A stretch of DNA of 64,000 nucleotides from an uncultured Gemmatimonadales bacterium. Lineage in GTDB: Bacteria > Gemmatimonadota > Gemmatimonadetes > Gemmatimonadales > Gemmatimonadaceae. Below, piece by piece: positions 1-64,000 of this stretch. Positions within the stretch are counted from its first letter, which is position 1. Each line of letters starts with the position of its first letter. Under the pieces are notes generated by a model. The model saw only the letters and a program-made list of their open reading frames with translations, was not told the origin of the DNA and ran no database searches. Position numbers and translations under genes: made by a program. The DNA is taken from positions 2,144,001 through 2,208,000 of the forward strand of contig CAWKMU010000003.1 in assembly GCA_963850905.1 (NCBI GenBank), given 5' to 3'.

Positions 1-2
1 AT

Positions 3-1223
3 GAGCTGCGGATCGGCCGCATGCTCTTCACAGTGCTTGGCGTGGCGCCGGAACACTTCGCGGGGTTGGACGACGAAGGGCCAGTGCCGGCCATGTTCAT
101 CCCGATTTCAGCGTTTGCATGGAACGCGCGATCCCATGACAACTCGACGAATTACGATTGGGGGTGGCTCGCCCTCGTCGCGAAGCGTGCACCCGGCATC
201 AACCTTGACGTTGCCAACGCGGATCTGACGGGGGCAGTTGTGCGGAGTTGGGGCGCACAGTACGCTGCCGATCCGGGAAACAGCATCCCGGTCGAGTCGG
301 CTCGCCCACACGCGACCCTGGGGCCGGTTCAGATCAGCCGAGGGCCGGATGCAACGCCGGAGGCGGAAGTTGCAGCCTGGGTGTGGGGTGTCGCCGGCAT
401 CGTGCTGCTCATCGCATGCGCGAATGTCGCAAATCTGCTACTCGCGCGCGCCCTCACGCGGCGTCGCGAGCTCTCGCTGCGCCTCGCGCTCGGCGCGAGC
501 CGAGGCCGCCTCATGGGGCAGGTCGCGACGGAAGCCGCGATCCTTGCCCTCCTGGGTGGTGCCATCGGCATCGGCATCGCGGAGTGGGGCGGTCTGGTCA
601 TTCGTACGCTGTTCCTCGCGCCGGATGTTGTCGCGCCGGTGTTCACGGACGCGCGCACGATGGCTGTCGCATTTGGTGTCTCGCTTGTCACGGCTCTGCT
701 GGTCGGAATGGTGCCGGCGGTGTACGCCGCGCATTCCGAATGGGCTGAAGGACTCAAGTCAGGAGGACGTGGCGCGAGTGCACCGACGTCGCGCGCACGC
801 AGCGGCCTGCTGGTCTTTCAGGCGGCGTTGTCCGTCGTGTTGCTTATCGGCGCAGGCCTCTTTGTCCGCAGCCTGTACAACGTCAGGGCCCTCCGTCTGG
901 GCTACGACGCGAGCTCGCTCATCCTGGTGATGGAGAATCTGCGCGGTATGCGGCTAAGCGACTCCGGCCAGATCGCTCTCGAAAACCAACTGGCGGACGC
1001 AGCGCTCCGTCTCGTCATCGCTGGCGTGGCGTGTGGTAGCGCGCTCGCAGTGTTGTGTGGACGGCTCCTCACGCCACTGCTGTTCAACGAGTCGGCGACA
1101 GACCCAGTGGTCTATGTGACGGTCGCCGCCGCGCTCCTGGCCGTGGCGGCTGTGGCGTGCACCCTGCCAGCGCTGCGCGCTGTGCGAGTCGATCCGAATA
1201 CCGCATTGCGAACGGACGGCTAG
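3..1223 (+). CDS. ADOP/MacB-FtsX family ABC permease, 5' truncated by the window edge, with an apparent in-frame internal deletion
   Basis: Frame is open from position 3. Motifs VLLIACANVANLLLAR..RRRELSLRLALGASRGR, QAALSVVLLIGAGLFVRSL and C-terminal PALRAVRVDPNTALR. The second periplasmic domain and part of the second FtsX domain are missing near 1010. Confidence 0.85.
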   Translation, partial: ELRIGRMLFTVLGVAPEHFAGLDDEGPVPAMFIPISAFAWNARSHDNSTNYDWGWLALVAKRAPGINLDVANADLTGAVVRSWGAQYAADPGNSIPVESARPHATLGPVQISRGPDATPEAEVAAWVWGVAGIVLLIACANVANLLLARALTRRRELSLRLALGASRGRLMGQVATEAAILALLGGAIGIGIAEWGGLVIRTLFLAPDVVAPVFTDARTMAVAFGVSLVTALLVGMVPAVYAAHSEWAEGLKSGGRGASAPTSRARSGLLVFQAALSVVLLIGAGLFVRSLYNVRALRLGYDASSLILVMENLRGMRLSDSGQIALENQLADAALRLVIAGVACGSALAVLCGRLLTPLLFNESATDPVVYVTVAAALLAVAAVACTLPALRAVRVDPNTALRTDG

Positions 1224-1274
1224 CGGGTCTTCAAATCGTTCGCCGCACCGGAGATCGAGTTCGAGGTGACGACC

Positions 1275-2225
1275 TTACCTCGAGCGCGCCTCTTCTTCGA
1301 GCACCACGCCGCGTAGCGGTGTCCCAAGCGCGTCGATGATCGACTGGGTTACCGGCGGATCCAGAGGAAGCGAGGGATCGATGTAGACGGTCTGGATCTG
1401 CTGCTCGCGCGACATCTGATCCGCTGCCTTGAGCACGTGACTCATCCCGGGCACCACGATGAGCCTTGCGCCGGGATGCGCTGCCGCGAGTGCTTGCCCC
1501 TGGTCGACAGACACCTGGATGTCTGCGGTCCCCTGGACGACCGTGACCGCGGACCGAACTTTGGCGATTTCGATCCGTGGGTCGTATCGAAACCAGGACA
1601 TGAGGTACGGCTGGATCGAAGGGCGGTACAGCACGGCGAGCGCCGGAGGGACGTCCGGGTCGATCCGACGCGCGATGAGCGACTCGAGAATCCGGGTATT
1701 CGCGGCATCGAGTTCGGGCACCGCCGCGAGCTGCGCTGCAAGTTGTATCCGGAGAACGTCCACGGCCGGATAGCCGGCACCAGCGAGAGAAACAAACGCC
1801 TCGACCGGAACGCGCTGAGCGGCGATCATGCCGACCAACGACCCTTCGCTGTGGCCCGCGATCGCGAGCCGGTTGAACCGCCCGTCGCCGCGCAGCTTGG
1901 TCACCCATGCGGCGGCATCCGCAATGTAGTCATCGAAGCGCAGGCTCGACTCGGATTGCATGGCCGCCGCGCTGGCGCCGATCGCACGCTTGTCGTAGCG
2001 AAGCGACGCGATACCGTGCGCAGCGAGTCCCTGCGCGAGCAGCCGATACGCGTCGGTCCGGAGATGCGGCTGAGTGTTCCCATCCCGGTCGACGGGTCCC
2101 GAGCCGGCGATGATGAGCACAACAGATAGCGGGCCCCTTGTGTCCGTGGGACACAGGAGCGTGCCCGCGATCGTCCCCGTCGGTGTCTCCAGGTCGAGTG
2201 GCCGTTCCTCAGTGCGTGTCGGCAT
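1275..2225 (-). CDS. Alpha/beta hydrolase (serine aminopeptidase S33-like)
   Basis: IIAGSGPVDRDGN, LRYDKR, nucleophile GHSEG, QGTADIQV, MSHVLK (Ser-Asp-His triad). Confidence 0.9.
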   Translation of the reverse strand: MPTRTEERPLDLETPTGTIAGTLLCPTDTRGPLSVVLIIAGSGPVDRDGNTQPHLRTDAYRLLAQGLAAHGIASLRYDKRAIGASAAAMQSESSLRFDDYIADAAAWVTKLRGDGRFNRLAIAGHSEGSLVGMIAAQRVPVEAFVSLAGAGYPAVDVLRIQLAAQLAAVPELDAANTRILESLIARRIDPDVPPALAVLYRPSIQPYLMSWFRYDPRIEIAKVRSAVTVVQGTADIQVSVDQGQALAAAHPGARLIVVPGMSHVLKAADQMSREQQIQTVYIDPSLPLDPPVTQSIIDALGTPLRGVVLEEEARSR

Positions 2226-2230
2226 ATCGG

Positions 2231-2256
2231 GTTAGACGCTAGACGTTAGACGTTAG
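2231..2256. repeat. Heptamer tandem repeat (GTTAGAC/GCTAGAC, about 3.7 copies)
   Basis: gttagac gctagac gttagac gttag in the intergenic gap. Confidence 0.8.
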
Positions 2257-2266
2257 GGGGCTGCGG

Positions 2267-3340
2267 TCACTGGCTTACTGGCTCCAACACCAGCTTCTGC
2301 ACCCGCCAGTTGAGCAGCTCTGCGACATACAGCGTGTTCTCTGTCGGGCAGGCGATCTCGTGGATCCACCCGAACTGCTTGGGTTGTTTGCCAGACTTGC
2401 CCAGCATCCCGAGCACCTTTCCGTCGAGTGTCAGCTTGTAGATGCGACCCGGAAACGCGTCCGAGACGTAGAGGACTTGCTTCGGACCTGGCGTAATGCA
2501 GATCGCCCACGGCGCTCCTGGTGCCATCGCGCCGGTGGTTGCGGTCGGCATGTTCCCGATGGCCGGGCGCGCACCCGGTGGAGCAGGGATGTCGATCGTC
2601 ATTTGACGGAGGAAGCGGCCGTCGCCATCAAAGACCTGGATCCGCCGGTTGCCTCGATCGGCCACGTAGACGTGACCCTGCAGGTCAGTCGCGATGCTGT
2701 GGGGCGTGCTGAACTGACCGGGTCCCGCTCCCGGCTCACCCCACGACTTCACCCAGTCGCCGTTCCTGTCGACTTTGGCGATTCGCGAGTTGATGTAGCC
2801 ATCACCGATATAGGTGTTGCCGGCGGTATCCCAGGCCACGTCGGTCACCTGCCGGAAGTAGCCATCGACCGGAGGCAGCGGCGGACTGACGTGCTTCAGT
2901 GGGCCTGTGCCCTCGTCCGACGCCTCCTGCTTGCGACCAAAGACCATCTGGACGCGGCCCGCGGCGTTGAACTCGATGACCATGTCCGATCCCTTGTCGG
3001 TCACCCAAATGTTGTCCTGAGGATCGATTTTCACCGTGTGGGCGAACGACCAGGCGTAGAGGTTGTGGCCAATCTCGCGCACGAAATTTCCAAATGCATC
3101 GAACTCGAGCAGCTGCGTGGCAGCGGCTCCGTACGCCGGCCCCGTCGTGTTCCCGCGTGACAGGACGAATAGGTGCCCTTTGGAGTTGATGGCGACCCCG
3201 GATACCTCTCCCAGATACGAATTGGCGGGCAGCTTCAGAAAATCCGCCACTGATCGGTACGGGATGTCATCCGCCTGCTGCGCGCGTGCGTTCCCCGGCC
3301 ATGCGACCAAGACCGACAGGGCTACGAGTCCGCGTTTCAT
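2267..3340 (-). CDS. NHL-repeat protein, peptidyl-alpha-hydroxyglycine alpha-amidating lyase-like, secreted (357 aa)
   Basis: Likely start ATG 3340 (MKRGLVALSVL..ARA|QQ signal peptide). NHL repeats such as GQFSTPHSIATDLQGHVYVADRGNRRIQVFD. The longer ORF to 4129 overlaps solA. Confidence 0.88.
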   Translation of the reverse strand: MKRGLVALSVLVAWPGNARAQQADDIPYRSVADFLKLPANSYLGEVSGVAINSKGHLFVLSRGNTTGPAYGAAATQLLEFDAFGNFVREIGHNLYAWSFAHTVKIDPQDNIWVTDKGSDMVIEFNAAGRVQMVFGRKQEASDEGTGPLKHVSPPLPPVDGYFRQVTDVAWDTAGNTYIGDGYINSRIAKVDRNGDWVKSWGEPGAGPGQFSTPHSIATDLQGHVYVADRGNRRIQVFDGDGRFLRQMTIDIPAPPGARPAIGNMPTATTGAMAPGAPWAICITPGPKQVLYVSDAFPGRIYKLTLDGKVLGMLGKSGKQPKQFGWIHEIACPTENTLYVAELLNWRVQKLVLEPVSQ

Positions 3341-3374
3341 CCAGCCCCCTGACTCGGGTGAGATCCGCCGGCCG

Positions 3375-4548
3375 TCAATGTACGCCCGCGGACCGGTCTG
3401 CCGCACCGCTCGCAAATCGAGCGAGTTGGAACATCTCGACATCATGGCGACTGTGACCAGATTCCACGAGGTCCGCCATGATCTCGCCGACGACGCTGCA
3501 GAATTTGTAGCCGTGCCCCGAGAACCCCGCAGCGATGCACACGCTGGGATGCTCCGGAAGCACGTCGATGACGAAGTGCTCATCGGGGCTGTTGGTGAAC
3601 ATACACGCTGCGAGAGCGAGTGTCGGGCCCGCGGCGAGCGGGAAGTATCGCTCGACGCACGAGCGCACCGCGGCCTCGTCGCGCGGCCCGCATGTCCGGT
3701 CCAGCGTATCGGGGTCCACGGTTTCGCGGAGGTGGTGCCACCGCCCCACCTTGAGCCCCGGAATCCCTTCCATCGGCACGCCGTAAAACGTGCCCTCGGC
3801 AACGCGCATGTTGAACACGGGGAAGCGGGTCGGCACAAACAGCGCCGGCTCGAGAGGGGCGAACCAACCAACGACCTGCCGCTCGGGCACGGCCAGGGGA
3901 CGCAGCCTGGCAACCAGCTGACTGGCCCACGCCCCGGCTGTGATGGCCAGTCGCTGTGTCTCGTACGTTCGGTGCTGGGTCGTGACCCGGATGGCATCGC
4001 CGCGAGCCTCCCACGACAAGACACGTTCGCCGGTGTGAAGCGCGGCCCCCGCTCGCGTGGCCGCGGACGCGTGGGCGACAATGCTGCGCTCCGACAGGAG
4101 GTAGCCACCGTCAGGCTGAAAGACGGCACATGCGTCGTCAGGAAGGGAATAACCGGGAAATCGCTCGTGAACTTCTCGAGCCGTCAAGATCTCGTGTGGG
4201 AGGGCGTGCAGCTCGCACGCCTCGCGCGAGCCCTCGTACAACTGACCTCCCGACTTGTCAATGTCCACTGACCCCGTGACATGAAGCAGCTGCTCGCCAG
4301 TCGCCTGACCGAGCTCGCGCCAGAGAGCATACGCCCGTCGCAAGAGGGGGACGTAGGACGGGTGCTCGAAATACGCGAGCCGGATGATTCGCGTGATCCC
4401 ATGGGATGAGCCCAGTTCGTGAGGGATCGTGAACTGCTCGAGCCCGAGTACCCGATGCCCTCGCGATGCGAGAATGATACAGCGTGGCGCTTCCCATTCC
4501 TCCCACGCCGACGACAATCGTGTCGAAACGCGTGTCAGTTCCGGTCAT
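3375..4548 (-). CDS. solA: N-methyl-L-tryptophan oxidase / monomeric sarcosine oxidase (one frameshift near 4472)
   Basis: N-terminus FDTIVVGVGGMGSATLYH in ORF 4258-4548 continues in another frame as LASRGHRVLGLEQF..GSSHGITRIIRLAYFE..CMFTNSPD..GFSGHGYKF. Confidence 0.88.
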
Positions 4549-4654
4549 CTACCGCCCCTGGGTGCGCGGTCGCCGTCCGCTGTGGGCGGATTAGATTGCC
4601 TCTGCATCTGGATCCCTGCCATTGGCGTCGACCACGACTCGAGGAGGCGGCACT

Positions 4655-5575
4655 ATCGATACGATACTGGGCGCCGGTGGCGCCATCGGCAACGCCTTGG
4701 CGAAGCTGCTTGCGTCCCGGTCACAGCCGTTCAGGCTCGTCGGCCGCAACCCGTCGACACGGGCGGGAGCCGCGGAGACGGTCAGCGCCGATATGGCCGA
4801 CCGCGAGCAGGCACTGCGTGCCGTGGCCGGGTCGCGCGTGGTGTATCTGCTGGTTGGCCTCCAGTACGACCACAAGGCGTGGTCAGAGCAATGGCCGCGG
4901 ATCATGGCGAATACGATCGAGGCCTGCAAGCGCGCTGGCGCCAAGCTTCTGTTTTTCGACAACGTCTACATGTACGGGAAGGTCGACGGGCCGATGACGG
5001 AGGAAACGCCCTTCAACCCGTGCAGCAAGAAAGGCGAGATTCGCGCAGCGATTGCCACGGCGTTGATCGGTGAGTGGCAGGCGGGTGCTCTGACCGGGAT
5101 GATCGCCAGGGCCGCCGATTTCTACGGACCCGATGCGCGCAACGGCGTCCCGAACGTCCTCGTGTTTGCGCCATTTTCCAAGAAACGCAAGGCGTCATGG
5201 CTCATCAACGATGCGGTGCCACACTCGTATACCTATACGGTCGATGCCGCCTACAGCATCGCTGCTCTCGCGGAGCGCGAGTCTGCCTGGAATCAGACAT
5301 GGCACGTGCCCACGACGCCCAATCCTCCGACCGGGCGAGAGTTCATTGCCCTGTGCGCACGTGCGTTCGGCGTGCCGCCAAGGTATCGGGTACTGAGTAG
5401 ACCGCTGCTCCGCCTGGCAGGCCTATTCGTGCCGAATGTCCGAGAGTCGTACGAGATGCTCTATCAGAGCGAGGGCCCGTATTTGTTCGACTCGTCGAAG
5501 TTCGCCCGTGCATTTGGCTTCTCCGGCACCCCATTCGCCGACGGCATTGTCGCGACAGCTGCAACGTTCGACTAG
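4655..5575 (+). CDS. NAD-dependent epimerase/dehydratase (atypical SDR)
   Basis: TILGAGGAIG Rossmann motif, DNVYMYG, RAADFYGP. SD GAGGAGG at 4641-4647 precedes ATC at 4655; alternative start TTG 4622. Confidence 0.88.
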   Translation: MDTILGAGGAIGNALAKLLASRSQPFRLVGRNPSTRAGAAETVSADMADREQALRAVAGSRVVYLLVGLQYDHKAWSEQWPRIMANTIEACKRAGAKLLFFDNVYMYGKVDGPMTEETPFNPCSKKGEIRAAIATALIGEWQAGALTGMIARAADFYGPDARNGVPNVLVFAPFSKKRKASWLINDAVPHSYTYTVDAAYSIAALAERESAWNQTWHVPTTPNPPTGREFIALCARAFGVPPRYRVLSRPLLRLAGLFVPNVRESYEMLYQSEGPYLFDSSKFARAFGFSGTPFADGIVATAATFD

Positions 5576-6911
5576 CCACCTGACACTGTGGCCGCTCATC
5601 GCGGCCACGTTCTTCATGGTGTCGGGCGGCACCTATGGCACCGAAGACATCGTGCAGGGTGCGGGGTACAGCCGCGCGATCCTCATTCTCCTGCTCACGC
5701 CGGTGGTGTGGAGTCTGCCGACCGCGTTCATGATCGGCGAGTTGGCTAGCGCGCTGCCCAAGGAAGGCGGCTACTACGCCTGGACCCATCGTGCGCTCGG
5801 CAGGTTCTGGGGATTTCAGGAAGCGTGGCTGTCGCTCACGGCCTCGGTCTTCGACATGGCGATCTACCCGACGCTCTTCGTGGCCTATCTCGCGCGCCTC
5901 TTCCCGTGGTTCGCGCAACCGAGTCACGGTTGGCTCATGGCGTTCGCGGTGGTCGTCGCGTGCTGCGCGCTGAACATCGCCGGTGTAAAAGCCGTCTCGC
6001 TCACGTCGTTTTGGATGTTCCTCGCTCTGTCGGCTCCGTTTGTTGGAATCGTGTTGCTCGCACCGTTCAAGGTCGGCGCGCTCGCGTCCGTCGCCACGAG
6101 GCCGACCACCGCGAGCGTCGACATCGTGGGGGGGCTGCTCATCTGCATGTGGAACTACATGGGTTGGGACAACGCATCGACGATCGCGACCGAAGTCGAT
6201 CGCCCGCAGCGGACCTACCCTCGGGCGGTTTTGCTCGCCGTAGGAATCGTCGCGCTCAGTTATGTGCTCCCCGTCGGGGCAATGTGGGTCACCGGTCTCC
6301 CCGCATCGGCCTGGGAAACGGGTTTTTGGGCCGACGTCGCCGGCATGCTCGGCGGACCGGGCCTTCGCCTTGGCCTCATCGTCGGCGGCATGATCAGTGG
6401 GTTTGGGATGTTCAATGCGCTCGTCATGAGTTATTCCCGCCTCCCGCTCGCCATGGCCGAAGATGGGATGCTCCCACAGGCGTTCGGGAAACTCACGCGG
6501 CATGCGCGCGCGCCGTGGGTGGCCATCCTGTTTCTGGGCGGGTGTTGGGCCCTCTGCTTGGGGCTCGGATTCGAGCGACTGGTCACGCTCGACATTCTGG
6601 TCTACGGCGCGAGCCTGGTCCTCGAGTTCGTGGCGCTCATTGTCCTGCGCATCAAGGAGCCGGAATTGCACCGGCCATTCCGGGTCCCTGGCGGCCTGAC
6701 GGGCGCCATCGTGGCGGGCGTCTTGCCCACCGTACTGCTCGCATTCTCGATTATTCGAGGCGAACATGAGACAGTCCTCGGCATGAGCTCGGCCACCTTC
6801 GGCTTGATCCTGATCGCACTGGGCGGGGCGGCCTATGTGATCAACTACCGCCTCAGGCCACAGGGGTGGAGCGTCTCTGTCGAGCCGCCGCCCTCGGAGG
6901 CCGCTGCCTGA
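5547..6911 (+). CDS. APC family amino acid/polyamine permease
   Basis: FFMVSGGTYGTED, ELASALPKEGGYY, WNYMGWD, SRLPLAMAEDG, RPFRVPGG, multiple TM segments. Start uncertain (TTG 5547, CTG 5580 or ATG 5616). Confidence 0.88.
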   Translation: MSRQLQRSTSHLTLWPLIAATFFMVSGGTYGTEDIVQGAGYSRAILILLLTPVVWSLPTAFMIGELASALPKEGGYYAWTHRALGRFWGFQEAWLSLTASVFDMAIYPTLFVAYLARLFPWFAQPSHGWLMAFAVVVACCALNIAGVKAVSLTSFWMFLALSAPFVGIVLLAPFKVGALASVATRPTTASVDIVGGLLICMWNYMGWDNASTIATEVDRPQRTYPRAVLLAVGIVALSYVLPVGAMWVTGLPASAWETGFWADVAGMLGGPGLRLGLIVGGMISGFGMFNALVMSYSRLPLAMAEDGMLPQAFGKLTRHARAPWVAILFLGGCWALCLGLGFERLVTLDILVYGASLVLEFVALIVLRIKEPELHRPFRVPGGLTGAIVAGVLPTVLLAFSIIRGEHETVLGMSSATFGLILIALGGAAYVINYRLRPQGWSVSVEPPPSEAAA

Positions 6912-6964
6912 CGCCGTGTGCGTCGCTCGTATCATTCACTACGACACCAGGCCGATTACCCCGC

Positions 6965-9900
6965 ATGATCGTCGAGCACACCGTGGTCTGCCCCGTTCTC
7001 ATCGGGCGCGCTGGGCCGCTGGCAACAGCGTTCCAGACGCTCGATCACGCTCGCGCGGCGCACGGCGCGACGGTGCTGGTGTCGGGCGAAGCCGGGATCG
7101 GCAAGTCGCGTCTCGTGCGGGCCATGGTCGAGCGGGCTCGGGATCTCGGCTTCGTCACCCTGCAGGGCGCATGCTTCGAGGCTGACCGTGCCCATCCGTA
7201 CGGGCCCGTCTTGGATCTCGTGCGGGTGCTGTCAACGACCATCTCGCCCGCCGTCGCCGCGCACTACTTCGCCCCAGCGGCCGTGGAGCTGGTGACCTTG
7301 TTTCCGGAGCTCGGTGCCATTTTCCCCGACACAGCACCCCGTCACGTGCTGGACCCCGAGGAAGCCAGGCGCCGGCTGTTCCACGTCATGACGGAGGCCG
7401 TGCATGCACTCGGCCGTGTGCAGCCGCTCGTGGTTGTCATCGAGGACGTGCATTGGAGCGATGATGCGACGCTCGATCTCTTACTGCACCTCGCCCGGAG
7501 GATCGGCTCGCAAGCCATCGCGCTCGTCCTCACCTTCCGGAGCGATGAGCTCGGGCCGCGACTCGCGCGCCTCCTGGCGGATCTCGATCGTGCGCGCTGC
7601 GCGTCCGAGATTGACCTGCGTCCACTCGCCCCGTCCAATGTCGCGGCAATGCTCCAGGCCATCTTCGGTTCGGACGCCGCGTTCGGCGCGTCGTTCATCG
7701 ACGGCTTGCATGGCCTGACCGAGGGCAATCCATTCTTCGTCGAGGAGGTGCTCAAAGGACTGCTGGTCGTCGGCGATCTCGAGCGCGCGGACGGCGCGTG
7801 GCGCGTCAAACCGCTCGAGCACGTGCATGTTCCCCGGACGTCCACCGAGGCAGTAGGACGCCGGCTTGCCGGACTGAGTCAGGCGGCCAGGCGCGTCGCC
7901 GAGGTGGCCGCGGTAGCGGGTCGTCGATTCGACTTCACGCTCCTCCAGTCGCTCACGGAACACGACGAGCGCGAGCTGCTATCGCTGGTCAAGGAGCTGG
8001 TCGACGCCCAGGTCGTCGCGGAAGAATCGGCGGACCGCTTCGCCTTCCGCCATGCGCTGACGCGTGAGGCGATACGCGCGCGCTTGCTCGCGCGCGAGCG
8101 TGTGGCGTTGCATCGCGCGATTGCCACGAGGCTCGAGCAACGGTACGACGAGAATGCGGGCCAGCTCGACGACGCGCTAGCGTATCACATGTTCGAGGCC
8201 GGCGCCTGGGATTCCGCGCGGCGTTACGCGCTCCGGGCGGCGGAGCATGCGCTGGCGCTCTGCGCCCCGCGCGAGGCGCTGCAACAGCTCGAGCGCGCGG
8301 TGGTCGCAACGGAGCGCTCCGGAAGCCGTGCCGACGCAGCGTCGTTGATCGCGCGTGGCCGCGCCCACGAGACACTGGGCGCATTTTCACACGCCAACGA
8401 CGACTTCGCCGCCGCGTTGGCCACAGCCCGCGAGTCGGGCGATCGTCGGGCGCAGTGGCAGGCGCTGCACGCGTTGGGGATGTTATGGGCGGCCCGCGAC
8501 TACGTGCGCGCAGGGCAGCACCGACGCGACGCTCTCGATCTCGCCCGGTCTATCGACGACCCCTCGCTCATTGCCCACAGCCTGAACCGAGTCGGGAACT
8601 GGTACGTCAATCGTGAAGTCCCGCACGCTGGTATCCCGTTTCATGATGAAGCGCTGGCGATCTTTGAGCGAGTCGAGGACAAGCGTGGCGTCGCGGAGAC
8701 CGTCGACTTGCTCGCAATGGCGCACCATATCGCGGGCATGCAGGGCTCGGCTGTCCATCTGTACGAGCGCTCGGTCATGCTCTTTCGCGATCTCGACGAT
8801 CGCCGGGGGTTGGCCAACGCGTTGAGTGCGGTGTCGGTGTGCGGTCCGAGTCATCACGCGTCGCCCGGCCCCGTGCTGACCAGCATGCATTCGGCGGATC
8901 TCCTGGCCAATGAGCGCCCCATTCGGATCGCGACCGAGATCGGCTGGCGGGCAGGTGAGGCGTTCACACGATTCCTGATTGCCGACAGCTTGTCGTGGCG
9001 AGGCGAGTACAAGCGCGCGCGCCGGCTAGCTCACGAGGCGCTCGCCATCGCTCAGGAGATGGAGCATCTCGAATGGCAGTGCGGCGCTCGCCGCCTCCTG
9101 GGTACCATTGCGTTGGATCTGTGCGCGCCGTCGGACGCCGTCGCCCACCTCGAGACGGCGCATGAGATCGCCCGGCGGCTCGGGTCGGCCACCTGGACTC
9201 GCTGGACCGGCGCACCGTTGGCGATCGCCCTGGTGCGGGTTGGGCGTGTCGACCGCGCGATCGCCGTTCTCGATGACGTCGACCGCATCGTCCCGGCGTC
9301 GACGTCGGGCGAGGCCGAGCCGGAGAGCGTGCGACGGACGCTGGGCGAGCGATATCTCGCGCTCGCGCGAGCGGAAATCGCCATGGCGCGTGGGCTGCCT
9401 GCGGAGGCGGCAGGCGCCATCGACGATCGGGACATCGCAGGCACTCCGCGCGCCGGTCTCCTCCGGGCTCAAGCGATGGCAGCGCTGGAGCGCTGGAGTG
9501 AAGCAGCGACCACCTTGAACGAGGCGCGTGACGAGGCCCGTCGGCAACACGCTCGTCCGTTGCTCTGGCGCATCGACGCGGCGCAAGGATCCGTGCACCT
9601 GGGCGAGAGACGCCGCATCGAGGCGCGCCGATCCTTCGATTCCGCCCGGGCCATCGCAGCCGAGCTCGCCGCGGAACTCGAAGAACCGGACGCCATAGCC
9701 AGCTTCTGGGCCGGTGTCGACCGCGCCGCGCCGCCGCCCCCCGCGCCGACGAAACGTCAGGCCACCAAGGCGGCGTTTGGGGGCCTCACCCGGCGGGAAC
9801 GCGACACCGCGGCACTGGTTGCGCAGGGGAAGTCCAATCGCGACGCCGCTCGCATTCTTGGCATCGGCGAACGCACGGTGGAGGGCTACGTTGCGGCCGC

Positions 9901-10003
9901 ACTGTCCAAACTCGGTTTCTCTTCCCGCTCGCAGATCGCGGTCTGGGCGGCGGAGCAGGGGTTGGTGCCGAAGGCTGCCGTCACGGGGAAGCTGCACCGC
10001 TAG
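6965..10003 (+). CDS. STAND-type AAA ATPase-TPR-LuxR HTH transcriptional regulator (1012 aa)
   Basis: Walker A GEAGIGKS, Walker B VVIEDVHWSD, GNPFF, FRHAL, TPR-like helices, C-terminal LTRRERDTAALVAQGKSN..IGERTVE..KLG LuxR HTH. Confidence 0.92.
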   Translation: MIVEHTVVCPVLIGRAGPLATAFQTLDHARAAHGATVLVSGEAGIGKSRLVRAMVERARDLGFVTLQGACFEADRAHPYGPVLDLVRVLSTTISPAVAAHYFAPAAVELVTLFPELGAIFPDTAPRHVLDPEEARRRLFHVMTEAVHALGRVQPLVVVIEDVHWSDDATLDLLLHLARRIGSQAIALVLTFRSDELGPRLARLLADLDRARCASEIDLRPLAPSNVAAMLQAIFGSDAAFGASFIDGLHGLTEGNPFFVEEVLKGLLVVGDLERADGAWRVKPLEHVHVPRTSTEAVGRRLAGLSQAARRVAEVAAVAGRRFDFTLLQSLTEHDERELLSLVKELVDAQVVAEESADRFAFRHALTREAIRARLLARERVALHRAIATRLEQRYDENAGQLDDALAYHMFEAGAWDSARRYALRAAEHALALCAPREALQQLERAVVATERSGSRADAASLIARGRAHETLGAFSHANDDFAAALATARESGDRRAQWQALHALGMLWAARDYVRAGQHRRDALDLARSIDDPSLIAHSLNRVGNWYVNREVPHAGIPFHDEALAIFERVEDKRGVAETVDLLAMAHHIAGMQGSAVHLYERSVMLFRDLDDRRGLANALSAVSVCGPSHHASPGPVLTSMHSADLLANERPIRIATEIGWRAGEAFTRFLIADSLSWRGEYKRARRLAHEALAIAQEMEHLEWQCGARRLLGTIALDLCAPSDAVAHLETAHEIARRLGSATWTRWTGAPLAIALVRVGRVDRAIAVLDDVDRIVPASTSGEAEPESVRRTLGERYLALARAEIAMARGLPAEAAGAIDDRDIAGTPRAGLLRAQAMAALERWSEAATTLNEARDEARRQHARPLLWRIDAAQGSVHLGERRRIEARRSFDSARAIAAELAAELEEPDAIASFWAGVDRAAPPPPAPTKRQATKAAFGGLTRRERDTAALVAQGKSNRDAARILGIGERTVEGYVAAALSKLGFSSRSQIAVWAAEQGLVPKAAVTGKLHR

Positions 10004-10013
10004 GCGGCTGAGG

Positions 10014-10068
10014 TCCCCGTACACGAATTTGATTTCCCCGTACTCTTCACGGGGTTCGCGTGCCCCGT
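10014..10068 (+). promoter_or_regulatory. Putative operator array of CCCCGT half-sites
   Basis: TCCCCGTAC at 10014-10022 and 10035-10043 (21-bp period); inverted repeat CCCCGT-N7-ACGGGG at 10036-10054; another CCCCGT at 10063-10068. Confidence 0.5.
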
Positions 10069-10151
10069 CCGCCCTATCCTGTTGCTCACAGACGCCGGCC
10101 GGATGTCACCGGACGGATGCTTCCACGAGCCAGATACGGGAGACCATCGAC

Positions 10152-10622
10152 ATGCGACCCACCATCTCAACCCTTTTGCTGCTCGCGTGCGCGGCCGCGG
10201 CCTCGGCACAGTCGCCCGCCGCCTCGCATCCTGCTTCGCAACCCGCCATCACGTGGGGGCCCGCACCCGCGATCTTCCCGGCCGGCGCACAGATGGCCGT
10301 CCTGGAAGGTGATCCCTCGAGTGCGTCACTCTTCACCGTCCGACTGCGGTTGCCCGACGGGTACAAGATCGCACCGCACACGCATCCGACGGATGAGAAC
10401 GTGACCGTGATCAGCGGCACGTTCCGCGTGGGCATGGGTACGACCTTCGATTCCAAGGGAATGATGACCTTGCAACCCGGCGGTTTCGTGACGGCACCCG
10501 CCAACCACGCGCACTTCGCAGTCGCGCAAGGGGCGACCATCGTGCAGGTTCATGCGATGGGACCATTCGCGCTGACCTACGTCAATCCCGCGGACAACCC
10601 ACAGGCGAGCGCTGCACGCTGA
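10152..10622 (+). CDS. Secreted cupin-domain protein (DUF4437-like)
   Basis: Signal peptide MRPTISTLLLLACAAAASA|Q; cupin motifs PHTHPTDE..VISG and PANHAH. Confidence 0.85.
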   Translation: MRPTISTLLLLACAAAASAQSPAASHPASQPAITWGPAPAIFPAGAQMAVLEGDPSSASLFTVRLRLPDGYKIAPHTHPTDENVTVISGTFRVGMGTTFDSKGMMTLQPGGFVTAPANHAHFAVAQGATIVQVHAMGPFALTYVNPADNPQASAAR

Positions 10623-10629
10623 CTCAGAC

Positions 10630-10655
10630 CCGACGCCTCCCCGCGGAGGCGTCGG
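10630..10655 (+). terminator. GC-rich hairpin after the cupin gene (terminator or mRNA stabiliser)
   Basis: CCGACGCCTCC-ccgc-GGAGGCGTCGG, 11-bp perfect stem, no U-tract. Confidence 0.55.
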
Positions 10656-10681
10656 CCCCTCGCAACCTGCACCCTCTTGTT

Positions 10682-11218
10682 ATGCGGAGCCGATCCATGA
10701 CTGGTAACACCACGATCCGAGAGGCGCTCGAGCGCAACGCGCGTGCGGTACAGCTCAAACCGTCAGTCGGTCAGGGGACGGCTGTCACCAAGATCCGACT
10801 GCACCCCGGACTTCGCTGCGACGTCGAGGAAGGGGCGTGGAAGTTCACGGTCGGGATGTCGGAGAAATACGCTGGGACGAATGCCGGCCCCAACCCCGGC
10901 GTGTACGGACGCGCTGCGGTGGGGTCGTGCCTTGCGGTCGGCTACGGCCTGTGGGCCGCTCGGCTGGGCGTGCAGATCGATGCACTCGACGTTGAGATCC
11001 AGGCTGACTACGATGCCCGCGGCGAGCTGGGCGTATCAGACGACGTGCGGCCCGGCTATCTGGCAATGCGGTACATCGTGACGGTCGAGAGTCCGGCGTC
11101 GGCCGAGGACATCATGCGGGTCCTCGATACGGCCGATCGCTACAGCTCCTGGCGTGACGACATCTCGAATGGCGTGCCCCTCACTCGAGAGGTACGGATC
11201 CCCGTGCGGGAGGCGTAA
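10682..11218 (+). CDS. OsmC/Ohr family protein
   Basis: GPNPG..AAVGSCLAVGY..AARLGV.IDALDVEIQADYDARG. Start may be ATG 10697. Confidence 0.85.
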   Translation: MRSRSMTGNTTIREALERNARAVQLKPSVGQGTAVTKIRLHPGLRCDVEEGAWKFTVGMSEKYAGTNAGPNPGVYGRAAVGSCLAVGYGLWAARLGVQIDALDVEIQADYDARGELGVSDDVRPGYLAMRYIVTVESPASAEDIMRVLDTADRYSSWRDDISNGVPLTREVRIPVREA

Positions 11219-11220
11219 CG

Positions 11221-12093
11221 ATGGACCCCCGGGTCCAGCGCCGCGTCCAGCGGTACGGGTGGGACAAAGCGGCAGGGAATTACGAACAGTACTGGGCCCG
11301 GCAACTCGAGTGTGGGCAAGACCGCATGTTGGCGTTGGCCGATCTTTGGCCGGGGGCGCGGGTGCTGGACGTCGCGTGCGGCACTGGCCTCGTGACGCTG
11401 CGCGCGGCCGCCGCAGTCGGCCCGATGGGGTGCGTCGTCGCAACCGATATTTCGCAGGCAATGGTGGATGCGGTGCGGGTGGCGGCTGCGGCGCGTGGCC
11501 TCACGCAGGTGACGGCGCAGCGGCAGGAGGCCGAGGAGCTCGACCTCGAGCACGACACCTTCGACGTCGCCCTGTGTGCCTTTGGGCTTATGTACGTCGT
11601 TGATCCCATCCAGGCGTTGAGTCGAATGCATGACGCCTTGCGGCCCGGTGGCCGCGTAGCCGTGGCCGTGTGGGGCGCCCGCGCGGAGTGTGGATGGGCA
11701 GAGATCTTTCCGATCGTCGACCGACGGGTCGCGTCGGATGTCTGTCCGCTGTTCTTTCAGCTGGGTACGGGCCATGCGCTTCGTAGCACCCTCGAGGCCG
11801 CCGCGTTCGTCGACATCGATGTTGCACGAATGAGGACCATGTTGTCCTACGAGTCCGACAGCGCGGCGTGCGGTGCGGCGTTCGCGGGTGGCCCTGTCGC
11901 CCTGGCCTATTCACGGTTCGACGAAGCGACCCGTCGCGAGGTGCACGGGGAGTATCTCGAATCGATTGCGGACCATCGGCGTGGCTCGGGCTACGAGATC
12001 CCGGGGGAATTCGTCATCGCGCACGCCGTTCGCGAACCGGTGCCGCGCGTCAGCGTCCGTCCCGTTATGACCGGTCCCGGAAAGGTGCGGTGA
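11221..12093 (+). CDS. Class I SAM-dependent methyltransferase (UbiE-like)
   Basis: VLDVACGTG, TDISQAM, FDVALCAFGLM, LRPGGR. Confidence 0.9.
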   Translation: MDPRVQRRVQRYGWDKAAGNYEQYWARQLECGQDRMLALADLWPGARVLDVACGTGLVTLRAAAAVGPMGCVVATDISQAMVDAVRVAAAARGLTQVTAQRQEAEELDLEHDTFDVALCAFGLMYVVDPIQALSRMHDALRPGGRVAVAVWGARAECGWAEIFPIVDRRVASDVCPLFFQLGTGHALRSTLEAAAFVDIDVARMRTMLSYESDSAACGAAFAGGPVALAYSRFDEATRREVHGEYLESIADHRRGSGYEIPGEFVIAHAVREPVPRVSVRPVMTGPGKVR

Positions 12094-12110
12094 GGTGCTC
12101 CGGGCGTCGA

Positions 12111-12144
12111 GAGGGCCAGTGGCGCCGATCCGCCACTGGCCCTC
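12111..12144. terminator. Hairpin between convergent genes
   Basis: GAGGGCCAGTGGCG-ccgatc-CGCCACTGGCCCTC, 14-bp perfect stem. Confidence 0.7.
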
Positions 12145-12184
12145 GCGTTGTCGCCCGCCTATGAGGCCGGAGACCCGGCTCGTG

Positions 12185-12971
12185 CTACTTCTGCTTTGCC
12201 GTATGAAGCGCGAAGAATGCTCCCTGCGGGTCCACCGCCATGACGATGCGTCCGCCGGGCACTTCCATCGGGCCGTTGAGGACTTTCCCGCCGAGCTGCG
12301 CGATGCGCTTCGCTGCGTCCTCGACATTCGGAATGTCGATGTACGCGAGCCACGCGGGCGGCCCCTGCTTGGGATCGCCCTTGTACATGCCACCGAACGT
12401 TTGCCCACCGAGCCCGTACATCTGATACACGTTCCCGGGGCCCATTTCCATTGAATCCGTCTTCTCCCACCCAAACACCTTGCGGTAGAAGTCGAGCGCG
12501 GCTGACGCATCAGTAGTCGCGAGCTCGTACCAGCACGGTTCCCCGTTTTGCGGCTGTCCCTCTCGGGGAGCGTTGTCGCCCTGCGGCGCGAGCAACGCCA
12601 GTGCTGCGCCCTGCGGATCCTTAAACACGCCGAATCGACCGACGTCGGGGATTTCCGTCCCCGGCACGAGCACCTGCCCTCCGAGGGCAGTGACCTGCTT
12701 CAGCGTCGCATCGACGTCTGGCGTCGACACGTAGGCAATCCAATTGGGCGGGACACCGCGGGCCTTCATGTCGGGCGTGATCTCCATCACTCCGCCGATC
12801 GGACCGCGAGCGCCATTCCACATTGTGTACGGCATCTCGACCAGCCCACGGCGTCGTCGTCCAGCCAACCACCTTCGTGTAAAACTTGATTGCCGCATCG
12901 GGATCGGTCGTCGTGAGCTCGAGCCAGACAAATCGCCCTGTAGCAACAGGGGCTGAGACGGGTGCGGCCAT
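12185..12971 (-). CDS. VOC family two-domain glyoxalase/bleomycin-resistance-like protein (one frameshift near 12840)
   Basis: GRFVWLELTTTDPDAAIKFYTKVVGW then, after a frame change, PPNWIAYV..DPQGA and second domain WYELATTD..FYRKVFGW..DPQGAFF. SD GGAGG upstream. Confidence 0.88.
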
Positions 12972-13241
12972 TCCATCCTCCGCGCAATGAGTGAGGGTCG
13001 CAGCCTATCGCGGCGCTCGACGGAATGCAACGGCCCCCGCGCAACCGTGACAGCACATCCGTAGGAACCGCGCTGGGGCTCGCGGGCTATGGAGTTCGCG
13101 CGCCCTCGCTGCGCGCTGCGGCGTCAACGGATCATCACCTCGCGACCGTCACTCACCCCGATCCGTATGTCGTTGACCCCACATCCCTTCGCCCCTCTCA
13201 CCCGCAGTTCTACCCTTCGCGGAGAAAGAATTGGCCATCTA

Positions 13242-13269
13242 CATGAGGCAGCTAGCATGAGGCAGCTAT
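13242..13269 (+). repeat. 14-bp tandem duplication at a translation start
   Basis: CATGAGGCAGCTAG CATGAGGCAGCTAT. Confidence 0.75.
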
Positions 13270-13865
13270 CAATGAATCGCGAACCGTGGACTCGAATCGA
13301 GCGCAAGGGCGTACGTAGGGGAACGGCTCTGCTCGCTGCGTTCATCGCATTCCCGTGGTCCGCGAGCATGGCGACATCTCGTCCGGCGTCCGACACGATC
13401 CCCAAGGGCGCGGCAGTCTACGTCCTGGTACCGGACTCCAGTGACAACATCCCCAAGGCCATCGATCACGTCGTCTCGCACATGAATTTCATCGTGCGAG
13501 GGATCGCGCGAGGTCGGCTAACCAAGATCAATCCGACTCCACACCGGGTGCGCGTCGACCTCGAAACCGACACTGTGTCCGTCGCGTTCGACGCGGGCAA
13601 TCCCGTGGTCACGCCGTTGAACGGCGATACGGTTGCGTGGCGAAATCCCTTGACCGGTGAGACGAACCATGCCCACGTCGCCGTCGCGGGCGATACGGTG
13701 CGGCAGACCATTGTCGCACCGGATGGGGAGCGAGAGAATGCGCTGATTTTTTCCGATGATGGGTCGCATGTTCGGCTGCGCGTCACCGTGACGAGTCACC
13801 GATTGCCCCGCCCGTTGATCTACGAGTTGCTCTTCCGCGCGAGTGACTCGACCGGCACCGGTTGA
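13257..13865 (+). CDS. Hypothetical secreted protein
   Basis: Signal-like segment RRGTALLAAFIAFPWSASMA followed by a beta-rich globular sequence. Start 13257 or 13272. No family recognised. Confidence 0.65.
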   Translation: MRQLSMNREPWTRIERKGVRRGTALLAAFIAFPWSASMATSRPASDTIPKGAAVYVLVPDSSDNIPKAIDHVVSHMNFIVRGIARGRLTKINPTPHRVRVDLETDTVSVAFDAGNPVVTPLNGDTVAWRNPLTGETNHAHVAVAGDTVRQTIVAPDGERENALIFSDDGSHVRLRVTVTSHRLPRPLIYELLFRASDSTGTG

Positions 13866-14032
13866 CGTCCCACAGACGGACACTGCACGGTGCGGCGCGC
13901 CTGCGCCGCACCAGCACGGCTTGCAGCGGCGCTTCGGTGAGGTGTGTGGGTTTTGCAAAATTGGATCGCCTTCCACCAACACGCTCGTAGTGACAGGTGT
14001 CGCACCTGCACGTCAGTCGCACCCGTCCGTGA

Positions 14033-14503
14033 GTGGGAGGCCATATGCATCCGACGCGAGAGCGCGGTACCGTGCGCCGCGCGCACATCAGGGATGTCAC
14101 GAGGAGAGCGCAGTGGGTTCAGAGGGCAGCGGTCATCGTATCGACAGCGACGCTCGCGGCTTGCGCGTCGGCGTCGGTCCGGCCAGATAATTCGGGGGGA
14201 GTCACGACTCCAGCTCAGGTGCTCGTGCGCAACGACGCCTCGGCCGACGTGACGGTGTTCGCGTATCGCGGAGATCAGCGCGTGCGAATCGGCCAGGTGA
14301 CGGCGCATGGAACAGCGCTGGTGACGGTGCCCACAGGGATGATGAACCCCGGCCGCGTCCAGCTGATGCTGCACAAGATCACCGGCGGCGACTTTGTCGC
14401 CGACGAGGTGACAATCAACTCCGGTGAGGAGCATGCGGAGTTGCACGTGTTCGATGTGCTGGATGAGTCAGCGCTCACGGTCGCGCCAGGTCGGATGCAC
14501 TGA
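14033..14503 (+). CDS. Hypothetical small lipoprotein
   Basis: Lipobox-like TLAAC and a beta-rich domain (VLVRNDASADVTVFAYRG..RIGQV). True start probably downstream of 14033. Confidence 0.6.
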   Translation: MGGHMHPTRERGTVRRAHIRDVTRRAQWVQRAAVIVSTATLAACASASVRPDNSGGVTTPAQVLVRNDASADVTVFAYRGDQRVRIGQVTAHGTALVTVPTGMMNPGRVQLMLHKITGGDFVADEVTINSGEEHAELHVFDVLDESALTVAPGRMH

Positions 14504-14672
14504 TGCACACGCCCTGGGTGGTGGTCTGCCAGTCACCGACCTCGTGCAACTGCGGGACGAGCCTGTGTGTCAAGAATGACATGGAGCCGCGCAGCGCAGC
14601 GGATCGCCTGACGCGCCGCGTGGCCCCATCCCAAGACGGCCAGTTCTTTCAAACCAGCTGCGTGGCTCGCCG

Positions 14673-15359
14673 ATGGGTGACCCTCTGACGCGAATCCTGG
14701 TTGTCAACGATGACATTGGGTTGCCATCGAGTCTCGCCGACAACCTGCGACTCGAGAGTTACGAAGTCCGTCTCGCCTCGGGGGAAGGCGGACTTGCGAC
14801 CGCACTCGCGTGGCCTGCCGACCTGGTGGTCCTCGACCTCGTGCGGCGAACGGCGAACGGATCCGACCTGCTCTACGCGCTGCGCGAGCGCGGGTGCCAT
14901 GTGCCAGTCCTCGTCCTGAGTCAGGGGAACCTCGCATCGCAGGACATCGAAGGACCGCGGCTCCAGGGCGTGCAGCACGTGACCGGTCCACTCAGTGTGC
15001 TCGAGCTCATCGAGCCGGTCCGCGCGCTGCTCGACCGAGGAGGCACCCGAAACGGGAATGGCATGATCCGATTCGGGTCCGTCGTCGTGGACCCCGGAGC
15101 GCATACCGTGACGCGCCGCGGACAACACTGCTCGCTCACGCCGAAGGCGTTCGCACTACTCGTCGCACTGGCCCGCCGCCATGGCGAGGTGGCCTCGCGC
15201 ACCGAGTTACTGCGCGAAGTGTGGGGATACGGGCCACACGTACTGACGCGCACCGTCGATTCGCACGTGGCAGAGCTTCGGCGCAAGCTGGAAGACGACC
15301 CTTCGAGGCCGCGGCACGTCGTCACCGTGTGGGCCGTCGGATACCGGTTCGTGGCGTAG
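14673..15359 (+). CDS. OmpR/PhoB family response regulator with degenerate receiver domain
   Basis: Winged helix LTPKAFALL..SRTELLREVWG..TRTVDSHVAELRRKLE..VGYRF. Receiver ILVVNDD, VVLDL, but VTGP instead of KP. Confidence 0.88.
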   Translation: MGDPLTRILVVNDDIGLPSSLADNLRLESYEVRLASGEGGLATALAWPADLVVLDLVRRTANGSDLLYALRERGCHVPVLVLSQGNLASQDIEGPRLQGVQHVTGPLSVLELIEPVRALLDRGGTRNGNGMIRFGSVVVDPGAHTVTRRGQHCSLTPKAFALLVALARRHGEVASRTELLREVWGYGPHVLTRTVDSHVAELRRKLEDDPSRPRHVVTVWAVGYRFVA

Positions 15360-15408
15360 TCACTCGCGCCGGCCTCCGTCGCTCGGCATCACAGACGGCA
15401 CCGCTCCG

Positions 15409-15960
15409 CTATTCGCTCGGCGACTCCGCCAACCGCTTGAAGTAGATGATGGTCGCGACCAGGCCACCGTGCGGTTTGAGCGCGTAGTCCGGGATCGCGC
15501 CCACCCTGCAATACCCGAGCTGTTCGTAGAACCCCGCCGCCCCGTCCTCCGCCGCCGTATCGAGCGTGACCAGCGTGCGACCGCGTCGCACCGCGATCCG
15601 CTCGGCTTCCTGCACGAGGGCCCGACCGACGCCGCGGCCACGTGCGCTCGGCTGCGTCATCAGCTTCGCGATTTCCGCGCGATGCGGCTGATTCTCTGGG
15701 CAGTCGAGCAGCAGGGTGACGGTGCCCACTAGACCGCCCGCCGATCGAGCGCCGAGCACGACGCGTTCGCCGCGGTCCGCAGCAGCGAGTGAATGCTCCC
15801 AGAACGCCCGTGCACGGTCAGTCGCCAGGGGATGCATGAAACTGACCGACCCGCCGGCGGCCACCGTGTGGACGAGAATGTCGGCCAGGGCGGCGACGTC
15901 CTGGGGTGTTCGAGACAGGGCGACGATCTCTCCCTCATACATCAGTGTTCGCTTCATCAC
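15409..15960 (-). CDS. GNAT N-acetyltransferase
   Basis: GGSVSFMHPL, NQPHRAEIAKLM, RGRGVGRAL, FYEQLGY..GAIPDYA. Confidence 0.9.
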   Translation of the reverse strand: MMKRTLMYEGEIVALSRTPQDVAALADILVHTVAAGGSVSFMHPLATDRARAFWEHSLAAADRGERVVLGARSAGGLVGTVTLLLDCPENQPHRAEIAKLMTQPSARGRGVGRALVQEAERIAVRRGRTLVTLDTAAEDGAAGFYEQLGYCRVGAIPDYALKPHGGLVATIIYFKRLAESPSE

Positions 15961-16103
15961 CCGCGACCGACGAAAGGGGCCGTCAGCTCATCCGCTCCCA
16001 GCGTCATCATCTAGACACACACGCTGCTGCGGTCAAGCGACGGTGGCCAACGGGGGAACCCGACTCCCGTCGGCCGGTATGTCATATGCGAATGCTGGCA
16101 ACC

Positions 16104-17487
16104 ATGAAGCGCACCGTCCTCGTGGGGATCCTGCTCGTCGGAAGCGGATGCTCCCAGGCATCCAGGGAAACCAGCGGACTGCGCTCGACGACGGGGCGCG
16201 ATCTGCGCCTCATCAAGCACGTGATCGTGATCATGCAGGAGAACCGGTCCTTCGACCACTACTTCGGGACGTACCCGGGTGCTGATGGCATCCCAATGCA
16301 GGATGGCGTGCCCGCCGTTTGCGTGCCGGATCCGCGAACCGACCGTTGCGTCAAGCCCTTCCACGACTCTGCGGACGTGAATGGTGGCGGACCCCACAAC
16401 GCCGGCGATGCGGTGAATGACATCGACGGCGGCCGGATGGATGGTTTCATCAGGCAAGCGGAGGCCGCTCAGCGTACGTGCGTCAATCCGAACAATCCCT
16501 CGTGTGCGGCCGGCAAGTCGACGGACGTCATGGGCTACCACGACAGTCGAGAAATTCCGAATTACTGGGCTTATGCGCACAATTTTGTGCTTCAGGACCA
16601 GATGTTCGAGCCAAACGCATCCTGGAGCTTGCCCGCCCATTTGTTCATGGTGTCGGAATGGTCCGCGCGGTGCGCCATCCTGAACGATCCTGCGAGCTGT
16701 GTCAACTCGCTGCAGGATCCTCGTGGCAGCGACTCCCGACCCCAGCCCGGATCCTACGCGTGGACAGATCTGACCTACCTGCTGCACCGTGCCGGCGTGA
16801 GCTGGAAGTACTACGTCGCCGAAGGCGCGCAACCCGATTGCGACGATGATGCGATGACATGCCACGAGAAACCCCAGACCGTCGGCACGCCCAGCATTCT
16901 GGAATCCACTGCCATACTTCACGACCGTGCAACGAGACGGGCAGTTGGACAACGTCCAGACGGCCGACCACTTCTTCATCGATTTGGGCGACGACAGCCT
17001 GCCCGCAGTCAGTTGGATCGTGCCAAACGAGGCGTCGAGTGAGCATCCGCCGGCCAGGGTGAGCACCGGCGAAGCGTACGTTACAAGCCTCATCAATGCC
17101 GTCATGGAGAGCTCGTCGTGGCGCTCGACCGCCATTTTCCTCGCCTGGGATGACTGGGGCGGGTTCTACGACCACGTCGTGCCGCCAAGCGTCGATGCCA
17201 ACGGCTACGGCCTTCGCGTCCCCGGCCTCGTGATCAGTCCCTATGCGAGGCATGGGTATATCGATCATCAAACGCTGAGCTTTGACGCGTACGTCAAGTT
17301 CATCGAGGATGTATTCCTGAGCGGCGAGCGCATCGATCCCGTGACCGACGGCCGCTGGGACCCCCGTCCGACGGTTCGGGAGACCGTGCCCATCCTGGGC
17401 GACCTGCGCAGCGATTTTGACTTTTCCCAATCACCGCGGGCCCCATTGGTGCTGCGCGCCCCGACTCCACTTCCCTCGAGCGAATGA
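16104..17487 (+). CDS. Phosphoesterase / non-specific phospholipase C family, exported (one frameshift near 16898)
   Basis: [27 protein letters not shown]; after the frame change [37 protein letters not shown]. Confidence 0.9.
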
Positions 17488-17559
17488 CCCCCCTCCCTAT
17501 ACGCCTGCGCCAAACCGCATAGGACGGGGGGCCGTGCGACCGAGCCGGCTGGATCCGCG

Positions 17560-18288
17560 CTACTTCGAGCCTTTGGAGACGGCACCAGCCACAGCCGTCG
17601 CAGCTTTCTCGACGAGCGGAGTGAGCAGATCCTCGCCAGTCGACTCGGCCTTTTTCTTGTTCGTGCTGTTGACCAGCACCTTCCCGTCGCCCGATTCGAG
17701 GCGCGCAGTGAGCGTCAACTCATCGTTGGGCTTGGTGACGCTCCCGTAGTTGGTCGCTGCGGCGCCCGCGGCGCCTCCGGCCGCGTTGATGCCGATCTGC
17801 CCCGCGGTGTTACTAGTGACGCCGCCGGCCGCATATGCGCCCTGCTGAATGGCGCCTCCGGCCACTCGACTCAGCAGGCTGCTGCCCCCACTGCCGCTGC
17901 TGTGGACCTGCTTCACCGACGTGAACAGGACAAACGGACAGTTGCTGGCCTTCGCCTCCTGGCGTGCCTGGTCTTGCAGCCGCGCGGTGAGGGGTGCCAC
18001 CTCGAGCGTCGGCCCCGTCAGGTAGCTCGTGAAGGTCTCGCGCACTGCCGTCATCGCATCCGTGGCCGACCCGGTCGCCGTTTCCACGCTCGCCGGGGCG
18101 AGGCAGATATGCGCCTTCCCAGGAGTAGCGGCAGGTGCGGCGGCTGCTGGGGCGACCGCGCCGGCGGCGGTCGCAGGGGTCGTCGCGGTCCCGCCTGCAG
18201 GAGCAGCCGGAGCAGGCGCTGCCTGCGCCGCGAGGCGCAGCGACGACACGGCGGCCACCAAAAGGGGGGCGATGAGGCGAGCGTTCAT
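17560..18288 (-). CDS. Hypothetical secreted protein with Ala/Pro-rich linker and Gly/Ala-rich segment
   Basis: Signal peptide MNARLIAPLLVAAVSSLRLAA|Q, typical GC-rich coding pattern, no family recognised. Confidence 0.75.
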   Translation of the reverse strand: MNARLIAPLLVAAVSSLRLAAQAAPAPAAPAGGTATTPATAAGAVAPAAAAPAATPGKAHICLAPASVETATGSATDAMTAVRETFTSYLTGPTLEVAPLTARLQDQARQEAKASNCPFVLFTSVKQVHSSGSGGSSLLSRVAGGAIQQGAYAAGGVTSNTAGQIGINAAGGAAGAAATNYGSVTKPNDELTLTARLESGDGKVLVNSTNKKKAESTGEDLLTPLVEKAATAVAGAVSKGSK

Positions 18289-18463
18289 ACGGTCCTCGGC
18301 GCAAGAGGTCAGAGCGTACAGCACCCGAGGGAATATCTCGGTTGTAGTGGACACTACACGCGTGGTGATCGGCCGTCCAATACTTTGCCTGAACTGAGGC
18401 GATAGGCGGCGACTATGGCCATCCCTGGCACCCGTCCGCCGGGACGCGTCGAGGCGGCTGCTC

Positions 18464-19933
18464 CTAGCGCGCGCCCGCAGTGACGGCGCGATCGTCCGCT
18501 TCGACCGAGGCGCCCGCAGGCGAGGGAAGCGGCAGCACGAGTCGGATCTGGGCCCCTCGGGCCGATTGCGGCTCGACCGTCACGGAACCGCCGAACGCAG
18601 TGACGGTTTCCCGCACGATCCACAACCCCAGGCCGGTTCCCTTGCCAGGAGGCTTGGTCGTGAAGAATCGCTCGAATGCGCGAGCGCTCGATTCGCTGGT
18701 AAACCCCGGTCCGCTATCCGCGACCAGGAGCGACAGGCTGTCCGCGCCACCGGAGACCACCAGGCGTAGGGCCTTGTCGTCGGCCTGTCCCTCCATCGCC
18801 TGAACGGCGTTCACGATGAGATTGAGCACCGCCCGTTCGAGCGCGGCGGCGGAGCCGCGCAACAGGGGGATCTCGCGACCGGCGACGTCAATCGCCGTGC
18901 TGACCGTGACGTGCTGATCCCTGAGCAGGGGACTGGCCGCCGTCAACGCCGTGGCGACGACGTCGGGCAGGGATACCAGACCCGCGACGTCATCCATTGT
19001 CGTGGACCGCGTCACCCGCAGCAGGTCCTCGACGAAGCCATTTGCCCGACGAGCCTGACTGAAGATGCGCTCAACGTCCTCTCGCTGATCGCTGTCCAGC
19101 TTCGTGCGCAGCAAGAGCTGCGCTTGCAGGTTGATGGTCGTGAGCGGGTTTCGCACTTCATGAACGGCGGCGGCGGCGATCGTCCCGATCGCGGACAGCT
19201 TGTCCGCTTCCTGGAGCCGATCGGAGAGCTCGCGCTCTTCGGCGGCGCGGCGCACCTGCGCCGCCAATGCCCGCCGAAGGATGCCCGCGTGCCAGACCGT
19301 CGCGTAGGTCGAGATAGTGCCGACTGTCAGCAGCAGAAGCACCTTGGTTGCTTCGTCGAGTAGGGACGCCGTGTCTACCGTCGCCACGTCGAGCGGGCTG
19401 CTCACGACGCGGAGTCCGCCCCCGAGCAGGAAGGCTGCGGAGAGCACGGCGTACGCGACCGTGGCGAACGCGGTCGTCACCGCTGCGGCGCGCGCCGACC
19501 CGGTGAGTGGACGACTCGCCAGGACGGCGAAGTAGACGAGAAAGATCGGGGCGTGGATCGCGAGACCGGGTGATCCGAACACGCCATACCCGGCCTGCAA
19601 CAGAGTGATCGCCACCACGTCGACCGCGGGGTTGATCCAGGCGAAGTCGGGGCGGTAGCCCTCGGGGCTCCGCAGGCGCCAGCCCTGCCAGACCGTCCAG
19701 CCGAGCACGGGCAGAAGCACCAAGATGTTCAGGCGGACCAGAGCCGACGTGAGGCGGGGAGCGTATACAACCGCGGCCACCGCCAGCAGGACGACGACGG
19801 CTCCGCGGATCCGATTGACCAGTGCCTCGGCGCGAGCTTGTTCGCCCACTATCAGCGCCGCCACCTCCCTTTCGGGATCAGGCGCGATCGGCAGCAACAC
19901 CTGAGTGGAGCGCCTTGGCGGCGTGTCGGTCAC
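18464..19933 (-). CDS. Membrane sensor histidine kinase (NtrB-like HisKA + HATPase)
   Basis: Several N-terminal TM helices; H-box HEVRNPL, N-box NLIVNA, DSGPG, FFTTKPPGKGTGLGL. Confidence 0.92.
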   Translation of the reverse strand: MTDTPPRRSTQVLLPIAPDPEREVAALIVGEQARAEALVNRIRGAVVVLLAVAAVVYAPRLTSALVRLNILVLLPVLGWTVWQGWRLRSPEGYRPDFAWINPAVDVVAITLLQAGYGVFGSPGLAIHAPIFLVYFAVLASRPLTGSARAAAVTTAFATVAYAVLSAAFLLGGGLRVVSSPLDVATVDTASLLDEATKVLLLLTVGTISTYATVWHAGILRRALAAQVRRAAEERELSDRLQEADKLSAIGTIAAAAVHEVRNPLTTINLQAQLLLRTKLDSDQREDVERIFSQARRANGFVEDLLRVTRSTTMDDVAGLVSLPDVVATALTAASPLLRDQHVTVSTAIDVAGREIPLLRGSAAALERAVLNLIVNAVQAMEGQADDKALRLVVSGGADSLSLLVADSGPGFTSESSARAFERFFTTKPPGKGTGLGLWIVRETVTAFGGSVTVEPQSARGAQIRLVLPLPSPAGASVEADDRAVTAGAR

Positions 19934-20005
19934 GGTACTCCGACGGGCGCGTCGGCGGATTTGTAACCGGGTCGCCTTTGCGTCGGAGGGGACGAGGGCT
20001 TAGCG

Positions 20006-22441
20006 TTGCATGTGCTTTTTGCCCTCATCCCCGCGGTGCTCACCTTCGGGGCGCCAGTTTCTATTGCCCACACCGGGGCGACCCTGGCGTCCCCCGACAC
20101 GATCACGGTGCGATCCCCGGATAGCGCGGCGCGTGCCGAGACTTACAGTGGGCGCGCGGGGCAGCTCGCCGTACGGATCCCGCGTTTCGATGAGGGGGTC
20201 CCGCTGGATGGCACACTGAACGCCCCCGTCTGGGAGCGCGCAGCGCTCCTGACCGGCTTTTCAGAGTACACACCTGTCGATGGGCTGCCAGCCGAGGATT
20301 CGACGGAGGTGCTGGTCTGGTACTCCCCGCATGCCATCTATTTCGGTATCCGGGCGTTCGAGCCGCACGGCGGTGTCCATTACAAACTCGCTGATCGCGA
20401 CAAGATCGACGCCGACGACAACGTCCAGATCATTCTCAGCCCGTTCCTGCATTCGCGCCAGGCGCTCGTGTTTGCCGTCAACCCGCTTGGCATTCAGGAG
20501 GATGGCACCATCACGGAAGGGGTGAGCACCGGAAAACACTTCAATACCGGGAACACCCAGACCGGGCGCCCGACGACGGACCTGAGTCCCGATTTCGTCT
20601 ACGAGTCAAAGGGGCACATCACGCCGTTTGGATACGAGGTGGTCGTCCGTATTCCGTTTCGCAGCATCAAGTACCAGTCGTCGGACCCGCAGAATTGGGG
20701 GGTCAATGTGCTGCGCAAGGTCCAGCACTCGGGTCACGAGCAGACGTGGGTTCCGACGAAACTCGCCTCGGCGTCGTTCCTCGGCCAATCGGGGACCCTG
20801 GTCGGGCTGAGCGGCCTCCAAAGCGGCCTCGTGCTCGACCTCAACCCCTTCGTGACCGCGCACGCCATTGGCGACAGCGGTGGTCCGCAACCGTGGCGCT
20901 ACGGTGTCAGTCGGCCATCGTTCGGCGCGAACATGCGCTGGGGCATCACGAGCAATCTCACCATGACGGGCACCTACCGGCCCGATTTCGCCGAGGTCGA
21001 ATCGGACGCCACGAAGTTGATCATCGATCCCCGCAATGCGGTGTCCTATCCGGAGAAGCGCCCCTTCTTCCTCGAAGGTCTCGAGCAGTTCAGCACGCCC
21101 AACAACCTCATTTACACTCGACAGATCGAATCGCCCGTCGACGCCATCAAGCTCACCGGCAAGGTGTCCGACGTCACCGTCGCGTACCTGGGGGCGCAGG
21201 ACCAGGAAGACTCCTCGATGCTCGGACCCGGCCACGCGACGTTCAACGTCGTGCGTGCGTTTCGCGACGTTGGGTCGTCGTCGATCATTGGCGTGACGGC
21301 GACCGACAAGGAACTGGGCGGGGCGTTCAACCGGATGGCCAGCGCGGACGCTCGCCTGACCTTCGACAAGATCTACTCGGTGCAGCTACAAGGCGCTGCG
21401 AGCAGCACGCGCGACAGCGCCGGGACCGGGGGAGGCGCCGGGCCGTTGTGGTACGGTCGTTTCACACGCGCCGGCCGCACGTTCGGGTTCGACTACCTCT
21501 TCCGCGGCATCGATCCCGAATTCTTTGCTGGTAGCGGGTTCATCTCGAGGAACGGGGTCGCGGTCGCCAGCTTCGATCACCGTGTCACGCTGTATGCACC
21601 GCCTGGCGGGCTCGTCGAGACCTATGGTGGTGACTTCCGCTACTCGGACACCTGGGTCTACCGCGATCTGACGTCGGGTCGAGCGCCCGAGGACCGCCGT
21701 TATCAATTCAACGTGACCGCGACGCTCCACGGCGGATGGCAAATCGGTGGTGCCATCTATCTGGAGACGTTTGGATACGACCCGACCCTCTTCCAGAACT
21801 ACTACCTGGGCACGATCAGCCATGGCGATACGGTTCTGACGCGATTTCCCAACCAGGGGCTGATCCCCAACACGGACTATGTGTTTACGGTGTACACGCC
21901 CCAGTTTGGGCACTTCTATGCCAGTCTCATCGAGGTCTGGGGCCGCGATGAGAACTTCTATGAGTGGTCGTCGGCCGATGTCCAACTCCCATCGGTCGAG
22001 CTGACCTGGCAGCCGACCTCCCGGGTGCGAGCCGATCTGACGGTGACGGGACAGTACGACTGGCGACATTCGAACAAATCGATGGTCGCCCGAACGACGA
22101 TTCCGCGCCTCGACCTCGAATATCAGTTCACGCGGTCCATCTTCGTGCGACTCGTCGGCCAGTACGACGCGGCCTACCAGGACAGCCTGTACGACGATTC
22201 CCGCACCTATCTGCCGATCTTCATCAAGAATCCGACGACCGGTGTGATCAGCCGGGCGACCGCTGGCACCAGCAACGTGCTGAGCGGGCAGTTCCTTTTC
22301 GCGTACCAGCCCATCCCGGGCACGGTTGCGTTCATCGGGTACAACAACGACTCCAACGAGCCCTACGCCCTTCGCTTCTCCGGCTTGGTGCGACAGGCGG
22401 ACAACTTCTTCGTGAAGTTCAGCTATCTGTTCCGCATGTAG
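20006..22441 (+). CDS. DUF5916 family protein (CBM9-like N-terminal domain plus outer-membrane beta-barrel)
   Basis: LDGTLN..W, FAVNPLG.Q.D, RIPFRSIKY, PDFAEVESD, YPEKRPFFLEG, YTRQI, C-terminal FVKFSYLFRM. Confidence 0.82.
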   Translation: MHVLFALIPAVLTFGAPVSIAHTGATLASPDTITVRSPDSAARAETYSGRAGQLAVRIPRFDEGVPLDGTLNAPVWERAALLTGFSEYTPVDGLPAEDSTEVLVWYSPHAIYFGIRAFEPHGGVHYKLADRDKIDADDNVQIILSPFLHSRQALVFAVNPLGIQEDGTITEGVSTGKHFNTGNTQTGRPTTDLSPDFVYESKGHITPFGYEVVVRIPFRSIKYQSSDPQNWGVNVLRKVQHSGHEQTWVPTKLASASFLGQSGTLVGLSGLQSGLVLDLNPFVTAHAIGDSGGPQPWRYGVSRPSFGANMRWGITSNLTMTGTYRPDFAEVESDATKLIIDPRNAVSYPEKRPFFLEGLEQFSTPNNLIYTRQIESPVDAIKLTGKVSDVTVAYLGAQDQEDSSMLGPGHATFNVVRAFRDVGSSSIIGVTATDKELGGAFNRMASADARLTFDKIYSVQLQGAASSTRDSAGTGGGAGPLWYGRFTRAGRTFGFDYLFRGIDPEFFAGSGFISRNGVAVASFDHRVTLYAPPGGLVETYGGDFRYSDTWVYRDLTSGRAPEDRRYQFNVTATLHGGWQIGGAIYLETFGYDPTLFQNYYLGTISHGDTVLTRFPNQGLIPNTDYVFTVYTPQFGHFYASLIEVWGRDENFYEWSSADVQLPSVELTWQPTSRVRADLTVTGQYDWRHSNKSMVARTTIPRLDLEYQFTRSIFVRLVGQYDAAYQDSLYDDSRTYLPIFIKNPTTGVISRATAGTSNVLSGQFLFAYQPIPGTVAFIGYNNDSNEPYALRFSGLVRQADNFFVKFSYLFRM

Positions 22442-22486
22442 GCGCCGCGAGAGCATGCGCGGCCCGGGCCGGGGCGTCATCGTCAC

Positions 22487-23806
22487 GTGACAGACGTAAT
22501 CGTGGTCGGAGCGGGCGTGGCGGGACTATCGGCCGCTCGTGTGTTGCACGAATCCGGCGCGCGAGTGGTCGTGCTCGAAGCGCGCGATCGGGTCGGGGGA
22601 CGCATTCGCACACATCGCGCGCCGGGAGTCGCCCAGCCCATCGAGCTGGGGGCAGAGTTCGTGCACGGTCGGGTCGCAGCGACGTTCCGGATCGCGGACG
22701 AAGCGGCACTGTTGCTCTGTGAGCTCACGGGTGAGTGGTGGCGAGCGCGCGACGGTGTCCTCAGACCGGGCGAGGGTATGGATACCGCGATCGCACAGGT
22801 GATGGCTCGACTCGACGCGGCGCGCACCCCCGACCGGAGCTTCGCCGATTTCGCGAGCGAGATCCGCGAGGATCCTGCGCTCGCCCGGGCATTGCCGCGT
22901 GCACAGCTCTACGTCGAGGGGTTCGAGGCGGCCGATCCAGCGCGGATCGGCGAGCGCTGGCTCGCGCTCGCGGAAGCTGCAGGGAGAGCCGATCGGGAGG
23001 ACCAGCAGTTTCGGTTCGTGAACGGCTACGATGCGATACCCCTCGCGATCGCGAGCGCACTGCCCCCGGAGGCGCTACGCCTCTCGCACGTTGTGCGAGC
23101 GATTGAATGGGAGCCAGGCCACGCGGCGGTGACTACGGATCAGGGCACGCTGAGCGCGCGCGCGGTCGTGGTGACAGTGCCGCTTGGCGTGCTGACCGCT
23201 TCGGATGTGGAAGCGCTCGGCTCGATCGTGTTTCGGCCGGATCTCGGAACGGCCGTGCGGCGCGCGTTCAATGGGATGGCAATGGGCTCCGTCGTCCGCA
23301 TGGTGTTCAATTTCCGAGAACCATTCTGGACCGCGATGCCGCGAGGGCGTGTCCGCGACGATCCGACCGCCATCAGGTTCCTCTCTGTTGAGGATGGTGA
23401 TTTCAAGGTGTGGTGGACGCCGTTCCCGTTGCGCGCGCCCACGCTGACAGCATGGCTGGGTGGACCTCGGGCCGCAGCCCTGGCAGAGCTTCCGGTCGGC
23501 GCTATTGCGGAGCGCGCCCTGGGTGGTCTCGCTCGATCGCTGGGGATTCCCGCGTCCAGGCTGGAGTCCCTCGTCGCCGCCACCTGGTATCACGACTGGC
23601 AACACGATCCGTTCACCCGTGGCGCGTACAGTTACGGCGTGGTGGGCGGGATCGATGCGCCGCGCGCGCTGATGCAGCCGATTGCCGACACGCTGTTCCT
23701 TGCCGGCGAGCACACCGATCCCGACGGGCGGTCGGGCACCGTGCACGCGGCGATCATGAGCGGGCGCGGCGCCGCCGAGCGTGTGCGTCGCGCCCTCACT
23801 GGATGA
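22487..23806 (+). CDS. Flavin monoamine oxidase family protein
   Basis: VIVVGAGVAGL, EARDRVGGR, ELGAEFVHG, DPFTRGAYS, LFLAGEHT..GTVHAAIMSG. Confidence 0.92.
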   Translation: MTDVIVVGAGVAGLSAARVLHESGARVVVLEARDRVGGRIRTHRAPGVAQPIELGAEFVHGRVAATFRIADEAALLLCELTGEWWRARDGVLRPGEGMDTAIAQVMARLDAARTPDRSFADFASEIREDPALARALPRAQLYVEGFEAADPARIGERWLALAEAAGRADREDQQFRFVNGYDAIPLAIASALPPEALRLSHVVRAIEWEPGHAAVTTDQGTLSARAVVVTVPLGVLTASDVEALGSIVFRPDLGTAVRRAFNGMAMGSVVRMVFNFREPFWTAMPRGRVRDDPTAIRFLSVEDGDFKVWWTPFPLRAPTLTAWLGGPRAAALAELPVGAIAERALGGLARSLGIPASRLESLVAATWYHDWQHDPFTRGAYSYGVVGGIDAPRALMQPIADTLFLAGEHTDPDGRSGTVHAAIMSGRGAAERVRRALTG

Positions 23807-23869
23807 TCGGGGCGCGCGCCGGCCTCCCGGGGGATGAATGGGAGCGTGCTCGCGTGAAGATGGGCGATC

Positions 23870-24415
23870 TCATCGAAAAGCTGCCGGACGATCCGCGACT
23901 GCGCCCCGCGTCGTAAAGGCGGCGTTGGCGCCGTCCCCCAGGCGCCAGTGGGTCAACAGTGCGATCGCGAGTCCGATGCAGAACACGACGGCGGCCACCG
24001 CATTGACCCGCGCGACGAGCGGCGTCGGGCCTTCGCGCGGGGGGACGCGGGACAACGGCACCACGACGACATTCATGATGAGATAGACCAGCACGCCGTA
24101 GCCAAGGCCCGAGACCACCGGCCGGCGGCGAAGCAGCGGCAGCCTGAGACTGGCGAGGACGAACATGGCCGTCCACGCGAGCGCAATCGTGTAGTGCAGC
24201 ACGACGCCAAGCAGCACGGTGGCAACGCCACCGCTCGTCGCTGCCTGCACGCCGATCAATCCACTCGCGATGTAGCGGAAGACCATCGCCGGTGTCACAC
24301 CCCGAAAGCCGACGAAGATGAGGTCTTCGCTGATGTCCAGAGTGCCCGCGATCACCCCGATGCCGAGGATCGCGGTGAAGGCGCGAGCGTGAGATCGATC
24401 GGATGGCGTTGTCAT
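23870..24415 (-). CDS. Hypothetical 4-TM membrane protein
   Basis: AGTLDI, FRYIASGLIG, GVVLHYTIA, YGVLVYLIMNVVVVPLS; stop/start overlap with the upstream gene. Confidence 0.75.
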   Translation of the reverse strand: MTTPSDRSHARAFTAILGIGVIAGTLDISEDLIFVGFRGVTPAMVFRYIASGLIGVQAATSGGVATVLLGVVLHYTIALAWTAMFVLASLRLPLLRRRPVVSGLGYGVLVYLIMNVVVVPLSRVPPREGPTPLVARVNAVAAVVFCIGLAIALLTHWRLGDGANAAFTTRGAVADRPAAFR

Positions 24416-25889
24416 GGCAGCGGTTCGACTCGAAGTGTGTCGCCAGACAGGGCGATGACTGCCCGGCTGCTCGCCAGGCGCACGTGCGGTGCAGTGATCA
24501 CCAGGTCGCTGAGGGCGGCCGGTTGCTGCAAAGCGGCGAGCGCAATCGATGTGCCGCCCGCGGTGACCTTCACGCTGTCGGCCGGGCTCAGGAGGGATCG
24601 AAACGTCCCGGTGGAGTCATTGTGGATCGTCGCGATGTTGAGGTCCGCATCGAGCGACTTCCCCGCACACGGATGCACCCAGCGGGTGTGCAATTGCACG
24701 GCGGTCGTCACCTGCAGCACGTTCTGGGGGTCCAGGCCGCAGATACGGAAATCCCGGGCGGGGAGGGAGTCGGCGCTCATGATGAGCTGCACACCTTTGC
24801 CCGACAAATGCTGTCAACCCGCGCCTGGCTGGCGGTCTGGAGTGCCGCAATGTCTCGGACCGCCGCTCCGCGCAGCGCAGTCGCATCGAACCCGGTGGCG
24901 GCCGCGCTGCGCCACGCACGGGCCAGGTCGTCAAAACCGGATGCCACGGCCAGTGCGCCGTCGAGGGTCTCCCGGTGGTGCATGATGTCGTGTTTCCATG
25001 TCGTCGGCGCCAACTCGTCGAGCAGTGCTGCGATCGCAGGACCCGTGCGGTAGTATCGGATCCGGAACGAGCGCTGCCCATCTCGAGTGAGTGCCTCGAG
25101 CGCAGGGCGACGCGCGGCGAGCCGCTCCCGAGCGCCGGCTCGCCAATCGGTCGGTCCGTACGCGGCGATCAGTTGCAGCGCGCGGACGAGCGCATATTCG
25201 GCCAACCCTTCATTCAACTCGCTAGCCCGATCGAACTCCGCGTATTCCGCGTCCAGATCGGCAAGCCGTGCCTCGCGCACCGCCACGAACTCGCGGGCAA
25301 GCTCGCGGCGCCGCGCCTGGGTCGGCGCCACCGTCGCAGCCGCTAATACGCGTCCCTCGAGTGCGAACCCCGCTTCGTTTGTGACATCGAAGACTGGGTA
25401 GCTCGCGACGTAGTATGCGTTCTCGGTCTCGCCGAACCATGTCCCCGGACGGCGCGAAGCGCGCTCGAAAACGTGAAAGGCCTCATGGAAGGCTGTCGGA
25501 ATCAGGTCATCCGGGTCGACCGATGACACTGATACCTGCGCCACCGTCGTGCCTGCGAACACCTCCGACGTGTTTGCCGTAGTTTCGTGGCTGCTATCAC
25601 TCCAGGAGGCCTCCGGCAGACCCTGCACCGCTTCGAAGCCGGCGGGCGGCGCACCGTGCCATCCAACGAGGAGGAATCCCCGGCGCGGCAGCGCAAAGAC
25701 GACCGGGATGGTGTCGGGGCGATAGCCTGGCCACACCGCATTGCCGTACATCCGGCCAAGGCGCGCGGCCTCTGCGGCGGCGCGGGCGATCGTGCGCACG
25801 GTATCCATCGGCACCTGCGCACGCGCCTGTGGCGCAGGGGCAAAGGCGAGCTGCGCGGCGACGAGCAGGGTGACGGTAGGCCGGTGCAT
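24412..25889 (-). CDS. Secreted putative zinc metallopeptidase, gluzincin-like (frameshift near 24807)
   Basis: Signal peptide ..QARA|Q; HEAFH and downstream NEGLAEY; YYRTGP. C-terminal part lies in ORF 24412-24807. Confidence 0.65.
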
Positions 25890-25991
25890 GCGACGGTTCC
25901 TTCCGGTTGCCGAACTTACGTAGCTGCTAGTTAGTCCCACAATGTCCCCGGAACGATTACTCACTCAGATGTGATCTTCGCACCGCTGGAA

Positions 25992-28412
25992 TCAGTCTGC
26001 TCTGAGTGCCACTGCCGGGTCGACGCCGATCGCCCGCTGGGCAGGCAACCATGTAGCAAGGCCTGCAATGCCGAGCAGGATCCCACACACGCCTAAGAGG
26101 ATGACGGGATCAGCGGGCCAAACCTGGTAGAGGAGACTCGTGAGAAATCGGCTCAGCACGAGGGCGCCACCGACTCCTCCCACAAGGCCAAGCACCACGG
26201 GACGTGCGGCCTGTGTGCTGACCAGGCGCAGCACATCGCCGGGGGTCGCCCCCACCGTCATGCGTACGCCGATCTCGCGCGTGCGCTGTGCGACGAATTG
26301 GCGAAGCACGCCGTACAGCCCAGTCGCGGCAAGCAAGAGGGCAAAGATGGCGAAGGCTCCGAGGAGGGTGGCCCGAAACCGCGGATAGGCCAGGAAGAGT
26401 CCGAGACGCGCCTGCATTGTTTCCATCTCGCCAATTGCCGCGCCGCCACCAACATCTTCAATGGCGCGCTGTAATTGAGTCTCAGTCCCGCGAAGCGCAA
26501 CGGAAACGGCCCGCGGTGGGTCCTGGGACAGCGGTTCGAACACCTCTGGTCGCGTCACCCAGCCGATCTGGTGATAGCTGCTGGCAGTCTTCTCGTCTGC
26601 GACGACACCAACGATCGTTCGCCAGGGGTTCGACGGCCCTGCGCCGCCAACGCGTATGCGCTGTCCGATCGGGTCCGTCCCGTGGAAGTAGCCGCGCGCG
26701 ATGGACGCGCCGATGAGGGCGACGGGCTCCGTCGTCGCGCGGTCGCGCCCATCGAACGTGCGCCCCCGAAGCAACGAGATGCCCAACAACTCGAAATACC
26801 CGGGCCCCACTGTCCGCTCTCCGACACTGTAGGCGTCGCTGTCGGCCGTCTGTGTTGCCCCGGCGAGGCGCAGCCCGGCCGAGTTCCCCGCACTGTAGGG
26901 CGGGAGGCTGGTCGCGATGACCGCACGCTCTCCCAGCCGAGAGGCGAGCCGCTCGTAGAAGGCGAGCCGATGGTCGGGGTCCGAATACCGGTCCGCCGGA
27001 AGCACGATCCCCGTGACGGCCAGACCATTGGCGCGGAAGCCAAGCGGTTCCCCACTCATCTTGAAGACGCTCTTCAGCAGCAGCATTGCGCCGACGAGCA
27101 GGACGATCGAAAGGGCCATCTCAGCGGTCACGAGGGATCTGACCAAGTGCCGCGACGGCTTGGAGGCTCCCTCGCGACCGGTGCTTTTCAGCCCGGCCAA
27201 CGCCGCCGCTCGCGATGCTCGCCACGCTGGAAGCAGGCCGAAGACGAGAGCGGACCCAACCGAGGCAAGCAAGGCGAAGGCGAGCACCTGGCTGTTCACG
27301 GTGACGTGCGATCCAATCGGCATTTCAACCGGCGCGCGCGCGTGGAAATAGCGGACGCCCGCAAAGGCGAGCGCCACGCCGATCAGGCCTCCGACCAATG
27401 CCAGCACCAGCGCTTCAGTCAACAACTGCCGGACCATGCGTTGCTCACTGCATCCGAGTGCGACGCGCACGGCCAACTCTCGATGGCGCGCGACCCCCTG
27501 AGCCAGCAACAGGCTCGCAATGTTGAGGCACGCAATCAGCAGCACCAGTCCGACCGCGCCGGCGAGCACCCAGAGCGTGGTCTTGAGCTCGGTCTCCGCA
27601 AGGAAGGTGAACTCTTCCTGGAGGCCGTAGACGACCGGCACGAGATCGCGTTCTCGTCCGTCGGCGCGGTGCAGCGCTGCGTGCAGCGCTGCGACCTCCC
27701 GCTGGGCATCGCTCACGTGCACGCCGTCGCGGAGGCGCGCGAAGATGCCGACGGGGAGGCTGTCTCGTGCCGGCGAAAACCTGGGCGTCAGCAGAACCCA
27801 TAATCCCGTCACGTCGGGATAGAAGGCGAATCCGGGAGGCATGACCCCGACCACCGTGCAGGCCTGATCGTCGAGTGCGATCGCGCTGCCGACCAGGGCG
27901 GGGTCGGCACCGAGCGGTCCGCTCCAGAGGCGGTGGCTCAAGACGACTGCACATCCATCCGTCAGATCTGCAGCCGTGAAGGTTCGGCCGATTGCAGCGG
28001 ATACCCCGAGGAGGGAGAAGAAAGATTCGCTCACCGGCACAGCCAACACCGTTTGAGGGTGGCCGTGTCCGCTGAGCACGCGGCTGTCTACGGCCCACGT
28101 CGCGATCGCGGCGCCATCGAATGCCTTCGCATGTTGAGCGACTTCGCGAAAATCCGCGAAGCTGTCGAAGTTCTTCGAGGTGCCGCTGGCGCGGACATCT
28201 TTGTCCCAGATCGCAACCAGATGGGACGGGTTGCGGTACGGCAGCGGTTGAAGCAGGACACCGTCGATCACACTGAACACGGCGGCGCTCGCGCCGATGC
28301 CGAGCGCCAGGACGATGACCGCGAGGGCAGTCACGCCGCGCCTGCGGGCCATCCCTCGGCTGGCCTGCACGATGTCGTGCCAGAGCCCATCGTAGAAACT
28401 CAGGCTGTGCAC
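25992..28412 (-). CDS. ADOP/MacB-FtsX family ABC permease (806 aa)
   Basis: GTG 28412 after SD GGGGAGA; LALGIGASAAVFSVIDGVLLQPLPY, LLIACLNIASLLLA, QRTREIGVRMTVGA, PAQRAIGVDPAVALR. Confidence 0.92.
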   Translation of the reverse strand: MHSLSFYDGLWHDIVQASRGMARRRGVTALAVIVLALGIGASAAVFSVIDGVLLQPLPYRNPSHLVAIWDKDVRASGTSKNFDSFADFREVAQHAKAFDGAAIATWAVDSRVLSGHGHPQTVLAVPVSESFFSLLGVSAAIGRTFTAADLTDGCAVVLSHRLWSGPLGADPALVGSAIALDDQACTVVGVMPPGFAFYPDVTGLWVLLTPRFSPARDSLPVGIFARLRDGVHVSDAQREVAALHAALHRADGRERDLVPVVYGLQEEFTFLAETELKTTLWVLAGAVGLVLLIACLNIASLLLAQGVARHRELAVRVALGCSEQRMVRQLLTEALVLALVGGLIGVALAFAGVRYFHARAPVEMPIGSHVTVNSQVLAFALLASVGSALVFGLLPAWRASRAAALAGLKSTGREGASKPSRHLVRSLVTAEMALSIVLLVGAMLLLKSVFKMSGEPLGFRANGLAVTGIVLPADRYSDPDHRLAFYERLASRLGERAVIATSLPPYSAGNSAGLRLAGATQTADSDAYSVGERTVGPGYFELLGISLLRGRTFDGRDRATTEPVALIGASIARGYFHGTDPIGQRIRVGGAGPSNPWRTIVGVVADEKTASSYHQIGWVTRPEVFEPLSQDPPRAVSVALRGTETQLQRAIEDVGGGAAIGEMETMQARLGLFLAYPRFRATLLGAFAIFALLLAATGLYGVLRQFVAQRTREIGVRMTVGATPGDVLRLVSTQAARPVVLGLVGGVGGALVLSRFLTSLLYQVWPADPVILLGVCGILLGIAGLATWLPAQRAIGVDPAVALRAD

Positions 28413-28637
28413 GCGATGTCTCCCCACGATTGATGGCCACGCCGGAGCCACCCTTTGTGCCGGCTGCGTTGAGCCAGGCGGCGAGCGCTCAGCCCGAGCG
28501 GCTACTGTACTCGGAGGGGCGGATACCCGCCTGCAATCTGGCGGATCCACCCTGGCTCCGCGCTAGTCAGGTCGGCGTGTGTAGCAGCGGCGCATCAGGG
28601 CAGGGGAGAGCAGACAAAGGCATCGCGTAGCCCTATC

Positions 28638-31556
28638 TTGGCCCGTGTGAACCGGCCCCGCATGGTGGTCGCTCTGGCAGTACTCGCCGGCCTGCCTGTC
28701 GGCCTGTTCGCACAGGACACGGCGAACCGGGTCGCGCGCGCCATCGATCTTGCCGCAGAGCGCGCCGTCGCGAGCGACAGCGTATTGGCGGCCGCCAGCA
28801 AGTGGCGGGCGGCCTTGTTGCGCGATCCGGGCGACCGGTATGCGGCACTTGGTCTGGCAAGTCTCGCCCGACTGACGTCCGACACGACAGCCGACGCTGC
28901 CCTCACGCCACTCGCGGGCGGGTCGGATGCCGTCGCGCGTCGTGCCTCGCTGGACCGAGCCGGGTCGGCGGTGGCGGCGGGGCGAAGGGCGGCGGGGGAT
29001 AGCATGTATGCGCGCGCGGCTGCCGTCGCCTCGGCCGCGCATGATTCGATCGTCGAGGCCGAAGCGCAGTTCGGACGCGCTGATGTGGCTTTTGCGCAGT
29101 TCGCGTTTGCGGCGGCGCGGCCGTTCATTCGCCCCGCCGATTCGGTTCGACCCCCGTTGGATGCGATCCTGGCGGCCACGAGTGCCTGTGTGCAGGCGGC
29201 GCTTCGTCCGTCCGATTCGGCGCTGCGCGCCGCCACCCTCCAGGCGGAGCGCACCGGCAATGCACGACTGGCCGCTCGGTGCCTCGCTCCACTACCCTCG
29301 TTCTTGTTTGGTCAGGGCGAGGAGGATGCGTCGGACCACGCGGGCGCAGAGGTCATCGCTCGCTTGCGTCGCGTGCGGGATCGCGATGCGCTCGGCGTTG
29401 CCCTCATGTTCCAGTGTTACCGGCGCCTCACGCTGCTGGATTACGACGCGAGCGCGGCGTACTGCGGGGACGCGGTCTCCGAAGGTCGAACGTCGCACTC
29501 GCCGTATACTGTCGGATGGGCTGAGCTCAACCTGGGAGCACTCAGCCGCCTCCTCGGAGACGCAGCGGCGGCGCGCGCCCACAATGCGCGAGCGCGTGCG
29601 GCGCTGCTCGCGATCAACGACCAGCATGGATTGGGTATTCTCCGTCGGAACAATGCTGATCTGGCGCTCGACGCCGGTGACACGGCCGCCGCTCGAGCCG
29701 CTGCATTGGAGGCGCTCCACGCTGCGTCGGCGGGCGCGGACGCGGGCGGTGCCTGGAGGAGGCTCGCGGATGTTGCGCTCCGGGAAAACCGATTCGCAGA
29801 AGCGAAACGGGACATCGACAGCGGCGTGGCCGCGGCAGTCCGCGGGCACGCTGAAGTCTTCGTTCCGGCGGCCAAACTTGCGTATGGAACGGTACTGCTC
29901 CGCGAGGGACGTCCCGAAGACGCGTTGACCTGGCTGATCCCGTCAGTGTACGACACCGGTCAACACGTCGCTCGATATCTGATCGAAGAACAGCGCGTCG
30001 AAGCGTTGCTTGCGCTCGGACGACGGAAGGAAGCTCTGACTGAGATGGAGCGTACCACCGATGAGCTCGAGCGCTGGCGAGCGACGCTGAGCGACCGAGA
30101 GCTGCGCGTCCTGGCGTTCCAAACCAGGCCACTGTTTGGCGGACCCAGCCCGGCGATCGCAGCGGTAGTTGCCTCAGCCGTAGCTCAAGGGCAGAGTGAC
30201 CGGGCGTTCGCGCTCGCCGAGCGACGACGGGCTCGCGACCTCGAGGACCAGCGCCGCCGGGCGGCAGTCCTGGGCGGCGGTACGCAGGGCAGCATCGCCC
30301 CGTCGCGCCTTACGTCCCTGACGTCGCTCGCTGCACTCGGTCGCGAGATCCCTGACGACAGCACCGCCGTCATCGAGTACGTCACCGGTCCGGTTGGCGC
30401 GCCCACGACTGTTTTCGTGGTCACACGGCGTTCCACCTCTGCCCGGATCATCGCGCCGGTGGACTCGCTGGCGGATGACATCAGTCTGTTCGATGAACTC
30501 GTCGACCAACGCCAGGACTCGCGCGCCGTCGCACGCACGGTCGGCTCGCGGGTGCTCGGACCGGTCGTGCGCGCCCTGTCGCCGGCGATCGAGAGACTTG
30601 TGATCGTGCCCGACGGCCTGTTGTACCGCATCCCGTTCCCAGCGCTGCGACTGAGCAACGGCACGTACGCGGTGGACCGGTATGCCATCAGCTCCGTACC
30701 GTCGGCAACCGTCGTCGCCGATCTCTGGTCGCATCCGCCCGCAGTTCGTCACGGGCCTGCACGTGTGCTCGCGTTCGGCAATGCAATCCCGGACCCGGGT
30801 GCTGGCGGGACCGCGGAGCGCGGCACTGCCGATGTGAGCGACGACGAGCGCTCAGCAACGCCGGCGGGGTCACCGCTCGTGGAAGTGTTGTCCGAGAGTC
30901 CGTCGGTCGCGAGTAGCCTACCGCGTCTCGAGTGGTCGGGTGACGAAGCGCGCATGGTGGCCGCCTTCGGACGGGAGTCGGTCGTTCGAGTCGGCCGCGA
31001 TGCAACGCCAGCCGCTCTAAAGGAAGCGCCGCTCGACTCGTTCTCCGTAGTGCACTTTGCGACGCATGCTGTGGTCGACGAGCAGGTGCCGGCGCGCAGC
31101 GCGCTGTTGCTGTCGGCCGACACACGCAGCAACGGGATTGTCGATGCTGGTTCGCTGGAGGGGCGACACATAGCGGCCACCCTCGTGGTGTTGTCGGCCT
31201 GCCGGACGGCTCGCGGCGCGTTGGTCGAAGGCGAAGGGGTGCGCGGGCTGGCGAATCCGTTTCTCGGGGCGGGCGCGCACGCCGTGTTGGCCACCCAGTG
31301 GGCGATCGGCGACCGGTCCGCGGTCCCCATGGTCTACGCGATCTATCGGGGGATCGCGGCCGGCCTTCCGGTGGCCGAGGCGCTGCGCCGCGCGGAAGCC
31401 GAGGCCGTTCGCCGCGGCGCGCCGGTGCGGGAATGGGCTGCCTTCGCGCTGATCGGCGACCCGCTTGCACGCGTGGCGCTCGAGACGCCGGCTCCCGATG
31501 CGATCCCCAGTTGGGTCCGTGTGCTCGCTACGGTTTCGGTACCGCGAGGTCGGTGA
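28638..31556 (+). CDS. Exported TPR-CHAT (caspase-like, clan CD) protease
   Basis: Signal peptide ..RPRMVVALAVLAGLPVGLFA|QD; Ala-rich TPR-like helices; AFALAERRRAR; LVIVPDGLLYRIPF; catalytic HFATH (H810) and VLSAC (C855); GEGVRGL..FLGAGA..ATQW; WAAF. Confidence 0.92.
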   Translation: MARVNRPRMVVALAVLAGLPVGLFAQDTANRVARAIDLAAERAVASDSVLAAASKWRAALLRDPGDRYAALGLASLARLTSDTTADAALTPLAGGSDAVARRASLDRAGSAVAAGRRAAGDSMYARAAAVASAAHDSIVEAEAQFGRADVAFAQFAFAAARPFIRPADSVRPPLDAILAATSACVQAALRPSDSALRAATLQAERTGNARLAARCLAPLPSFLFGQGEEDASDHAGAEVIARLRRVRDRDALGVALMFQCYRRLTLLDYDASAAYCGDAVSEGRTSHSPYTVGWAELNLGALSRLLGDAAAARAHNARARAALLAINDQHGLGILRRNNADLALDAGDTAAARAAALEALHAASAGADAGGAWRRLADVALRENRFAEAKRDIDSGVAAAVRGHAEVFVPAAKLAYGTVLLREGRPEDALTWLIPSVYDTGQHVARYLIEEQRVEALLALGRRKEALTEMERTTDELERWRATLSDRELRVLAFQTRPLFGGPSPAIAAVVASAVAQGQSDRAFALAERRRARDLEDQRRRAAVLGGGTQGSIAPSRLTSLTSLAALGREIPDDSTAVIEYVTGPVGAPTTVFVVTRRSTSARIIAPVDSLADDISLFDELVDQRQDSRAVARTVGSRVLGPVVRALSPAIERLVIVPDGLLYRIPFPALRLSNGTYAVDRYAISSVPSATVVADLWSHPPAVRHGPARVLAFGNAIPDPGAGGTAERGTADVSDDERSATPAGSPLVEVLSESPSVASSLPRLEWSGDEARMVAAFGRESVVRVGRDATPAALKEAPLDSFSVVHFATHAVVDEQVPARSALLLSADTRSNGIVDAGSLEGRHIAATLVVLSACRTARGALVEGEGVRGLANPFLGAGAHAVLATQWAIGDRSAVPMVYAIYRGIAAGLPVAEALRRAEAEAVRRGAPVREWAAFALIGDPLARVALETPAPDAIPSWVRVLATVSVPRGR

Positions 31557-32181
31557 ACGCTGACTGCCAGCGTACGCCGGCGGCCTCGCTCGTTGTCACT
31601 CGCCAGCGATATGTGCCTCCGACCGGCAGTGCCGGCCAGGGGAGCGTCGTGTCGGCTGTCCGTGAGCGGGTCACCACGAGGCCGGAGTCGTTCACGACCT
31701 CGAAGAGGTACGATGCAGCCCCCGGCGCCCGATGCCACACGAACAATGGTGTCGCACCCGGTGAGATTGTACCTACGGGCCCGATGACTGCGAGCACGCG
31801 CGTTCCGGTATCGGTCGCGACCCCTCGTTCGGCGTCGTTCGGCCCCGTCGGTCGAAACTGACGGGCTGATTGTCGCGCGATCGTCGGCACGGCGATCGCG
31901 ACGACGATCACCGCAGCGATCGCCAGAGCGGCCCACAGGCCGCGACGTTGCGGTTGCAGCGACTCGCCAGCCCGCGACGTCGCCAGTAACAAATCCAGTT
32001 CTCGCCGGCAGGTGGCGCACGACAGCGCGTGATCGAACACCGCGAGCCGTGCCGCCTCGGGGCCGCGGCCGAGCGCCGCGTCCGCCAGTTGGTCCGCGTC
32101 GGGGTGCGGCGTGTCCGGGGCATTGGCGGCGTGGGCGCCGTAGAGTGCACGGAGCCGGTTGTCCGAGAAGTCGCTCGTCAC
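31528..32181 (-). CDS. Membrane-anchored zf-HC2 anti-sigma factor with extracytoplasmic beta-sandwich domain (217 aa)
   Basis: GTG start overlaps the sigma stop (GTGA); HALSCATC zinc motif; TM GLWAALAIAAVIVVAIAVPTIA; C-domain FVWHRAPGAASYLFEV..YRWRVT. Confidence 0.82.
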   Translation of the reverse strand: MTSDFSDNRLRALYGAHAANAPDTPHPDADQLADAALGRGPEAARLAVFDHALSCATCRRELDLLLATSRAGESLQPQRRGLWAALAIAAVIVVAIAVPTIARQSARQFRPTGPNDAERGVATDTGTRVLAVIGPVGTISPGATPLFVWHRAPGAASYLFEVVNDSGLVVTRSRTADTTLPWPALPVGGTYRWRVTTSEAAGVRWQSAFTDLAVPKP

Positions 32182-32726
32182 GCCGTCCCTCCGGGGCCGA
32201 TCCCGCGCCGCCGCAACTCTTCCCGCAAATCGTCCAGACCTCGATACAGCAGGTTCCGTGTCTTGGCCTCCGACCATCGCAGGTGCTGGGCGATCTCTTC
32301 TCTCGTGTATCCGGAAAGGTACATGCGCACCGGCACGCGGCGGCTTTCCGCGAGGGTGCGGATGGCCGCGGCGACCGCGTGGGCTTCCTCCGAGCGCTCG
32401 AGGCGCTCGGCCGGATCCGCGCTTTCAGGCGCTGCTGGATCGTCCGCGATCTCCTCGAGCGATGCCTGGTTGCGGCGAGCGCGTCGCTCGCGGATCACAT
32501 CGAGCGCCGCTGATATCCCGGCGCGATAGATGTACGAGCTGCCGAGACCGGAGATCGCCTCCGCCTCGCCGTGCGCGCGCCAAAGTCGAAGGCGGAGGTT
32601 CTGCAACACCTCCGCGATCTCATCCTCCGGGACCCCACGCTGCAGCGCGATATGCCGCAGCATGCCGGCGAAGCGTGCGAGGAGAGCATCGAGGGCAGAA
32701 GATATCGGGTCCGTAGCGTCAGGCAC
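32178..32726 (-). CDS. ECF sigma-70 family sigma factor (182 aa)
   Basis: Region 2 EVLQNLRLRLWR..SYIYRAGISAALDVIR; region 4 YLSGYTREEIAQHLRWSEAKTRNLLYRGLDDLR. Confidence 0.9.
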   Translation of the reverse strand: MPDATDPISSALDALLARFAGMLRHIALQRGVPEDEIAEVLQNLRLRLWRAHGEAEAISGLGSSYIYRAGISAALDVIRERRARRNQASLEEIADDPAAPESADPAERLERSEEAHAVAAAIRTLAESRRVPVRMYLSGYTREEIAQHLRWSEAKTRNLLYRGLDDLREELRRRGIGPGGTA

Positions 32727-32787
32727 GGCGGATGGACGAAGACACGGCCGGGCCACAAAGCGGCGGGCCGCGGGGCCGGTGTCGGCA

Positions 32788-32816
32788 AGCGTATCCGCGG
32801 TGCCGGTGACCGTCAA
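32788..32816 (-). promoter_or_regulatory. Sigma70-like promoter for the ECF/anti-sigma operon
   Basis: Minus strand TTGACG-N17-TACGCT, about 60 nt upstream of GTG 32726. Confidence 0.55.
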
Positions 32817-33141
32817 GAGACGCGCTTGCCGCGGCGCCAGGCCGGCAACTCGGCGCAAGCCGCCGCGTGCCACCCCGCGGTCGCGGACAGGTGTGGTGAG
32901 CCAGCGAGTTGATCGTCGAACGCGGTCATCGTCACGACCCCGCGCGGGAGCACGGCCGGGTGGCAGCTACAGAGATTCGATCAGGCTATACGCTCGGACT
33001 CCTCCGTCCTTCTCACTCCGCCGCAAAACGCATGTGAGGACCGTGCGCGGTGAGAATAATTACGACGACACTGCGTACCACTGGGGTCACGTCGAGGCCG
33101 CCACGCGCTCGCATTACGTCTTCAACAAAGAGGTAACTCCC

Positions 33142-35280
33142 GTGTTGCGCAAATCCCGGGTTGCCATTCTGATTGCGCTTGCCGGCCTGTGCGCATGCGG
33201 CAAGAGCTCGACGGCCCCCGCTTCCAACGGTGGGGGCGGGGGCGGCGGTGGAGGAAGCGGAGGGAGCACCACCACCGCCACCTACATCGGAACGGTCGCG
33301 AGCGCCGTTGCCACCGGCTCATTCGCCGCGACCTTCACGACGCCAGCATCGAGCAAGGTCGCCTCCGAGCGGTCCGTGGAGGTCGGCCCATCCGGTCATC
33401 GCATTCGGCTCCGGAGCGGACCGGGTGCGTCCATCACGATCACGCTGCTCAACGGGCAGACGTTGACGCTCACCGGATCGTTGAGCGGTTCTTCCTTCAC
33501 ACTGAACGATAGCAACGGCGATTCGTGTTCGGGCACCCTCGCCAACGTCCTGGCCGCAACTTGCACATTTGCCATCGACCCCGGAGCGTCGATTGGGCTG
33601 ATTGGCGCGCTGCAAATCGAAGGGGCGACCGCGGGCCTCACCACCTATTGCGGACTCGTGCACATCCCTGGCGTCGTCTCGCCCTATGCATCGATGCTGC
33701 TCGGCGTGTCCGGATCGCAGTCGTTCGTCGCCACCATCGGCATCCCCAATAACATTCCCATCTTCTACGCGGGGAGCGTGACCGGCTCGAGCTTCCGGGA
33801 CACGTCGGTCACGCCCCACTTCACTGATTTCTATTCTGGCACTCTCTCGGCGACGACGGCCAGCGGTTTCGACAGCGTGACGACAGCCACCTTGGGGGAC
33901 TTCAGCGCGACGACGCCATGCACACTGACCGCGGCGTCGATCAGTGCCACGAGTGCGACGTTCACCGCCTCCGCCGGTTCGGCGCCGGCGCCGGTCAAGC
34001 TGATCGTTTCGCCGAACACGCTGGGCCCGATGACTGCCGTCGTGCCATCGGGGGCGACCTGGCTCAAAGCCAGCACTGCCTACGATACGCTGATCCTGGC
34101 CCCGGCGTCTCAGCCCACGAGCGGCACGTTCAACACGGCTGTGACGCTGTATCCACAGTTTGCGAGCTCACCTTTGACCGTCAACGTCTCCTATACGGTG
34201 ACGGGCGGCACCGGCGGTGGCGGATCGACGGGGCTCTGGCTCGGCAACAGCGACGGGCAGCTGCTCGAGTTTACGGCCCTGACCGGCCCGACGATTCTAC
34301 CGAGCATCTCCACCGGCACCGGCGGCGCGACCGGCGTTGGCTATCTCGCCGCCGACCAGCAAGGGAACCTGTGGATGTCGTCGGCATTCCGTGGCACGGT
34401 CGACAAACTTCCGCCCTCGAACTTCTCGAGCGGGAGCCCGAGCCTCGATATCCAGATTCCACGGGCGCCCTCCGGCCCGTCGCCCCAGCCCGTGGGGATC
34501 GCATTCGATCACAACGGAACGCTCTGGGTGGCCGACAGCGCGAACAGCGGATGGTTCTACAGCTATACGCAGGCGCAGCTCTCCATGGCGACCCCCACGG
34601 CCAACCCGTTCACGCTCACGGGTGTCGTCACTGGTCCCACCTCGCTCGGTCACCTGAAGCTCGCAGCGGTCGCGTTCGACGCCAACGGCAATCTCTGGCT
34701 GTCCGACGAGGCGTCGTCGCTTGTGTTCGAGGTCCTTGCCGGCCAACTCAATGGCTCGAATGTCGACTTGCAGGCCTTTGGGTTCATTGCCGTCGGTGGC
34801 AACGGCGGCAGTCAGCCGCAATCGATGGCATTCGACGCGCAGGGGAACCTCTGGGTAAGCTTCCTCGGGTTCTCGGCCGGCGGGGCGGTGTACGAGTATG
34901 CGAAGTCAGACTTGAACAACATCCAGCACGATCAGAGTCCATCGCCCCTGGCCGAAGTGCAGATCAACGGGGTGGCCGACTCCATCACTTCGATCGCGTT
35001 CGATCAGGCGGGGAACCTGTGGCTCGTGGAGTCGGCCAAGGCCAACGTCACGACGGCGTTGGCGATGGTGCCGAAGGCGAGTATCGCGGCCGCCGGCACC
35101 TACCAGGTCACGCCGACCGTCACGTACGCCGCGACCACGAACGCGCAACTTCCGACGTCGATAGCGTTCGGTCCGCCGCCGTCGAATCTGCCAATGTACA
35201 GCGTGCCAGGTCGGGGGCCAACGCCTCCAAACGCCTCGCCACTCGCTTCTACGCGGACGATGGTCAGGCGCCGCCCTTAG
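33142..35280 (+). CDS. Large lipoprotein with Ser/Thr-rich beta domains and a C-terminal NHL/Vgb-like beta-propeller (712 aa)
   Basis: SD GAGGT then GTG 33142; VLRKSRVAILIALAGLCAC lipobox; poly-Gly linker; repeats ADQQGNLW, AFDHNGTLW, AFDANGNLW, AFDAQGNLW, AFDQAGNLW. Confidence 0.82.
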   Translation: MLRKSRVAILIALAGLCACGKSSTAPASNGGGGGGGGGSGGSTTTATYIGTVASAVATGSFAATFTTPASSKVASERSVEVGPSGHRIRLRSGPGASITITLLNGQTLTLTGSLSGSSFTLNDSNGDSCSGTLANVLAATCTFAIDPGASIGLIGALQIEGATAGLTTYCGLVHIPGVVSPYASMLLGVSGSQSFVATIGIPNNIPIFYAGSVTGSSFRDTSVTPHFTDFYSGTLSATTASGFDSVTTATLGDFSATTPCTLTAASISATSATFTASAGSAPAPVKLIVSPNTLGPMTAVVPSGATWLKASTAYDTLILAPASQPTSGTFNTAVTLYPQFASSPLTVNVSYTVTGGTGGGGSTGLWLGNSDGQLLEFTALTGPTILPSISTGTGGATGVGYLAADQQGNLWMSSAFRGTVDKLPPSNFSSGSPSLDIQIPRAPSGPSPQPVGIAFDHNGTLWVADSANSGWFYSYTQAQLSMATPTANPFTLTGVVTGPTSLGHLKLAAVAFDANGNLWLSDEASSLVFEVLAGQLNGSNVDLQAFGFIAVGGNGGSQPQSMAFDAQGNLWVSFLGFSAGGAVYEYAKSDLNNIQHDQSPSPLAEVQINGVADSITSIAFDQAGNLWLVESAKANVTTALAMVPKASIAAAGTYQVTPTVTYAATTNAQLPTSIAFGPPPSNLPMYSVPGRGPTPPNASPLASTRTMVRRRP

Positions 35281-35311
35281 CCCGCCCGGATCGGTTCCGC
35301 GCGGCCCATCA

Positions 35312-35343
35312 GGCCCCCGTGTGGTGACCACCACACGGGGGCC
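35312..35343 (+). terminator. Hairpin downstream of the lipoprotein gene
   Basis: GGCCCCCGTGTGGT-gacc-ACCACACGGGGGCC, 14-bp perfect stem. Confidence 0.65.
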
Positions 35344-35460
35344 GCTCGTGTGCAGAGGCGTGAACGCACGGGCGACGGCAAGTCCTCTTGCGCACGGTGG
35401 GATGGAGGTCGACCTTGGCGGCGAGAGATCGCCGCCAAGCCTTCGACTGCCTCACTGACC

Positions 35461-36054
35461 ATGCGCCGCACGCTGCTCGCCCTGCTGCTCGCCGTCCCCG
35501 TCGTCGCGACTGGGGCACAGCGTCCACAGACCTACCAGGTCGGTCGCATCCAGACCCGCCTCGGGGAGATCCTCTTCGTTCTCCACGATGAGACGCCGCG
35601 CCACAAGGCGAGCTTTATCAAGCTCGCGTCCGGCCACTACTGGGACTCGCTCACGTTCAATCGCGTGATCAAGAACTTCGTTGCTCAGGGAGGTTGCCCC
35701 GACACGCCGCAGGGATTCGGCGGGTCGCCGTATCTCCTCGCCCCAGAGTTCAGCGACCATCTCAAGCATGTGTACGGGGCCGTCGGGGCCGGTCGTGACG
35801 ACAACCCGGGGCAGCTCTCCGCTGGCTGCCAGTTCTACATCGTGGTCAACAAAGCTGGACTGGCCCGGCTGGACAACCACTATACGGTGTACGGCCAGGT
35901 CTTCAAAGGCATGGATGTCGTCGAAAAGATCGTTTCGGTTCCCACTGACTCGACGAACAAGCCGTTCACGCCGATTCCGCTGCACGTCGACGTGATTACC
36001 TTGACGGCGGACCAGTTGAAGGCGGACGGCTACGTCGCGACGGACGCGCGATAA
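35461..36054 (+). CDS. Cyclophilin-type peptidyl-prolyl cis-trans isomerase, periplasmic
   Basis: Signal peptide; [40 protein letters not shown]. Confidence 0.92.
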
Positions 36055-36158
36055 GCACGGGCCGACTCGACCTCGGGCCGTGGCAGCGGGTATTCTACGG
36101 TGAGTGGGACGGACAGCGCCCCAGACGCATACTCCTCAAAGCAATGGGTGAATGAGCG

Positions 36159-38510
36159 ATGGCTCTCTGTGGTCTTGGTACGATTGGCACGTCCTTGTCA
36201 CAGCCGGTGCATGCCCTGGTTGCCCGTGTCGCCCGAACAAGGGTCTTGCTGGCGGCCTTCGTGGCCGGAGCGCTGCTGGCCGTGACGGCAGGCGCCCAGA
36301 CGATTCGCGGCAGCGTGCAGAGCGGGAACGAGCCCATCGTCGGAGCGACCGTGCGGCTGCTGGAGCTGGATCGTGAGCAGCGCACGGACGCGCAGGGACA
36401 ATTCAGCTTTTCCAATGTGCCCAAGGGCACCTATCGGATCTATGCCGGGGGCATCCTCGGGTACGTGGCCGCGACCGACACGGTCCAGGTGAGCGGCGGC
36501 GAGGTCTCGGTGTCGTTCAAGCTGGTTGCCTCGGCCATCCCGCTCCAGCAGATCGTGATCTCAGGCTCACCAACACCACGTCCCGCCGATGAGCAGTACC
36601 AGTCCGTCGAGTCCAAGTCGGGGGTCGAGTTGGACAACAGCTCGGGGATGACGTTTGCGGAGAAGATCGATGACCTGCCGGGCGTGACGGCCCGGTGGAA
36701 TGGCTCCGCACCGGCGCGCCCGATTCTGCGAGGCCTCGGCGACAACGAGGTGCTCGTTCTGGAGAACGGGCTCCGCATGGGCGATATCGCGACGTACGAC
36801 CCTGCGCATGCGACCCCGATCGACGCGCTGAGTATCGCGCAAATCGACGTCGTGCGGGGGCCGTCGGCGATTCTCTACGGTCCCAACACGATCGGCGGTC
36901 TGGTCAACATCGTGACGAACCTCGTCCCGACGGCGTCGGACCGCGCGCTCTCCGGAACCGCTGCCGTCGAAGGGAACTCGGTCAGCAACGAGTACTCCGG
37001 CTACTTCAATAACGTCTATACGCTCGGCAATTCCGCATTCCGCGTGTCCGCCGGCGGGTTGCACTCCGGCAATATCGACATTCCGGGCGGTATCTATCGC
37101 GACCCTGTCTCCGGCGCCGACTTTCACCTGCATGAGATCCCGCAGTCTGACGACCGCACGGGGGAGGGTGGCGTCGGATACTCGTATCAGGGTGCCTTCG
37201 GCATGGTCGGGATCGGCGCCAACCACTTCGAGACCAACTACGGAATTCCCGGCGTGCCGCCGAACGCCGACTGGGAGACCGTTCCCCCGACCACGTCGCG
37301 CATATCGCAGCAGCGGAATACGCTCGAGCTGCGGAGCCTCTTGAACGTCGGGAGTGGGTGGTTCGACCGCGTCAAGGTCACGGCAGGATACAACAGCTAC
37401 ACGCACTCCGAGTTCCCGACGCTGCAGGATTCGACCGGCGTGTCCGACCCGCAGGCGAACCACTTCCATATGGAAGAATTCAACGCGGTGCTGCAGGTCG
37501 AGCAGGCGCCGCGGGGCAAGTGGGATGGCACGCTTGGTTTATGGACTGATCTCCAGAATCTCACGATCGAGGGGCAGCAGCCCCTCGGACCCAACTCTCT
37601 CACGAGCGGCCTGGCGGGGTACGCCTATGAGGAATACCAGGTGAGCCCGCAGACCCGGATCGAGGCAGCTGCACGGTTCGACTACAATGCGATCCAAACG
37701 CACCCGTACCCGGTGTCCCAGGACTCGACGTTCCAGACTCTGGACGTGTCGCGAACCAACAATGCGGTGACTGGGTCTGTCGGGGCCATCCAGGAGATTG
37801 GCTCCAATCTCACTGCCACCGTGAGTCTTGCGCGGTCATTCCGAGCTCCCACGGTACAGGAGCTCTTCGCCAACGGACTGGACGCGTCCAGCGGCACCTA
37901 CTCGATCGGCAATGCCAATCTCGGTCCCGAAAGCGGCTACGGTGTCGATGCATCGCTGAAGGGCAATTTTGCGCAGGCGACGTTCGAGGTCTCCCCGTAT
38001 CTCAACTACATCAGTGACTACATCTACGGGTTCCTGACCGGCGACACGATTCAGGGCTTTCCGGTGCGGCACTTCACCGCGAGCGACGCACGGCTGGTGG
38101 GCTTCGAGGCGTCGGCCGCCGTGATGCCGATGCCCTATCTCGCGCTCCTCGCCAGCTCGGACTATGTGAATGCGGAGAACACGCAATTGAACGTCCCACT
38201 GCCCTTCATCCCGCCCTTGCGTGGGCTGTTGCGGGCGACGTATCAAGACCAGAAGTACATGGGGATGATCGAGTGGCGCGCGGCGGCGAGCCAAACACGA
38301 CTCGGCGTCGGCGATACGCCGACCGCCGGGTGGGCCATCTTCAATTTTGGTGCGGGCATCCGGTTCACGCAGAAGGATCTGGTTCACAACGTCAGCGTTC
38401 ATATCGACAACGCGTTCAACCGGGTCTATCGGGACAACCTCTCTGTGATCAAAGACTTTGTGCCGCAACCTGGGCGGGGTATTCGGCTGAACTACGTGCT
38501 CACCTACTAG
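36159..38510 (+). CDS. TonB-dependent receptor (ZnuD-like plug) with N-terminal carboxypeptidase-regulatory-like domain
   Basis: LPGV..ARPILRGL, HATPIDAL, IDVVRGPSAILYG..IGGLVN, SRSFRAP-like ARSFRAPTVQELFANG, PGRGIRLNYVLTY terminal aromatic. Start uncertain. Confidence 0.9.
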   Translation: MALCGLGTIGTSLSQPVHALVARVARTRVLLAAFVAGALLAVTAGAQTIRGSVQSGNEPIVGATVRLLELDREQRTDAQGQFSFSNVPKGTYRIYAGGILGYVAATDTVQVSGGEVSVSFKLVASAIPLQQIVISGSPTPRPADEQYQSVESKSGVELDNSSGMTFAEKIDDLPGVTARWNGSAPARPILRGLGDNEVLVLENGLRMGDIATYDPAHATPIDALSIAQIDVVRGPSAILYGPNTIGGLVNIVTNLVPTASDRALSGTAAVEGNSVSNEYSGYFNNVYTLGNSAFRVSAGGLHSGNIDIPGGIYRDPVSGADFHLHEIPQSDDRTGEGGVGYSYQGAFGMVGIGANHFETNYGIPGVPPNADWETVPPTTSRISQQRNTLELRSLLNVGSGWFDRVKVTAGYNSYTHSEFPTLQDSTGVSDPQANHFHMEEFNAVLQVEQAPRGKWDGTLGLWTDLQNLTIEGQQPLGPNSLTSGLAGYAYEEYQVSPQTRIEAAARFDYNAIQTHPYPVSQDSTFQTLDVSRTNNAVTGSVGAIQEIGSNLTATVSLARSFRAPTVQELFANGLDASSGTYSIGNANLGPESGYGVDASLKGNFAQATFEVSPYLNYISDYIYGFLTGDTIQGFPVRHFTASDARLVGFEASAAVMPMPYLALLASSDYVNAENTQLNVPLPFIPPLRGLLRATYQDQKYMGMIEWRAAASQTRLGVGDTPTAGWAIFNFGAGIRFTQKDLVHNVSVHIDNAFNRVYRDNLSVIKDFVPQPGRGIRLNYVLTY

Positions 38511-40220
38511 ATGCGCAACCTTCGTCGAACACTCCTTGCGTGCGTGTGTGCGGCCCTCGCTACGGGCTGCGCGACGTCGCTCTACGCGCAGGCGCGCCAC
38601 TACGATGTCCTCATTACCGGCGGACGGGTCGTCGACGGCACCGGCGCACCCTGGGTGCGGGCCGACGTCGCGATCGTCGGCGACCGGATCGCGGCGATCG
38701 GGGACCTGCACGATGCCACAGCCGACAGGCGGATCGATGCCACGGGGTTGGTCGTGGCCCCGGGCTTCATCGATCTGCAAGGGCAGTCGGAGTTCAACCT
38801 CCTCGTTGACAATCGTGCGGCCAGCAAGATTACGCAGGGTGTGACCACCGAGATCACCGGTGAGGGGACCTCGATCGCACCGGCGAACGACCGGATGCTG
38901 CAGGACCGGGCGGACGAGGCCAAGAAATACGGCGTGCCGCTGGACTGGCACACATTGGCGGAATATCTCCGGCACCTCGAGCGTGCCAAACCGGCGATCA
39001 ACCTGGGGACGTTCGTCGGAGAGGGGACGATTCGCGACTACGTCATCGGCAAGTACAACCGCCCCGCGACCCCCGTGGAGCTCGATCAGATGCGGAAGCT
39101 GGTGGCGCAGGCGATGGAGGAGGGCGCCTTCGGCTTGAGCACCGCGTTGCAGTATGTCCCGGATCAGTACGCGTCCACGGATGAAATCGTCGAGCTGGCC
39201 AAGGTCGCGCGCCGGTACGGCGGCGTGTACTTCACGCATCAGCGCTCCGAAGGTGACCGCATTTTCCCCTCGTTGGATGAGGTGTTCACGATCGGAGAGC
39301 GGAGCGGCATCTCCGCCACGATCTGGCACTTGAAAACCGCCTACAGCGAGAATTGGGGCAAGATGCCCGAGGTCCTGCATCGCATCGCCGACGCCCGCGC
39401 GCGCGGTATCGACGTCGCCGCGACTGTGTACCCCTACGCCCGTGCGTCGAACGGCCTCACCGCGTGCTTCCCGCCGTGGGTTTCCGAAGGCGGCACCGAC
39501 AAGCTGCTCGAGCGGCTCAAGGATCCGGCACAACGCGCACGCGCGAAGGAGGAGATGGATGCGACCGGGACGACGTGGGAAAATGAGTGGCGTGGCTCCG
39601 GCGGGCCTGATGGCGTGCAGTTGATCGAGGTCGTGAACCCCGCGCTCGCGAAGTACGAGGGCATGACATTGACCGAGATCGGTCGCGCAATGGGTAAGGA
39701 TCCCAGAGATGCCGCCATGGATCTTGCCATCGCCGACCATGGCGAGAGCCAGGTCGTGATCTCCATCATGGACGAGTCGGACGTGCGAGCGGCCGTGTCA
39801 GACCCGATGGTCAGTTATGGGTCGGACTCGCCCGCGCAAGCCGAGGATGGCCCGCTGAGCAAGACCAAAGCGCACCCGCGAGCCTTTGGCACCTTTCCGC
39901 GGATCCTCGCGAAGTACGTACGTGAGGAGCACACGATGCGGCTGGAGGAAGCGGTTCGAAAGATGACGTCGCAGGCTGCGAGCAGAGTGGGGATCACGGA
40001 TCGCGGCACGCTCCGGATAGGGATGATGGCCAATGTTACGGTGTTCGATCCCGCAACCATCCGAGACGTTGCGACATATCAGGACCCGCTCCACTACTCG
40101 GTCGGCGTCAAGGACGTGTTGGTGAACGGCCGCCCGGTCGTCTTGGACGGGGCGATCACAGCCGAGCGGCCGGGACGGGCGCTTCGTGGATCAGCCTATA
40201 AGGCCGTAGCTGCCCGGTAG
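38511..40220 (+). CDS. N-acyl-D-amino-acid deacylase (D-aminoacylase) family, exported
   Basis: GGRVVDGTG, APGFID, QGVTTEITGEG, THQRSE, IWHLK, GSD, HPRAFGTFPR, ERPGR. Confidence 0.9.
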   Translation: MRNLRRTLLACVCAALATGCATSLYAQARHYDVLITGGRVVDGTGAPWVRADVAIVGDRIAAIGDLHDATADRRIDATGLVVAPGFIDLQGQSEFNLLVDNRAASKITQGVTTEITGEGTSIAPANDRMLQDRADEAKKYGVPLDWHTLAEYLRHLERAKPAINLGTFVGEGTIRDYVIGKYNRPATPVELDQMRKLVAQAMEEGAFGLSTALQYVPDQYASTDEIVELAKVARRYGGVYFTHQRSEGDRIFPSLDEVFTIGERSGISATIWHLKTAYSENWGKMPEVLHRIADARARGIDVAATVYPYARASNGLTACFPPWVSEGGTDKLLERLKDPAQRARAKEEMDATGTTWENEWRGSGGPDGVQLIEVVNPALAKYEGMTLTEIGRAMGKDPRDAAMDLAIADHGESQVVISIMDESDVRAAVSDPMVSYGSDSPAQAEDGPLSKTKAHPRAFGTFPRILAKYVREEHTMRLEEAVRKMTSQAASRVGITDRGTLRIGMMANVTVFDPATIRDVATYQDPLHYSVGVKDVLVNGRPVVLDGAITAERPGRALRGSAYKAVAAR

Positions 40221-40225
40221 CGGTC

Positions 40226-41116
40226 TCAGCGTCGGGCGACGCGCATCGGAGGAGCGGGCACCTGCAGTGCGGGGGCGGGGTACGACCGCTCCTTGTGGAG
40301 CTCCGCCGCCAACTGACCGCCGGCGATCACAGCCAGCATGGAGAGGTACATCCAGGTCAGCAGGACGATGACCGCGCCGATCGCCCCATAGGTCTCGTTG
40401 TACTTCGTGAAGTGCTGGACGTACACTCGGAAGCCGACGGTCACGAGCAACCAGAGCGCGGTGGCGACGCCGGATCCTATGAACGCCTCGCTCCATGCGA
40501 GACGTACGCTCGGCAGGAATCGGAACACCGTCGCCCCGAGTGCGACCACGATCACGATCACCACGGCCGTTTGGGTGACCAACCACGCGACGCGTGTGCC
40601 GTTTCCGAGGCCAGCCATGTCGCCGACGGCGTTGACGATGGGTTGCCCGAACACCAACGCCGCCGTCGCGACGCCCGTCGTGACCGCCGCGACGAGGACG
40701 AATCCCATCGAGAGCAGGAAGATCTGCCAGTACGGCCTTTTTTCATGCACGCTCGCCGCCCGGTTGAGCGCATCGGCCAGGGCGACAAACACGTTCGATC
40801 CGGCCCAGAGTGCCAGCACCGCTCCGACGGAAAGCAGCCCGGGCGCGCTGCCCACGAATACCACGTCATGCAGCACGTGCTCGATAACGGCCATCGCGTC
40901 GCCCGGTGCGGCGGGCGCAATGGTGTTCAGAAGCAGCTGAAACGTTTGCTCGCGGTCGCCGACCAGGCTCAGGATTGACGCCGTGAACAGCAGGATCGGA
41001 AAGAGGGAATAAAAGCACCAGTACGCCGTCTGCGCGGCGAGCGCGAGGACGTCGTTCGCCCACAGGTCTTGCAACGTCCGCCAGACGAGCGTGTGGACTT
41101 GGCGAAAGCGATACAC
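40226..41116 (-). CDS. YihY/virulence factor BrkB family membrane protein
   Basis: LAAQTAYWCFYSLFP, LADALNRA, YNETYGAIGAVIVLLTWMYLS. Confidence 0.9.
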   Translation of the reverse strand: MYRFRQVHTLVWRTLQDLWANDVLALAAQTAYWCFYSLFPILLFTASILSLVGDREQTFQLLLNTIAPAAPGDAMAVIEHVLHDVVFVGSAPGLLSVGAVLALWAGSNVFVALADALNRAASVHEKRPYWQIFLLSMGFVLVAAVTTGVATAALVFGQPIVNAVGDMAGLGNGTRVAWLVTQTAVVIVIVVALGATVFRFLPSVRLAWSEAFIGSGVATALWLLVTVGFRVYVQHFTKYNETYGAIGAVIVLLTWMYLSMLAVIAGGQLAAELHKERSYPAPALQVPAPPMRVARR

Positions 41117-41232
41117 CGTGTTCAGCCGCAGAGGATGCTTTCCGCGCAACGGGCATGCCGCTAAACTGTCTCGGCGCCACCTTCCGCAGCTTCGAGCATC
41201 GGATCCTGCCGGAGCGATTCCCTGAGCCATCC

Positions 41233-42702
41233 ATGAAAACTGCGAGTGCGCTCTGCTGCGCCACCCTGCTGTTCCTGGGAGTCGGTCATCCTGGGCCCTC
41301 TCGTGTTGCCACAGCCCTCGCGCGCCGATCGTACGTTCGCAGGCCACCGCGGGTAAGGGATACCACCGCAGCCAGCCGCGACTGGCCACAGTTCGGGTGG
41401 GACGCCGCTCGGTCGAGTGCGTCGACGGCCCCGACGGGGATTACCGCCGCCAACGTGGCTTCGTTGCGTCGGCAGCAAGTGACGGTCGATGGCACCGTCG
41501 ACGCCTCGGCGATCTACCTGGCAGGGGTGCAAGTGAAGGGTGGGGCTCACGATGTCGCGTTCGTGACCACGACGTTTGGTAAGACGCTCGCTATCGATGC
41601 CAACCACGGGTCCGTGCTCTGGGAGTTCACCCCGGCTGGGTTCGCCTCATGGGCTGGGAGCGCGCGCATCACGAACTCCACGCCAATCGCCGACCCGAAC
41701 CGACTGTTCATCTACGCGGCATCGCCCGACGGCCACGTGCAGAAGCTGGCGGTCGCCGACGGCCACGCGGTGTGGAGCACGCCAATCACACTCCTGGCTG
41801 ACCGCGAGAAGATTGCCTCGCCACTCAGTCTCGTCGGAGGGAGAGTCATCGCCGTGACCGGTGGTTACATCGGTGACGCGCCGCCATATCAGGGACACGT
41901 GGCCATCCTCGACGCAGCAACAGGACAGCTGCTTCACGTATGGAATTCCCTCTGCAGCGACCGGCTCGGCCTCATCCAACCGGCCTCATGCGCGCAGAGC
42001 GGGTCTGCGATCTGGGGGCGTGCCGGTGCCGTCGTCGACTCGACCGGAGAAATTCTCGTCGCGACTGGTAACGGCCATTGGGATGGCCAGACCAACTGGG
42101 GCGACGCCACGCTCGTGCTCGACGCCGACGCGACGCGTCTCGTCGCCAACGAGACGCCCACAAACACCGAGGCGCTCGACGAGACCGATCTTGATGTCGG
42201 GTCGACGTCACCCGTCATCCTCGGCGGCGGTTATGTCGCGCAGGGTGGCAAAGACGGCCAGATCCGCCTCCTGGCGCTGACGCAGATCGCAGGTGCCTCA
42301 CCGCACCGCGGCGTGGAGGTCGAATCCGTGCCCACGCCATCCCGGGCTGGTCTCTTCTCCGCTCCGGCGGTACTCCGCGCGAAGGACGCGACCTGGCTCT
42401 TTGTTGCCGACCGCGCCGGGACGGCGGCGTGGACGTTTGCCGGAGGCCGGCTGCAATCCGCCTGGTCGAATCGGAATCCTGGCACCAGCCCCGTCGCGGC
42501 TGGCGGGCTGCTGTACGTATATGACCCCGGCGGTTTGCTGCGCGTCTACGAGCCCGAAAGCGGGCGAGTTGTGGCGGAGCTCCCGTGTGGTGCTGGACAC
42601 TGGAGCAGTCCCATCGTGATCGACGGGAAGATCATCCTGCCGGAGGGCAACGCGAACCGGCACGAAACGCAGGGGATCGTCAACATCTGGCGGGTACCGT
42701 GA
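41233..42702 (+). CDS. PQQ-like beta-propeller repeat protein, secreted
   Basis: DWPQFGWD, AIDANHGSVLW, AIWGRAG, ATGNG, DLDVGSTSP, QGGKDG. Confidence 0.82.
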   Translation: MKTASALCCATLLFLGVGHPGPSRVATALARRSYVRRPPRVRDTTAASRDWPQFGWDAARSSASTAPTGITAANVASLRRQQVTVDGTVDASAIYLAGVQVKGGAHDVAFVTTTFGKTLAIDANHGSVLWEFTPAGFASWAGSARITNSTPIADPNRLFIYAASPDGHVQKLAVADGHAVWSTPITLLADREKIASPLSLVGGRVIAVTGGYIGDAPPYQGHVAILDAATGQLLHVWNSLCSDRLGLIQPASCAQSGSAIWGRAGAVVDSTGEILVATGNGHWDGQTNWGDATLVLDADATRLVANETPTNTEALDETDLDVGSTSPVILGGGYVAQGGKDGQIRLLALTQIAGASPHRGVEVESVPTPSRAGLFSAPAVLRAKDATWLFVADRAGTAAWTFAGGRLQSAWSNRNPGTSPVAAGGLLYVYDPGGLLRVYEPESGRVVAELPCGAGHWSSPIVIDGKIILPEGNANRHETQGIVNIWRVP

Positions 42703-42748
42703 CCAGGGGCAGGAACGGCGAGACTCGAGACCGCACGGCGGCGCGTCT

Positions 42749-43981
42749 TTGAGCGGCACGGTCACGGTGCAGCCGGCCCGCGAGGACGCGCCACCAACTC
42801 CCGCGAGCCGCACGAACTTCTCCATCCTCGCGGCGATCAGCGCCAGTCACTTTCTGAACGACATGGTCCAGTCGTTGATCCCCGCCATCTATCCACTGCT
42901 GCAGGCGGCGTATCATCTGGCGTTGTGGAAAGTGGGGTTGATCACGTTCACGAACCAGGCGACCGCGTCGCTGCTGCAACCGCTCGTCGGGCACTACACC
43001 GATCGCAGACCAATGCCGTATTCGCTGCTCATCGGCATGGTGTTCACGCTCGTCGGCATCATGCTGCTCGCAGGCGCGCCGACCTATCTGTTCCTGCTCC
43101 TGGCGGTTGCGCTCGTCGGCGTCGGCTCAGCTGTGTTCCACCCAGAGTCTTCGCGCGTCGCGCGTCTGGCGTCCGGCGGACAACATGGACTTGCCCAGTC
43201 GCTGTTTCAGGTCGGAGGCAACGCCGGCGCGTCGCTGGGCCCTCTCCTTGTCGCGTTCATCGTATTGCCATATGGACAACGGAGTGTCGCGTGGTTCTCG
43301 CTCGCGGTACTCCTCGCGATCGCGCTGCTGTCGATCGTCGGACGCTGGTACAAACGGCGCCAGCAGCGGGCCGACCGTGTGCGGCGGGATCTCGGCACGA
43401 CGCGTCCGCTGCTCCCGCGCCGGCGCGTGGCCAGTGCCCTTGCGGTTCTCATCGCGCTCGTCTTCTCGAAGTACGTCTATCTTGTCAGCCTGACCACCTA
43501 CTACACCTTCTTTCTTCGCAGCAAGTTCAACGTCTCCGTCGAGAGCGCGGAATTCTACCTCTTCGCGTTCCTCGCCGCGGTCGCGGCAGGCACCTTCATC
43601 GGCGGGCCCGTCGGGGATCGAGTCGGACGCAAGTATGTCATTTGGGCGTCGATCCTCGGCGTTCTGCCGTTCACGCTCATCCTGCCGCATGCCAATCTGT
43701 TCTGGACTGGCGTGCTGAGCGTCGTCATTGGCCTCGTCCTGGCCTCGGCGTTTTCGGCAATTCTGGTCTACGCGCAGGAGCTGGTTCCGGGACGAGTCGG
43801 GATGATATCGGGACTCTTTTTCGGCCTGGCGTTCGGTATCGCTGGCCTTGGCGCGGTCCTGCTCGGGGTTCTCGCCGGTCATACCAGCCTGTCGTTCGTG
43901 TATCAGCTCTGTGCCTTCTTGCCTGCCATCGGCCTGCTGGCCGCGTGGCTCCCGGATCTCGACCGCTTGTCGAACGCCTAG
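42749..43981 (+). CDS. fsr: MFS transporter, fosmidomycin resistance (Fsr) family
   Basis: SHFLNDMVQSLIPAIYP, FHPESSRVARLASGGQHGLAQSLFQVGGNAG, SAFSAILVYAQELVPG. Confidence 0.92.
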   Translation: MSGTVTVQPAREDAPPTPASRTNFSILAAISASHFLNDMVQSLIPAIYPLLQAAYHLALWKVGLITFTNQATASLLQPLVGHYTDRRPMPYSLLIGMVFTLVGIMLLAGAPTYLFLLLAVALVGVGSAVFHPESSRVARLASGGQHGLAQSLFQVGGNAGASLGPLLVAFIVLPYGQRSVAWFSLAVLLAIALLSIVGRWYKRRQQRADRVRRDLGTTRPLLPRRRVASALAVLIALVFSKYVYLVSLTTYYTFFLRSKFNVSVESAEFYLFAFLAAVAAGTFIGGPVGDRVGRKYVIWASILGVLPFTLILPHANLFWTGVLSVVIGLVLASAFSAILVYAQELVPGRVGMISGLFFGLAFGIAGLGAVLLGVLAGHTSLSFVYQLCAFLPAIGLLAAWLPDLDRLSNA

Positions 43982-44736
43982 GCGGGCGCGAGGCGGGCCG
44001 CTGTCGCGCCGGACAGCCGTAGACCGGCGTACAAGACGGCGACGGCGGCGACCGCGATGATGAGCTCCGTGTGCAGCGCGAGCAAGTGTCGATTGAGTAC
44101 CACAGCCGCGGCATCGAATACGGTATGAGTGACGATCGCGACCAGAAGCCACACGCGGTCGCCCCTGGCGAAAACCTGTAACACGATCAGTGAAAGCCCG
44201 ACGTGCAGCGCGACGGCGCTGGCTCGTTCGAGGACCGCGAGTTGCACGCCCCATGCCCCGAGTGCCTCGAGCTGCTGCTGGATGGCCTGAGTCCCGGGCC
44301 CGGGGGCGACATGTCCCTGCGCCGCAAGCGCCCACGCGGCGAGCAACCCCACCATGGGGAGACCGACGAGCAAGATCGATTCGCACCCGCCATGACCAAG
44401 GCCGTACATCACCGCGACGGGCTGCGTCCGCTGGGTGCGCAAGACCGTGCGGTATCCGACCCATCGGCCAACCTCTTCGAACACCCCCGCGGTACACGCC
44501 GAAAACATGACGAACCACATGCTCCATGATGGGTGGGCCGAGTGGATCCATCGACCGAGCGGAAACTGCCAGACCCGCAGAATCAAAGCGACCGCGAAGA
44601 CGACCATGCCCCACCCGAACGCACCGCTCGCCACCCCCGTACGTTGCCGCCACAGAATCCCGAGCACGAAGGGGCCCAAGAGACACACGATGGCGGCGAG
44701 CGCGATACTGAGAGCGATGATCGGGTCGAATCGCAT
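43978..44736 (-). CDS. YhfC family intramembrane glutamic/metallo-protease (PrsW-related)
   Basis: AGVFEEVGR, GLGHGGCES, LERASAVALHVGLS, AIVTHTVFD. Confidence 0.85.
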   Translation of the reverse strand: MRFDPIIALSIALAAIVCLLGPFVLGILWRQRTGVASGAFGWGMVVFAVALILRVWQFPLGRWIHSAHPSWSMWFVMFSACTAGVFEEVGRWVGYRTVLRTQRTQPVAVMYGLGHGGCESILLVGLPMVGLLAAWALAAQGHVAPGPGTQAIQQQLEALGAWGVQLAVLERASAVALHVGLSLIVLQVFARGDRVWLLVAIVTHTVFDAAAVVLNRHLLALHTELIIAVAAVAVLYAGLRLSGATAARLAPA

Positions 44737-44929
44737 GAAGGGACGACGTCCGCCCGGCGGTCGGCGTCACTGGCGCCGGCGACGCGGCCACCGCCTCTCA
44801 TGCGGATCCGAGCCGCGGCAACTGGATTCGCGGCGCCCGCCAGGTAGTATTGCACCGAGCGCCCGCACCGGCGGGTTCGCAGCGGCGCAGACCAGACGAT
44901 TGGGAATGGACAACGACCGAGGAGCACAC

Positions 44930-45874
44930 ATGGACGTCAGTCGATCGGGTCGCATGGCAGGCCTCGTGTCCGCGGCCGCGTTCGCGTGCGTCACATTGGG
45001 GGTGGGCATCCCCCACGCACCTGAAAGGTCCGTCCTGCGGTCGGACATGGCGGCGCGCGAGGTCCCTGCGGCGGCGAGCTACGAGATCTATGGCGTGCGG
45101 TTCGCCGGGTACCACGCGTTTCCAGTCTCGGACCTCGTCCTCGGCGCCGACACGACTCGCCGGACCGACCTGGCTTTCATTGTTTGGGTGCTGAAGCCGG
45201 CCGGCGCGTCGACGGCCACGCCGTCGGGCACCTCACACGTCGTGCTGTTCGACGCGGGCTTCTACCGCAACGAGTTCCTGTCGCAATGGAAGCCCTTTGA
45301 CTTCGTGAAGCCGTCCGTTGCAATCGAAAAGGTAGGAATCCACGCGGCGGATGTCACCGACATCATCATCTCCCATATCCATTGGGATCATGTGGACGGC
45401 GCCGATCTGTTCCCGCGCGCCCGGGTGTGGCTGCAGCGGGCTGAATACGAGCACTACGTCGGCGCCGATGGGAAGGCGCTCGCCCGCGGGATCGACACCG
45501 CCAATGCCGCGATGCTCGCTCGGCTGCAGCGCCAAGGACGCATCGGCTTGATCGATGGGGACGCGAAGATGGTCGTTCCGGGGATCATCGCCTATACGGG
45601 CGGCCGCCACACCTACGCGTCCGAGTACATCACGGTGCAGGCGCCCCACGGGACTGTCGTGCTCGCCTCCGACAATGTCTACACGTACGAGAACCTGGAA
45701 AAGCACCTTCCCATCGCGGCGACGTTCACGCCAGCAGACAGTACATCCAATCGGCAGGCACAAGACCGGATGCATCAGCTCGCAAGCGACCCGCGATTCA
45801 TTCTTCCCGGGCACGATCCGGCGATCTTTATCCGATTCCCAACGCCGGGGAACGGCGTCGCGTTGATTCAGTAG
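44930..45874 (+). CDS. N-acyl homoserine lactonase-like MBL-fold hydrolase, probably exported
   Basis: SD GAGGAG; LFDAGF, SHIHWDHVDG, GRHT, LASD, PGHDP. Confidence 0.88.
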   Translation: MDVSRSGRMAGLVSAAAFACVTLGVGIPHAPERSVLRSDMAAREVPAAASYEIYGVRFAGYHAFPVSDLVLGADTTRRTDLAFIVWVLKPAGASTATPSGTSHVVLFDAGFYRNEFLSQWKPFDFVKPSVAIEKVGIHAADVTDIIISHIHWDHVDGADLFPRARVWLQRAEYEHYVGADGKALARGIDTANAAMLARLQRQGRIGLIDGDAKMVVPGIIAYTGGRHTYASEYITVQAPHGTVVLASDNVYTYENLEKHLPIAATFTPADSTSNRQAQDRMHQLASDPRFILPGHDPAIFIRFPTPGNGVALIQ

Positions 45875-45896
45875 CGATCGTGAGGGCCTCTCTTCA

Positions 45897-46628
45897 GTGC
45901 TCGGAACCGTCATGGATATGCAGATCGCAGCTCGCCTTTCCTCCAGTCCCTGGACCGCAATTCCGCTCCTCTTCGGCGCGGGGGTGCTGACGAGCCTCAC
46001 GCCGTGCATCTACCCCATGATCCCGATCACGGCAGCGGTGGTGGGAGGGAAGGCCGTCGGTCGCGGGGACGGCCGGTCCTGGTTTCGGCCGTTGGCGCTC
46101 AGTGTGACCTACGCGCTCGGACTCGCGGCGGTCTACGCCTCGCTGGGTGTCCTCGCCGGGCTGACGGGCACCTTGTTTGGGTCGGTCAGTTCGAACCCGT
46201 GGCTGTATTTCGCGATGGCCAACCTGCTGCTCCTTTTCAGCTTCGCCATGCTCGACGTCATTCCTGTCCGCGTGCCTGCGGCACTTCTCGGCCGGCTAAG
46301 CCAGGCGGGCAAGGGTGGTGACTTCGCGGGCGCTCTGGTCATGGGAGCGGCGTCGGGTCTCGTGGCGGCGCCGTGCTCCGCGCCGGTCATGGCGGCGGTG
46401 CTGACGTGGGTGGGCACGACGCGAAGCGCGGTCCTAGGTTTCGTGTACTTGTTCGTGTTCTCCCTCGGCATGTGCACGTTTCTGATCATCGCGGGCATCT
46501 CGAGCAGCGCGCTCGCTCGCCTGCCCCGAGCCGGGGAGTGGATGGTCTGGATCAAGCGTGGGTTCGCGCTCGTGATGCTCGGGATGGCGGAATACTACCT
46601 CATCCTCACAGGACAACAGCTGATTTGA
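45897..46628 (+). CDS. ccdA: CcdA / DsbD transmembrane electron transporter
   Basis: SLTPCIYPMIP and VAAPCSAP cysteine pair; LPRAGEWM..KR. Confidence 0.88.
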   Translation: MLGTVMDMQIAARLSSSPWTAIPLLFGAGVLTSLTPCIYPMIPITAAVVGGKAVGRGDGRSWFRPLALSVTYALGLAAVYASLGVLAGLTGTLFGSVSSNPWLYFAMANLLLLFSFAMLDVIPVRVPAALLGRLSQAGKGGDFAGALVMGAASGLVAAPCSAPVMAAVLTWVGTTRSAVLGFVYLFVFSLGMCTFLIIAGISSSALARLPRAGEWMVWIKRGFALVMLGMAEYYLILTGQQLI

Positions 46629-46633
46629 CACGT

Positions 46634-47146
46634 ATGACGATCCCCTTGTTTCGCATCGCAGTGGCTTTTCTCGTCCCAACGGCAGTCGTCGCGATGACCC
46701 CGTCGCGAGCGCGTGCGCAGGACGGAGGCATTGAGGTTGGGGCGCATGCACCCTCGGCTGCTGTCCGTACACTGGATGGCAAGACCGTCGACCTGTCGCA
46801 GCTCATCGGCCCGGGACCGGCAGTGATCGAGTTCTGGGCGGCGTGGTGTCCGAACTGCAAGGAGCTGGAGCCAGCGCTAACGGCGGCCCAGAGCAAATAT
46901 GGGAGCCAGGTCCGGTTCGTGACTGTCGCGGTGGCGATCAACGAGTCCATGGAGCGCGTCCAGAAGCACGTCGCGGCCCACAAGATCCCGGGAACCGTCG
47001 TGTACGACGCTCAAGGCAATGCCGCGGGCGCGTACGACGCGCCCGCCACGTCCTACGTCGTCGTCATCGACCGGACAGGCCGTGTGGCCTATACGGGAGT
47101 CGGCGGCACGCAGGACGTGGACGCGGCGATAAAAAAGGTGCTATGA
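46634..47146 (+). CDS. TlpA-family periplasmic thiol-disulfide reductase
   Basis: Signal peptide ..ARA|Q; EFWAAWCPNCKE; PATSYVVVIDRTGRV. Confidence 0.88.
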   Translation: MTIPLFRIAVAFLVPTAVVAMTPSRARAQDGGIEVGAHAPSAAVRTLDGKTVDLSQLIGPGPAVIEFWAAWCPNCKELEPALTAAQSKYGSQVRFVTVAVAINESMERVQKHVAAHKIPGTVVYDAQGNAAGAYDAPATSYVVVIDRTGRVAYTGVGGTQDVDAAIKKVL

Positions 47147-47737
47147 CGTCGGCGCTGGCGTGACCTTGCTCACCGCGTCCGCCAGATCCGTGTAGGCCGC
47201 CGGCGACAGCACGTTGAATGGCTTCACGACGTGCGAGATCCGGCCGTCGGGTCCCACGACGAACAGGGACCGATTGTCCAGGTTGTTCTTGACGTCGAAT
47301 GCGCCGTAGGTCTTCCCGATCTTGCCAGCGCTGTCGCTCGCAAACACTACGGGGAAGTCGGCCTCACGCGCCCAGTTGGCCAGCGTGGTGTCCGGATCCA
47401 CGCTGATGCCAATGACTGTAACGTTACGTCCGTTGTGGAACAGCGTCGCGTACTGATCACGGTACGCGTCCATTTGGATCGTTCAGCCCTTGGTCCTGGC
47501 CTTGAAGAAGAACGCCAGCACGACTGTGCGGCCCTTATAGTCGCTGAGTCGAACGGGTGCCTTGAGCAGCCCGTACCGGGTGGCTCCGGGCAGCGTAAAG
47601 TCGGGCGCGACCGCGCCGACGCCAGGGCCCGCGGTATCTGCTTGCGCTTCCGCTGGCGAAGCCGACGCGACCATCGCGAGGGTGACACCCCCCGCCGCGA
47701 GGCTGACAACCCCCGCCCATCTCGACCAGGTCTTCAT
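47141..47737 (-). CDS. Selenocysteine-containing peroxiredoxin (BCP/AhpC-TSA family), exported, 198 aa, Sec85
   Basis: ORFs 47483-47737 and 47141-47473 are in the same frame, joined by one TGA exactly at the peroxidatic position: APDFTLP..VVLAFFFKARTKG-U-TIQM..GISVD..NRSLFVVGPDG. Confidence 0.88.
47447..47468 (-). promoter_or_regulatory. Putative bacterial SECIS hairpin
   Basis: mRNA CGCGUAC-CGUGAUCA-GUACGCG starting 14 nt after the UGA, with G at the second loop position. Confidence 0.65.
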
Positions 47738-47801
47738 GGAGGCACTCGCCGGTTGACGTGTGCGCCGAATCTAGCCAGGGGGACGCCAATGAGCCAGCGA
47801 C

Positions 47802-48793
47802 TCAACGCGTCGCTGGCCGTCCGAGCCGCGAGCGGCGTTTCGGTGAGCCTCCGGTCCCGTCGTCCCGTGCAGTAGTTGGCTGAGCCACCGCCGTGGAACG
47901 AGCGGCCGTGGGTTCATCGAGGAAACCGCCGAACGCACGGGCAGCCGCGCTCTCGCCGGCGGCGGTCAGGGAAAGCCGCATGAGCGGTCGTCGAATGGCG
48001 AGGCCTGTCACGTCGACCACCTGAAGTCGCCCGAGCGCGAGGGCATCCGCGGCCGCCGACCGTGACACGACCGCAAAGCCGAGTCCTGCCGCCACGAGCT
48101 GGATGATGGCTTCAGCGGTGTCGACTTCGAGCCGCCGTTTCGGGACCACCCCAACCTGGCGCAGGCCGCGCATCACCGTGCTGTAAGTTCCCGAGCCCGG
48201 CTCACGGGTCACGAGTAACTCGTGGACGAGCGCAGTCGGTGCGATGGGTGCGCGTCGGCACAACGGGTGCGTCGGCGCCGCTACTACGACCAGTCTCGTC
48301 CTCACCCCATACCGCCGAGCCCAGGCGCGGGTCCTCCACTGGCGTCTCGACGAGCGCCACGTCGACTTCCCGCTCGGCGAGGAGCCGCGCGATCGCGCGC
48401 GACGGCGCTGACGTGAGTCGCAGCTCGACACCCGGGTAGCGGCTGTGGAAGCGCTGCGAGCAGCGGTGGCAGCAGATAGGTCGCGATCGTCGGACTCCCG
48501 CCGACGCGCAGCGTGCCCTGCGTCAGTCCGGCCAGCGCATCCAGATCCTCCTCTGCCGCCCGCGCCTCGGCCATGATGTTGCGGGCGTGTGCCAGCAGGG
48601 CCTGCCCGGCCTCGGTGAGACGCACGCCCGAGGGTGTCCGCTCCAGCAGCGTCGCACCGATCTGTCGCTCCAGCTCGCGCACGGACCGCGACACCGACGG
48701 TTGCGACACGCCGAGGTCGGCTGCGGCCTGCGTGATGTTTTTGCGGTGCGCGATGGCGAGGAAAACGCGAATGAGCCGTAGATTGAATGGCAT
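47802..48793 (-). CDS. LysR family regulator, CysL-like (frameshifts near 48460 and 48295)
   Basis: HTH NITQAAADLGVSQPSVSRSVRELE..LTEAG; GTLRVGGSPTIATYLLP; C-terminal REPGSGT..EAIIQLVAAGLG. Confidence 0.88.
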
Positions 48794-48808
48794 AACAGGA
48801 TAGTTATG
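48791..48808. promoter_or_regulatory. Putative LysR binding inverted repeat in an AT-rich divergent promoter
   Basis: CATAAC-aggata-GTTATG overlapping the LysR start codon. Confidence 0.55.
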
Positions 48809-48950
48809 GGGAGATATCCACATCTGCTATTGGTGTAATATCTGCGATGAGTATAACATTGTGAAGCTACGTCGCGCACCTGGCCGCGAGGGCTATGGTG
48901 CCGATCGGGCCGCCCCGCTCGGGGCCTCGCTCATGTGAGTGTCGCCGCCC

Positions 48951-51900
48951 ATGTGGATCGTTCGTCTCGCTCTGCGTCAGCCGTACACGGTCGCCGTCAT
49001 GTCGCTCGTGATCCTGCTCATGGGCTGGCTCGCCATGCGCAGGATGCCGGTCGACATCTTCCCGGTCATCGACATTCCCGTCGTCGCGGTCGTCTGGAAC
49101 TACAACGGCTTCTCGGCGCAGGACATGGAGAGCCGCATTGTGCTCCTCAGCGAGCGCAACCTGTCGGCGACCGTCAACGGCATCTCCCGGATCGAATCCG
49201 AGTCGATCCCCGGTGTCGGGCTTGATCAAGGTCTTCTTCCAGCCGGGCGTCGACATCGGGAACGCGATCGCGCAGATCACCTCGTCCTCTCAGACCGCGT
49301 TGCGCGCCATGCCGCCCGGGGTCACGCCGCCCTACGTCGTCCAGTCCAACGCGTCCAGCGTACCAGTGGCTCAGCTGACGCTGACGTCGCAGACCATGCC
49401 CGAGCAGAACATCTCCGACTACGGGCAGAACTTCATCCGTCTCCAGCTCTTCACCATCCCGGGGCTCGCGACGCCGTCTCCATACGGCGGCAAGCTGCGC
49501 GAGATCACCGTCGATGTGGACCCCAAGGCGCTGGCGGGCAAGGGATTGTCGGCCGAGGATGTGCTCAGCGCGCTCCTGTCGTCCAACCTGCTGATCCCTG
49601 CCGGCACGGCGCGCATCGGCGATCGTGACTACAACGTGGCGATGAACTCGAGCCCATCGAATGTCGCCGATTTCAACAACATCCCGGTCAAGGTGGTCAA
49701 CGGTGCGCCGGTGCTGATCGGCGACGTGGCGACCGTGCGCGATGGATTCGCCGAGCAGGAGAACATCGTCCGGATCGACGGGCGACGGGCGGCGTACTTG
49801 ACGATTCTCAAGAAGGCCGATGCCTCGACGCTGGCGGTCGTCGATGCCGCCAAGGCGATGCTGCCACGCATCCGCGCGGTCGCCCCCGCAGGGGCTCAGG
49901 TGCGGCTCGACTTCGATCAATCGGTCTTCGTGCGTGCCGCCGTTTCGAGTGTCGTGCGCGAGGCGATCATCGCCGCGGTCCTCGTCTCGCTCATGATCCT
50001 GGTCTTCGTCGGGAGCTGGCGAAGCGTACTCATCGCCGTGACGTCGATCCCGCTCTCGATCGCCATGGCGGTCATCGTGCTCCACGCCACCGCCAACGGC
50101 TTCAACGTCATGACCCTCGGTGGGCTGTCGCTGTCGATCGGATTGCTCGTCGACAACGCGATCGTCACCGTCGAGAACGTGCACCGCAACCTGAGTCTCG
50201 GGAAACCGCTGACGGTCGCGATTCTCGATGCCGCGGCCCAGATCTCGACTCCGCTCATCGTCGCGACGCTCGCGATCTGTATTGTTTTCTTCCCCGTCGT
50301 GCTGCTCGTGGGACCCGCGCGATTCCTGTTCATCCCGATGGCGATCGCGGTCGTAAGCGCCGTCGCCGCGTCCTGGCTGCTGTCGCGAACCCTCGTCAAG
50401 ACACTCTCGCGTATGTTGCTCGGCGCCGAGGTGCACCATCAGACCGTCCCTGACGTGCAAAAGGGTGATGTCACGTCTGCTGGCATGCAGCCGCCCGCCC
50501 TCCTCCACAGCGAACCCGCCCCCCGCCGCGAGGGCGCAATCGCGCGCGCAGGGCGGCGATTCAACGAGGTGCGCGACCGGTGGTTCGCGCAATTCCAGGA
50601 GGCCTACGGCCGGTTCGTGGAGCTCCTCATCGTGCACCGCAGCTACGTGCTGACGGTCGTGGGGCTGCTTCATCGTCGCCACGCTGCTGCTCCCGAGCAT
50701 TACCGGGACGGACTTCTTCCCGTCGACCGACGCCGGGATGATGAAGATCCATTTCCGTGCACCATCGGGGACCCGTATCGAGCAGACGGAGCAGCTTCGT
50801 TGCGCGGGCCGAGCAGGTCATTCGCGGCATCGTGCCGCCGGCGGAGCTGCAAACGATCAACTCGACAATCGGGCGTCCCGCAGCCTCTCAACATGGCGTT
50901 CGTCCCGACTGATAACGTGAGTGAGATGGACGCCGAGATCCTCGTTGCGCTGAATCCGGGTCACGCGCCGACCGAGGGGTACGTCGATCGGATCCGGAAT
51001 GCGCTGCAGACGGGATTTCCGGGATCGGCGGTCTACTTCCAAACAGCCGACATCGTCGGGCAGGTGCTCAACTTCGGACTGTCGGCACCGATCGACGTGC
51101 AGATCATGGACCAAAATCTGGATCAGGCGTACGCGACGGCGCGGACGCTGCGCGATGCGATCAGCGAGGTGCCCGGGGCAACCGACGTGTCACGATCAAG
51201 CAGACTCTCGATTATCCGACGCTGTTCGTGAACGTCGACCGGGAGCGCGCCGCGCAGCTCGGCCTCAGCCAGCGTGACGTAGCGAACAGCATGCTGGTGT
51301 CGCTCTCCTCGAGCGCCGTCGTCAACCCCGACCTACTACATCAATCCCGAAAACCACGTCAACTATCTCGTCGCCGTCGAGGTTCCATTGCCACAGATGA
51401 CGTCGACGCGCGACCTGATGAACACGCCGGTGTCCCGCTTCGGGCTGTCGCTCGACCAGCACGTTATGCCTGCGCGCCGCACGACCGATCCGGTGCCGCA
51501 CGCACCGGTTCAGACGCTGGACAATGTCGCTCAAGTCACGCCGACGGCGGTTCCGGACGTCATCAACCACTACACGGTGGCGCGGGTGCTGGACGTGACG
51601 GCGAGCGTGACGGGTCGCGACCTGGGGTCTGTGGTTGCCGGGATCGATCAAAGGATTGCAGCGCTCGGTAAACTCCCAACCGGGATGTACATCACCGTTC
51701 GGGGACAGGGCGAAGTCATGGACGAGGCGTTCTCGAGTCTTGGCCTCGGGTTCGTCGTGGCCATTCTCCTCGTGTACTTCCTGATGGTCGTCCTGTTTCA
51801 ATCCTGGATCGATCCGCTGATCATCATGGCGGCAATCCCCGGCGCCATCGTCGGCATTTTGTGGATCCTCGTGCTGACGCACACGACGATCAACGTCGTC

Positions 51901-52293
51901 TCGCTCATGGGATCGATCATGGCCGTGGGGATCGGCGTATCCAACTCGATCTTGGTCGTGACATTCGCCCATGATATTCGCGTCGAGCGCCGGATGTCCG
52001 CGGCCGCTGCGGCCGTGGAGGCTGGCAAGACGCGACTCCGACCGGTGTTGATGACGGCACTGGCGATGATCCTCGGGATGGTCCCGACCGCGATCGGACT
52101 GGGTGAAGGCAGCAGTCAGAACGCCCCACTCGGTATAGCCGTGATCGGTGGCTTGTTCATGGCGACCCTCTTCACACTCTGCTTTGTCCCGGTGGTGTAT
52201 TCACTCGTACGGCGTCCCGTTCCGGAGCGATTCTCGCTCGAGGAACGTTTCAAGGCCGAAGAGCAAGGGTTGACCTATGATGAGGGTTACTGA
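48951..52293 (+). CDS. RND efflux permease, AcrB/CzcA superfamily (about 6 apparent frameshifts)
   Basis: MWIVRLALRQPYT, PVDIFPVIDIP, NVMTLGGLSLSIGLLVDNAIVTVENVHR, RLRPVLMTALAMILGMVP, APLGIAVIGGL. Frame changes near 49220, 50670, 50797, 50872, 51190, 51330. Confidence 0.9.
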
Positions 52294-53496
52294 ATGACAT
52301 CCACCCGATCCTCGTCGCCGTCACCCCGAGGCGGCCCGCAGGAGCCGTCGTGGACGCCGAGCTACAGGCCGAGCAGCCGAGCGCGCTCCCTGCTCTATAT
52401 CGGTGGCGCGATCGTCCTGGTCGCCGCGATCGTGACCGTCATCGCGCTCTCGGCATTCAAACGCACATCGGTGGCCCAAGAGCGTCGTGATCGGATCGCG
52501 TCTGTGACGAAAGGGCCCGTTGTGCAGGTCGTCCCGGTCGAGCTGTCGCCGGGCGCGCGTGTCATCTCGTTGACGGGTGAGACGCGGCCATTTCTGTCGG
52601 TTGCGCTCTACGCCAAGGTGAGTGGGTATCTCAAGGAGGTCAGAGTCGACAAGGGAGACCGCGTCACGCGCGGTGAGGTCCTGGCTGTGGTCGAATCGCC
52701 GGAGACGGACCAGGAGGTCGAAGGCGCGATCGCCGATGCGAAAAACAAACGCACCATCGCGGACCGGGATACCGCGTTGATTGCGCAGAAGCTCATCGCC
52801 CCCGAAGAGGCGGAGCAGGCGGAGACCAACGCGCAGGTCGCCGCTTCTACCGCGGATCGATTGAGGGCTCTCAAAGACTACGAGTTGATCCACGCGCCCT
52901 TCAATGGGACGGTGACTGCTCGTTATGCGGATCCGGGGGCCCTGGTCCAGAACGCTGCCGGTTCGCAAACGAGCGCACTCCCGGTGGTGGAGGTTGGCAC
53001 GACGGACAGCTTGCGCATCTTCGTCTACCTGGCGCAGCGGGATGCGGCAGACATCCGGCGCGGGCAACCCGTCACAATAACAGATCCCAGTCGCCCAGGC
53101 GTGCATGTCATCGGCGCCGTGACGCGCTACACTGGCGAACTCGATCCGAATACGCGCACCCTGCTTGCCGAGATCGACCTCAGCAATCGCCATGGCAGCA
53201 TCGTTCCGGGAAGCTTCGTACAGGTATCGCTCGCAGTCGCGGGGCCGCGCTACCTCGAGATCCCGGCCGAAGCACTGATCGTACGGGGAACCAAAGACTT
53301 CGTCGCCGTTGTGTCCTCTGACAACCGCGTGACGTTCCGGGAAGTCCACATCCTCGACACCGACGGCGTGACCGTGCGCTTGGTCAGCGGTGTTCAGGAA
53401 GGCGAGCGAGTGGCGTTGAACCTCGGCGACAGCGTGCCCGAGGGCCAACACGTCCAGCCCTTTGGTGACAGCGCGGCCGCACGCAGCGTGTCATGA
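52294..53496 (+). CDS. RND periplasmic adaptor (MFP)
   Basis: YAKVSGYLKEVRVDKGDRV, IHAPFNGTVTAR, LDPNTRTLLAE, PGSFV. Confidence 0.92.
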   Translation: MTSTRSSSPSPRGGPQEPSWTPSYRPSSRARSLLYIGGAIVLVAAIVTVIALSAFKRTSVAQERRDRIASVTKGPVVQVVPVELSPGARVISLTGETRPFLSVALYAKVSGYLKEVRVDKGDRVTRGEVLAVVESPETDQEVEGAIADAKNKRTIADRDTALIAQKLIAPEEAEQAETNAQVAASTADRLRALKDYELIHAPFNGTVTARYADPGALVQNAAGSQTSALPVVEVGTTDSLRIFVYLAQRDAADIRRGQPVTITDPSRPGVHVIGAVTRYTGELDPNTRTLLAEIDLSNRHGSIVPGSFVQVSLAVAGPRYLEIPAEALIVRGTKDFVAVVSSDNRVTFREVHILDTDGVTVRLVSGVQEGERVALNLGDSVPEGQHVQPFGDSAAARSVS

Positions 53497-55010
53497 CATC
53501 GCGTGATGCGCGCTACGCGCGTTGGCGAGCACGCGGTCGGGTACTCGCGACGCTCGGCGCGACCATCGCCACGATCGCCGCCCCGTGCATCTCGAGTGCG
53601 CAGCAACCAGGGCTGACGCGAGACACGACCCGGGCCGGTCTCCCGGTCGCGATCCCGTTGCCGGTCACGCCACGACCGGCAACGGCCATGAGCACGCCGC
53701 CCCCGACGGTTCTGACCCTCGACACCGCGGTGGCCCTCGCCCTCGCGATCGGTACACCGGTGCAGCAGGCACGGTTGGCGAGCGCCAATGCGCGCACAGA
53801 GGCTACCCGGAGCTATTCCGGCATCCTGCCCTCGATCGTGGGCACCGGTGCTCGCACGCTCACGAACGGCAATCCACTAGTTGGATCCCGCGCAACCGCG
53901 CCGTGGAACACGCAGTTCGAGGTCATGGGGTACTCGCTCCAGACCTCGCTCAATCTTCTCGGCGCGGTCAGCGCCTACCCAGGCATCCGATCGGCAGACT
54001 ATACCCGTCAGACGTATGACCTGTCGCTGGAGCGGACGCGCCAGTCCGTGGCACTCGACGTCTCGCAGGCATTTTTGCAGACAGTTCTCGACAGCCAACT
54101 CGTCGTCATAGCGGCGCAGAATTATGCGCTATCGCAGGAACAGGTGGTCCAGCTGCAAGGCCTCGTACGTGTTGGCAAGCGTCCACCAGCCGACATGTAT
54201 CAAGCGCAGGCACAAGCCAGCGCGAACCAATCGCTGTACCTCGACGCCATCAACCGCCAGCGAGTCGATGAGATCGGGCTGTTGCAGCGAGTGCACATCG
54301 ATCCGCAGCAAACCGTCGCGATCGCGACTCCGGCATTGGACACGAGCCTGCTGAGCGCCCAGTACCTGGACACCACGCGAGTCGCCACCGCGGCGCTTGA
54401 CCGCCGTCCGGACCTGCAGTCGGCTCAAACGGGGGTGGATGCCGCCCGGTGGGGCATTCGTCGCGCGTCGAGCGAGAATATGCCCTCGTTGTCAGTGGGG
54501 TTCACCCTCTTTTCGACCGGCCGAGTCTTCGACTACGCGTATCAAGACGGTGTCCCACAGGTCACGACGCCGCAATCACCGCTCGGCACGCAGATCGGCA
54601 GCCAGGCGACGCGCATTTTCTCTATTGGCCTGGGCTACAACCTGTTCGACCTGTGGAGGTCGAATCTCGACCGTCAGGAGGCGCAAGCCGCGTATGGGCT
54701 GGCGCAGGTAGCTGAAGGTGATGTGAAGCGCGCGGTAACCGGCGATGTGGCACGCGCCATCGGCGAGTACAGCGTGTCGGTGCAACGCATGGCGTCGACC
54801 GCCTCGGGCCTCACCGCCGCGCAAGCGGCGTTTGACCTGGTCAGGGGCCGATACAACGTCGGATTTGCGTCGATTGTGGATTTGCTCACGGCGCAGGCCG
54901 CCCTCGCGCAAGCGCAAAGCTTGCGCGCGCAGGCCATCGTCCAGATGTCGTTGGCGAAACGGGCGGTTGCCTACGCAATGGGATTCCAGCCCACCGATCG
55001 CCTACCGTAG
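53493..55010 (+). CDS. TolC family outer membrane efflux protein
   Basis: LTLDTAVALAL, ALDRRPDL, RYNVGFASIVDLLTAQ; ATGA overlap with the MFP gene. Confidence 0.88.
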   Translation: MTSRDARYARWRARGRVLATLGATIATIAAPCISSAQQPGLTRDTTRAGLPVAIPLPVTPRPATAMSTPPPTVLTLDTAVALALAIGTPVQQARLASANARTEATRSYSGILPSIVGTGARTLTNGNPLVGSRATAPWNTQFEVMGYSLQTSLNLLGAVSAYPGIRSADYTRQTYDLSLERTRQSVALDVSQAFLQTVLDSQLVVIAAQNYALSQEQVVQLQGLVRVGKRPPADMYQAQAQASANQSLYLDAINRQRVDEIGLLQRVHIDPQQTVAIATPALDTSLLSAQYLDTTRVATAALDRRPDLQSAQTGVDAARWGIRRASSENMPSLSVGFTLFSTGRVFDYAYQDGVPQVTTPQSPLGTQIGSQATRIFSIGLGYNLFDLWRSNLDRQEAQAAYGLAQVAEGDVKRAVTGDVARAIGEYSVSVQRMASTASGLTAAQAAFDLVRGRYNVGFASIVDLLTAQAALAQAQSLRAQAIVQMSLAKRAVAYAMGFQPTDRLP

Positions 55011-55033
55011 CGTCTCTTCGCTGGAGGCTGGAA

Positions 55034-55901
55034 TTGATCGCCGCTCCTTTGCTCGGTACGCCGCACAGTCTGGCGGCCTTCGCGCTCCTCGTCGGCCTCG
55101 TTTCAATGGTCGCGGGTCTGCTGGGCGCCCTGACCGGTCTCGGCGGGGGAGTCGTGATCGTCCCCGTCCTGACGATCGGTTTTGGCGTCAACATCCGCTA
55201 CGCAATGGGAGCATCGCTCGTCTCGGTGATCGCCACGTCGTCCGGCGCGGCGGCCAGCTACGTGCGAGAGGGTTTCTCGAACATACGTATCGGCATCTTC
55301 CTGGAGGTCGCCACGACCCTGGGCGCACTCACCGGCGCGTTCCTGACCGGACTCGTTCCGGCTGATCTCATCGCGATCGTCTTCGGTCTCGTCTTGCTCG
55401 GCTCCGCGTACGTGTCTTCGCATATCACGACTGATATCGTCGGATCGGCGCCGCCCGACCCGCTCGCGGCCCGTTTTCATCTCGAGGGGACCTATCCCAC
55501 GCCGACTGGCTTGCGACACTATGTAGCTCGGGGCGTGCGCACGGGATTCGGCCTCATGCTCGGCGCCGGTGCGCTCTCGGGCTTGCTCGGCATCGGGTCG
55601 GGAGCCGTCAAGGTCTTGGCGATGGACTACGCCATGCGCCTGCCGTTCAAGGTCTCCACGACCACCAGCAACTTCATGATCGGCGTCACGGCTGCAGCCA
55701 GTGCCGGCGTCTACCTGCACAGAGGCTACATCGATCCCACGGTGACGATGCCGGTGATGCTGGGCATTCTCGCGGGCGCGACCCTGGGGACGCGTGTGCT
55801 CCTCGTCGCCGGGGTTGGCGCGCTCCGTCGGCTCTTTACTGGAGTGATTGTCTTGCTCGGCATCGAGAATGCTCTACAAGGGGCTGACCCATGGCTTCTG
55901 A
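55034..55901 (+). CDS. TSUP (TauE/SafE) family sulfite/organosulfur exporter (frameshift near 55868)
   Basis: GALTGLGGGVVIVP, SLVSVIATSSG, SGLLGIGSG, KVSTTTSNFMIGVTA. Removing one A at about 55868 gives the family-typical end GIEMLYKGLTHGF*. Confidence 0.9.
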
Positions 55902-56322
55902 TGTCTCCCCATCCGGCGATCCCGCGTCCGCGCCGTCACCCGGGCGAGGCCACGCGATCGAGACGGATGATCCGCTCGCGCGTGCAGTCGGCGTCGTGCT
56001 CCAGGTCGGCGTCGCCGCGGCTGCCGTCATCACGGCTATTGGTGGCCTGCTCCTGCTTCGTGCTCATGGCGCGGACGTCCCGCAGTTCGCGCGGTTCGTG
56101 GGTCCCACGCCGTCGTCCACAGTCATGGGCGCGCTGCGCGGGGCGGCGCACGGCGACAGCGCATCGCTGATCCAAACCGGGTTGCTCGTACTGATCGCGA
56201 CTCCGGTTGCACGAGTCGTGATGCTCCTCATCGGTTTCATTCGCGAGCGCCGCTGGCTCTATGTCGCGCTGTCGACCATCGTGCTGGGTGCGCTGGCGGT
56301 GAGCGTACTCCAGTTGGGGTAG
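55891..56322 (+). CDS. DUF1634 membrane protein (TSUP partner)
   Basis: LIQTGLLVLIATPVARV..FIRERRWLYV; usual position after TSUP. Confidence 0.88.
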   Translation: MASDVSPSGDPASAPSPGRGHAIETDDPLARAVGVVLQVGVAAAAVITAIGGLLLLRAHGADVPQFARFVGPTPSSTVMGALRGAAHGDSASLIQTGLLVLIATPVARVVMLLIGFIRERRWLYVALSTIVLGALAVSVLQLG

Positions 56323-56330
56323 CGATCGCC

Positions 56331-56359
56331 GGACGTCAGACGTTGGACGTTGGACGTTG
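56331..56359. repeat. Heptamer tandem repeat RGACGTY x4
   Basis: ggacgtc agacgtt ggacgtt ggacgtt g, spanning the DUF72 stop codon. Confidence 0.8.
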
Positions 56360-57052
56360 CGCATGCAGAAACGCGCCCACGGCAGTCGGCCCCGATCCCG
56401 CGGTGTGATCGTGCTTGAAGAAGACGTAGGCATCGTGCCACGGCTGCGCGGCGATTCGGCCCGCCCAATCGGCCAGCGCCGGCGCGTCGTAGTCGAAGCG
56501 ATGTAGCCGCAAGTAGCCCCATGACGCGGTCGCCAAGAGCGGGGCGTGAAAGTCCTCCTGCTCCGAAACGCACAGCGCGATGTCGTGCGCCCGCAACACG
56601 GTGATCACGTCCTCATCGAACCAGCTCGGGTGGCGAAACTCGATGGTGAAGCGACGCCCGCTGGGCAGGAGCGGCAGAAACGACTGGAGGCGTCCGATGT
56701 CCTTCTTGAGATTGGGAGGAAGCTGAAAGAGAATCGGTCCGAGCTTGCTGCCGAGCAGCGCGGTGGCGCGAATCAGGTAGTCGACCAGTTCTGCCGATTC
56801 CGGCTTGAGCCGCGCATGGTGGGTAATGCGCTGGCTCGCCTTGATGGCAAATGTGAAACCGTCGGGTACTTGCGAGGCCCACCCGGCGAGCACGCTCTCT
56901 CGAGGCAGGCGATAGAAGGTGTTGTTGATCTCGACCGTCGGAAACCGGCTCGCGTAGTAACCCAGCATGTCACTGTCCGCGAGGTCATCGGGATAGAACG
57001 GGCCTTTCCACTCCTTGAACGCATACCCGCTCGTTCCCACGAGCACGTTCAC
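56336..57052 (-). CDS. DUF72 (YecE/UPF0759) family protein
   Basis: VGTSGY..WKGPFYP, VEINNTFY, ITHHARL, LFQLPP, EFRHPSW, YLRLH, YVFFKH. Confidence 0.92.
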   Translation of the reverse strand: MNVLVGTSGYAFKEWKGPFYPDDLADSDMLGYYASRFPTVEINNTFYRLPRESVLAGWASQVPDGFTFAIKASQRITHHARLKPESAELVDYLIRATALLGSKLGPILFQLPPNLKKDIGRLQSFLPLLPSGRRFTIEFRHPSWFDEDVITVLRAHDIALCVSEQEDFHAPLLATASWGYLRLHRFDYDAPALADWAGRIAAQPWHDAYVFFKHDHTAGSGPTAVGAFLHAQRPTSNV

Positions 57053-57858
57053 GAGACTTTCCGCGCCGTCCCGCCGGTCTCCGGCTGCTCACGAGCCAGG
57101 CTCGCTTTCAGCGCCTCCATCAGGTCGAGAATCTTGCCACCGCCCTCGGGTGTCACGTCAGCCGTGATGGCCTGGCCGTCGATCTTGCCCTGAATGGCCT
57201 CGAGCACGCGGTCACGAACGGTGTCGTGATACTTTTCCGGCTCAAAGGTCTCGCTTGCCGACTGCTCGATGAGTTGTTTGGCGAGAGCGAGCTCGGTGGG
57301 CTTTACGTCGCCAGCGCCCAGCGGCACGTCGCTGGGTGACCGCACCTCGTCCGAATAGTGCAACTGCTCCATCACCAGCACGCCGTCGCGCGGCCGAAGC
57401 AGGACGAGATGTTGTTGACCCCGGGCGGCGTATTGGCCAAGCGCAGCCCGCCCCGTTTCCTTCAGCGCTTCCGCAAGGAGCCGGTAGGCACGATCTCCGC
57501 CTTTGTCAGGACCCAGATAGTACACTTTTTCGAGATATTCCCGGTCGACCTGTGCGAGGGGCACGAACTCCACGACATCGATGGTGCCTGTGGCCTTCTC
57601 CTCGAGAGCCTTGAGGTCCTCTGCTGTGAACGTCACGTATTGGTCCTTCGCGAACTCGTACCCCTTGATCGTTTCGTCCCGCCCGACCACTTCGCTGTCC
57701 TTCGGGCAGATGTATTGTTGCTTGAGACGCGTGCCACATTTCTTGTGAAGCATGTTGAAGGACACGCCGGACTTGGACTCGGCCGAGGAATACAGGTTGA
57801 CCGGAACCGAAACGAGCCCGAAGGAAATGGTGGCGGTGCCGATGGATCGAGCGGGCAT
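57049..57858 (-). CDS. ku: Non-homologous end joining protein Ku
   Basis: ISFGLVSVPVNLYS, KGYEFAKDQYV, YYLGP..AYRLL, DLMEALKASL. Confidence 0.95.
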   Translation of the reverse strand: MPARSIGTATISFGLVSVPVNLYSSAESKSGVSFNMLHKKCGTRLKQQYICPKDSEVVGRDETIKGYEFAKDQYVTFTAEDLKALEEKATGTIDVVEFVPLAQVDREYLEKVYYLGPDKGGDRAYRLLAEALKETGRAALGQYAARGQQHLVLLRPRDGVLVMEQLHYSDEVRSPSDVPLGAGDVKPTELALAKQLIEQSASETFEPEKYHDTVRDRVLEAIQGKIDGQAITADVTPEGGGKILDLMEALKASLAREQPETGGTARKVS

Positions 57859-57974
57859 TGGCAGTCGGGTGGAGGTTCGCAGGTAGACAGCGAGTCGACA
57901 CGCAGCCCGGGGTTTGCAGACTCTGCCGAAGCCCGAGCCTACGGCGAAGAAATGTAGCCTGATACGAGAGGCCG

Positions 57975-60614
57975 ATGCCCGCAAGAGGTGATCCACCTGG
58001 CAAGCCGGTCGAGCCCGCAGACGACGCCCTAAGCGCGTACCGCGCGAAACGATCACCCGACCGCTCTCCGGAGCCGGTCGGCACCGTCTCCCCGGTACCG
58101 GGCCGATTGTTCGTGGTCCACAAGCACGCCGCACGCCAGTTGCACTTCGATTTGCGGCTCGAGATGGACGGCGTGTTGCGTTCATGGGCCGTCCCGAAAG
58201 GGCCGTCGTACGACATGCACGACAAGCGGCTGGCCGTGAAGGTGGAGGATCACCCGCTCGAGTACGGGGACTTCGAGGGCATCATCCCGGCGGGGAACTA
58301 TGGCGCGGGCGGCGTGATCGTATGGGACCGCGGTGAGTGGATCCCGCTCGAGGACCCCCGCACAGGCCTCGAAAAGGGCAAGCTGCTCTTCGAGCTCAAA
58401 GGTTACAAGCTCCATGGAAAGTGGACGCTGGTCAAAATCAAGAAGAGCGAGAAGGATTGGCTCCTCATCAAGGAGCGAGATAGCTGGGTGAAGGAGCCCG
58501 GGGATCAGTTCCCCGAAGAGTCCGTGCTGTCGGGTTTGACGGTCGAAGAGGTGAAGGCAGGGGCCAATCCCGCGAGCCGGCTCCGAACGGCCGTCGCGGA
58601 TGCAGGCGCCACGCGGGCGGATGTCGACCCGAGGTCGGTCGAGGTGATGCTGGCGGAGCCCGCGGAGGACGCGTTCACTCGAGACGGTTGGGTGTTCGAG
58701 CTCAAGCTCGATGGCTACCGACTACTCGCGAGCAAGGTGCACGGCGAGGCGCTGCTCCTCACTCGAAATGGGAATGACTACACTGGGGTCTTCCCCGAGG
58801 TTGCGAGGGGGATCCAGGCGCTTCCTGTCGATGAGTGCATCATCGACGGCGAAGTCGTCGTGCTGGATCCCCAAGGGAAACCCAGTTTTGCCCTCTTACA
58901 AAAGCGTGGGCGACTCACCGCGGCCCCGGACGTCAAGCGCGCTGCCGTCGAGCTGCCCGCCACGTTCTTCGCGTTCGACCTGCTTGCTGCGGAGGGGTAC
59001 GACCTCCGCTCGCTACCCCTCGTGCGCCGGAAGCAGCTGCTTCGCGACTTCCTTCCCGCGCTCGGCCCGCTCCGATTCCTCGATCACATCGATCGCGAGG
59101 GGGAAACGGTTCTCCAGCATGTCGAAGGGCTCGGTCTCGAGGGGATTATCGCCAAGAAGGCGGACGCGCCATATCGGGCAGGTCGATCGGCGCAGTGGCT
59201 GAAGATCAAATCTGAACCCACCGATGACTTCGTAATCGTCGGATTCACACAGCCCAAGGGGAGCCGCAGCGGGCTGGGTGCACTCCAACTGGCGGACTAC
59301 GTCAACGGTACGCTGGTGTATGCCGGGCGCGTGGGCACTGGCTTCAATGCATCGCAGTTGGAGGAGTTGCGCGCGCGCCTGGCCGAACACCCACGCGCGA
59401 CCGCCGCGTGCTTCGGCCCGGTCGTCGCGCCCGGTGCCGAGCCGCTGCCAAGCGATGCGATCCCCGAAACACGGACCACGAGCTGGGTCGACCCGATGCT
59501 CGTGTGCGAGGTCCGCTTTCGGGAATGGACGCCCGACGGCGTGCTGCGCCACCCGGCGTTCCTCCGGATGCGGTTCGACAAGAATCCGCAGGACTGCGAG
59601 CGGCAGCGATGGGGCACTGGCCCGGCGACCGTCGCGGACGAGGGCGCGTCGATCGTGGCCGATCGGCCAGAAGACTTGCCCCGCGTCGCGACACCTCCCG
59701 TACAGAAGACCGTCACGATCTCGAATCCCAACAAGACATTTTGGCCAGCCGAGCGATACACGAAAGGAGATCTCATTGCGTACTACCGGGACGTGTCGCG
59801 GTGGATTCTCCCGTACCTTCGCAATCGACCCGTGGTGCTGACGCGATTTCCGGACGGAATCGACGGAAAGTCGTTCTATCAAAAGGACGCGCCAGAGTTC
59901 GCGCCCGAGTGGATACGGACCGTCGCGATCTGGAGCGAGGATACGCAGCGCGATATTCGATATTTCGTCTGCGACGACGAGGAGTCGCTGCTGTACATCG
60001 CCAACATGGGATCGATCCCGTTGCACATCTGGGCGAGCCGCGTCGGGTCGCTCGAGCTGCCCGACTGGTGTGTCATCGATCTGGATCCAAAGGAGGCGCC
60101 GTTCAGCGATGTGATCCGCGCGGCACAGGTGCTGCACGGGATTTGTGATTCGATCGGACTGCCGAACTATGTGAAAACGACCGGCAAGACGGGTCTGCAT
60201 ATCCTCGTGCCGCTGGGACGACAGCTGACCTACGCGCAGTCACGCACGCTGGGGGAGTTGCTCGCACGCATCGTGCTCCGGGATTTGCATGATGTCGCGA
60301 CGATTACTCGACACGTGACGAAGCGCGGCGACAAGGTATACCTCGACTATCTGCAGAATCGCCACGGCCAGCTCATCGTAGCGCCATTCAGCGTGCGGCC
60401 GCTACCGGGTGCACCAGTGTCCATGCCGCTCCGCTGGTCGGAGGTTGACAACACCCTCGACCCCAAGGCGTTCACCATCAAGACCGCGATCGATCGCATG
60501 CAATCGCTGGGCACCGACCCGGTGCTCCCGGTGCTGGAAGAGAAGCCCGACCTGCAGGCGGCTCTGCAGCAACTTGGCGCGCTCCTCGCCGCCGTGCCGG
60601 GTGGAACGGGGTAA
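57975..60614 (+). CDS. ligD: DNA ligase D (phosphoesterase-ligase-polymerase order)
   Basis: PE domain HAARQLHFDLRLE..SWAVPKGP..EDHP; ligase ELKLDGYR, EGIIAK, WLKIK; polymerase RFPDGI, DLDP, KTTGKTGLH, DYLQN. Confidence 0.96.
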   Translation: MPARGDPPGKPVEPADDALSAYRAKRSPDRSPEPVGTVSPVPGRLFVVHKHAARQLHFDLRLEMDGVLRSWAVPKGPSYDMHDKRLAVKVEDHPLEYGDFEGIIPAGNYGAGGVIVWDRGEWIPLEDPRTGLEKGKLLFELKGYKLHGKWTLVKIKKSEKDWLLIKERDSWVKEPGDQFPEESVLSGLTVEEVKAGANPASRLRTAVADAGATRADVDPRSVEVMLAEPAEDAFTRDGWVFELKLDGYRLLASKVHGEALLLTRNGNDYTGVFPEVARGIQALPVDECIIDGEVVVLDPQGKPSFALLQKRGRLTAAPDVKRAAVELPATFFAFDLLAAEGYDLRSLPLVRRKQLLRDFLPALGPLRFLDHIDREGETVLQHVEGLGLEGIIAKKADAPYRAGRSAQWLKIKSEPTDDFVIVGFTQPKGSRSGLGALQLADYVNGTLVYAGRVGTGFNASQLEELRARLAEHPRATAACFGPVVAPGAEPLPSDAIPETRTTSWVDPMLVCEVRFREWTPDGVLRHPAFLRMRFDKNPQDCERQRWGTGPATVADEGASIVADRPEDLPRVATPPVQKTVTISNPNKTFWPAERYTKGDLIAYYRDVSRWILPYLRNRPVVLTRFPDGIDGKSFYQKDAPEFAPEWIRTVAIWSEDTQRDIRYFVCDDEESLLYIANMGSIPLHIWASRVGSLELPDWCVIDLDPKEAPFSDVIRAAQVLHGICDSIGLPNYVKTTGKTGLHILVPLGRQLTYAQSRTLGELLARIVLRDLHDVATITRHVTKRGDKVYLDYLQNRHGQLIVAPFSVRPLPGAPVSMPLRWSEVDNTLDPKAFTIKTAIDRMQSLGTDPVLPVLEEKPDLQAALQQLGALLAAVPGGTG

Positions 60615-60624
60615 GAAGCCGGCG

Positions 60625-61899
60625 TCAGGGGTCAGCAGCGTGCGTGGACGAGCACTCGCGCTGCCGGCGCTCCAGGAACTCCCGCTCGACACGCTGCGTC
60701 GTCAGTGACAGCGCTCGGCCGTATGCACGTGCGGCGTCGTCCAGCCGCCCCAGACGCCTCAGGCAATCCGCGCGCGCCGCATGCGCGTGAGCATAGTCGG
60801 CCAGGGCGCCGCTCGCGAGAATCGTGTCGATCAGGGTCAGACCTGCACCCGGTCCGTCGCGCATCGCGACCGCAGCGGCGCGATTGAGCGCGACGACGGG
60901 CAATGGTTCGAGCCGTTGCAGCACATCGTACAGCCCAACGATTTCATTCCAATCGGTGTCTTCCGCACTCGGCGCTTCGGCGTGGAGGGCGGCAATCGCC
61001 GCTTGCAGCGTGTATGGCCCGACGCGCTTCGACGCCAGCGCGCGCTCGACCAACGAGACCCCCTCGGCGATTTGGCTACGATTCCAGAGCGTGCGATTCT
61101 GTTCGCTGAGAAGGACGAGTTGCCCGCTGTCCGTGGATCGCGCGTCGCGTCGCGCGTCATGCAGGAGCATCAACGCGAGCAGTCCAACGGCTTCTGGGTC
61201 GGGGAGAAGCTCGACGAGCAGCCGTCCGAGGCGGATTGCCTCTCCGGTGAGGTCATGACGCGTGAGAGCGTCGCCCGCTGAGGCGGCGTAGCCTTCGTTG
61301 AACACCAGATAGATGACGCGGAGGACCGCGTCCAAGCGCTCCGGCAAGTCGGCCGGGCTCGGAACCTCGTACGGTATCTGGGCATCCCGGATCTTGCCCT
61401 TTGCGCGCACGATGCGTTGCGCGACGGTCGGCGGCGACGTCAGAAACGCCCTCGCAATCGCCTCTGTCGTGAGCCCACAGACCTCACGGAGGGTGAGTGC
61501 CACCTGCGCATCGCTTGGCAACGCGGGGTGGCAACACACGAAGACGAGTCGCAGCTGGTCATCGCGGAGGTGCTCGTCATCGATATCGGGAGCGACCGGG
61601 GCATCCGTCTCGAATTGCCCTGCCAGCGCTGCCAGCGCGACATCGAACGTTGCCCGGCGGCGCAAACGATCGATGGCCTGAAATCGGCCGACGGAGACGA
61701 GCCAGGCGTATGGGTTCGCGGGAATGCCCTGCGTCGGCCATTGTTCCAACGCCGCCACAAATGCGTCGTGCAGCGCCTCCTCGGCGATGTCGAAATCACC
61801 GAGAAGGCGGATGAGTGTCGCGAGCACGCGCCTCGACTCCGCGCGATACAAGGTCTCGAGGCGTCCGCGCACATGCCCGGCTGTCTCCTCAGCAGGCAT
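60625..61899 (-). CDS. ECF sigma factor with C-terminal TPR extension (ECF42-type)
   Basis: AEEALHDAF, DDQLRLVFVCCHPAL, AQRIVRAK, YLVFNEGY, GPYTLQAAIAALH, VALNRA. Confidence 0.93.
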   Translation of the reverse strand: MPAEETAGHVRGRLETLYRAESRRVLATLIRLLGDFDIAEEALHDAFVAALEQWPTQGIPANPYAWLVSVGRFQAIDRLRRRATFDVALAALAGQFETDAPVAPDIDDEHLRDDQLRLVFVCCHPALPSDAQVALTLREVCGLTTEAIARAFLTSPPTVAQRIVRAKGKIRDAQIPYEVPSPADLPERLDAVLRVIYLVFNEGYAASAGDALTRHDLTGEAIRLGRLLVELLPDPEAVGLLALMLLHDARRDARSTDSGQLVLLSEQNRTLWNRSQIAEGVSLVERALASKRVGPYTLQAAIAALHAEAPSAEDTDWNEIVGLYDVLQRLEPLPVVALNRAAAVAMRDGPGAGLTLIDTILASGALADYAHAHAARADCLRRLGRLDDAARAYGRALSLTTQRVEREFLERRQRECSSTHAADP

Positions 61900-61907
61900 T
61901 CGGCCGT

Positions 61908-62264
61908 TCAGGAGGTTGGCATCTCCATGATGGGCCGCACTTCGATCGAGCCATAGCGCGACCCCGGGATCCTCGCCGCCAGCTGGATCGCCTCGTTGAG
62001 ATCCTTGGCTTCGACGAGATAGTAACCGCCGAGCTGCTCCTTGGTCTCGGCGAACGGCCCGTCGGTCGTCGACGCCTTGCCGTTGCGCATGCGGACGGTG
62101 GTCGCCGCCTGGGTCGGCTGCAGGGCGTTGCCGCCCAGGTAGTGGCCGCTCTTCTTGATCGCTTCAGTGTAGGCGAAGTATTCGGCCGACACTTTTTCCG
62201 TCTCCGCCTTGGGCATCTTGGTCCACTGCACCTGCTCACTGTAGATCAGGCAAAGGTATTTCAT
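61908..62264 (-). CDS. YciI/DGPF family protein
   Basis: MKYLCLIY..TDGPFAETKEQLGGYY..SIEVRP. Confidence 0.93.
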   Translation of the reverse strand: MKYLCLIYSEQVQWTKMPKAETEKVSAEYFAYTEAIKKSGHYLGGNALQPTQAATTVRMRNGKASTTDGPFAETKEQLGGYYLVEAKDLNEAIQLAARIPGSRYGSIEVRPIMEMPTS

Positions 62265-62307
62265 GACGGGCCTCCGGATTGGGTTCGACACTGCGTGATC
62301 GGCAGAT

Positions 62308-62335
62308 AGTCGTTCAGGGCCGGCTGATTTCGACA
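62308..62335 (-). promoter_or_regulatory. ECF42-type promoter
   Basis: Minus strand TGTCGA-N17-CGAC(T), 43 nt upstream of the DGPF ATG; matches the ECF42 consensus TGTCGA / CG(A/T)C. Confidence 0.75.
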
Positions 62336-62414
62336 GGCGTTGCGAAAATAGTCGGGCTGCGCCATAAAGAATCCAACCAGGCGGCCGGAAGTGTTCCAAA
62401 AAAAAGGGTGCACC

Positions 62415-64000
62415 ATGCAATCGACAACGTACGACGCAATCGTCGTGGGATCGGGGATATCGGGAGGCTGGGCGGCAAAGGAGCTGACCGAACGCGGCTT
62501 GCACGTCCTCGTGCTCGAGCGTGGGCGCGACATCCCCCATATCACGGGCTACGTCAACGCGACCAAGGCCCCGTGGGAATACCCACACCGCGGTGGCCGA
62601 ACCCGGGATATGGTGCACCGGTATCCGGTGCTCGAGCGAGACTTCCCGTTGAGCGAGCGGAATCTCGACTACTGGGCGTCGGACGAAGACTCGCCATATA
62701 CGGAGGTCAAGCGCTTCGACTGGTTCCGTGGTTACCACGTCGGTGGTCGCTCGCTGATGTGGGGCCGCTGCAGCTTCCGATGGAGCGACATCGACTTCGA
62801 GGCGAACGCACGTGAGGGAATAGCAGTCGATTGGCCGATCCGCTACGCGGATCTCGAGTCCTGGTACAGCCATGTCGAGCGCTTCGTTGGGATCGCGGGA
62901 TCGAGGGAGGGGCTTCCGCAACTCCCCGATGGCGAGTTCCAGCCGGCGATGCCGTTGAACTGTGCCGAGTCGGTCATCGCCGACCGTTTGACGAGGCTCT
63001 TCGACGGGAAGCGTCGGTTGATTTCCAGCCGGACGGCGAATCTGACCCGGCCATTGCCCGGGCGGAGCGCCTGTCAGTATCGCAATGCCTGTTCGCTGGG
63101 TTGTCCCTATGGAGCCTACTTCAGCACCCAGTCGTCCACATTGCCCGCCGCGCTTGCCACGGGTCGCCTCACGCTCAGGGTATTCGCGATCGCGACCGAG
63201 GTCCTCTACGACCGCGATCGTAAGCGTGCGACCGGCGTGCGGGTGCTCGACGCAGTGACCAACCAGGTGACGGATTACCGCGCGAAAGTGGTGTTCCTGT
63301 GCGCATCGACGCTCAACACGGCGTGGCTCCTGTTGAGATCGGCGACCGATATCTGGCCAGGCGGGCTCGGGAGCAGCTCTGGCGAGCTGGGCCACAATCT
63401 CATGGACCATCACTTTCGGGCCGGTGCAGAGGGATACCTCGACGGTCTCGACGGTCGATACCTCTTTGGAAGGCGACCAAACCCGTCGTACATCCCGCGC
63501 TATCGAAACCTCTTCGGTGAGAAGCGTCCCTATCTGCGGGGGTTCGGCTACGAGGGGAGCGCCGCCCGCGACGGCTGGTCCCGGGCCGTGGCGGAACTGG
63601 GAGTCGGCGGTGCATTCAAGGACGCGATGGCCGAGCCGGGGCGGTGGTCGATCGGAGGCGTCGCGTTTGGCGAAATGCTACCTAACCACGAGAACATGGT
63701 CGGGCTGGACGAGACCAGAAAGGATAAATGGGGGCTGCCAGTGCTCAAGATCGATTGTGGCACCGGCGAGAACGAGCGACTGATGCGGTTGGACATGATG
63801 GCTGACATGGCAGAAACGCTCGAGGCGACGGGCGCAAAGGACGTCAAGACGTTCGACAGAGGATATTTTCCGGGCGCGGGCATCCACGAGATGGGGACCG
63901 CGCGCATGGGACGAAGTCCAACGACGTCGGTGTTGAACCGCTGGAACCAGATTTGGGATGCGCCGAACGTGTTTGTGACGGACGGTGCATGCATGGTCTC
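62415..64000 (+). CDS. GMC family FAD oxidoreductase (glycoside 3-dehydrogenase-like large subunit), 3' truncated by the window edge
   Basis: My translation: MQSTTYDAIVVGSGISGGWAAKELTERG..GGRSLMWGR..CQYRNACSLGCP..GHNLMDH..IHEMGTARMG..NVFVTDGACM. Not in the ORF track because it has no stop in the window. Confidence 0.93.
   Translation, partial: MQSTTYDAIVVGSGISGGWAAKELTERGLHVLVLERGRDIPHITGYVNATKAPWEYPHRGGRTRDMVHRYPVLERDFPLSERNLDYWASDEDSPYTEVKRFDWFRGYHVGGRSLMWGRCSFRWSDIDFEANAREGIAVDWPIRYADLESWYSHVERFVGIAGSREGLPQLPDGEFQPAMPLNCAESVIADRLTRLFDGKRRLISSRTANLTRPLPGRSACQYRNACSLGCPYGAYFSTQSSTLPAALATGRLTLRVFAIATEVLYDRDRKRATGVRVLDAVTNQVTDYRAKVVFLCASTLNTAWLLLRSATDIWPGGLGSSSGELGHNLMDHHFRAGAEGYLDGLDGRYLFGRRPNPSYIPRYRNLFGEKRPYLRGFGYEGSAARDGWSRAVAELGVGGAFKDAMAEPGRWSIGGVAFGEMLPNHENMVGLDETRKDKWGLPVLKIDCGTGENERLMRLDMMADMAETLEATGAKDVKTFDRGYFPGAGIHEMGTARMGRSPTTSVLNRWNQIWDAPNVFVTDGACMV

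Follow-up and report, generated by a model that had tools for sequence, protein, structure and literature searches.

To our knowledge, a substrate is known for only a minority of bacterial TPR-CHAT proteases. The closest described counterpart of the module reported here is DdvA/DdvS of Myxococcus xanthus, which shares with it an ECF sigma factor, a cytoplasmic ZAS domain, one transmembrane (TM) helix, a linker and a periplasmic TPR-CHAT region (PMC11506125). In the available text of that work the CHAT domain is proposed as the site-1 protease and RseP cleavage of a truncated DdvA is demonstrated, the self-cleavage step being a hypothesis in its own right (PMC11506125); since the trigger of DdvA is not known, the periplasmic site-1 proposal still awaits its test. 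Further likenesses are offered by type III-E Craspase (Csx29, Csx30 and CASP-sigma), in whose accessible accounts a TPR-CHAT protein cuts a sigma inhibitor encoded nearby and sigma motifs occur in the system's own locus (PMC10028731, PMC9729208), and by ECF54, described as an ECF sigma factor whose conserved gene neighbourhood includes a TPR-CHAT protein (PMC7826278, PMC8999054).

The window analysed here (the whole stretch of DNA, 64,000 nucleotides, from the genome termed G000) carries a module that is probably a split, and likely non-defence, version of DdvA/DdvS with the CHAT domain as site-1 protease. Its features are, in window coordinates:

28638..31556, + strand: TPR-CHAT protease, 972 aa, predicted exported; start TTG at 28638
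28638..28712, + strand: predicted signal peptide, residues 1-25 (LFA|QD), from a heuristic reading of the sequence
28713..30272, + strand: helical TPR-like region with predicted disulfides C184/C215 and C260/C276, from the structure model and Cys co-variation
30525..31460, + strand: CHAT domain, with E770 at 30945-30947, H810 at 31065-31067 and C855 at 31200-31202
31528..32181, - strand: membrane anti-sigma factor, 217 aa, with ZAS motif (32008-32031), TM helix (31876-31932), linker and FN3-like domain (about 31537-31797)
31822..31836, - strand: predicted cleavage motif [DE]xxR|G, D116-A-E-R119-G120, in the outer linker, from Arg conservation
32178..32726, - strand: ECF sigma factor, 182 aa, above the TIGR02937 sigma70-ECF cut-off
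32788..32816, - strand: possible housekeeping promoter of the sigma operon, TTGACG-17-TACGCT, weak, read from sequence
32989..33016, - strand: predicted ECF promoter directed at the sigma/anti-sigma operon, for autoregulation, 24.1 bits, second-best site of the genome
33050..33077, + strand: predicted ECF promoter some 65 nt ahead of the lipoprotein start and directed towards that gene, 25.0 bits, best site of the genome
33142..35280, + strand: predicted lipoprotein, 712 aa, likely target gene; start GTG at 33142, lipobox-like Cys19

Open reading frames and profiles bore out the layout given in a preliminary description of this DNA, namely a 972-aa CHAT protein with H810 and C855, a 29-nt overlap between the CHAT and anti-sigma genes, an anti-sigma factor with ZAS motif and one TM helix, and a divergent lipoprotein gene; the sigma and anti-sigma genes overlap by 4 nt. 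The database copy of the TPR-CHAT protein has 964 aa, consistent with an ATG at 28662.

Membership of the CHAT family was established by profile score (Pfam CHAT, PF12770, residues 630-941, E 8e-55, 186.7 bits against a cut-off of 24) and by the His-Cys dyad, and proteolytic activity is predicted. H810 lies within HFATH and C855 within LSAC, at the ends of two core strands, and the family profile places them opposite the dyads of DdvA and Csx29. The residue following the catalytic His is Ala in this copy and usually Gly (family: Ala 34, Gly 31 of 67). A high-confidence structure model (pLDDT 89.7), of which the loop after C855 is a low-confidence part, has helical repeats over approximately residues 26-545; the Pfam TPR models gave no match on the 972-aa sequence itself, and the CHAT family profile matches TPR structures. 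DdvA was the top Foldseek match of the model (E 1e-15), and a phmmer search of the CHAT protein alone against PDB sequences returned no match.

The preliminary description had placed this enzyme outside the cytoplasm, and the comparison of relatives favours that location: a hydrophobic N-terminal segment occurs in 55/67 CHAT family members and in 2/36 sigma controls, and both Cys pairs co-vary, C184/C215 being present together in 37 and absent together in 19 of the 56 ungapped family rows, C260/C276 together in 6 and neither in 61 of 67, with one Cys alone in none. The co-varying pairs and the N-terminal segments support CHAT export, and there is strong indirect support for the prediction that the CHAT protein and the FN3 domain of the anti-sigma factor both lie outside the inner membrane.

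The anti-sigma factor has the arrangement of a class I ZAS protein, with an HxxxCxxC motif (H51-x3-C55-x2-C58) before a single hydrophobic helix (residues 84-102) and a gene directly downstream of that of the ECF sigma; gene order and family suggest that it binds and inhibits its cognate sigma. The 217-aa sequence itself gave no Pfam match, zf-HC2 is matched by 35/69 members of its family, and the family profile matches RslA, ChrR and the ZAS domain of DdvA with its N-terminal part and FN3 domains with its C-terminal part. Searched against a library of 50% representatives, the same profile retrieved, among the 150 matches listed, only long FN3-repeat proteins, which confirms the FN3-like domain only, and a related-locus search queried with the anti-sigma found nothing.

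Comparison of loci confirmed that in Gemmatimonadota the genes for TPR-CHAT, ZAS anti-sigma and ECF sigma belong together as a conserved three-gene module, as the linkage anticipated in the preliminary description had implied; 78/80 sigma loci among the matches listed are titled Gemmatimonadota. A CHAT gene lies inside the retrieved locus at 64/71 evaluable anti-sigma loci, far above chance since the CHAT of the window matches 0-7 places per genome (41 genomes), and a convergent CHAT follows the sigma at 49/62 evaluable held-out sigma-anchored loci; the genomes behind these counts are related to each other, and independence is to that extent overstated. Among type A rows (the family that includes this copy) a convergent CHAT was found in 27/36 and an upstream one in 3 more, and a nearby CHAT is missing from five type A loci whose anti-sigma is full-length. 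By profile search, 21/251 genomes carry the TPR region of this CHAT, all of them among the 30 genomes with this sigma; in 7 of the 9 sigma-only genomes, all of one genus, the anti-sigma is shortened to 69-82 aa, without TM helix, linker or FN3 domain. The two cassettes of G000 and those of G002 pair gene for gene, as in co-duplication. In three genomes of three genera anti-sigma and TPR-CHAT are fused in one reading frame (hhalign 97.9%); these natural fusions retain the FN3 domain and are without the catalytic His, and a single-sequence fold of one of them reached a pLDDT of 39.9, too low to be informative.

What the enzyme would cut is suggested by an Arg of the outer linker, R119, about 17 residues outside the membrane, which is invariant in 73/73 anti-sigmas (shuffles 12-54). 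Held-out homologues have it in 118/118, with D or E at P4 and Gly at P1' in 100/118 each, and we predict this [DE]xxR|G motif, described here for the first time, as the cut site. It resembles the unstructured ExxR motif of separase, reported to cleave (S/D/E)xExxR (PMC10317155). On the enzyme, the invariant E770 is a candidate S1 acid for the P1 Arg, as judged from clan CD topology in the source consulted (PMC4357240). The aspartate of separase that binds P1 Arg, D2151, maps to position 896, which is the non-acidic V896 here (family: Ala 38, Val 20 of 67), the position being derived from the published equivalence of D2151 (C. thermophilum) with Csx29 K670 and from the profile alignment; the predicted Arg specificity would thus depend on E770 by topology only. 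D892-R893 was rejected as the equivalent of the separase S1/S4 pair, the published mapping setting D2151 four residues further on.

The same Arg could serve a different purpose. RseB exemplifies a receptor or protective cap in anti-sigma control, and the TPR-CHAT protein may act likewise, holding the linker Arg as a pseudo-substrate until a ligand frees the linker for another protease. At the position of the catalytic His, 17/30 co-directional type B CHATs and 3/3 fusions, in all 20/67 related CHATs, have Tyr, Phe, Asn, Leu or Val, and since the partners of these His-less proteins keep the Arg, it may be a docking residue and not a cut site. Precedents for such an arrangement are the gingipain prodomain, reported to dock an inhibitory Arg in S1 (PMC4357240), and the TPR-CHAT region of DdvA, which protects DdvA from RseP and whose dyad mutants are described as without phenotype in unstimulated cells (PMC11506125). 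However, the acidic P4 and the small P1' residue resemble a cut site, the Cys is retained in 67/67 related CHATs, and the His, which the preliminary description had recognised in this copy as part of an intact dyad, in 31/31 type A CHATs (46/49 held-out CHATs by a crude pattern), and we regard the cap as unlikely.

The targets of the sigma factor were approached through its predicted promoter consensus, GTGAGAA-N16-(G/C)CGT(A/C), which has 34 held-out matches against 0.93 expected, 28 of them intergenic, and of which most sigma genes of relatives contain an internal copy. With the 16-nt spacer, scores above 21 bits were reached in G000 by the two local sites only; when the spacer is reduced by one base, two further sites score 22-23 bits, both inside called genes, and the scan of this genome found no site before L004, the paralogue of the lipoprotein, or L002, the orphan CHAT. 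The possible housekeeping promoter, also present in the G002 orthologue, was not called by the consensus scan. A genome-wide regulon was considered and discarded, the strict pattern giving 2-5 matches per genome in 10 sigma-positive and 0-2 in 5 sigma-negative genomes, and matches outside cassettes being inseparable from chance.

Since one of the two best sites of the genome points to the lipoprotein and the other to the sigma, the lipoprotein is likely a target gene, in line with one of the roles first suggested for it, and a variable part of the module. The other roles, conserved fourth component or ligand, found no support: its orthologue is linked in one genome only, of the same genus, and a MarR gene takes its position in the second cassette of this genome, which excludes it as a fixed component. 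The protein has a beta-rich N-terminal half, for which an atlas search gave BACON/Ig-like leads only (best score 0.87), and NHL/Reg_prop propeller repeats at about 34228-35181. The module lies in the window among genes for an ADOP permease, the lipoprotein, a cyclophilin and a TonB receptor, and in type B operons the gene after the CHAT usually encodes a variable lipoprotein.

An anti-phage alarm like DdvA/DdvS, whichever the cutting mechanism, appears quite improbable: the closest characterised relatives, DdvA and Csx29, are described as acting in defence (PMC11506125, PMC10028731), but the flanking and promoter-linked genes encode Ig-like, propeller or PEP-CTERM exported proteins or housekeeping functions, and PADLOC returned only weak domain-level matches, none meaningful, for 8 window proteins. 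Cas1 was not found in G000, an 82%-complete genome, and Cas7-11, Csx30 and Csx31 were absent from the scanned neighbours, so that the independence from CRISPR initially proposed stands.

That the CHAT is instead a co-inherited effector processing exported proteins, with another Arg-specific envelope protease cutting the anti-sigma, fits the many close CHATs without a sigma nearby, of which some immediately follow a lipoprotein gene (L002, L135, L142), and the downstream lipoproteins of type B operons, but is very improbable given the anti-sigma/CHAT fusions, the loss of CHAT together with the outer part of the anti-sigma, and a promoter facing the CHAT in only 1 of 34 held-out sites, because of which the CHAT looks like a standing sensor and not an output.

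We return to the CHAT as site-1 protease. It is rather probable that the TPR-CHAT protein, predicted to be exported, cuts its partner anti-sigma after the linker Arg; the ECF sigma, once freed, would transcribe both the lipoprotein gene and the sigma operon from a predicted promoter common to the two; of the preliminary proposal, the site-1 role keeps its conditional standing and gains a specific predicted cut site at R119. An extracytoplasmic ligand, probably a protein or peptide, would bind the TPR superhelix and order the active site; the CHAT would then cut DAER|G at R119 and remove the FN3 cap, and an RseP-like protease followed by cytoplasmic proteases would, by analogy with DdvA, destroy the anti-sigma stub. 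In this assembly, the best candidate for an RseP-like gene lies divided between two reading frames. The released sigma would read its predicted promoter, for which the held-out matches provide support, at a small local set of exported-protein genes, and would restock the anti-sigma from the promoter inside the sigma gene in most relatives and from the upstream site here.

On a wider scale, we tentatively suggest, at somewhat less than an even chance, that Gemmatimonadota hold a widespread CRISPR-free class of periplasmic separase-like TPR-CHATs acting as interchangeable receptors, which sense an outside protein or peptide and cut [DE]xxR|G in FN3-capped anti-sigmas to induce local, variable, adhesin-like surface proteins, with the promoter within the sigma coding sequence as reset and several orphan CHATs possibly feeding one anti-sigma. 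If so, it would be the first case of a clan CD enzyme dedicated to site-1 cleavage whose substrate motif is defined, and substrate recognition by separase would have a counterpart in bacteria.

A literature search covering mainly openly accessible papers found no publication on the split module, and a brief mention may exist. The novelty first supposed for the mechanism was not sustained, the same one having been proposed for the fused DdvA/DdvS, a closer system than Craspase (PMC11506125, in the text available). New here are the predicted linker cut site, the predicted promoter and the copy of it that most sigma genes contain, which exemplifies a promoter maintained by selection within coding sequence. 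For the variable Ig/propeller surface lipoproteins of this phylum, most of which is uncultured, the module further provides a first regulatory circuit. Since the split version keeps enzyme, substrate and read-out apart, and names R119, C855A and a 28-bp promoter, the site-1 question becomes testable without the natural signal.

Set against the described systems, the locus has the ZAS-TM anti-sigma, the ECF sigma and the predicted extracytoplasmic TPR-CHAT fold of the DdvA type, and lacks a CHAT within the anti-sigma polypeptide and the control of a CBASS/CRISPR defence island. Unlike in DdvA, the protease is a separate convergent gene with its own predicted signal peptide, fused only in three relatives, and the anti-sigma is a 217-aa protein ending in an FN3-like cap; DdvA/DdvS is described as adjoining CBASS/CRISPR, whereas the neighbours here are surface-protein genes (PMC11506125). 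The CHAT model aligns with the Craspase structure at Z 28.1 (rmsd 8.8 over 523 residues), but Craspase, as its accessible accounts have it, is cytoplasmic, RNA-triggered via Cas7-11, and cuts a soluble substrate after Met/Leu (PMC10028731, PMC9729208). Eukaryotic separase (clan CD, C50) has a similar TPR-like plus CHAT-type architecture, and its protease domain aligns at Z 25.9 (rmsd 3.2 over 308 residues); its P1-Arg aspartate is not kept at the matching position here, and location and substrate are unrelated. ECF54 is presented as actinobacterial, without anti-sigma and with subtilase and carboxypeptidase-regulatory genes (PMC7826278, PMC8999054). The present module, with its anti-sigma and mainly in Gemmatimonadota, falls outside that group. 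Regulated intramembrane proteolysis of the PrsW-RsiW kind follows the same logic as the pathway proposed here. So does DegS-RseA-RseP, described as an outside cut followed by an intramembrane cut and sigma release (PMC10028731). Compared with DegS and PrsW, the predicted site-1 enzyme of this module would belong to the clan CD cysteine proteases, carry a TPR sensor and serve only one cassette.

The four genes for which the preliminary description had proposed a signalling system, with an exported CHAT protein as site-1 protease freeing an ECF sigma factor, lie where it had placed them (bare coordinates are window positions), beside two further genes:

28638-31556, + strand, TPR-CHAT gene
32181-31528, - strand, membrane anti-sigma gene
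32726-32178, - strand, sigma gene, an ECF
33142-35280, + strand, lipoprotein gene, its start at 33142
25992-28550, - strand, ADOP-family duplicated permease gene, divergent from the CHAT gene and 87 nt from it
24777-25964, - strand, gene following the permease, for a 395-aa protein without family matches

The 972-aa CHAT protein carries H810 and C855, as had been claimed, with the CHAT domain at 630-941, and its predicted structure (mean pLDDT 89.7, pTM 0.87) has DdvA, separase and Csx29 as best structural matches. The anti-sigma likewise shows the HxxxCxxC, the single TM helix and, at its C-terminus, an FN3-like domain, an assignment that rests on family-level comparison because the window's protein alone matched no Pfam model. 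The permease is missing from the orthologous locus in G002, a genome of the same genus.

The TPR-CHAT/anti-sigma/sigma module is real and conserved, and homologue labels put its family in Gemmatimonadota. The anti-sigma-anchored sample drew on all 15 non-self matches of one search and, from another with 83 places, on 60; duplicates, the weakest matches and most of the truncated ones were set aside. It held 75 rows once 3 duplicate rows were removed. Among the 36 rows with the window's sigma family (type A), the CHAT gene was convergent in 27, upstream in 3 and missing in 6; among the 39 with a different, longer ECF (type B), it was co-directional in 30, convergent in 1, fused in 3 and missing in 1, contig ends cutting 4. 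Taking the sigma as anchor instead gave a further sample of 80 loci; among the 70 new (held-out) ones CHAT was convergent in 49, in another position in 4 and absent in 9, and 8 loci were too short to judge, so that the gene-neighbourhood survey suggested beforehand found the linkage conserved.

Of 251 genomes of the phylum, 21 contained the TPR region of the window's CHAT, and all of these fall within the 30 that contain the sigma. Seven of the nine sigma-only genomes belong to one genus, with the anti-sigma reduced to a soluble zinc domain of 69-82 aa, and are therefore counted as one event; of the other two, one lacks an anti-sigma next to its sigma and the second yielded no called gene. The sigma of these zinc-domain-only, mostly CHAT-less loci (fetched loci L034, L129-L134, L075:9381-9626) may be controlled by another signal, a cytoplasmic one. 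Cognate sigma, anti-sigma and CHAT have correlated distances (Spearman 0.57-0.61, 26 cassettes); kinship by itself might explain this, but the paralogous cassettes in the window's genome (G000) and in G002 pair gene for gene. In three genomes of three genera, anti-sigma and TPR-CHAT form a single ORF (97.9% probability across the whole anti-sigma), and these natural ZAS-TM-FN3-TPR-CHAT fusions, about 1280 aa long, all have Tyr at the catalytic His position:

L100:4220-8098, fusion
L106:5699-9526, fusion
L117:4055-7912, fusion

The best-supported reading, which we hold to be probable, is regulated proteolysis in which CHAT would make the site-1 cut of the membrane anti-sigma. In support of export, 55 of the 67 CHATs of full length carry a hydrophobic segment at the N-terminus; sigma controls showed one in 2 of 36 cases and internal windows of the CHATs in 1-16 of 67, and several of the 12 CHATs without it are truncated start calls. 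Two Cys pairs were all-or-none (first pair: both in 37, neither in 19, single in 0; second pair: 6, 61 and 0), as would be expected of disulfides in an oxidising compartment. A C-terminal hydrophobic tail, added in many relatives, is lacking in the window's copy. In the linker that joins the anti-sigma's TM helix to its FN3 domain, and that varies elsewhere, R119 (DAER|G, 31822-31836) aligned in 73 of 73 rows, compared with 12-54 rows in 50 linker shuffles. All 118 further database homologues, retrieved with a profile that includes the Arg position, have the Arg; 100 have Asp/Glu at P4 and 100 have Gly at P1', with a mean of 22% for the remaining linker columns. The motif is a predicted cut site; separase cleaves unstructured (S/D/E)xExxR (PMC10317155). 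D892 was rejected as equivalent of separase's Arg-binding aspartate, since the published mapping puts that residue at position 896 (PMC9729208). E770, invariant in 67 of 67 CHATs, lies in the helix that follows the first core strand; in this place MALT1, gingipain R and metacaspase have an acid for a basic P1 (PMC4357240), and on topology E770 is the remaining candidate for Arg binding.

What speaks most strongly against a reading by catalysis alone is that the catalytic His is replaced in 3 of 3 fusions and, among the 30 co-directional type B CHATs, in 17. This favours CHAT being a receptor that does not cut, an alternative we consider unlikely and against which stands the retention of this His in 31 of 31 type A CHATs; two orphans keep it as well. 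Phage defence as the purpose of the module and CHAT acting as an effector protease on exported proteins both appear improbable. As to regulated proteolysis itself, an RseP-like M50 protease gene (G000:C3:2649630-2650820, on the window's contig) is split over two frames in the assembly, HEFGH and NLLPIPILDG lying in different frames, which may be an assembly error or a real break.

A second complete cassette with the same convergent layout lies in the window's genome (L001:6290-10561; G000:C3 about 1090.3-1094.6 kb), its sigma and CHAT domain 46-50% identical to the window's and SDR and MarR genes flanking it; in the G004 orthologue the CHAT is frameshifted (L024). The remnant of a CHAT C-terminus, located 25 kb ahead of the window (L003:8594-9070; G000:C3:2118536-2119033), has intact counterparts in the genomes G001 and G004 (L141, L143). 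An orphan CHAT of the window's genome (L002:6592-9639) is intact and follows a lipoprotein gene. Near one type A cassette, a 130-aa lipoprotein whose sole content is an anti-sigma-type FN3 domain (L145:10318-10710) is possibly a decoy or modulator. Ser/Thr kinase genes, two of them Pfam-confirmed, adjoin several type A cassettes (L069:4361-6289, L073:5579-7315, L077:8646-11339, L083:8241-10883), and L253, a sigma locus that has the anti-sigma and promoter sites but whose contig bears the title Myxococcaceae, may reflect transfer or mis-binning.

A motif first found ahead of 35 sigma genes of type A, the window's own among them, was resolved as GTGAGAA-N16-(G/C)CGT(A/C), the CGT(A/C) element of this predicted promoter resembling ECF -10 boxes. 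Type A loci (560 kb) contained 29 strict matches and type B loci (497 kb) 5. With a matrix trained on 22 sites, all from other genomes, the two sites in the gap that separates sigma and lipoprotein ranked first and second in the 4.49-Mb window genome (25.0 and 24.1 bits; next 19.0). G002 had just two genome-wide pattern matches, both in the orthologous gap and in the same orientations, and the 70 held-out loci gave 34 matches against 0.93 expected, 28 of them intergenic, and most sites lie ahead of genes for proteins whose N-termini are signal- or lipoprotein-like. This makes the lipoprotein a likely target, one of the roles that the preliminary description had proposed; as a fixed part of the module it did not hold up, its orthologue being linked only in G002. 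Its class does recur, in that the last gene of most type B operons encodes a variable lipoprotein with Ig-like and propeller parts. Sites of at least 19 bits occurred at 15 of 34 type A loci, most of these 15 having contributed training sites, and the region upstream of the paralogous L001 cassette has no promoter site. A full-length lipoprotein paralogue, 42% identical (L004:5017-7317; G000:C3 about 1151-1153 kb), lies about 57 kb from that cassette without a predicted promoter site; both lipoproteins end in a basic tail.

The motif recurs within the sigma coding sequence, oriented towards the anti-sigma: 26 of the 36 type A genes contain such a copy, as do 56 of the 70 held-out genes, for example:

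L001:9989-10561, internal promoter copy
L086:6922-7449, internal promoter copy
L097:6683-7210, internal promoter copy

The codon supplying the motif's T was T-ending in 27 of 36 genes versus 26 of 217 comparable codons, a strong synonymous bias that points to selection on DNA, and the internal motif is predicted to be a hidden feedback promoter. The window's sigma gene (32178-32726) lacks the internal copy; an upstream self-facing site of at least 14 bits was present in 5 of 10 genes without the copy versus 1 of 26 with it.

Our literature search found no description of a split CHAT/anti-sigma/sigma module, and this split module yields an unusually specific set of predictions. On the published passages compared, its identity with Craspase (PMC10028731) or ECF54 (PMC7826278, PMC8999054) was rejected. 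A substrate is also described for the CHAT protein HetF, which cuts PatU3 (PMC9457339). DdvA/DdvS has two defining features that the window's module lacks, the fusion and the defence island, but the two would work alike; for DdvA/DdvS, CHAT self-cleavage is proposed and RseP cleavage shown (PMC11506125).

Follow-up and report, generated by a model that had tools for sequence, protein, structure and literature searches.

Three genes crowd together in the window analyzed here, a 64,000-nucleotide stretch from an uncultured Gemmatimonadales bacterium. On the forward strand lies the gene for a TPR-CHAT caspase-like protease (28638..31556), which encodes 972 aa if read from the TTG at 28638 and 964 aa if read from the ATG at 28662. 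It converges on the reverse-strand gene for a single-pass anti-sigma factor (31528..32181, 217 aa), and the two 3' ends overlap by 29 bases. An ECF sigma factor gene follows (32178..32726, reverse strand, 182 aa); its product matches TIGR02937 with 62.1 bits against a cut-off of 42.9, and Pfam Sigma70_r4_2 as well. The sigma stop codon overlaps the anti-sigma start; from this overlap, the anti-sigma factor is predicted to inhibit the adjacent sigma factor. In divergent orientation, on the forward strand, is a lipoprotein-like gene (33142..35280) with a C-terminal part of beta-propeller type (Pfam Reg_prop and NHL). A homologue of it is present at three others of 132 loci; it is a candidate target gene, without being a constant part of the module. 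In the spacer between the sigma and lipoprotein-like genes, BLASTN found no shared promoter motif: there were short matches to paralogous regions only, plus one 121-base match, which lies beside the sigma start at the closest orthologous locus. No CRISPR or CBASS gene was recognized beside the module when the window's ORF list was read by eye (seven ORFs scanned).

The protease is a clear member of the CHAT family: Pfam PF12770 matches aa 630-941 with E 8e-55 and 186.7 bits (cut-off 24), and the structure model (pLDDT 89.7) finds DdvA, separase and Csx29 as its top Foldseek matches. PADLOC returned a weak BovA match, confined to the CHAT domain. The N-terminus is hydrophobic, with a signal-peptide-like stretch at 28662..28712 (forward strand; 12-mer hydropathy 2.63), hydropathy indicates no C-terminal membrane anchor, and 91 of 110 full-length homologues also carry a hydrophobic N-terminal stretch; judged by hydropathy, the protein is likely exported. 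His810 (31065..31067, forward) and Cys855 (31200..31202, forward) follow core strands 3 and 4 and line up with the motifs that hold the dyad in DdvA and in Csx29; both residues are present in 120 of 120 close homologues. Two acidic residues are invariant as well: Glu770 (30945..30947, forward) and Asp892 (31311..31313, forward), the latter four residues after the invariant Trp888. By strand-helix order, both appear to be placed like the S1 residues of clan CD (layout from PMC4357240) and are candidates for an arginine-binding S1 pocket; aligned Csx29 has Ser at the Asp892 position. These two residues, together with the precedent of HetF considered below, suggest that the enzyme cuts after Arg.

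The anti-sigma factor has no match in Pfam or NCBIfam. Its N-terminal part, helical in the model, carries the motif His26...His51-x3-Cys55-x2-Cys58 (32008..32106, reverse), which we take to be that of a zinc-binding anti-sigma (ZAS) protein; HxxxCxxC recurs in 108 of 127 homologues. One membrane helix follows (31876..31932, reverse; aa 84-102, the best hydrophobic 19-mer, hydropathy 2.67), and beyond it a small outer domain of FN3/Ig-like fold (31540..31800, reverse; aa 128-214), recognized from the model and its Foldseek matches to FN3. The linker between helix and outer domain is disordered in the model. Within it lies the sequence DAER/G (31822..31836, reverse; aa 116-120), the slash marking a predicted cut after Arg119 (codon 31825-31827).

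Only one column of the anti-sigma family is more conserved than that of Arg119. A juxtamembrane xRG conserved among homologues, for which the initial annotation had proposed an alignment, is indeed there: the aligned position is Arg in 22 of 22 and 125 of 126 homologues (the lone exception has an Arg one residue off) and in 61 of 62 hold-out homologues, usually with Gly next. All six Arg codons are in use. The P1' residue is Gly, Ala or Ser in 107 of 126 proteins, and Asp, Glu, Thr, Pro or Gln in the other 19; P4 is Asp or Glu in 64 of 126, and P2 to P4 vary. What is conserved is thus Arg and a small next residue, not AERG. Independently of the alignment column, RG occurs in the linker window of 88 of 126 proteins against 20.1 in shuffles; for an Arg of any kind the shuffled figure is 104.6 of 126, the linker being Arg-rich.

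This richness in Arg is what could be said for a purely structural or membrane-contact role, with the residue unrelated to proteolysis or to the CHAT protein. Such a role is very improbable. The distance from the conserved Arg to the conserved Trp floats between 19 and 34 residues, across a disordered stretch, and the context of the Arg, with its frequent acidic P4, is consistent. Homologues of the FN3-like domain also supply a control: they are tandem repeats in large proteins, which dominated a profile search of all protein representatives, and RG stands upstream of just 13 of 1,722 of them (anchored on the conserved Trp). The fold therefore does not require the linker Arg.

The reading that best accommodates these observations, and which we hold to be probable, is that the adjacent TPR-CHAT protein is the site-1 protease of the anti-sigma factor, cutting it at R119/G120 (DAER/G) and so freeing the ECF sigma factor. 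That is, an envelope signal would activate the protease through its TPR part; the exported enzyme would cut after Arg119, shedding the FN3-like outer domain; a site-2 protease would then act on the cut anti-sigma; cytoplasmic proteolysis would free the sigma factor; finally, the freed sigma would turn on its presumed target genes. In favor of the cut at Arg119 are the conservation of the residue, the excess of RG over shuffles, the disorder of the linker, the linkage and occasional fusion of CHAT and anti-sigma, the invariance of dyad and acidic residues, the cut made by HetF, and the sole homologue without the Arg, whose flanks are free of CHAT for about 5 kb in each direction. Weighing against it are the 19 sites with a non-small P1' and the example of those CHAT proteases, the Craspases, that cut after Met or Leu (PMC11506125). 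The scheme as a whole is also weakened at its later step, as the strongest M50 (RseP-type) match of the genome is spread over two frames.

Linkage between the two genes is tight. A near-complete CHAT domain is found in the fetched stretch at 99 of 127 anti-sigma loci, three of them as a single fused reading frame; most convergent pairs abut or overlap; and a paralogous module in the same genome has the identical layout. The six loci from a metagenome scan all lack a complete CHAT domain. Linkage speaks against the idea that Arg119 is cut by a CHAT protein encoded elsewhere, or by an unrelated Arg-specific envelope enzyme, while the adjacent CHAT serves another substrate or is itself an output of the sigma factor. 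On the other side of that idea, of nine anti-sigmas whose surroundings, about 5 kb to both sides, contain no CHAT, eight retain the Arg, and among the four CHAT matches in the genome is a full-length gene without an anti-sigma homologue alongside. With fused forms in existence, we consider a protease from elsewhere quite improbable.

A second difficulty for simple cleavage comes from CHAT proteins that lack the catalytic His. His is retained in 90 of 98 paired CHATs; the eight others include the three fusions, and all eight, plus a ninth in the hold-out set, stand beside an anti-sigma that keeps its Arg. The Arg is therefore not strictly tied to an adjacent active enzyme, and this, with the CHAT-free loci, disfavors cleavage in its simplest form. 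One might suppose instead that Arg119 is a docking residue which, lodged in the acidic S1 pocket, keeps the TPR-CHAT protein attached to the anti-sigma factor as a sensor subunit; the signal would release it or change its shape, and a general envelope protease would make the cut. Persistence of Glu770 and Asp892 in the His-less proteins fits such docking, as does the DdvA active site, described as resting and incomplete, with no cleavage by DdvA shown (PMC11506125). Nonetheless docking is unlikely: most paired CHATs do keep the His, the prevalence of Gly, Ala or Ser after the Arg is consistent with a bond that is cut, and beside four of the eight His-less proteins the Arg is followed by Glu or Asp, which suggests a derived, separate case.

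Site-1 cleavage by the neighboring CHAT finds its closest parallel in DdvA-DdvS of Myxococcus xanthus (PMC11506125; PDB 8rot, 8rw5), where a zinc-binding single-pass anti-sigma factor with a cognate ECF sigma likewise has a TPR-CHAT part outside the membrane. DdvA is the top structural match of the CHAT model and the top sequence match of the CHAT profile. The module here resembles a split DdvA: the protease has a gene of its own on the opposite strand, with fused forms in 3 of 127 related loci, and the anti-sigma factor has just a small FN3-like outer domain and a linker with the conserved Arg. The authors of the DdvA study propose, without demonstration, that CHAT cuts the linker beside the membrane helix as the site-1 step; they leave open whether it is the site-1 protease, a question testable only once the signal is known (PMC11506125). 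With the two-protein module the site-1 question becomes testable in vitro: the predicted cut is defined to the residue (Arg119/Gly120), the presumed substrate is small and soluble, and the enzyme is a protein of its own whose dyad is intact. The order of events would be that of DegS-RseA-RseP (summarized in PMC10028731), with a site-1 cut outside, a site-2 cut in the membrane and release of sigma; unlike DegS, the enzyme of the first step would be a cysteine protease of clan CD that serves a single anti-sigma factor. If so, clan CD cysteine proteases would join the site-1 proteases of bacterial envelope signaling.

Other CHAT proteases resemble the system in part. HetF of Anabaena PCC 7120 cuts PatU3 at Arg117/Ser118 (PMC9457339), after Arg and before a small residue, and the residues around that site are singly dispensable, much as P2 to P4 vary in the anti-sigmas here. 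HetF differs in that it is bound to the membrane and its TPRs are separate and periplasmic; PatU3 is presented as regulating division and differentiation rather than as a membrane anti-sigma (PMC9457339). The Craspase system Csx29-Csx30-CASP-sigma (PMC10028731) also has a TPR-CHAT protease, which cuts within a flexible loop of a protein that inhibits an ECF-like sigma factor; that protease is cytoplasmic, is activated by Cas7-11 and RNA and cuts after Met or Leu, and Csx30 is not a membrane zinc anti-sigma. The locus here is not of type III-E: the genes near that of the protease encode a membrane anti-sigma and a lipoprotein-like protein, and the N-terminus of the protease is hydrophobic. Separase and gingipain R share clan CD and P1 Arg, and separase recognizes (S/D/E)xExxR (PMC10317155), comparable to the acidic P4 of many anti-sigma sites; neither functions in sigma-factor signaling.

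The initial annotation had arrived at Arg119 by another route, through a four-residue match, AERG, between the anti-sigma linker (31822-31833, reverse; aa 117-120) and the CHAT domain (30813-30824, forward; aa 726-729 of the 972-aa ORF). Both placements are correct. The linker copy is indeed juxtamembrane, 17 residues past the best hydrophobic 19-mer (about 15 had been estimated); the CHAT copy does lie in a loop inside the domain, 48 aa long (aa 714-761) and largely of low model confidence; and the codons differ as described, the first pair and those for Glu, Arg and Gly all being unlike. The caution that a 4-mer match can arise by chance was well placed: CHAT and anti-sigma share 13 4-mers, against 11.2 +/- 3.4 in 10,000 shuffles, and 73% of shuffles of the two whole proteins yield a shared 4-mer with Arg third. 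Confined to loop and linker, a shared Arg-containing 4-mer occurs in 1.9% of shuffles, a restriction made after the fact. The four-letter identity alone is no evidence. As a motif common to both proteins AERG does not hold up, since it is found in 3 of 120 CHAT loops; it is likely a mostly chance, lineage-specific match. The earlier proposal that R/G is both the site-1 cut and an autoprocessing or pseudosubstrate site thus fares unevenly: its first half is supported by the conserved Arg and the HetF precedent, and the half that rests on the shared CHAT-loop motif is weak.

A further perspective gives the loop itself a role. It runs from the first core strand to the helix of Glu770 (30777..30920, forward), as placed by strand order and low pLDDT, varies from 8 to 69 aa across 120 homologues, and appears to correspond to loop L1 of clan CD (naming after PMC4357240), where substrate-binding elements of the clan are found. 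An Arg in this loop could, as a decoy or self-cut site, keep the active site blocked for as long as no signal comes; as an addition to the site-1 mechanism this is tentative, and on balance doubtful. Gingipain R provides a precedent, since the Arg of its inhibitory loop occupies S1 and is also the first to be cut (PMC4357240), and separase too has autocleavage sites and inhibitory loops (PMC10317155). Securin inhibits separase by lacking the P1 Arg, whereas both loop motifs here retain theirs. The second of these, DDERSA (30840..30857, forward; aa 735-740), is preferred as the candidate. Earlier described as a weaker site, the ERS within it (aa 737-739) in fact holds the better-conserved Arg of the loop: all six closest orthologues lack AERG, and all six have [DE]R[AML]A aligned with DDERSA. 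Were there a decoy, Arg738 would be the likelier residue, and Arg728 of AERG a second, dispensable site. The ERS also noted in the lipoprotein (aa 76) is present, and is absent from the orthologue and from three more distant homologues.

The statistics of the loop point both ways. Its best Arg sites resemble the anti-sigma consensus beyond shuffles, and control windows from the same proteins matched the excess in 0/60, 3/60 and 5/60 trials (0/100 in the hold-out); yet a different linker in the same proteins likewise beat its shuffles, and the loop sites have a mean score of -1.25 against 5.0 for true anti-sigma sites. Within the CHAT clade of the query, 10 of 24 loops contain [DE]RG, compared with 3 of 95 in the other CHATs; 14 of 14 of the closest anti-sigmas carry it, and DRG is common to both members of the genome's paralogous pair. 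Against this, the loop is devoid of Arg in 29 of 135 paired active CHATs, and E-x-[FY]-R-[SGD]-A-F, the motif found most often in the loop (68/120), could be a plain amphipathic helix. Given the enrichment of substrate-like Arg sites, a decoy or self-cut role keeps a low probability.

A stronger form of the idea, less probable still, is that the L1 Arg mimics the cut site of the partner, plugs the active site or is cut first, and co-varies with the partner, so keeping paralogous switches apart. With a co-varying decoy, a bacterial sigma-factor switch would have a form of self-control akin to that by securin or in gingipain R. The two paralogous switches of this genome have an ER site here and a DR site in the paralogue. 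Matching of loop to linker was scored in 77 pairs by seven statistics. Two were high, P2 identity (20 against 11.7) and P2 plus P1' (6 against 1.3); neither overall identity nor BLOSUM was elevated. After clustering the two high ones stayed mostly above expectation, with median p from 0.005 to 0.31. A quick tree without bootstrap served solely to establish that the acidic-P2 label is clustered. In a replication fixed in advance, on 42 new pairs, P2 identity reached 6 against 3.9 (clustered p 0.40) and P2 plus P1' reached 2 against 0.44 (clustered p 0.25), so that partner matching was not replicated. Two of the new pairs share four consecutive residues (p 0.035, in an unplanned test).

The ORF at 28638-31556 (+) encodes a 972-aa TPR-CHAT protein (Pfam CHAT match) whose structural model (pLDDT 89.7) is matched best by DdvA, separase and Csx29; His810 and Cys855 align with the dyad motifs of DdvA and Csx29. 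A hydrophobic stretch lies at the N-terminus of this protein and of 91 of 110 full-length homologues, from which we infer that the protease is exported. The gene converging on it, at 31528-32181 (-), encodes a 217-aa anti-sigma factor with a zinc motif (His26...HxxxCxxC), a membrane helix (aa 84-102) and, in the model, a disordered segment (aa 107-117) followed by an FN3-like domain. An ECF sigma gene lies upstream of the anti-sigma gene and overlaps its start; divergent from the sigma gene is a lipoprotein-like gene, with a homologue at only 3 others of the 132 loci compared.

The likeliest way to understand this arrangement is to take the adjacent, apparently exported CHAT protein as a site-1 protease: judged from the sequences, it probably cuts the anti-sigma linker at Arg119↓Gly120, after which the sigma factor is freed. 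That is, an envelope signal would activate the protease through its TPR part; the cut would shed the FN3-like domain; a site-2 protease would cut the remaining stub; finally, the freed sigma factor would transcribe nearby exported-protein genes. Anatomy and conservation alone are directly established, and the mechanism is a proposal. It works like the model put forward for DdvA, whose authors propose a CHAT cut in the linker next to the membrane and RseP action after it (PMC11506125), but the module is not a DdvA, because the protease is a separate protein. M50-family matches are present in this genome; the strongest (RseP-type; C3:2649684-2650752 (+), on the same contig) is split over two frames, an assembly error or a broken gene.

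The main set of 132 loci comprised 2 loci of this genome, the 60 top-scoring other places of a phylum sample (one stretch could hold two; lower-scoring places of the source lists were left out), 60 regions plus 4 short loci, and 6 metagenome loci; a genome flagged as unpublished enters one tally and supports no claim here. Sampling 301 genomes of the phylum turned up the anti-sigma factor in 66, and source names of the CHAT homologues point to Gemmatimonadota. Full anti-sigma sequences came from 127 loci (126 distinct). A near-complete CHAT domain was found at 99: on the opposite strand at 70, on the same strand at 26 and fused at 3. The hold-out set, 60 regions drawn from other families, gave 62 anti-sigmas, among them a few near-duplicates and one doubtful second match. 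All counts are over related sequences, not independent events.

All 22 database homologues have an Arg at the position of Arg119. An alignment check for a conserved juxtamembrane Arg-Gly found Arg in 125 of 126 anti-sigmas, second only to Trp149, the exception having Arg one residue off; the Arg is followed by Gly in 86, Ala in 13, Ser in 8, Asp in 7 and Glu in 6. The hold-out set agrees (Arg in 61 of 62, Gly next in 42). An acidic residue (Asp or Glu) stands at P4 in 64 of 126, and with P2 and P3 variable, AERG is not conserved as such. Because aligners draw Arg residues together in gappy regions, a column-free test was added: RG occurs in the linker window of 88 of 126 sequences, against 20.1 in shuffles, where any Arg is expected in 104.6. 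All six Arg codons are used at this position. That Arg119 is a structural residue seems highly improbable; at the same place in homologous FN3-like repeats of large proteins, RG occurs in 13 of 1,722 and any Arg in 654. The only anti-sigma homologue without a linker Arg (L281:5044-5655 (+)) has a short linker; within ~5 kb on either side there is no CHAT match, and no sigma-like ORF was seen adjoining. Around it lie genes for a hydrolase and for a paired sensor kinase and response regulator.

A second perspective supposes that Arg119 docks the protease and is not cut. The catalytic His is missing in 8 of 98 paired CHATs, all three fusions included; these keep Glu770 and Asp892, and their partners keep the Arg. 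A third supposes cleavage in trans by another enzyme: the Arg is kept in 8 of 9 anti-sigmas whose flanks, searched to ~5 kb on each side, hold no CHAT. Retention in these two settings is why either may apply; docking is nonetheless unlikely, and the other enzyme decidedly so. The fusions (L066:2758-6801 (-), L075:2723-7048 (-) and L086:5276-9523 (+)) join anti-sigma, FN3-like, TPR and CHAT parts in one frame of ~1,350-1,440 aa and are DdvA-like, with Tyr at the catalytic His position and the linker Arg kept. In a second class (19 same-strand loci among L054-L092 without a sigma close to the window's; L293, L295 and L296), CHAT lies downstream with almost no L1 loop, and several members have Tyr, Asn or Arg at the His position; these are possibly pseudo-protease sensors.

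Cleavage of Arg119 by the adjacent protease has a precedent in HetF, which cleaves the Arg117↓Ser118 bond of PatU3; the cut is lost when the Arg is replaced and survives single substitutions at nearby positions (PMC9457339). Being a CHAT protein does not settle specificity, because Craspases cut after Met or Leu (PMC11506125). In clan CD, P1 specificity comes from helix 1 or loop L1, L4 and L5 (PMC4357240). Strand-helix order in the model, rather than a superposition, places the invariant residues Glu770 and Asp892 on helix 1 and L5, respectively, the latter following a conserved Trp; this placement suggests an acidic S1 pocket.

The initial annotation started from a different point, the AERG common to the CHAT loop (aa 726-729) and the linker (aa 117-120). 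Position and differing codons are confirmed, and its caution about chance was apt: the proteins have 13 four-mers in common (11.2 +/- 3.4 in shuffles), and the identity by itself is not unusual. An Arg-containing four-mer common to the 50-aa loop and 35-aa linker arises in 1.9% of shuffles, after a narrowing made after the fact; RG dipeptides number 7 in the CHAT protein and 3 in the anti-sigma. The value lies in a testable cut site, not in four-letter identity. As a cut site in both proteins, AERG is partly supported: the anti-sigma half stands on its Arg column, and the loop half is weak, with AERG in 3 of 120 close homologues (loops of 8-69 residues) and [DE]RG in none of the six closest orthologues; the query's DDERSA lines up with [DE]R[AML]A in all six. 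The lipoprotein ERS, noted there as a weaker match, is not conserved.

Could the loop Arg still be a decoy or self-cut site, as an addition to site-1 cleavage? Inhibitory loops and autocleavage sites are known from separase (PMC10317155), and in SAVED-CHAT loops gate the active site (bioRxiv 2023.06.23.546230). Among 120 loops, 50 contain RG and 86 contain R[GS], where 37.6 and 50.9 are expected; in a more diverse paired set, R[GS] occurs in 38 of 77 (32.5 expected). Within the query clade, which is recognized by a Trp immediately following the loop, [DE]RG is found in 10 of 24 other members, versus 3 of 95 outside and at most 4 in control windows; all 14 closest anti-sigmas have it, and DRG is common to both proteins of the paralogous pair in this genome. 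Loops outside the clade typically carry E-[TVL]-[FY]-R-[SGD]-A-F, located nine residues ahead of the loop's end (68 of 120); this motif agrees with the [DE]xxR↓small consensus but may be a structural helix. Scored with a weight matrix built from anti-sigma sites, loops exceed shuffles more than control windows usually do (matched by controls in 3/60, 0/60 and 5/60; hold-out 0/100). Against this, one other linker of CHAT proteins also beat its shuffles, and the scores of loop sites are much lower than those of real sites (-1.25 vs 5.0; in the query, -0.52 for AERG and -0.76 for ERS, while its anti-sigma site reaches 1.74). The loop is devoid of Arg in 29 of 135 paired CHATs whose dyad is intact. 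A decoy or self-cut role is rather doubtful, and AERG in particular very unlikely to be the site. Elsewhere, the TPR-CHAT linker (30240-30300 in the window) starts [LM]R[GAQS] in many homologues, with a substrate-like score; the window's protein has no such Arg.

Loop-to-partner matching in 77 pairs looked real for two of seven statistics. A planned test on 42 new pairs in 29 clusters, near-duplicates kept, did not replicate it (p 0.40 and 0.25); 20 of 62 hold-out rows were left out (no CHAT, loop <9 residues, no Arg or doubtful pairing). A weak effect may exist, because its direction was the same. Within one CHAT clade, the loops of L259 and L262 (anti-sigma ER↓GG) end in ERGG or QRGG; in L039, L146, L148, L154, L161 and L169, whose sites are LR or MR, the loop end lacks Arg. 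The contrast, which reflects one or two events, hints at partner matching.

Craspase has the same protease-anti-sigma logic (PMC10028731), but its parts are absent here. No paper on the two-protein module or the Arg site was found in the open literature searched, passages of PMC8195603 included. The portion consulted of the ECF classification supplement (PMC7826278) names CHAT for ECF54 only, and a later group may cover this module.

The genome carries a second complete module at C3:1090220-1094560. A paralogue of the lipoprotein-like gene (C3:1151028-1153151 (-), 42% identity) lies ~57 kb from it; no upstream motif common to the two lipoprotein-like genes was found. A full-length TPR-CHAT gene at C3:801591-804647 (-), downstream of a lipoprotein-like gene, has AERT in the L1 loop, a C-terminal hydrophobic tail and no adjoining anti-sigma homologue. 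A 193-codon CHAT fragment (C3:2118488-2119069 (+)), ~55 kb before the window's module, has the His and Cys motifs and lacks the N-terminal part. At three related loci (L035:6640-8697, L046:1013-6063 and L083:2760-6439), the CHAT gene is broken by a stop or frame change.
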